Made by a program: the position numbers and the translations under genes. The notes beneath the pieces were generated by a model, which ran no database searches, was not told the origin of the DNA, and saw only the letters and a program-made list of their open reading frames with translations. Source: Candidatus Hermodarchaeota archaeon (GTDB taxonomy: Archaea; Asgardarchaeota; Lokiarchaeia; Sigyniarchaeales; SOKP01). From it: a stretch of DNA of 20,319 nucleotides. Numbering within the stretch: position 1 is the first letter of the stretch; the number at the start of each line of letters is the position of its first letter. The stretch spans positions 1-20,319 of the forward strand of contig JBHLLO010000029.1 of assembly GCA_048885535.1 (NCBI GenBank), in the 5' to 3' direction. Shown here one piece after another: positions 1 through 20,319 of the stretch.

Positions 1-2
1 TA

Positions 3-620
3 GAATTTACCGGCTCTTACAGTTTCATCACTTGTGAATAGAAGTTTTGAATTCGAATCTCCAATTCTATCTTTTACGGCTTCTTTTGAGAATCCACCAA
101 ATACAATTGAATGTATGACTCCGATTCTTGCGCAAGCTAACATAATGATGGCTAATTCAGGTATCATTGGTAGCCAGATAGTAACTCTATCACCTTTCTT
201 TAAGCCATGATTTTTCATTGCATTTGCTACTTTATTAACTTCCTTCAATAACTCGTTATAAGTGTACCTCCTGACTTCTCCTGGTCTATCAGCTTCCCAT
301 ATTAGTGCTATTTTATCACCATTGCCCTTTTTTACATGTCTATCTAAGCAATTGTATGCAACGTTAAGTTTTCCACCAACAAACCACTTTCCTGGGAATA
401 AGTCAGTCTTTTCCCATACTTTTTCATAAGGTTTAAACCAATCCAGTGATTTAGCTTGTTCTGCCCAAAACTCTTCCATATTATCAATAGATTTCTTGTA
501 TAACTCTTTGTATTCTTCAAATGACATTCCAGTTTTAGCAAATTTCGAGTTTAGTTTAACAGGATCGAAGATACGGGTTTCAGTAAGGATACTTTCCATC
601 TTCTTATCTTCTTCTGACAT
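3..620 (-). CDS. acs: Acetyl-CoA synthetase (AMP-forming acetate--CoA ligase), N-terminal ~206 aa; runs off the left edge
   Basis: Not in the ORF track; translated by hand from the ATG at 620-618: MSEEDKKMESILTETRIFDP...YKKSIDNMEEFWAEQAKSLDWFKPY...KWFVGGKLNVAYNCLDRHV...KIALIWEADRPGEVRRYTYNELLKEVNKVANAMKNHGLKKGDRVTIWLPMIPELAIIMLACARIGVIHSIVFGGFS. These are the standard Acs N-terminal motifs, and the frame is open to the window edge. Confidence 0.95.
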   Translation of the reverse strand, partial: MSEEDKKMESILTETRIFDPVKLNSKFAKTGMSFEEYKELYKKSIDNMEEFWAEQAKSLDWFKPYEKVWEKTDLFPGKWFVGGKLNVAYNCLDRHVKKGNGDKIALIWEADRPGEVRRYTYNELLKEVNKVANAMKNHGLKKGDRVTIWLPMIPELAIIMLACARIGVIHSIVFGGFSKEAVKDRIGDSNSKLLFTSDETVRAGKF

Positions 621-690
621 AAAATTTCACAATTTTGAATTTCTTATTTTGTATCTAATCTAAGATTTACAAGGTTTTTTAATTCTAAGA

Positions 691-708
691 ATATATTAAA
701 GCTTTTTG
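691..708 (-). promoter_or_regulatory. Putative archaeal BRE-TATA promoter for acs
   Basis: Minus strand reads CAAAAAGC-TTTAATATAT, a purine-rich BRE-like element directly followed by a TATA-like box about 70 nt upstream of the acs ATG. The AT-rich background lowers specificity. Confidence 0.4.
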
Positions 709-917
709 TTCGATCTTATATCACTTAAAGTATTTATGAATAAATGAACATAAGACCATCAACAAAAGAAATTCTAAATGATTTTTAAACATTTTATTTA
801 TAAATAATATATCAATCACTCAGTTGAGATTTCAAAAAAAGTTAAATGAATAGAGAAATAAATAATAGAAATATAGAACTTTTAAGTAACAATTAGGATC
901 GATTTTTGCTATTTATA

Positions 918-2828
918 ATGGAAAAAAAAGAATTATTAGATAAAGATTGGCGAGTTAAGTGGAAGAATAAGGAAATTACCGCAAAAGAGGCAATTAAAAA
1001 AATTATACCTGGAAATCGTGTTTTTATTGATACTGCATGTTCTGAGCCCCAAGCTCTAACGAATCAACTGATAAAATCTTCTGACAGTTTATTAGATACA
1101 GAACTGATTCATTTCCTGACTATTTTTCCCGAAAAATACTTTAAGGACAAAGCAGAAGATTTATTTAGACATAATGCCTTTTTTATTGGTAAAACTTTAA
1201 GAGAAGAGATCAACAAGGGGCAAGCAGATTATACTCCAATTTTTGCCAATGAAATTCCCTCATTATTCTTAACTGGAAGAAAAAATTGTGATGTAGCACT
1301 TATTCAAGTGACTCCACCTGATAGAAATGGTTTTTGTTCCTTTGGTACCAATATAGATGTTGCTAAACCAATTGCTAAGTCAGCTTATATTACAATTGCA
1401 GAGATTAATCCCCAGATGCCCAGAACCTTAGGGAATAGTTTCATCCATATGAAAGAAATTGATTTTTATATATACAATGATACTCCATTACTAGAATTTC
1501 ATTTCAAGGAGAAAAATCCAGAAGTAATGGATCGTATTGGTAGAAATGTTGCTGATTTAATTGAAAATAAGTCAACAATACATATAGGGAATGGATATTT
1601 ACCTAATGCTTGTTTGAAGTATTTAATGAATAAAAAGGATCTTGGAATGCACAGCCATTACATCACAGATAATATAATACCCTTAATAAAAAGTACCGTT
1701 TTAACCTCACGAAGAAAGAATTTTCACCCTGAAAAGATTGTTACGAGTTTTGCATTAGGTACCAAGAAATTATTTGACTTTATTGACAACAATCCATATA
1801 TTGAGTTTTATCCATCAGATTATGTGTGTAATCCTAAATATATTGGTATGAATAAAAAGATGGTCTCAATAAATCAAGCACTACAAATAGATTTAACAGG
1901 ACAAGTTAATGCATCTACTAAGGGATATGATTTTTATTCTGGAATAGGAGATACTGTTGATTTCATGCGTGGAGCCGCATTTTCTAAAGGAGGTAAACCA
2001 ATAATAATATTACCTTCAACATCTAAAAGTGGAGAGCAATCTAATATAGTTGCTCATTTGGACGAGGGAGCAGGCGTTATGTTATCTCGAGCTGATGTTC
2101 ATTATGTTGTAACCGAATGGGGTGTGGCATATTTACATGGTAAAACTATAAGAGAACGTGTCCTTGAGTTAATTTGTATTGCTCATCCTAAATTTCGAGA
2201 ACAGTTATTAGAACATGCTAAAAAATTAAATTACATCTTTTCTGACCAAATTTTACCCTGTGATGAAAATGGCAAAATTTGTCGATATCCTTCTGAGTAT
2301 GAAACATCATTTACAACTCGAGATAATATAAAGGTAAGTATAAGACCAGTAAAACCAACAGATGAACCTTTATTAAAAGAACTGTACTATTCCTTGAATG
2401 AGAGAGATAGATATTTGAGGTTTTTTGAAATTAGAAAGGAGTTTACACATTCCAAGACACAAAATGAAGTTAATATTGATTATAATAAGATTTTTTCGAT
2501 AGGTGCTTTTGTAGGAGAAATTGGGAAGGAGGTAATGGTAGGAAATGCTGCCTATTATTTGAATCCTAATAATAACATGGCAGAATATAGTTTTTTAGTC
2601 AGAGAAGATTATCGAGGAAAGGGCATAGGGTCGTATTTGTATCATGTTCTAATAATAATCGCAAAAGAAAAGGGAATTAAAGGCTTTTTTGGAAACATCC
2701 ATGTTCAGAATAAAAAGACAGTTCAAATTATAGGAACAGGGGGTTATACTAAAATTACTCCCCCCGAAGATGGTGAAAAAGAATTGTTTTATGAGGTCTT
2801 TTTTGATAAGGAAAATTCAATGGAGTAG
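918..2828 (+). CDS. Acetyl-CoA hydrolase/4-hydroxybutyrate CoA-transferase-like domain (degenerate active site) fused to a C-terminal Pat-type GNAT N-acetyltransferase
   Basis: CoA-transferase family motifs: ADYTPIF, DVALIQVTPPDRNGFCSFG, IAEINPQMPRT.G, SINQALQIDLTGQV, DFMRGA..SKGGK.II.LPST, VVTEWG.AYL.GK.IRER..LI.IAHP.FRE.L. GNAT motifs: IRPVKPTDEPLL...RYLRFF, AEYSFLVREDYRGKGIG. ATG at 918 preferred over TTG at 906, with a TTTTAAGT box at 880-887. Confidence 0.9.
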   Translation: MEKKELLDKDWRVKWKNKEITAKEAIKKIIPGNRVFIDTACSEPQALTNQLIKSSDSLLDTELIHFLTIFPEKYFKDKAEDLFRHNAFFIGKTLREEINKGQADYTPIFANEIPSLFLTGRKNCDVALIQVTPPDRNGFCSFGTNIDVAKPIAKSAYITIAEINPQMPRTLGNSFIHMKEIDFYIYNDTPLLEFHFKEKNPEVMDRIGRNVADLIENKSTIHIGNGYLPNACLKYLMNKKDLGMHSHYITDNIIPLIKSTVLTSRRKNFHPEKIVTSFALGTKKLFDFIDNNPYIEFYPSDYVCNPKYIGMNKKMVSINQALQIDLTGQVNASTKGYDFYSGIGDTVDFMRGAAFSKGGKPIIILPSTSKSGEQSNIVAHLDEGAGVMLSRADVHYVVTEWGVAYLHGKTIRERVLELICIAHPKFREQLLEHAKKLNYIFSDQILPCDENGKICRYPSEYETSFTTRDNIKVSIRPVKPTDEPLLKELYYSLNERDRYLRFFEIRKEFTHSKTQNEVNIDYNKIFSIGAFVGEIGKEVMVGNAAYYLNPNNNMAEYSFLVREDYRGKGIGSYLYHVLIIIAKEKGIKGFFGNIHVQNKKTVQIIGTGGYTKITPPEDGEKELFYEVFFDKENSME

Positions 2829-2877
2829 ATAATCACAATTTTTATCTTTCTTTTTTAATTTATATACTTGAAAATAC

Positions 2878-3690
2878 ATGAGATTTAAGTATACTGATTA
2901 TCATATTCATTCACGTAGTTGGAGTACAGACGTTGGTGAAGATGGTCCTGTTTTTGATGATTATATTAGGATTGCAGAAGAAGAACGTATTAATATTTGC
3001 TTTTTGGAACATTTCGAACTTTATTACGTTGAAAATGACAAATTAAATCCATTTCATGATGGTGGGATCAATAATTACCTTGAGGAAATTGATCTACTTA
3101 AGGAATCATATGGTTTTATTTTAGGAGGCCTTGAGATTGAGTATTATAAAGACAGGGAAGTGGAATTAATGGAATTCATGGACGATTATGGTAAAGAATT
3201 AGATTTTATTGGAGGATCAATTCATGAATGGATTATTCATTATCCTATAACAACTAGAGAGGGATTGCTAGAGTTGATGAAAAAATTATCTCTAAAACAA
3301 ATTATTGACGATTATTTTGAAGTTTTTAACAATATGATTGCATCTAAAATTTTTAAAAGTGTATGTCATATTGATACGATATTTCGCTATATCAATGAGA
3401 ATGATATTAAACCTCCAGAAGATTGCGATATTTCAGATAACAGGATTTTAGAGTTAGGGCGTGCTTGTATGCATAATAATATTCAGATAGAATATAATCT
3501 ATCTGGTAAAAAATTTCCAATAGGGCGAACATTTCCTTCTAAAAAAATTGTTTTAAAACTTTTAAAAGAAGGGGCTTCATTTTTTGTTGGTTCAGATTCT
3601 CATTCAGTAGATTTTTTTATAGAACAAATTCCTGAAATAAAAAAGGCGTATGATTCATTTAATCTAATTAAAAGAAGTGGAAGATTTTAA
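2878..3690 (+). CDS. hisK: PHP-family phosphoesterase, histidinol-phosphatase (HisJ/HisK)-like
   Basis: Metal-ligand motifs in the PHP order: DYHIHS, FLEH, GLEIEY, DFIGGSIH, CHID, GSDSH. The substrate is inferred from family resemblance only. Confidence 0.75.
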   Translation: MRFKYTDYHIHSRSWSTDVGEDGPVFDDYIRIAEEERINICFLEHFELYYVENDKLNPFHDGGINNYLEEIDLLKESYGFILGGLEIEYYKDREVELMEFMDDYGKELDFIGGSIHEWIIHYPITTREGLLELMKKLSLKQIIDDYFEVFNNMIASKIFKSVCHIDTIFRYINENDIKPPEDCDISDNRILELGRACMHNNIQIEYNLSGKKFPIGRTFPSKKIVLKLLKEGASFFVGSDSHSVDFFIEQIPEIKKAYDSFNLIKRSGRF

Positions 3691-3700
3691 ATAGTAAAAA

Positions 3701-4417
3701 ATGGAGTCAAGAGAATTACTGAATCATTTACATCAATGGGACCAAAAGATTATCTTAAAATATAATGGAATAGGAGGTAAACCAATCACATACATTTTAA
3801 AGGTTATTTCTTTTTTTGGGAGGGAGACAATCTGGTTAATTTTAATGGCTTACTTCTTATTTATTTGGTATGATCCTAATTTATTTATCCATATATCTAG
3901 CACATTCTTAATTGGACTTGTAATTATTGCCTCTATTAAGAGAGTTTTTGATAGATCTAGACCATTTGAAAGTTTAACAAGTATAAATATCCTCGAGAGA
4001 AGACCCTACTCGAGAAGCTTCCCATCTTGGCATGCATACAATATGATTTCCCAAGGATTGTTAATTGGCTATTTAATGAATTCTCTATTAATAACAATTT
4101 TGTGTGTGATATTTGCTGTTATTGGTGCATTTTCAAGAATTCAATTAGGAGTTCACTATCCAACTGATGTTATTTTTGGATTCTTAATAGGTATAGGGGG
4201 ATTTCTTTTATCGATATTTTTGGTTTCTCCTTTACTTTTTAATTTAATAAAGCTAATAGAAGCATATATACCGTATCAAGTTGAATATTACAGGATTAAT
4301 CCGTGGTTATTTGATAATCTTTGGTATGTTATCTTATGTGTAATTGTATTTAGTTTAATCTTTCTAATTTCAATTCATAAAATTATTAAAGATTTTTTGA
4401 TAAAATCAAGGAAGTAG
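3701..4417 (+). CDS. PAP2-family membrane phosphatase (lipid/polyprenyl phosphate phosphatase-like)
   Basis: C1 KRVFDRSRP, C2 SFPSWH (variant of PSGH), C3 SRIQLGVHYPTDV, plus several hydrophobic transmembrane segments. Starts 10 nt after the PHP gene. Confidence 0.9.
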   Translation: MESRELLNHLHQWDQKIILKYNGIGGKPITYILKVISFFGRETIWLILMAYFLFIWYDPNLFIHISSTFLIGLVIIASIKRVFDRSRPFESLTSINILERRPYSRSFPSWHAYNMISQGLLIGYLMNSLLITILCVIFAVIGAFSRIQLGVHYPTDVIFGFLIGIGGFLLSIFLVSPLLFNLIKLIEAYIPYQVEYYRINPWLFDNLWYVILCVIVFSLIFLISIHKIIKDFLIKSRK

Positions 4418-4426
4418 AATTAGTTA

Positions 4427-5653
4427 TTATAAATTAAGTCGTTTTTTCTTATCAAAAAGTTGTTTTAATTCATCAAGAACTTTCAATCTAGAATCAGCAG
4501 GATTTGTTCGACTTTGAGATTGGTCAGGACTAGTTATACTAATTGGAATACCACTTTGTGCTACTTGAAAGGCTCCACTCTCAATTGCACTTAATCTAGT
4601 GTCAAGATCACTTAATTGCTTTGAAATACTTTCTGAAAGACGAATCACAGCATTCATAGTTTCTTCTAAAGTTTTACCTAAACCTTCTACCTTTTTTAAT
4701 GTTGGATTTGTCAAGGAATCTGTAGTTTTCATTATTTCTTTAATATATTTTGAAAATTGAGGTTCATTTGAAATCAAAGAATATATTGAAGTTAGATAGG
4801 CTTCATAATCAAAACCATATTGAGCCAATAATGTATTAATGTTATCTTTCAACAATTCTATACCTAATAAGATTTCAGGTTCAGTTTTTATATCTGGATC
4901 TACTTTATGGATATATATTACAATAAACGGATTTTCTTCTAATGTTGTTAGAATCTGTAGTATTTCTTCGAAATATTCAAATGATTCCGCAAATCTCTCT
5001 GAATCTTGAATATCAATAACATAAATTAATAAATCTATTTGAAGAAAGTACAGTTCCGGATGCTTCATGTATTTATTACGATATTGCTTTTGACCACCCA
5101 TATCCCAGATGAATACATCAAGTTCAGATTCTTCAGTTTTTATAAACTGCCGGTGTACTCCTTTAGTTGGTTTTAAATTTGCTAGCTCATCTATCCCTAA
5201 TCTTCCTCCATACTTGGTTAAGATAGCAGTCTTACCAGCATTATCTAAACCAATAATCATAATTTTTTGAGCTTTTTTCTCAAAAACTTCTTCTTGATCT
5301 TTTACATTAACCACAATTGAGCTAATGGTAATTGCTTTCTTTAGCTTTTTTTCTAATTCTGGATATGTTTGTTTAAGGTCCTCAATTTTTCTGTTAATTT
5401 CTATTTGTTCGTCAACACTCTTTTTCTTTATAGCTTCAAATGGGTCATCTCTGTTTATTTTTGATATTTCTTCTATGTTTGAGACGTTTAAGATCTCTTT
5501 TAAGAATTTTGAGATTTCTTTAGTGAAGAACTTAAATGAGTGGATAGGTAATTGCTTTATATCATCCAAAGTGTTTAATTTGCTTATTTTAGTTTCTTTT
5601 AGGTCCAAGAATTTCGAGAAGATAATTATAATATTAGAAATATCTGTTGACAT
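4427..5653 (-). CDS. Arf/Rag-like small GTPase with N-terminal HhH-like extension and C-terminal coiled coil
   Basis: G1 GLDNAGKT, G2 PTKG, G3 WDMGGQ, LLIYVID, G4 HKVD, G5 TSI. About 125 aa N-terminal extension and about 110 aa C-terminal extension with heptad periodicity. Confidence 0.9.
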   Translation of the reverse strand: MSTDISNIIIIFSKFLDLKETKISKLNTLDDIKQLPIHSFKFFTKEISKFLKEILNVSNIEEISKINRDDPFEAIKKKSVDEQIEINRKIEDLKQTYPELEKKLKKAITISSIVVNVKDQEEVFEKKAQKIMIIGLDNAGKTAILTKYGGRLGIDELANLKPTKGVHRQFIKTEESELDVFIWDMGGQKQYRNKYMKHPELYFLQIDLLIYVIDIQDSERFAESFEYFEEILQILTTLEENPFIVIYIHKVDPDIKTEPEILLGIELLKDNINTLLAQYGFDYEAYLTSIYSLISNEPQFSKYIKEIMKTTDSLTNPTLKKVEGLGKTLEETMNAVIRLSESISKQLSDLDTRLSAIESGAFQVAQSGIPISITSPDQSQSRTNPADSRLKVLDELKQLFDKKKRLNL

Positions 5654-5860
5654 TGTCTTTTTTGCTCTTAATTTTAAATATTTATAGTCTTGATAAATTT
5701 TTATTATTATCTATTTCCTTTTTATGATAATAGTTAAATAATTTAAGATTTAAATTTTCACTACCGATTTAAATTAATTAACATTTAAATATGTGATTTA
5801 TTTTAAATACCATACACAAAGTAAAAAATTCCAATAAGAGCACCAATTTATTCAATAGAT

Positions 5861-6769
5861 ATGCCATCAAAATTTGAAGAAGATAACTTTTTTGAGGAAG
5901 ATGCAGAGCAATGCTGTGATTCTCCTAAAATCAGTGAGGAAGATGGATTTAATGTATGTTTAAACTGCGGTTATGTATACAGCAGAATTCTAGATGATTC
6001 GCCTCGGAGAGCATTTACTCAGGAAGAAATTCAGAAAAGAAAAAGTAATGAGCGTGTTTATAGCCCAATAGGACCTAGAACAATTATTCGAGGAAGTCGT
6101 GATGCGAGAGGGACTTTACTTAGTCCAAAATACAAATCTAAGTTCAATAGATTGGCAAAAATTCACAGATCGTTAACTACTAGTTATGAAAGGAATCTAT
6201 GGATTGCTTTACCAAATCTGCAACGATTGCAAAAAAGATTAGGTATCCCCGATACCGTTGCTGAGGATGCATTACGGATTTATACTCAAACTGTGAAGAA
6301 GAAATTGACCATGGGAAGAAGTATTGACACACTACTATCAGCTTCAATTTTTTGTGCTTTACGTGTTCATGGCATCCCCAGAACTGTAGAAGAAATAACA
6401 AAAGTAGCTCAAATACCCAAGAAAAAAGTTATAAAAAGTTATAGATTAATTCTCATGGAGGTTCTACCCAATTTAAATTTGAAGGTTCAACATTTCTCAC
6501 CTGATAGATACGTTGATAAATTTAACGATGAATTAAAATTGTCTATGCAATGCAGGAATGTGGCTGTAAAAATCATCGAGAATGCGAAAAAACATGGTTT
6601 TAATTCAGCTGGTAAGGATCCAAAAGGCATTGCTGCTGCAGCGATCTATATTGGCTCAAAAATTTGTAATGAAAACAGAACTCAAAAAGAGATAAGTAAA
6701 TTAGCTCGCGTAACTGAAGTTACATTACGAATGCGGGTTAAAGATTTGATGAAATATGCTGATATCTAA
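5861..6769 (+). CDS. tfb: Transcription initiation factor IIB (TFB) paralog
   Basis: N-terminal Zn ribbon CC..x..CLNCG; cyclin repeat 1 with ERNL..AL..L, GRSID...ASIF.ALR..GIPRT..EI; repeat 2 with GKDPKGIAAAAIY and RTQKEISKLARVTEVTLRMRVKDL. Confidence 0.95.
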   Translation: MPSKFEEDNFFEEDAEQCCDSPKISEEDGFNVCLNCGYVYSRILDDSPRRAFTQEEIQKRKSNERVYSPIGPRTIIRGSRDARGTLLSPKYKSKFNRLAKIHRSLTTSYERNLWIALPNLQRLQKRLGIPDTVAEDALRIYTQTVKKKLTMGRSIDTLLSASIFCALRVHGIPRTVEEITKVAQIPKKKVIKSYRLILMEVLPNLNLKVQHFSPDRYVDKFNDELKLSMQCRNVAVKIIENAKKHGFNSAGKDPKGIAAAAIYIGSKICNENRTQKEISKLARVTEVTLRMRVKDLMKYADI

Positions 6770-6776
6770 ATAGATT

Positions 6777-9700
6777 TTATAGTTCTATTTGTTTTAACTT
6801 ATTCTCTTCTTCAAATAAAGGTAATATTTCTAGCATCTCATTAATTGGAGAAATATAATTATCAAGTTTATTCAAAATAACGTCCAGAATAAAATTTATG
6901 CATCTAATATAGAATGTATCTTCTACTAATCTTTTATTTAATCCAAGAGAATTTAAAAATTGATCCACATTTGATTTTATAATAAGTAAGGATACATTAT
7001 TCTTTATTAAAGCTAAACCATGTAGAAGGATTAATAATGAACTCGTAGTAAAATCTTTTCTTTTAGAAAGAGACATAGCAAGATCAAAATATAAGTTTCC
7101 AGTCAATTTCAAATTATTTTCTTCCAAAGCGGAGGTGACTTCTTTATAATAATATTTCTTCATAGCGTTACGTTTCTTTAGAAGATCATTTCTCTCTCTT
7201 TTTATATCGGGTAACTTTTGCCGTAAATTAGCAAAATTCTGTTCTCTTTGGACTGAATCAATGCTACGCTTTCCCAATTCTTCTCTTGAGATCAATTCTT
7301 TCTCTATCTCCTTAGGAGTCTCTTTAGGGATTAATGATTTCAAATATTCGCTTTCTGGTGTAAATAAAGCTAACTTTTCAATAAAAAGATTTAAACAAGT
7401 TTCTATTAATTTTTTCAAATCATTTTCAATCGCAAAGAAAAGTTCTGGCACAAGTTTAATTTCTGGTAGATCTTCTATGTTTGATTTATACTTTTCTAAT
7501 CTATTTAAATTATCATAATAAGCAGATTTAGCTACATTTATATCATTTTCCTTAACCATTAATAAACATCCAATTATTAGGCTAATTGATGCTTGTTTAT
7601 AGAATTTCTTTTCCATTAACTGTGGAACAACATCAATATAATCCATTGCGGCTGTTCGGTATTTTTTATTCGAAAGGTCCTCTAAAGCATATCTCCAATA
7701 TTGGTTTTTCATTAATTTTCTTTTAGCAATGTCAGATTTCTCTAATTGGATACTTTTGGCTAATTGAGTTATTTTTTCCTCCAAAACATCCATTTCTATC
7801 GGAGTACTTGAGATTTCTTTACCTTTTTCCGGTGCTTTATGCTTCTCCCCTAAATATTCATATAAAAGAGTTTCTTCTTCTTTAAATAAAGGTAAATTCT
7901 CAAAAAAATGTACATATTCCTTTAATCTAAATTTTTTATGTAGCTTATTTAAATCAATTAGATACTCAATTATAGTAATAGCAAATGTTTCTGATAATAA
8001 TCGAACTAAGCTAGAATAATCCTCCTTAATTTTCTTTAATCGTGGTTCTATTAAACTAAATTTCTCTTGCTTCAATAAGATAAGAGCAATTACTGCTAAT
8101 GATACTCCTGCCAGATTATATTGCCTAATATTAAATAACCGATTAATACTTTCTTCATATTTTTTAATTGCTCCTTCATATTCTCCAGATTTTAATAAGA
8201 GTAATGCATCTTCAAAATAAGCTCTTTTATACCCTTTTCTCTGTCTTAGTTCATTTTCTTTATCTATTAAAGCATCTCTTGCCTTCTTTTTGATAAGTGA
8301 AAGCCTTTCTATAAGGGATTCTTCCTTAAAATCCTCTTCTGCCTTCTTAATCTCAATAGCACTTTTTTCAGCTTCCAATTTTTCAATTTTCTTATTGATT
8401 TCTGCTTTAATGGCATTATTATCAATTCGATCGTTAATAGCATGAGCACCTGAAAGATTTCCGAGCTCAATGTATCTTTCAGCAATAATTCTATATATTT
8501 CATTGAGATCAATCTTAATCTTTTCTAAATAAGCGAGAGATATTTCAGATGCTTTATTTGTCAAATTTAAAGCACGTTCAATTCCTTGTAGATTATTTTC
8601 TGTGTCTAAAATTTGAAGGATTCTTGACTTTATCACTTCAATATATTCTTCACTGATTGTTTGTGCTTGTTCATATAATTCTTGTTCTCTATAAATTCGT
8701 ATTAAATTTTCATATATTCTTTCTAATTCACTGTATTTTCTTTCACTTTTTATCTCTTTTAATTGTTTAAGAATAAGCTGAAATTTTTTTATTAAATATC
8801 TTTCTTTTGTTAATTCAGTAAGTTCTGTAAATAATGGAATGAATTGAGTCATAGCCTTACCTATGAGTAAAGTGTCTAATGATTTAAATAAAAGTTCTTC
8901 TTGAATTTGTTCCTTCCCAATACTTTTTAAGAAGTTAGCTTGATTTTTTATTCGTTCAGCTGCTCTTATAAATTCATTACTTTCGATTAAAGCATTTGCT
9001 TCTTTGATTATTTTTTCATTTAAACTTGCTATTATTTTTAATTCCTCATCCAAAAATTCCTTTAAAACCTTAACTCCTTTTTCGAGATTCTCTTGTATTT
9101 CCTTCCTTCTTAGTTCTTTAGCTTCTTCCTCAACTTTATCCCTAATTTTAGTTAACTTCTTCTTTATTGATAAAGAATTTAATTTATTCATTAAATCAGT
9201 AGCCATTCCAAAATTTAATTCGTTAAGAAAAAGCTGAATTAATTCTTCGAGTAAATTATCAAGATTGGATTTTTTCACTCCATAAGATTCCCATAGATTT
9301 TCTATCTCATCATAAGAATATTTAGCGGAATAAATATCATTTTTATTAATCTGTAGTTCCAATAGTTTCTTCAGTATATCAACTTGTTTATAGGTAAATT
9401 TGTCTAGAATATCAAATAGTCCTTCTCTTTGATAGACCGTTATTGCCTTATAGATTTGATCTTTTGCCTTGTCTAATTTTTTACTTTTAACTAAAAAGTC
9501 AGCTGCGGCTAAAATCTTGTCATCAATCTCTTTCAGAATGTTAAGAACTTTTTGGTGAGGTAAACTGTTAAGAATTTTAAAAGAGTACTCAACTTTACAG
9601 GCAGATATCCAAGAATTGATAGCTAGTTTAAATGTCTCGTTTCTTAATTCTATATCCTTCAATTCTATTGTTGCCCATTGAGCTGCTGTTAAATATTGTT

Positions 9701-10508
9701 TGGCAGCAAGCTCATAATCTCTATTATTAAATAACTTGTTTCCCTCTAGTATGATAGATTCAGCATATAATTTCTTAAAGTTTTCAGATTTCTTTTTGTC
9801 TATATTTTGTAAAATCTTTGAGGCTTCAAGATATAGATTTTCTTTAGAAAAGAGTAGAGCAGCTTGCTCGCTAATTATATAAAATTCTGCCTTATTAAAA
9901 ATGTCGGCAATCATAGCAGCTTTTCGAATAGCTTGTGCCGCATAAAAGAAATTTTGTTTTTCATAGTATAAATTTGCTAACAATATAAAAATAGGAAATC
10001 GCATCCACGCATTTTCGATATTTAATGGAGTATCGCCTGTGATCATTGCCAAACATAAACACTGAAGGGGCTGATAGAATTCTCTTGGAGAAACATTAAC
10101 AAAAGCTTCTAATTGAGGATATTTTAACCACAAATTTTCTAGTAACTCATTTGTAGAAATAGGTATTATCCCGTCAAGATCATAATATAATATAACTGTA
10201 GGAATATCTCTTTTAACTGAGTCAATGATAGGTAAAATTAAATCAAAATATTCTAATTCTTCGTTGTTCTGTGGATTTAAAAAATAAATAATTCCATCAA
10301 CCATAGGGAGAATCTCATCAAAATTTGCATTTATCATATCACAAATAACTTCGACTTCTAGATTGCAAACATCTTCAAAAGCATTAATTTCTTTATACCA
10401 TAATAACGTGTTTTCCTTTTCTTCACCAGCTTCTATAAATGCGTTAGAAACAAAATAAGGAGTGTATTCAATATTCCCTAAAATTAAAGTCTTAAATATA
10501 TAACGCAT
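6777..10508 (-). CDS. Large alpha-solenoid (TPR/SNAP-like) protein with a degenerate N-terminal small-GTPase-like domain and three C-terminal ~175-aa repeats
   Basis: 1243-aa uninterrupted ORF. N-terminus has YIFKTLILG...DGIIYFLNP...DIPTVILYYD (Ras-superfamily strand pattern without GKS/T). TPR-like segments such as EGNKLFNNRDYELAAKQYLTAA. Repeats end in LPLFKEE / LALFTPE / LPLFEEE. Confidence 0.8.
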   Translation of the reverse strand: MRYIFKTLILGNIEYTPYFVSNAFIEAGEEKENTLLWYKEINAFEDVCNLEVEVICDMINANFDEILPMVDGIIYFLNPQNNEELEYFDLILPIIDSVKRDIPTVILYYDLDGIIPISTNELLENLWLKYPQLEAFVNVSPREFYQPLQCLCLAMITGDTPLNIENAWMRFPIFILLANLYYEKQNFFYAAQAIRKAAMIADIFNKAEFYIISEQAALLFSKENLYLEASKILQNIDKKKSENFKKLYAESIILEGNKLFNNRDYELAAKQYLTAAQWATIELKDIELRNETFKLAINSWISACKVEYSFKILNSLPHQKVLNILKEIDDKILAAADFLVKSKKLDKAKDQIYKAITVYQREGLFDILDKFTYKQVDILKKLLELQINKNDIYSAKYSYDEIENLWESYGVKKSNLDNLLEELIQLFLNELNFGMATDLMNKLNSLSIKKKLTKIRDKVEEEAKELRRKEIQENLEKGVKVLKEFLDEELKIIASLNEKIIKEANALIESNEFIRAAERIKNQANFLKSIGKEQIQEELLFKSLDTLLIGKAMTQFIPLFTELTELTKERYLIKKFQLILKQLKEIKSERKYSELERIYENLIRIYREQELYEQAQTISEEYIEVIKSRILQILDTENNLQGIERALNLTNKASEISLAYLEKIKIDLNEIYRIIAERYIELGNLSGAHAINDRIDNNAIKAEINKKIEKLEAEKSAIEIKKAEEDFKEESLIERLSLIKKKARDALIDKENELRQRKGYKRAYFEDALLLLKSGEYEGAIKKYEESINRLFNIRQYNLAGVSLAVIALILLKQEKFSLIEPRLKKIKEDYSSLVRLLSETFAITIIEYLIDLNKLHKKFRLKEYVHFFENLPLFKEEETLLYEYLGEKHKAPEKGKEISSTPIEMDVLEEKITQLAKSIQLEKSDIAKRKLMKNQYWRYALEDLSNKKYRTAAMDYIDVVPQLMEKKFYKQASISLIIGCLLMVKENDINVAKSAYYDNLNRLEKYKSNIEDLPEIKLVPELFFAIENDLKKLIETCLNLFIEKLALFTPESEYLKSLIPKETPKEIEKELISREELGKRSIDSVQREQNFANLRQKLPDIKRERNDLLKKRNAMKKYYYKEVTSALEENNLKLTGNLYFDLAMSLSKRKDFTTSSLLILLHGLALIKNNVSLLIIKSNVDQFLNSLGLNKRLVEDTFYIRCINFILDVILNKLDNYISPINEMLEILPLFEEENKLKQIEL

Positions 10509-10619
10509 TTTAATCTAAGTTAAATTAATTATAAAAGAATTAACAGATATTCACTTAACAAATCTTTAAAACTATTATTATTATTAAAAATTATTAAATT
10601 AATTTTTTCCTTTATTTAA

Positions 10620-10655
10620 CTATTATATTAATCATATAATAGAGTTTTTAATATA
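10620..10655 (+). promoter_or_regulatory. 9-5-9 inverted repeat followed by a TATA-like box upstream of the 10680 gene
   Basis: CTATTATAT-taatc-ATATAATAG (10620-10642), then TTTTAATATA (10646-10655) about 25 nt before the ATG, consistent with a leaderless transcript. Very AT-rich, so chance occurrence is possible. Confidence 0.35.
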
Positions 10656-10679
10656 GTTTTAATTACAAGGGACTTAAAT

Positions 10680-11345
10680 ATGGCCTACATTGAACGTAAC
10701 TCGCATATAGTCGAAGCAAGAATGATTGAACAAATGGAGAAATCCTTTAAGCTAGGGCGGAAATTAATTGACACTGAATTAGATACAGGAATCTTAAATT
10801 TCATTATAAAACCAGTAGTAAAAACTTTTTATGACTATTGGACTCAAAATGACGCTCGGAAAGGTACATTGCAACAGATAAAAGTTACCTTAGAAGCAGG
10901 AAAAAAGTTGCTATCAGATTCTAATTCAAAGGATAAATTCAATGAGGTAATAGAGGATTACTTTCCGAAATATCTTAAAGCAGATCAAACAACGCATCAA
11001 TGCAGAAAATCTCATGGAAATTATGATAAATTAGTTGAAATAGCAAAAAAAACCTTTATTAATTACGTAAGAGAAGTCATAATCTTTTTAAGTATTAAAG
11101 AAGAGGTTAGAGATTATGGTGATCTCTGTAGAATTGCTTTTTCTAATAAAGAAGAGGCTCGAGTAAATTTAATAAAGCAATTAGATTACACAGATGAGGC
11201 GATAAGTTTAATTGAAGAGGATCCAAGTATTCTTAGCATTCCTGTAGCAAAGAGAATTATAGTTAAAGTATTAAGAAAAGGATTCGAAGAAACAAGGAAA
11301 GAATTTATACAAGCATTAGATGAAACTTATAATCATGAACATTAA
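10680..11345 (+). CDS. Hypothetical alpha-helical protein, tandem paralog 1
   Basis: 221-aa ORF aligning end-to-end with the next ORF (ERN...RM.EQ, DTEL..G.LN...KPVVK.FY.YW, NDARKGTL.QI, DQT..QCR..H, KVLRKGFE). Conservation at the protein level supports coding status. Confidence 0.85.
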   Translation: MAYIERNSHIVEARMIEQMEKSFKLGRKLIDTELDTGILNFIIKPVVKTFYDYWTQNDARKGTLQQIKVTLEAGKKLLSDSNSKDKFNEVIEDYFPKYLKADQTTHQCRKSHGNYDKLVEIAKKTFINYVREVIIFLSIKEEVRDYGDLCRIAFSNKEEARVNLIKQLDYTDEAISLIEEDPSILSIPVAKRIIVKVLRKGFEETRKEFIQALDETYNHEH

Positions 11346-11451
11346 AAGTATTAAATCTATGAATATTTTTACTCTTATAATATATGATTATTCCTAAATT
11401 GAATATTTAATATCAACATGTTTAGCAATTAAATAGAACGGAAATGTTAAA

Positions 11452-12111
11452 ATGCATTATTTAGAGAGAAATTATGAGATTTTAGAGGAAAGAATGAAAG
11501 AACAGACTGAAATCTCTTTAAATTTTGGAAAGTCTTTATTAGATACTGAATTGGAATTTGGAGTATTAAATATTGTTGTTAAGCCTGTTGTTAAATCATT
11601 TTACCAGTATTGGGGTAATGATGCTCGGAAAGGCACATTAGAACAGATTAGAATAACTTTAAGTACTGCTAAAGAGCTAATAAAGAACAGTAATTACACA
11701 GAACAAAAATTTAATGAACTAATTAATGAAAATTTTAACATTTATCTTCAGAATGATCAAACAGATCGTCAGTGTAGAAGAAATCATAAAAATTACAATA
11801 ATCTCAAAGAAATTACGAAAAATTGCTTTATTACACAAGTTCAGGAGAGTATAATCCTGCTAAGTGTAAAGGATGATAATATCAGAAATTATAATGATTT
11901 ATCAAGAGCGGCATTTAAAACAAAAGAAAGAGCATTTAATGCCTTGAAAAGACAATTAGATTTTAATGAAGCCGGTATAGAAATTGTAGAGAAAGATCCT
12001 TCTATTTTAAAAGTACTAACTGGGAAGAATATAATCATAAAAGTACTTAGAAAAGGATTCGAATTAACTAAGGCAAAATTACTGGAGGAATTAGATATAA
12101 TATTTAATTAA
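11452..12111 (+). CDS. Hypothetical alpha-helical protein, tandem paralog 2
   Basis: 219-aa ORF, full-length paralog of 10680..11345 (roughly half of residues identical by eye). Confidence 0.85.
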   Translation: MHYLERNYEILEERMKEQTEISLNFGKSLLDTELEFGVLNIVVKPVVKSFYQYWGNDARKGTLEQIRITLSTAKELIKNSNYTEQKFNELINENFNIYLQNDQTDRQCRRNHKNYNNLKEITKNCFITQVQESIILLSVKDDNIRNYNDLSRAAFKTKERAFNALKRQLDFNEAGIEIVEKDPSILKVLTGKNIIIKVLRKGFELTKAKLLEELDIIFN

Positions 12112-12134
12112 AATATAAAATTTCTGGTTAGATT

Positions 12135-13706
12135 TTGAGTCATCCTATAATTCAAAAAGAAAGTGAAATTCAAGGTCAAAAGGATATTAAACGCACAATT
12201 TTTGTTAATATCTTTATCGAGATTTTTATTATTATGTGTTACTTTTATGTGTCAGAGATTTTTGGCTCTATTTCCACACCTTTTATAGCATCTAATGATT
12301 TCTCAGTGACCTTCAGTATACCTTTATTTCTATTTACTTTTTTTTCTATACTCGCAGGACCTTTTCATGGATTTATATCTGGTTTTATAAGTGAATTCAT
12401 GTTTCAAATCGCATTCTATTCCTCTATTCATCTTAATTGGATTTTTATAATAGCTCTTTATGGTTTAATTTGTGGATCTTATAAATATAGACCTTTGATA
12501 TATAAAAATCCAAAAAAAATGTTGTACACAATTTTAATGATTGTCTTTTCTTCTATGATTGCATTTTTAATAATTACCATATCTTACTTAATTTTTGATT
12601 TAGTAGAAAGTAGCATATATAGTATTCTGATTAATTTCGGAGTCAAGTTCTTGATCCAGGCTTTGCTTTCAGTAGTTTTTTTAGTACCATTATTAATAGT
12701 TGTATATGATTGGTTTTTAGCAAGGAAAGAACGTCCTTTCTATAATTTACTTTTAACACACCATCCAATCTCAGCTAGTGATCATACCTTTTATTTAAAA
12801 TTTGGCAGAACGAAAATATATTTTTGCTCCAGGTGTTCTGGTGTAATTCTTGGCACGATTGTTTCATCTTTCTTTTTTCATCTAATAAATTTAGTTTTTC
12901 AAATTTCTTTAAGTCCTGAAATTGCGCTAATCTTAATAATTTGTGTCCCAATTCCAGGCTTGATAGATTGGGGCACACAAAGGTTGTTATTGAGAAAAAG
13001 CACTACTACTTCAAGGTTATTAACAGGTCTAATAATAGGTGTGGGGCTTAATTTGATTTATTTTACTGATAAGTATTATTGGATAACCCTAACAGTTATC
13101 GCGATATTTTTTTCGATTCTTTTCATATTAATGTTTTTAGGTTATAGAAAAGAACTGAAGGTTTTTCGTGAAGGTTTAAATGCTATGTCTTATAATAGCG
13201 AGTATAATATTATTTTTATCCATGGACTTGAAAGTTCAGGTCAAGGGTTTAAAGCACAGTATTTGAAATCAATATTTCCAAATATACTAACACCAGATTT
13301 CAAGAAGTTTGATTCTAAAGAGAGTTTTAAATCATTATTATCCGAAAGAATGATGCAATTAGATACAATATTGGAAGAGAAAAATAATTGGGTAATTTTT
13401 GGCTCAAGTTTTGGGGGTTTAATGGGAGCATTATATACATTGCAAAATCCCGAGAAAGTCGAACGCTTAATTTTGTTCGCTCCATTTTTAGCCCTAGAAG
13501 AATTTGTAGATTTAAAGTTTGAGCCAGTTAAAATTCCTGTTACAATATACCATGGAAAAAATGATAATGTAGTACCATTGGACAAAACAATGGAGGAAGC
13601 TAGTAAGTTATTTAAAAATCTTGAGTATAATATTGTAGATGATGACCATTATCTACACTCAACCATCAAAAAAATAAACTGGAAAGAACTCTTTCTAGTA
13701 ATTTAA
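12135..13706 (+). CDS. Fusion protein: ECF S-component-like membrane domain + DUF2085-like membrane domain + YqiA/UPF0227-like alpha/beta hydrolase
   Basis: LAGPFHGFISGFISE in a multi-TM N-terminus (S-component-like); HHP...FCSRCSG...PGLIDWGTQ...RLLTGLIIG (DUF2085-like); then FIHGLESS, GSSFGG, HGKNDNVVP, DDH (Ser-Asp-His triad). TTG start. Confidence 0.8.
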   Translation: MSHPIIQKESEIQGQKDIKRTIFVNIFIEIFIIMCYFYVSEIFGSISTPFIASNDFSVTFSIPLFLFTFFSILAGPFHGFISGFISEFMFQIAFYSSIHLNWIFIIALYGLICGSYKYRPLIYKNPKKMLYTILMIVFSSMIAFLIITISYLIFDLVESSIYSILINFGVKFLIQALLSVVFLVPLLIVVYDWFLARKERPFYNLLLTHHPISASDHTFYLKFGRTKIYFCSRCSGVILGTIVSSFFFHLINLVFQISLSPEIALILIICVPIPGLIDWGTQRLLLRKSTTTSRLLTGLIIGVGLNLIYFTDKYYWITLTVIAIFFSILFILMFLGYRKELKVFREGLNAMSYNSEYNIIFIHGLESSGQGFKAQYLKSIFPNILTPDFKKFDSKESFKSLLSERMMQLDTILEEKNNWVIFGSSFGGLMGALYTLQNPEKVERLILFAPFLALEEFVDLKFEPVKIPVTIYHGKNDNVVPLDKTMEEASKLFKNLEYNIVDDDHYLHSTIKKINWKELFLVI

Positions 13707-13730
13707 TTTATGGTAATATATAGTTATCCT

Positions 13731-13754
13731 AAAAATTGGACTCCAATTTTTTTT
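13731..13754. repeat. Perfect 10-1-10 inverted repeat ending in a T8 tract (operator or terminator)
   Basis: AAAAATTGGA-C-TCCAATTTTT at 13731-13751, continuing as T's to 13754. It lies 24 nt after the stop of the fusion gene and about 113 nt before the next ATG. Confidence 0.6.
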
Positions 13755-13864
13755 AATTGATTTAATTCATAAATAAAATAAGTAATATAAAATCTCAAAA
13801 AATTTTATTTTTAAAAATGAAAAAAAAATAAATTTCATTATAAATATATAAGTGTGATATTTTC

Positions 13865-15484
13865 ATGGTTAAAGAAAAGTTATTCATATGTCGTGAATGT
13901 GGATATGCATTTCCTAAGGAATTATCTCAACTCATCGATAGTCGAGTACAAGTATATTGTGAAATGTGTGGGACCCCATTTTCCTTAGAGGGAATAGAAT
14001 TTAAGAAACCAGAATTAAAACCACCAAAATTTGCTCTTCCTAAAATTCCGACGTATGATAAAGCTGATTCTAGCAAATCAAAATTAAGTAAAGCTATTAA
14101 AACGTTTAATAAATTCGCTTACTTACCCATACTGATATTCTCTGGCATATATATTGGTTTCTTATTTGAAATTTTTATTGATCCGAACAACTGGATTAAT
14201 ATTTTAACAAGCCATTTATCTCTTGGTATAGGTGGATTACTAATAGTTATTTATGATATTAGCCACATTTCACCTAGAATTGAAGGAGAAAGATATGATG
14301 CGATATTATTAGATGCTTTTTGTTTTGGTATTTTAGGTTGTATCATATATGGTGTAGGAGTACTTCTCTTGATTAAGGGTATATTAATCTTTATCTATGT
14401 AGCTTTAAATTCTAAGGAAAAATCCTACAAAGTATATAATTTTGGTTTAAAGTTGAAAAATTCGATAAATGAATTTTCTGCTAAAGCGGGAATAATAATT
14501 GCCTTTTTTGTTTTATATAGGTTCTCTCTTATAGATTTTGATGCAAAGTTCATAATAAACATAATTGATTTTATTTCTCAGAGAATTAGCAGTTTAGATC
14601 AATGGCTAATATTTACTATAACCTCAGTAATCTTAGCAATCTATTGTTTCATTCCATTACTAATTCTAATTATTGATGCACGAAGAAGGCCAAAATTACG
14701 AGAGAAAAAGATAATATCTTTTAAATGTGCTATTGGCACTATCATTTTAGGAATATTTGGGACAATCTTTTTCGCATTGGGAATATTTATTTTATTAAAA
14801 GGAATTCTTTTATTTTTCTTAGCCGCTGGAAAACCGTCAGATTATTCAGAGTTTCAAGAAACTGTCGAAATGGAGAAAGTTGAATATCCAGAATATAAAA
14901 AAGAAGAAAAACCTGAAAAATTAATCCCACCTGAAGATTATACTATCGCTAAAGAAGAGAAATCCGAAATTCCAGAAGAATTACCTAAAATCGAAATAAA
15001 GGAAGAAGCAAAATTTGAAATCGAAGAAGAAACGGAACAGATCGAAAAAGAGGAATTAGAAGAGGAACCCCCTAGAGAACCTAAACCAATCTCTAAGAAA
15101 CCGGATTCTGATATCTTAAGACTTCATGATTCATTATTGCCTGTAAAAGATGAAAAAGATAAAAAAATTGTAAAGGAATATTTTTCAAAAATTTTTACAG
15201 TTCTTTCAAAGGGTATCAGGAAACAAATAAATGGACTTAATATACCTAAAAAAGAGAAGAAAGAAATCCTAAAAGAATTAGCTTTCTTAACCAAAGAAGA
15301 ACAAATTAAATATCTTGAGGGTTTAGCAGAGTTATATAAAGAACTTCCAAAAAAATTAATAGAGAGAATAAAGAAACTTCCAAATGTAAAACCTCAGCAT
15401 TATGATAAAATCATTGATCAATTGAGGTATATGAATGCTGAGGAACAAATTAACTTTTTACAATTTTTAGAGGAAAATGCCTAA
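13865..15484 (+). CDS. Hypothetical membrane protein: N-terminal Zn ribbon, duplicated TM module, acidic/Pro linker, duplicated C-terminal helical module
   Basis: CRECG-x-CEMCG; about 7-8 hydrophobic segments; E/K/P-rich linker; two 47-aa-spaced repeats containing L..EEQI..L..L. SD-like GTGAT at 13854-13858. Confidence 0.85.
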   Translation: MVKEKLFICRECGYAFPKELSQLIDSRVQVYCEMCGTPFSLEGIEFKKPELKPPKFALPKIPTYDKADSSKSKLSKAIKTFNKFAYLPILIFSGIYIGFLFEIFIDPNNWINILTSHLSLGIGGLLIVIYDISHISPRIEGERYDAILLDAFCFGILGCIIYGVGVLLLIKGILIFIYVALNSKEKSYKVYNFGLKLKNSINEFSAKAGIIIAFFVLYRFSLIDFDAKFIINIIDFISQRISSLDQWLIFTITSVILAIYCFIPLLILIIDARRRPKLREKKIISFKCAIGTIILGIFGTIFFALGIFILLKGILLFFLAAGKPSDYSEFQETVEMEKVEYPEYKKEEKPEKLIPPEDYTIAKEEKSEIPEELPKIEIKEEAKFEIEEETEQIEKEELEEEPPREPKPISKKPDSDILRLHDSLLPVKDEKDKKIVKEYFSKIFTVLSKGIRKQINGLNIPKKEKKEILKELAFLTKEEQIKYLEGLAELYKELPKKLIERIKKLPNVKPQHYDKIIDQLRYMNAEEQINFLQFLEENA

Positions 15485-15500
15485 GAATTAATGAATTATA

Positions 15501-16400
15501 ATGTCACTTGAAAGGAGAAAGGAAAAAAAGGGAACTGTAAAGGAAGAAGTTTTACAGGAGAGCAAGTTCAGGCGTTTAGACTTCACTCCTCTAAAGGAAA
15601 AGGAAGAAATTGAAGAAAAAAAGAAGGAAATTCCCCCTCAAATTGATGAGTTAACGGAAATTGAAAAAGAAGTTCTAAAAATTGCGAAAGATATTTTAAA
15701 ACTAAAAAGGTATGATGCTGATTTTGATTTAGAATTAGAAACTGAAGCAGAATTACAAAAATACCCCATAATTGAGAAATTATATGCAAAATGCATAGCA
15801 AAATTAGCTTATAAAAAAGGATATAGTAAAGAAGATATATTTTTGGCTATAAGGAGTTTAGAAGATAAAACATGGATCGTAACAAATGAAAGACGGACGA
15901 AACTGGAAATTTTAAACAATGAAAAATTATTATCTATCCTTAAATTTATTGAATTAAATCCAGGCATTCATGCAAGAGATGAGAAAGTCGAAAAAGAATT
16001 AGAAATAACAAGAACACCATTTTTAAAACATATTATGACCTTGGAAAGATTTAAACTCATTCGTTCAAAAAAGATTGGAAAATCATTACATTATTTTGGG
16101 GCAGAAATCCCTGAAGATTTTGATGAGTTAAAAGTGATTTTTACAAACCCTTTAATCTTAGATATTTTAGAAGAACTCGTAAAAGATGAGTCGGTTTCAA
16201 TATCTAGAATCGGAGAGATTCTTGATGTCTATTCAGGAACTATTCAATATCACATTAAGAAGTTAAAACAACTAGATTTAGTAAAATCTAGTAAAGATCA
16301 AAAAAATCAAACCATAAATATTGTTAATATTGAGTTATTAAAGAAATATAATGAAATTTTCAAAGAACCTGATTTTTCAGCATTACTGAATGGATTGTAA
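15501..16400 (+). CDS. Multi-winged-helix (ArsR/HTH_24-like) transcriptional regulator
   Basis: ILKFIELNPGIH...FLKHIMTLERFKLIRSKKIGKSLHYF and SISRIGEILDVYSGTIQYHIKKLKQLDLV form a tandem wHTH pair typical of archaeal regulators, with a probable third wHTH at the N-terminus. Starts 16 nt after the upstream stop. Confidence 0.85.
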   Translation: MSLERRKEKKGTVKEEVLQESKFRRLDFTPLKEKEEIEEKKKEIPPQIDELTEIEKEVLKIAKDILKLKRYDADFDLELETEAELQKYPIIEKLYAKCIAKLAYKKGYSKEDIFLAIRSLEDKTWIVTNERRTKLEILNNEKLLSILKFIELNPGIHARDEKVEKELEITRTPFLKHIMTLERFKLIRSKKIGKSLHYFGAEIPEDFDELKVIFTNPLILDILEELVKDESVSISRIGEILDVYSGTIQYHIKKLKQLDLVKSSKDQKNQTINIVNIELLKKYNEIFKEPDFSALLNGL

Positions 16401-16425
16401 AGTTTGGATTATTATTTTAGATTGT

Positions 16426-17298
16426 TTAAACTAATACCGATTTTATTTTTGGTAAGGAATTTAACAAAATTTTAAATGCTATGTCAACACCTTTTTCCAT
16501 GTTTGGATGTATTTCATTAGAGTTAAGTAGATCATATTGAGGATGTCCCGGTAAATCAGAGATTGAAAGTATTGATGCTATTTTAATATTATATAACATT
16601 CCGAGTAAAAATAATATTGATGATTCCATATCTATTGCCTTAACGTTAATTGAATCCAAAGCTCTTAAAAATTCAAAAGTTTCACAGAATAAAGCATCTG
16701 TTGTCCAAAGGTCTACTTCAAATGTTCTGATTTGAGAATTAGCCTCATTTAACAATATTTCCTTTATAATTTCATTTGGTTTGGAAATAAATATTGTATG
16801 ATTTCCAGCTATTATATTCTGAATAGTAGATAAAGGATTGTCTATTGATTCTAATTGATTTACTAGACTTGGATTTGATCTAATGTACTGGGGGCTTGTT
16901 CCATCATCACAATAAGCTAATTTTGGTATTACTATACTCCCTATTGTTATATCATCTTTTTCATTTGAAATTCCCCCACAGATATCAATTCTAATAATAA
17001 TTTTAGTTTTGGTCCTTTTTAAACATTCAATATCTAAAGCAGCATTAGGGCACCCAATCTGGGAACGTATTACGCTCACTCTGATTCCATTTAAAACACC
17101 ATTGTAAACCCTACCATGGACAGTTTTATTTTGTAGTTTGTTTATTATTTTTTTCATTACAATTTTTGTCGAAGGTAGAATTACAATTTCATTAACATTA
17201 GAAGGTGCTGTTTCTAAAATCATTCTAACGATTTTCTCATCAACACTGATAAATTTCAACCCAAAATTTAGAATTTCACTTTTTATTTTATTTAACAT
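16426..17298 (-). CDS. PNP/UDP (nucleoside phosphorylase family I) fold protein
   Basis: VYNG.LNG..VSV...IGCPNAA...E.L, IIRIDICGG, IGSIVIP..A..DDGTS..Y, WTTDALF.ET, AIDMESS.LF, ASILSISD. Confidence 0.88.
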   Translation of the reverse strand: MLNKIKSEILNFGLKFISVDEKIVRMILETAPSNVNEIVILPSTKIVMKKIINKLQNKTVHGRVYNGVLNGIRVSVIRSQIGCPNAALDIECLKRTKTKIIIRIDICGGISNEKDDITIGSIVIPKLAYCDDGTSPQYIRSNPSLVNQLESIDNPLSTIQNIIAGNHTIFISKPNEIIKEILLNEANSQIRTFEVDLWTTDALFCETFEFLRALDSINVKAIDMESSILFLLGMLYNIKIASILSISDLPGHPQYDLLNSNEIHPNMEKGVDIAFKILLNSLPKIKSVLV

Positions 17299-17466
17299 AT
17301 TTTATTCGACTTAACTATTAATTAGACTTCAATTATATTTTATAAGTAGCTTGCTAATTAGATTAGAACTTATATTTCTTAATAATAATTTTTAATATCT
17401 TAATAAAATACATTAATCTATAATTATAAATTAGTAGGATACGCAGAATTTTGGTGACGCCTTGGT

Positions 17467-18756
17467 TTGAAAAAGCAATTCATCATTGATAATAAAATCA
17501 CAAATGATTTCATTGAAACTTACACTAAAACAACGTATAGAATTATTGGGAAAAATAAACACACAGCAATTAAACCTTGTCATTGGCTAGAACAAAGATT
17601 AATGACAGGGAGAGAAAATAGAAATTGTTATAAAGGTGTTTTTGGAGTTAAGAGCCATAGGTGTTTACAGAACACACCTTCTTTACCTTTTTGTAATCAT
17701 CAATGTGTTTTTTGTTGGAGAGATATTGAAATGGGGAATCTTGGCAGTGAATTTATTGTTGAGCCAGATGAACCAAAAGAATTAATTGATGAAATGATAC
17801 GTCATCAACAAGATATTATTAAAAATCATTTACCGTTAAGAAGATATTTAGAGAATTATGAAGTAATGATAGATCTTCTGCATTTCATGCTTAAAGATAA
17901 TAGGCACCAAAGTATATTTTCTCTTTCGAAAGCACTTCATATAAGTAGGAATAAAGTAGAAAGAGCTGTAAACCTTCTAAAAAACCAAGAATTCTTAAAA
18001 CCTATTGATTCAACATTAAAAAACTTTAAACTAGAACAGGAAATATCATGTTGTATTGATTCTAGGGATGAAATTGAAATGTTAATCAATAGAGAGTTAA
18101 CATCTCCAGATGAGATTATGCAAACTCACGGTGAAGCAATGTTTCCTAATCATGCGGCTATATCTTTAGACGGTGAGCCATTATTATATCCCTTTATTAG
18201 TGATCTTATCAAGGAATTTAGAAGTAGGAATATGACTACATTTATCGTTACTAATGGAACATTACCTGAGAAGTTAGAAAATTTAAATTCCTTACCTAGT
18301 CAACTTTACCTTACTTTACCAGCATCTAATGAAAAGTTGTATAAAAAAGTCTGTCGTCCAATGACTAAAAATAGTTGGGATAACATCAATAAAAGCCTAG
18401 AGCTATTAGAATCATTTTCTTGCAGAACCTTAGTGAGATTAACTGCCGTTAAAAATTTAAATTTAGATGACGTATTCATTAGAGATTATATAAGATTAAT
18501 TGAAGAGGCTAATCCGAACTTTTTTGAGCTAAAAGGGTTTACTTTGCAAGCAAAAGCTCTTATGATTAAAGAGAGGTTAAAAACGAATATTTCAATCCAG
18601 AATTTCTTTCCAGATTATGGTTATTTAGAAGAAATTGCTCAAAAATTTGAATCACTTGGAAATTTTCCATTAATTTACTCGAATAAAGCAAGTAGAGACT
18701 TTTTATTTGCAGTTAATTGGGATGAAGATAAAGATCCTATAATTAAAGTCCCATGA
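17467..18756 (+). CDS. taw1: 4-demethylwyosine synthase (Taw1/TYW1 radical SAM tRNA-modifying enzyme) with an ~95-aa inserted wHTH domain
   Basis: HTAIKPCHW, CYK..FG..SHRCLQNTP, CNHQCVFCWR (CxxxCxxC), HAAISLDGEP, TTFIVTNGT.P, PSQLYLTL, RT.VRLT.VK, P.F.ELKGF. TTG start preceded by SD-like GGTGA (17453-17457). Confidence 0.93.
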   Translation: MKKQFIIDNKITNDFIETYTKTTYRIIGKNKHTAIKPCHWLEQRLMTGRENRNCYKGVFGVKSHRCLQNTPSLPFCNHQCVFCWRDIEMGNLGSEFIVEPDEPKELIDEMIRHQQDIIKNHLPLRRYLENYEVMIDLLHFMLKDNRHQSIFSLSKALHISRNKVERAVNLLKNQEFLKPIDSTLKNFKLEQEISCCIDSRDEIEMLINRELTSPDEIMQTHGEAMFPNHAAISLDGEPLLYPFISDLIKEFRSRNMTTFIVTNGTLPEKLENLNSLPSQLYLTLPASNEKLYKKVCRPMTKNSWDNINKSLELLESFSCRTLVRLTAVKNLNLDDVFIRDYIRLIEEANPNFFELKGFTLQAKALMIKERLKTNISIQNFFPDYGYLEEIAQKFESLGNFPLIYSNKASRDFLFAVNWDEDKDPIIKVP

Positions 18757-18786
18757 AATTTACTTCATCAAAAATATCTTATTTAT

Positions 18787-19428
18787 CTAACTCAACCTCT
18801 GTGAAAGAATAGAGCTAATAAAGTGATTTAGTTTACCTAAATTTATTTTTCTTATAGCAGAAAAGTCTAAATAAGGTATTATCTGTTCATTTTGATCTTT
18901 AATAAACTCATCAAGATACACGATTTCTATTCCGTACTGTTTAGCACTTTCAATGAAGAATGATATAATTTGAGTTTTCTCTCTATTTGAAATTTTATCA
19001 ATTTTATTAAAAATTAATAGAATTGGAATTTTAAATTCTCTCAAAAATTTCAGCAATTCAAAACTTAAAGGAATAGTATTTCGATTTTCAATGAAATATT
19101 TTTTAAGTTCATCCTCAATTCTGATAATATTAATTATTACCAAAGCAAGAAAATATTCAAAATAATGATTCTCAATATAATTAATTATTTGTTTTTTGAT
19201 ATGCTCTTCCCTCCTTTTACTGGAGCGGTCCATATATCCGAAGCCAGGTAAATCCACGATCTTATAAGAAAGATTATGTTGAGTGATCTGTTTTATCAGT
19301 AATGTACTACCGGGTTTTTTACCAGATTTACCCTTATATTTACTTGGTTGAGGTAGTAAAAGCTTTGTTATTGCACTTTTCCCTACATTTGAATTCCCAA
19401 TAATTAATAGTAAAGGTTTCTCTTTCAT
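18787..19428 (-). CDS. engB: EngB/YihA/YsxC-family ribosome biogenesis GTPase
   Basis: G1 GNSNVGKS, G2 KPGST, G3 DLPGFG, G4 NKID, G5 FSA. Confidence 0.9.
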   Translation of the reverse strand: MKEKPLLLIIGNSNVGKSAITKLLLPQPSKYKGKSGKKPGSTLLIKQITQHNLSYKIVDLPGFGYMDRSSKRREEHIKKQIINYIENHYFEYFLALVIINIIRIEDELKKYFIENRNTIPLSFELLKFLREFKIPILLIFNKIDKISNREKTQIISFFIESAKQYGIEIVYLDEFIKDQNEQIIPYLDFSAIRKINLGKLNHFISSILSQRLS

Positions 19429-19447
19429 AAAGAAGGTTTTGTGTTAA

Positions 19448-20317
19448 TTATATATCTTTAAAATCATCGTTAAGAAACTCTTCAAACATTTTCTTTTGTT
19501 CTTCTTCTTCAATAATGGGTTTAGTTATTATTGGTTCTCCAGCCTGTTCTAATAGCTCTTTTAAAATATCTACTCCGATATTTATCTTAAATTTACCTCT
19601 ACTTACAAATCGAACCACTTGTTTTTCATTCAAGGTTAATCTTAAAATATAACCTAAACCGAAGTAAAATTTATGTTCTGGAATAGGATCGATTGGACTT
19701 TTACTTGTATGTTCCTTTAAAATATCATATAACAATTCTTTACTCGCTATATGATCTTCAGCTTGAAAGACTAAATAATAAAGAGCGTGATACCAAATTT
19801 TATCCCTTTTTTCCTTTATATACTCCAAAAACTTTTCTACAGTTACTATCTCTTTTTCTTCTTCAGCTCTGCGTTCTAGAAGTTCTTGCTTGATTTTTTC
19901 TTCTAATTCTGTTGAGATCATGGATATTGGTTGATCAGTTATAATGGATTCATTTGTGGCTTCAATTTTCTCTTTTTTAACTGATTCAATTGCTTCTTGC
20001 ATATCTTGTAACTCTTCGAAGGGTATTTCTTCCAAATCCGAAAAATCTGAGATCATCGCTTCTCTTTGGGCTAAATATTCATCCAGTTGTCCTACTTCAG
20101 CTTCTTGTTCAGTGTCTTCTAGGTGATCAATTGAATTTATATCAATAATCTTTTCATTAGAAGTTGAAGTCATTTCTTTAACTTTAGAAATTGCTTTTTG
20201 GATATCTTTTAATTCTTCAAGATCAATATCATCTAAATCCGAAAAATCTGTTTCTAGATTCTCCATTTCAGAATAATATGCCTCTAAATCATCTGTTTTT
20301 TGCGAATCTTTCTGATT
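19448..20317 (-). CDS. Hypothetical protein with acidic tandem repeats and a globular C-terminal domain; 5' end probably outside the window
   Basis: The frame stays open upstream of the ATG at 20266 (NQKDSQKTDDLEAYYSE-MENLETDFSDL...) to the window edge, and that extension aligns with the internal repeat. Ends 19 nt before the engB start. Confidence 0.8.
   Translation of the reverse strand, partial: NQKDSQKTDDLEAYYSEMENLETDFSDLDDIDLEELKDIQKAISKVKEMTSTSNEKIIDINSIDHLEDTEQEAEVGQLDEYLAQREAMISDFSDLEEIPFEELQDMQEAIESVKKEKIEATNESIITDQPISMISTELEEKIKQELLERRAEEEKEIVTVEKFLEYIKEKRDKIWYHALYYLVFQAEDHIASKELLYDILKEHTSKSPIDPIPEHKFYFGLGYILRLTLNEKQVVRFVSRGKFKINIGVDILKELLEQAGEPIITKPIIEEEEQKKMFEEFLNDDFKDI
20034..20250. 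repeat. Intragenic direct repeat (16-nt exact core, 201-nt period)
   Basis: AAATCCGAAAAATCTG at 20034-20049 and 20235-20250, encoding DFSD(L) in both protein repeats. Confidence 0.8.
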
Positions 20318-20319
20318 TT

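Follow-up and report, generated by a model that had tools for sequence, protein, structure and literature searches.

The window, by which we mean the whole stretch of DNA analysed here (20,319 nucleotides, bases 1-20319 of contig C29), begins with two divergently transcribed genes. [quoted passage not shown] On the plus strand, a gene at 918..2828 encodes a protein of 636 amino acids, plus stop, in which a CoA-transferase-like domain is fused to a Pat-type GNAT domain; the start may lie at 906 or 918, and residues were counted from the ATG at 918 (coding 918-2825). The two genes are head-to-head, and the gap of about 300 nt originally described between them measures 297 nt (621..917). When this spacer was aligned with eight orthologous spacers, two A/T-rich blocks were found to be kept. 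The first, TTTTAAACATTTTATTTATAA (783..803, plus strand), is near-identical in most of the nine aligned spacers and, from its A/T-box appearance, is a candidate archaeal BRE/TATA promoter of the fusion gene; the second, TTAAAGCTTTT (696..706, minus strand), lies towards acs and is likewise a candidate promoter element.

Two further genes are co-directional with the fusion gene, and their order is kept in all 13 loci examined within the genus. A PHP/HisJ-family phosphoesterase-like gene (2878..3690, plus strand) lies 50 nt past the fusion gene, and follows it in 13/13 of these loci; its product scored 85.3 bits with the NCBIfam hisJ_fam model, slightly below the cut-off of 90.2, and an orthologue matches Pfam PHP. 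It is followed after 10 nt by a gene for a PAP2 phosphatase-like membrane protein (3701..4417, plus strand), also retained in order in 13/13 loci. Because the window begins at the first base of the contig, the 3' end of acs and the codon of its target lysine lie outside it, and tblastn across the whole assembly did not find this 3' end. An orthologue that is 91% identical, at locus L041, encodes a full Acs of 660 amino acids (TIGR02188, 955.6 bits vs a cut-off of 724.95).

Pfam, NCBIfam and PDB matches were concordant for both domains of the fusion protein, Pfam assigning PF02550 to amino acids 21-188 (6.5e-27), PF13336 to 281-434 (1.2e-61) and GNAT PF00583 to 519-600 (3.1e-09). We collected 120 close homologues, with 73-100% identity, the named ones being labelled Asgard MAGs. 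The two-domain architecture was also found in many anaerobic bacteria and archaea, in line with the original prediction that it occurs in other anaerobes, and all the sequence features of that prediction were recovered where it had placed them. In the literature searched, we found no experimental study of any member of this CoA-transferase-GNAT fusion family.

The N-terminal part (amino acids 21-434; 978..2219, plus strand) resembles 4-hydroxybutyrate CoA-transferases, with PDB matches to 3eh7 (1.3e-113), 9vag (1.8e-112) and 2oas (2.1e-96). Amino acids 9-436 are homologous over their full length to these enzymes, at about 40-47% identity as judged by eye from the alignments, and to the other class I CoA-transferases compared (3gk7, 3qli, Yersinia RipA and butyryl-CoA:acetate CoA-transferases), which bears out the family-I CoA-transferase fold proposed for this domain. 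The fusion nevertheless scored only 254.9 with TIGR03948, far under the cut-off of 674.8. Sixty-five of 73 family-conserved positions are retained in the domain, and eight family-conserved positions of the active-site pocket are changed. His247 (1656..1658, plus strand) stands at the position of the nucleophilic glutamate and aligns with the last residue of the HTE motif of 3eh7, 9vag and 2oas; where the solved 4-hydroxybutyrate CoA-transferases have HTE and GGQ, HSH and GDT occur in the window protein. The distance of His247 from the G-x-G loop equals the Gly226-Glu249 spacing of RipA, of which Glu249 is the nucleophile (PMC3180442). Among the 120 homologues, position 247 is His in 114, Tyr in four, Leu in one, Phe in one and Glu in none. 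Cys304 (1827..1829, plus strand) replaces an Asn found in 76 of the 94 relatives that bear Glu, and is present in 120/120 close homologues; by its spacing, it would correspond to the internal oxyanion-hole residue Asn347 of AarC. His222 (1581..1583, plus strand) replaces a conserved Gln, again in 120/120 homologues. Finally, the GxGGQ motif of the external oxyanion-hole region is altered to G342-I-G344-D345-T346 (1941..1955, plus strand), position 345 being D in 64 homologues and E in 56, and position 346 T in 118 and S in two.

In AarC, the amide of Gly388 is described as a strictly conserved element of the oxyanion hole, and an E294A variant was inactive (≤0.0043 units vs 43), although both CoA and an analogue of acetyl-CoA still bound to this variant in its closed state (PMC4876117). 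The changes in the window protein, namely His247 for the nucleophile and the altered oxyanion-hole motif, indicate that the domain is catalytically disabled as a CoA-transferase, and the dead active site originally proposed is well founded. The two domains of the fusion are under purifying selection: the transferase halves average 0.79-0.80 pairwise identity and the GNAT 0.80, and dN/dS was about 0.05 in both, as estimated from only 7 and 10 usable pairs out of 28 because dS was saturated.

This loss is neither general in the family nor unique to the window protein. Glu is kept in 45 of 78 cluster representatives of the fusion family and was lost at least 14 times, and a second fusion in the same genome, on contig C53, has an intact HSE/GGQ site. 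The nearest sister cluster, P0121, also lacks Glu but carries Phe247 and Ser304, so the Cys/His set is a specific innovation of the clade of the window protein. At six other Asgard loci (L067, L068, L069, L072, L097 and L123), the residue is Glu in five and Asp in L123. On the residues compared, the dead site of the window protein is confined to one Asgard clade.

The C-terminal part (amino acids 450-636; 2265..2825, plus strand) is a Pat-type GNAT with an N-terminal extension, as indicated by its PDB matches to PatZ (9it0/9isq, 7.8e-15), the GNAT of Streptomyces lividans PatA (4nxy, 7.8e-14), Pat (4orf, 1.2e-07) and the protein acetyltransferase 3f8k (3.3e-06); the NCBIfam Pat model NF058543 matched at 2.9e-13, under its cut-off. 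S. lividans PatA is a Type II bacterial GNAT lysine acetyltransferase. The three GNAT signatures named in the original prediction are all present. The AE-x-x-x-LVR motif occurs as AEYSFLVR with the putative catalytic residue Glu556 (2583..2585, plus strand), found in 120/120 homologues and aligned with PatZ E809 and slPatA E123, for which a catalytic role is reported (PMC12184503). The acetyl-CoA pyrophosphate-binding loop YRGKGIG (2610..2630, plus strand) aligns with LKGLGLG of PatZ, whose P-loop is formed by G822-G824 (PMC12184503); G569 is conserved in 119/120 homologues and all 120 have G or A at position 571, whereas the loop of the Asgard paralogue clade ends with T, S or V (WRGLGITK). 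The IRP..P.D...RY.RFF signature of the N-terminal extension reads IRPVKPTDEP...RYLRFF (2340-2426, plus strand). The alignments thus show that the predicted catalytic residues of the GNAT are retained. No Pat-type GNAT was detected in the genome besides the two fusions (two matches).

To place this gene pair in the context of the family, 73 out of 80 fusion loci were analysed, with Acs scored within 8 kb and neighbour families ranked without prior choice. The commonest neighbours were ADP-forming acetyl-CoA synthetases (ACD, 29 loci), Acs (25) and HDAC-type deacetylases (17), and 41/73 loci have one or more of these families beside the fusion; since the loci are mutually related, these counts overstate independence. 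The fusion is thus associated family-wide with Acs, ACD and HDAC genes. The Acs link spans 11 of 22 taxon labels, 9 named phyla included, with at least five gene orders, and the rough expectation by chance is about 1% per 18-kb window (2 Acs-type genes in 3.09 Mb). ACD is the tighter neighbour, typically 5-20 nt upstream of the fusion gene, and 48/73 loci lack an Acs gene in the 8-kb range. Among the dead-clade loci, Acs is nearby in 8/9, and in one of them (L061) an HDAC gene lies 45 nt downstream of the fusion. Within the genus, acs is upstream and divergent in 11/13 loci, but it is 276 to 5172 nt away from the fusion gene, with further ORFs interposed, so that a single spacer through which both genes would be co-regulated is not a conserved feature. 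The proposed linkage with acs therefore recurs across the family but does not extend to the six other Asgard loci named above, where no Acs was found within 8 kb. Since Glu-keeping fusions are also Acs-linked (16/62), the two features put forward as notable, dead active site and acs linkage, are both real but separate.

The sequence LPKTRSGKIMRR was invariant in 18/18 neighbouring Acs proteins examined. The acetylatable lysine expected in Acs is therefore found, within PKTRSGK, in all of these neighbours, but not for the acs of the window itself, the 3' end of which is absent from the assembly. We also predicted the complex of the GNAT (amino acids 450-636) with an Acs C-domain, taken from the 91%-identical orthologue of another genome. 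The Acs loop docked into the GNAT active site, with K618 predicted to contact residues 501-503, 558 and 593, and E556 to contact 614-616; at least 93% of contacts were common to the runs and partner pLDDT was ≥88. The ipSAE values were 0.83, 0.83 and 0.82 vs 0.00 for the best control, a mark that 58/80 solved complexes and 2/110 mismatched pairs reach, but the predictor may be reproducing a known structure, a comparable complex of a GNAT with Acs having already been solved (4U5Y; PMC12184503). With regard to the suggested CobB/HDAC partner, there is no deacetylase gene in the window; three HDAC-family and three SIR2-family genes occur elsewhere in the genome, and one of the former (C15:24124-25335) shares 58% identity with the HDAC adjoining the fusion at L061.

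Acs is the classical substrate of Pat/PatZ. PatZ/Pat of E. coli and Salmonella, a Type I bacterial GNAT lysine acetyltransferase, has the same GNAT subtype as the fusion, with an aligned catalytic Glu and P-loop, and in both proteins the GNAT is joined to a large domain derived from an acyl-CoA enzyme that is without its catalytic residue. They differ in length (636 vs about 880 amino acids) and in the accessory domain, a class I CoA-transferase fold (PF02550/PF13336) in the fusion vs an ADP-forming acyl-CoA synthetase fold in PatZ. In PatZ, the GNAT is activated when acetyl-CoA binds the regulatory domain; the regulatory domains given for GNAT acetyltransferases are ACD-like, cAMP, ACT, NADP+ or none, and the terms 'CoA transferase', 'CoA-transferase' and 'hydrolase' are absent from the main text of that source (PMC12184503). 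In Bacillus subtilis, acsA is divergent from acuABC, whose products include AcuA, an acetyltransferase, and AcuC, a Zn deacetylase (PMC11255334). The window locus shares the divergence of acs from an acetyltransferase gene, and the family shares with acuABC an HDAC-type deacetylase gene after the acetyltransferase gene in 17/73 loci and in the Asgard locus L061. In contrast to the fusion, AcuA is a single-domain GNAT without a CoA-transferase-like domain, and the window has neither an AcuB-like gene nor an adjacent deacetylase, the candidate partner being on contig C15. Compared with class I CoA-transferases, the fusion shows Glu to His, GGQ to GDT and Asn304 to Cys changes and an added GNAT. 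Glu-bearing bacterial and archaeal fusions, including the C53 paralogue, have the same architecture (42-51% identity) and the same acetate-node neighbourhoods but keep HTE/HSE and GGQ; no characterised example was found in the literature searched.

Taken together, we consider it somewhat more probable than an even chance that the fusion is a Pat-like lysine acetyltransferase silencing Acs, in which a non-catalytic module derived from a CoA-transferase gates the GNAT. With acetyl-CoA as donor, the GNAT would acetylate the Acs active-site lysine (K of PKTRSGK) and so turn Acs off when acetyl-CoA is plentiful; the acetyl group would be removed again by a sirtuin or by an HDAC-type deacetylase whose gene lies outside the window. 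The part preceding the GNAT, two thirds of the protein, descends from a 4-hydroxybutyrate/butyryl-CoA:acetate CoA-transferase and, in this Asgard clade, is no longer able to make the glutamyl-CoA intermediate; strong selection would retain it as a non-catalytic module. Its most likely role is to bind CoA or acyl-CoA, to dimerise and to gate or position the GNAT, as the inactive ADP-forming synthetase-like domain does in PatZ. Three points are inferred, namely Acs as the substrate, binding of CoA esters by the N-domain, and regulation of the GNAT by this binding; the eight concerted pocket changes are as compatible with a loss of CoA-ester binding as with its retuning.

Those same changes admit another reading, which we regard as quite unlikely, in which Cys304, His222, His247 and Asp/Glu345, placed in the former Glu/Asn/Gly active site, form a new acyl-CoA-reactive Cys-His-acid centre, with the acyl group passing onto Cys304 (a thioesterase or an acyl relay to the GNAT), or a metal site, rather than a mere sensor. 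The replacements do not look like random decay: Cys304 and His222 are invariant, position 345 is always acidic, the set is specific to the clade (its Glu-less sister P0121 has Phe and Ser), the remaining domain is under strong purifying selection, and a few angstroms separate the thioester in AarC from the Glu, the Asn and the Gly amide (PMC4876117). However, the Asn347/Cys304 equivalence is based on spacing, conserved replacements could equally fill and stabilise a ligand-binding pocket, and position 247 may be Tyr, Leu or Phe. Another reading, in which the fusion is no regulator but a bifunctional metabolic enzyme, a CoA-transferase/acetyl-CoA hydrolase with a small-molecule N-acetyltransferase, appears very improbable. 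It would fit the database name of the homologues ('acyl-CoA hydrolase/GNAT superfamily N-acetyltransferase') and weak NCBIfam matches to ArsN1-type small-molecule acetyltransferases (9.7e-06), and the family members that keep Glu may include true enzymes; but in the window protein the nucleophile is missing and the oxyanion-hole motif is altered, its GNAT best matches protein acetyltransferases and bears their IRP...RY.RFF extension, and genes for protein deacetylases recur beside the fusion.

That the GNAT acetylates proteins but that Acs is not its physiological target, the adjacency in the genus being inherited gene order, seems to us unlikely, though less so than the two readings above. 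The substrates would then be ADP-forming acetyl-CoA synthetases, other acyl-CoA enzymes, chromatin or other proteins. ACD is the commonest and tightest neighbour, about nine ACD-like loci occur in the genome, the acs-fusion spacing varies within the genus, and PatZ is reported to modify diverse substrates (PMC12184503). The recurrence of the Acs link in varied gene orders and taxa, far above the rough chance expectation, the invariance of PKTRSGKIMRR among neighbouring Acs proteins and the docking of this loop in the predicted complex argue for Acs. Nevertheless, with most loci lacking a nearby Acs and ACD being commoner and tighter, Acs is perhaps not the sole or main substrate. If the fusion silences Acs as we propose, the Asgard protein encoded beside acs is probably an undescribed kind of off-switch for acetate activation.

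The window corresponds to bases 1-20,319 of contig C29, which begins within an acs gene; the assembly comprises 3.09 Mb on 112 contigs, with a completeness of 91.6% and a contamination of 1.9%. The acs ORF (3-620, minus strand) is open at the contig start and encodes 206 residues from the N-terminus of an AMP-forming acetyl-CoA synthetase, with Pfam ACAS_N and AMP-binding domains and a match to the NCBIfam acetate--CoA ligase model at 7.9e-75. Head-to-head with it, across a spacer of 297 nt (621-917) that agrees with the roughly 300 nt originally reported, lies the fusion gene (918-2825, stop at 2828, plus strand), which encodes a protein of 636 aa with the Pfam domains PF02550 (aa 21-188), PF13336 (aa 281-434), and GNAT (aa 519-600). 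The GNAT motifs on which the original prediction was built were all recovered at their places: YRGKGIG at 2610-2630, IRPV...RYLRFF at 2340-2426, and AEYSFLVR, which includes Glu556.

Neither a decaying pseudogene nor an assembly artefact fusing two genes was retained as an explanation, the ORF being intact and highly conserved and the 636-aa architecture recurring on many independent contigs. In the divergent spacer, two A/T-rich blocks (696-706 and 783-803) are conserved in the orthologous spacers and are candidate promoters; by eye, no shared palindromic operator was apparent in comparison with these spacers. The acs gene beside the fusion is interrupted in three same-genus loci (L042, L044, and L045, with 425, 325, and 543 aa, respectively, versus 660), and contig breaks fall inside or next to acs in several assemblies, that of the window (base 1) included. 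Near-identical acs copies, frameshifts, or insertions are possible causes.

The N-terminal domain has the two-domain alpha/beta fold of a class I CoA-transferase of the 4-hydroxybutyrate type, both halves being recognized (PF02550, 6.5e-27; PF13336, 1.2e-61), and 4-hydroxybutyrate CoA-transferases of known structure match aa 9-436 over their whole length (3eh7, 1.3e-113; 9vag, 1.8e-112; 2oas, 2.1e-96). The catalytic signatures are different. In the alignments with PDB entries, the nucleophile motif L-G-I/V-H-T-E of the enzymes reads L-G-M-H-S-H in the window protein, so that His247 is aligned with the glutamate that forms the glutamyl-CoA thioester. In RipA this residue is Glu249, which PMC3180442 describes as the catalytic glutamate common to family I CoA-transferases and as kept in 3GK7, 3EH7, and 2OAS. 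Twenty-three residues separate the first glycine of the RipA G226-V227-G228 loop from Glu249, and the same spacing is found between Gly224 and His247, which thus stands where the enzymes have their nucleophile. A second motif, G-x-G-G-Q-x-D-F in the enzymes, reads G-I-G-D-T-V-D-F, an altered form of the GxGG(Q) loop that supplies the external oxyanion-hole amide.

The replacements were counted in 120 close homologues (73-100% identical to the window protein). Position 247 is His in 114, Tyr in 4, Leu in 1, and Phe in 1, and Glu in none; position 222 is His and position 304 Cys in all 120; position 345 is Asp in 64 and Glu in 56, and position 346 Thr in 118 and Ser in 2. Among 94 relatives bearing the nucleophile Glu, position 304 is Asn in 76 and position 345 is Gly in 84. 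By their spacing, positions 304 and 345 may correspond to Asn347 and to the Gly388 region of the related enzyme AarC, which, according to PMC4876117, contribute the internal and the external oxyanion hole, respectively, the Gly388 amide being called strictly conserved in the superfamily. The same source reports AarC E294A as inactive (at most 0.0043 units versus 43), in line with the essential role assigned to the catalytic Glu of class I CoA-transferases in both papers (PMC3180442 and PMC4876117). The butyryl-CoA:acetate CoA-transferase equivalog TIGR03948 was not reached either (254.9 bits versus a cut-off of 674.8). As judged from its residues, the window protein falls outside the catalytic definition of a CoA-transferase, and its N-terminal domain is predicted to be unable to perform transferase chemistry, which bears out the dead active site of the original prediction.

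The domain has nonetheless been conserved to the same degree as the GNAT to which it is fused. Mean pairwise identity among the 120 homologues was 0.79 and 0.80 for the two transferase halves, 0.63 for the linker, and 0.80 for the GNAT, and dN/dS was about 0.05 in both domains, a rough indication since saturation at synonymous sites left only 7 and 10 of the 28 pairs for the estimate. We conclude that the disabled domain serves some function other than transferase chemistry. We also compared 41 sampled members of the clade with 88 Glu-bearing representatives of 50%-identity clusters. Of 73 positions conserved at 80% or more in the Glu-bearing set, 65 are retained in the window's clade, and the eight changes are A156S, V159T, D217N, G218K, Q222H, E247H, N304C, and G345D/E. 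Loss of the Glu need not abolish ligand binding, since AarC-E294A retains, in a fully closed state, its binding of CoA and of an acetyl-CoA analogue (PMC4876117).

The GNAT domain looks, from its sequence, like a competent enzyme of the Pat type, as originally predicted. It carries the N-terminal extension of this subtype, and its best solved matches are protein acetyltransferases: PatZ (9it0/9isq, 7.8e-15), the GNAT of S. lividans PatA (4nxy/4u5y, about 1e-13 (7.8e-14)), Pat (4orf, 1.2e-07), and a 160-aa protein acetyltransferase (3f8k, 3.3e-06). The segment IRPV..D....RYLRFF aligns with FRPI..D....LYYRYF of PatZ. Glu556, kept in all 120 homologues, aligns with the catalytic Glu of PatZ (E809) and slPatA (E123), and G569-I-G571, whose two glycines are kept in 119 and 120 of 120, aligns with the acetyl-CoA P-loop G822-G824 of PatZ (residue roles as assigned in PMC12184503). 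The match to the mycobacterial Pat equivalog NF058543 was limited to the GNAT part and did not reach the cut-off (49.4 bits versus 460).

A search of the genome with the GNAT part returned only the window gene and one paralogue, a second fusion on contig C53 (14991-16808, minus strand; locus L010) that is 49% identical. In this paralogue HSE and GGQ are intact, and the GNAT loop reads WRNLGITR, with T instead of the usual G or A. The two paralogues may have degenerated in complementary ways. The loop type WRGLGI[TSV]K recurs in an Asgard paralogue clade (L067, L068, L069, L072, and L097). A stand-alone transferase with HTE and GGQ is encoded on contig C107 of the same genome. Of 24 further genomes of the genus that were searched, 20 gave a match to the His247 form (77-96% identity), in 18 cases in full-length rows, and other families of the order gave only forms at 39-53% identity.

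That the fusion architecture exists in other anaerobes had been noted originally and was borne out; far from being confined to the window, it occurs in many bacterial and archaeal relatives, which fill at least 78 clusters of 50% identity. Among the best 150 cluster representatives, 78 are fusions, whose nucleophile position holds E (45), D (15), or some other residue (18), and 64 are stand-alone, with E in 49. Where the Glu is missing, the Asn and the GG are usually gone as well. In a FastTree tree of 139 transferase domains, the window's clade and the Glu-less cluster P0121 are nested among Glu-bearing fusions, and at least 14 changes between Glu and non-Glu states occur among fusions, 8 of them forced by strongly supported branches. 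Loss of transferase chemistry is therefore recurrent and not peculiar to the window. The dead site, singled out in the original prediction, is conserved throughout the window's clade, but its loss of Glu is shared with other fusions, and the C53 paralogue in the same genome has kept its site intact. What is new here is that the active site has been rebuilt in a way specific to this clade and fully conserved in it, together with a tight link to Acs in Asgard archaea.

Several other forms were seen. Twelve stand-alone transferases (P0218, P0222, P0223, P0224, P0226, P0234, P0244, P0246, P0248, P0256, P0258, and P0261) form one well-supported clade with Gly or a gap in the nucleophile column, mostly His in the Asn304 column, and GGQ kept in most; a subfamily whose catalytic residue has shifted, or an offset in the alignment, may account for this. 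Five longer fusions (P0126, P0127, P0152, P0170, and P0190; 955-1013 aa), all without the Glu, have about 330 extra residues, N-terminal in P0126 and P0127 and C-terminal in P0152 and P0170. The fusion on the Candidatus Lokiarchaeum ossiferum chromosome (L123, 2043049-2060911) reads HSDS and GIGGLVDF, with Asp for Glu and the Gln lost, and WRNKGLTT in the GNAT loop; Acs, ACD (ADP-forming acetyl-CoA synthetase), and HDAC genes were absent within 8 kb of it. Coming from a cultured Asgard archaeon, this fusion could be an experimentally accessible relative.

In the window, the fusion gene is followed by a HisJ-family PHP phosphoesterase-like gene and a gene for a PAP2 phosphatase-like membrane protein (2878-4417, plus strand; gaps of 50 and 10 nt) and by a convergent gene for an Arf/Rag-like small GTPase of 408 aa with a long N-terminal extension (4427-5653, minus strand). 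The order fusion, PHP-like gene, PAP2 gene is kept in 13 genus loci, and the GTPase comes next in all 12 whose sequence reaches that far. Further along, a 1242-aa ORF (6777-10508, minus strand) and the ORFs 10680-11345, 11452-12111, and 13865-15484 had no Pfam match at E ≤ 1e-4. The original prediction proposed to look at the synteny of acs with the fusion across Asgard genomes. This holds at the level of the genus, where acs is upstream and divergent in 11 of 13 loci (gap 276-5172 nt, with other ORFs between), but in the six other Asgard loci no Acs gene was found within 8 kb of the fusion.

Public genomes were scanned for fusion loci with a 19-row alignment, and of 80 loci fetched, 73 were analyzed; the other seven (L083, L098, L104, L115, L116, L119, and L133), whose fusion ORF was lost by the ORF filter, were left out of the neighbourhood counts. 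When 920 neighbouring ORFs were clustered without prior choice of family, the largest cluster after the fusion itself was ACD (29/73 loci; Pfam CoA_binding_2, Succ_CoA_lig, and ATP-grasp_5), the second Acs (25/73), and the third an HDAC-family deacetylase (PF00850, 17/73), and at least one of the three was present in 41 of 73 loci. Smaller clusters comprised MFS transporters (8 loci), the GPR1/FUN34/YaaH acetate channel (5), and DRTGG proteins (5). In a common bacterial order, the fusion is preceded at 5-20 nt by ACD and followed at about 130 nt by the HDAC gene, with Acs and the acetate channel a few kb off; loci with the tight ACD-fusion-HDAC order include L080, L081, L084, L089, L092, L093, L100, L103, L108, and L112. 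In the one ACD examined (L081; best PDB match 8wzu, an ADP-forming 4-hydroxybutyrate--CoA ligase, 1.9e-166), the catalytic His is kept, with SHTGSL aligned to 8wzu. Acs linkage was found under 11 of 22 taxon labels (nine named phyla), in several gene orders. For comparison, chance would give about 1% (2 Acs-type genes in 3.09 Mb, random 18-kb window), a rough estimate rather than a computed control, and the linkage counts overstate independence because the fusion loci are mutually related. In the His247 clade, whose members have the nucleophile Glu replaced, Acs is nearby in 8 of 9 loci. The link between acs and the dead fusion that was originally stressed thus recurs, in the clade and family-wide, but it is not restricted to dead domains, as 16 of 62 loci with Glu-bearing fusions also have Acs nearby.

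A search for the 3′ end of the window's acs (tblastn of the assembly with a full-length paralogue as query) found no C-terminal Acs fragment on any contig, and the window's own target lysine was therefore not seen. The orthologue in the same-genus locus L041 (660 aa; TIGR02188 at 955.6 bits versus a cut-off of 724.95) shows 91% identity to the window's fragment across the 206 residues that they have in common, and five full-length Acs orthologues of the genus carry PKTRSGK with Lys618. The stretch L611-PKTRSGK618-IMRR is invariant in an alignment of 18 fusion-neighbouring Acs (9 Asgard and 9 bacterial). The acetylatable Lys that had been proposed as a check is thus present in 18 of 18 neighbours, but the window's gene is cut off before it.

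We then consider a predicted complex of the window GNAT (aa 450-636) with the Acs C-domain of L041 (aa 524-660), that is, with an orthologue and not with a protein of this genome. The ipSAE values were 0.83, 0.83, and 0.82, versus 0.00 for the best control; among solved complexes 58 of 80 attained this mark, and among mismatched pairs 2 of 110. The runs had at least 93% of contacts in common, with a partner pLDDT of at least 88. In the prediction, Acs Lys618 is in contact with GNAT residues 501-503, 558, and 593, and Glu556 with Acs residues 614-616. Since a like complex has been solved, that of the slPatA GNAT with an Acs C-domain (4U5Y, as given in PMC12184503), this outcome shows likeness, may be due to the predictor's familiarity with the solved structure, and is no demonstration of binding. 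The gene context, the invariant PKTRSGK, and the predicted complex are indirect pointers that the GNAT may acetylate the active-site Lys of AMP-forming acyl-CoA synthetases.

Part of this arrangement is known from B. subtilis, where acsA is divergent from acuABC, which codes for an acetyltransferase (AcuA) and a Zn-dependent deacetylase (AcuC) (PMC11255334). As in that system, acs is divergent from the acetyltransferase gene in the window and in 11 of 13 genus loci. Unlike acuABC, the window contains no deacetylase gene, and so departs from an acsA/acuABC-like module; an HDAC gene does lie beside the fusion in 17 of 73 loci, among them L061, the one His247-clade locus where it was found (45 nt downstream). 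The CobB/HDAC partner that was to be looked for was thus missing from the window, but three HDAC-family and three SIR2-family genes are present elsewhere in the genome. One of the former (C15:24124-25335) is 58% identical to the HDAC adjoining the fusion in L061, and it is also the genome's best match to the bacterial operon HDACs (36-37%).

In the text of PMC12184503, the regulatory domain of PatZ is inactive and synthetase-like, and acetyl-CoA binding there activates the GNAT; the accessory domains of described Pat types are ACD-like, cAMP, ACT, or NADP+, or there is none. The accessory domain of the window protein is CoA-transferase-like and, having a different fold, places the protein outside the described types. 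Full-text literature searches found no study of a CoA-transferase-GNAT fusion, and the terms 'CoA-transferase' and 'hydrolase' were absent from the part available of a 2026 preprint on Asgard histone acetylation. Database names of the homologues are generic ('GNAT family N-acetyltransferase' or 'acyl-CoA hydrolase/GNAT superfamily N-acetyltransferase').

On balance, we favour a lysine acetyltransferase that resembles Pat and serves the acetate node, with Acs as a substrate and the transferase-derived domain as a non-catalytic module for binding CoA esters, dimerizing, and positioning. The GNAT would acetylate Acs, and the transferase-derived domain would bind CoA esters, dimerize, and position the GNAT, as the inactive synthetase-like domain of PatZ may suggest, and would possibly act as a sensor. 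By analogy, the window protein would then work like a Pat/PatZ or AcuA system, a reading that we hold to be somewhat probable when the Acs substrate and the role of the N-terminal domain are both included. The original interpretation is thereby partly supported, and it is strengthened by the family-wide gene context.

Other readings appear less probable. Acs may not be the physiological target, ACD or other proteins being acetylated instead; ACD is the most frequent neighbour in the family, but linkage to Acs recurs under 11 of 22 taxon labels, and we regard this alternative as unlikely. It is more doubtful still that the remodelled pocket (Cys304, His222, His247, and Asp/Glu345) has turned into a reactive or metal centre: its residues are strikingly constant in the clade, and such constancy would equally be expected of a binding module. 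In its boldest form, which we consider just as improbable, the domain was converted rather than killed: the pocket would still take CoA thioesters, and Cys304, with His222, His247, and Asp/Glu345, would be covalently acylated, the S-acyl state recording the acyl-CoA pool as a chemical memory and so gating the GNAT, or the acyl group being passed on. More broadly, the fusions would constitute a widespread and hitherto undescribed class of lysine acyltransferases. In such a class, a covalent CoA or acyl adduct of the transferase domain would be the signal by which the acetate node (Acs and ACD) is regulated, paired with an HDAC eraser. A bifunctional small-molecule enzyme may suit some of the Glu-bearing relatives, but with the nucleophile gone and protein acetyltransferases as the best GNAT matches, it seems very improbable for the window protein.

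Under the favoured reading of a Pat-like writer, the finding touches on a well-known theme, the control of metabolism through lysine acetylation, for which acetyl-CoA synthetase and its reversible modification provide the textbook case. For bacterial GNAT writers, PMC12184503 names only a small number of accessory-domain kinds, and our data point to a further, uncharacterized kind with a CoA-transferase accessory domain, widespread in anaerobic bacteria and archaea. As the neighbourhoods hold both candidate targets (Acs and ACD) and an eraser (HDAC), the system is directly testable, and the natural series of Glu-bearing and repeatedly degenerated domains makes it a good model for how enzymes become regulatory pseudoenzymes. 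The two fusions, being the only Pat-type GNATs found in this genome, are prime candidates for metabolic protein acetylation in an Asgard archaeon, a lineage of interest for the origins of eukaryotes.
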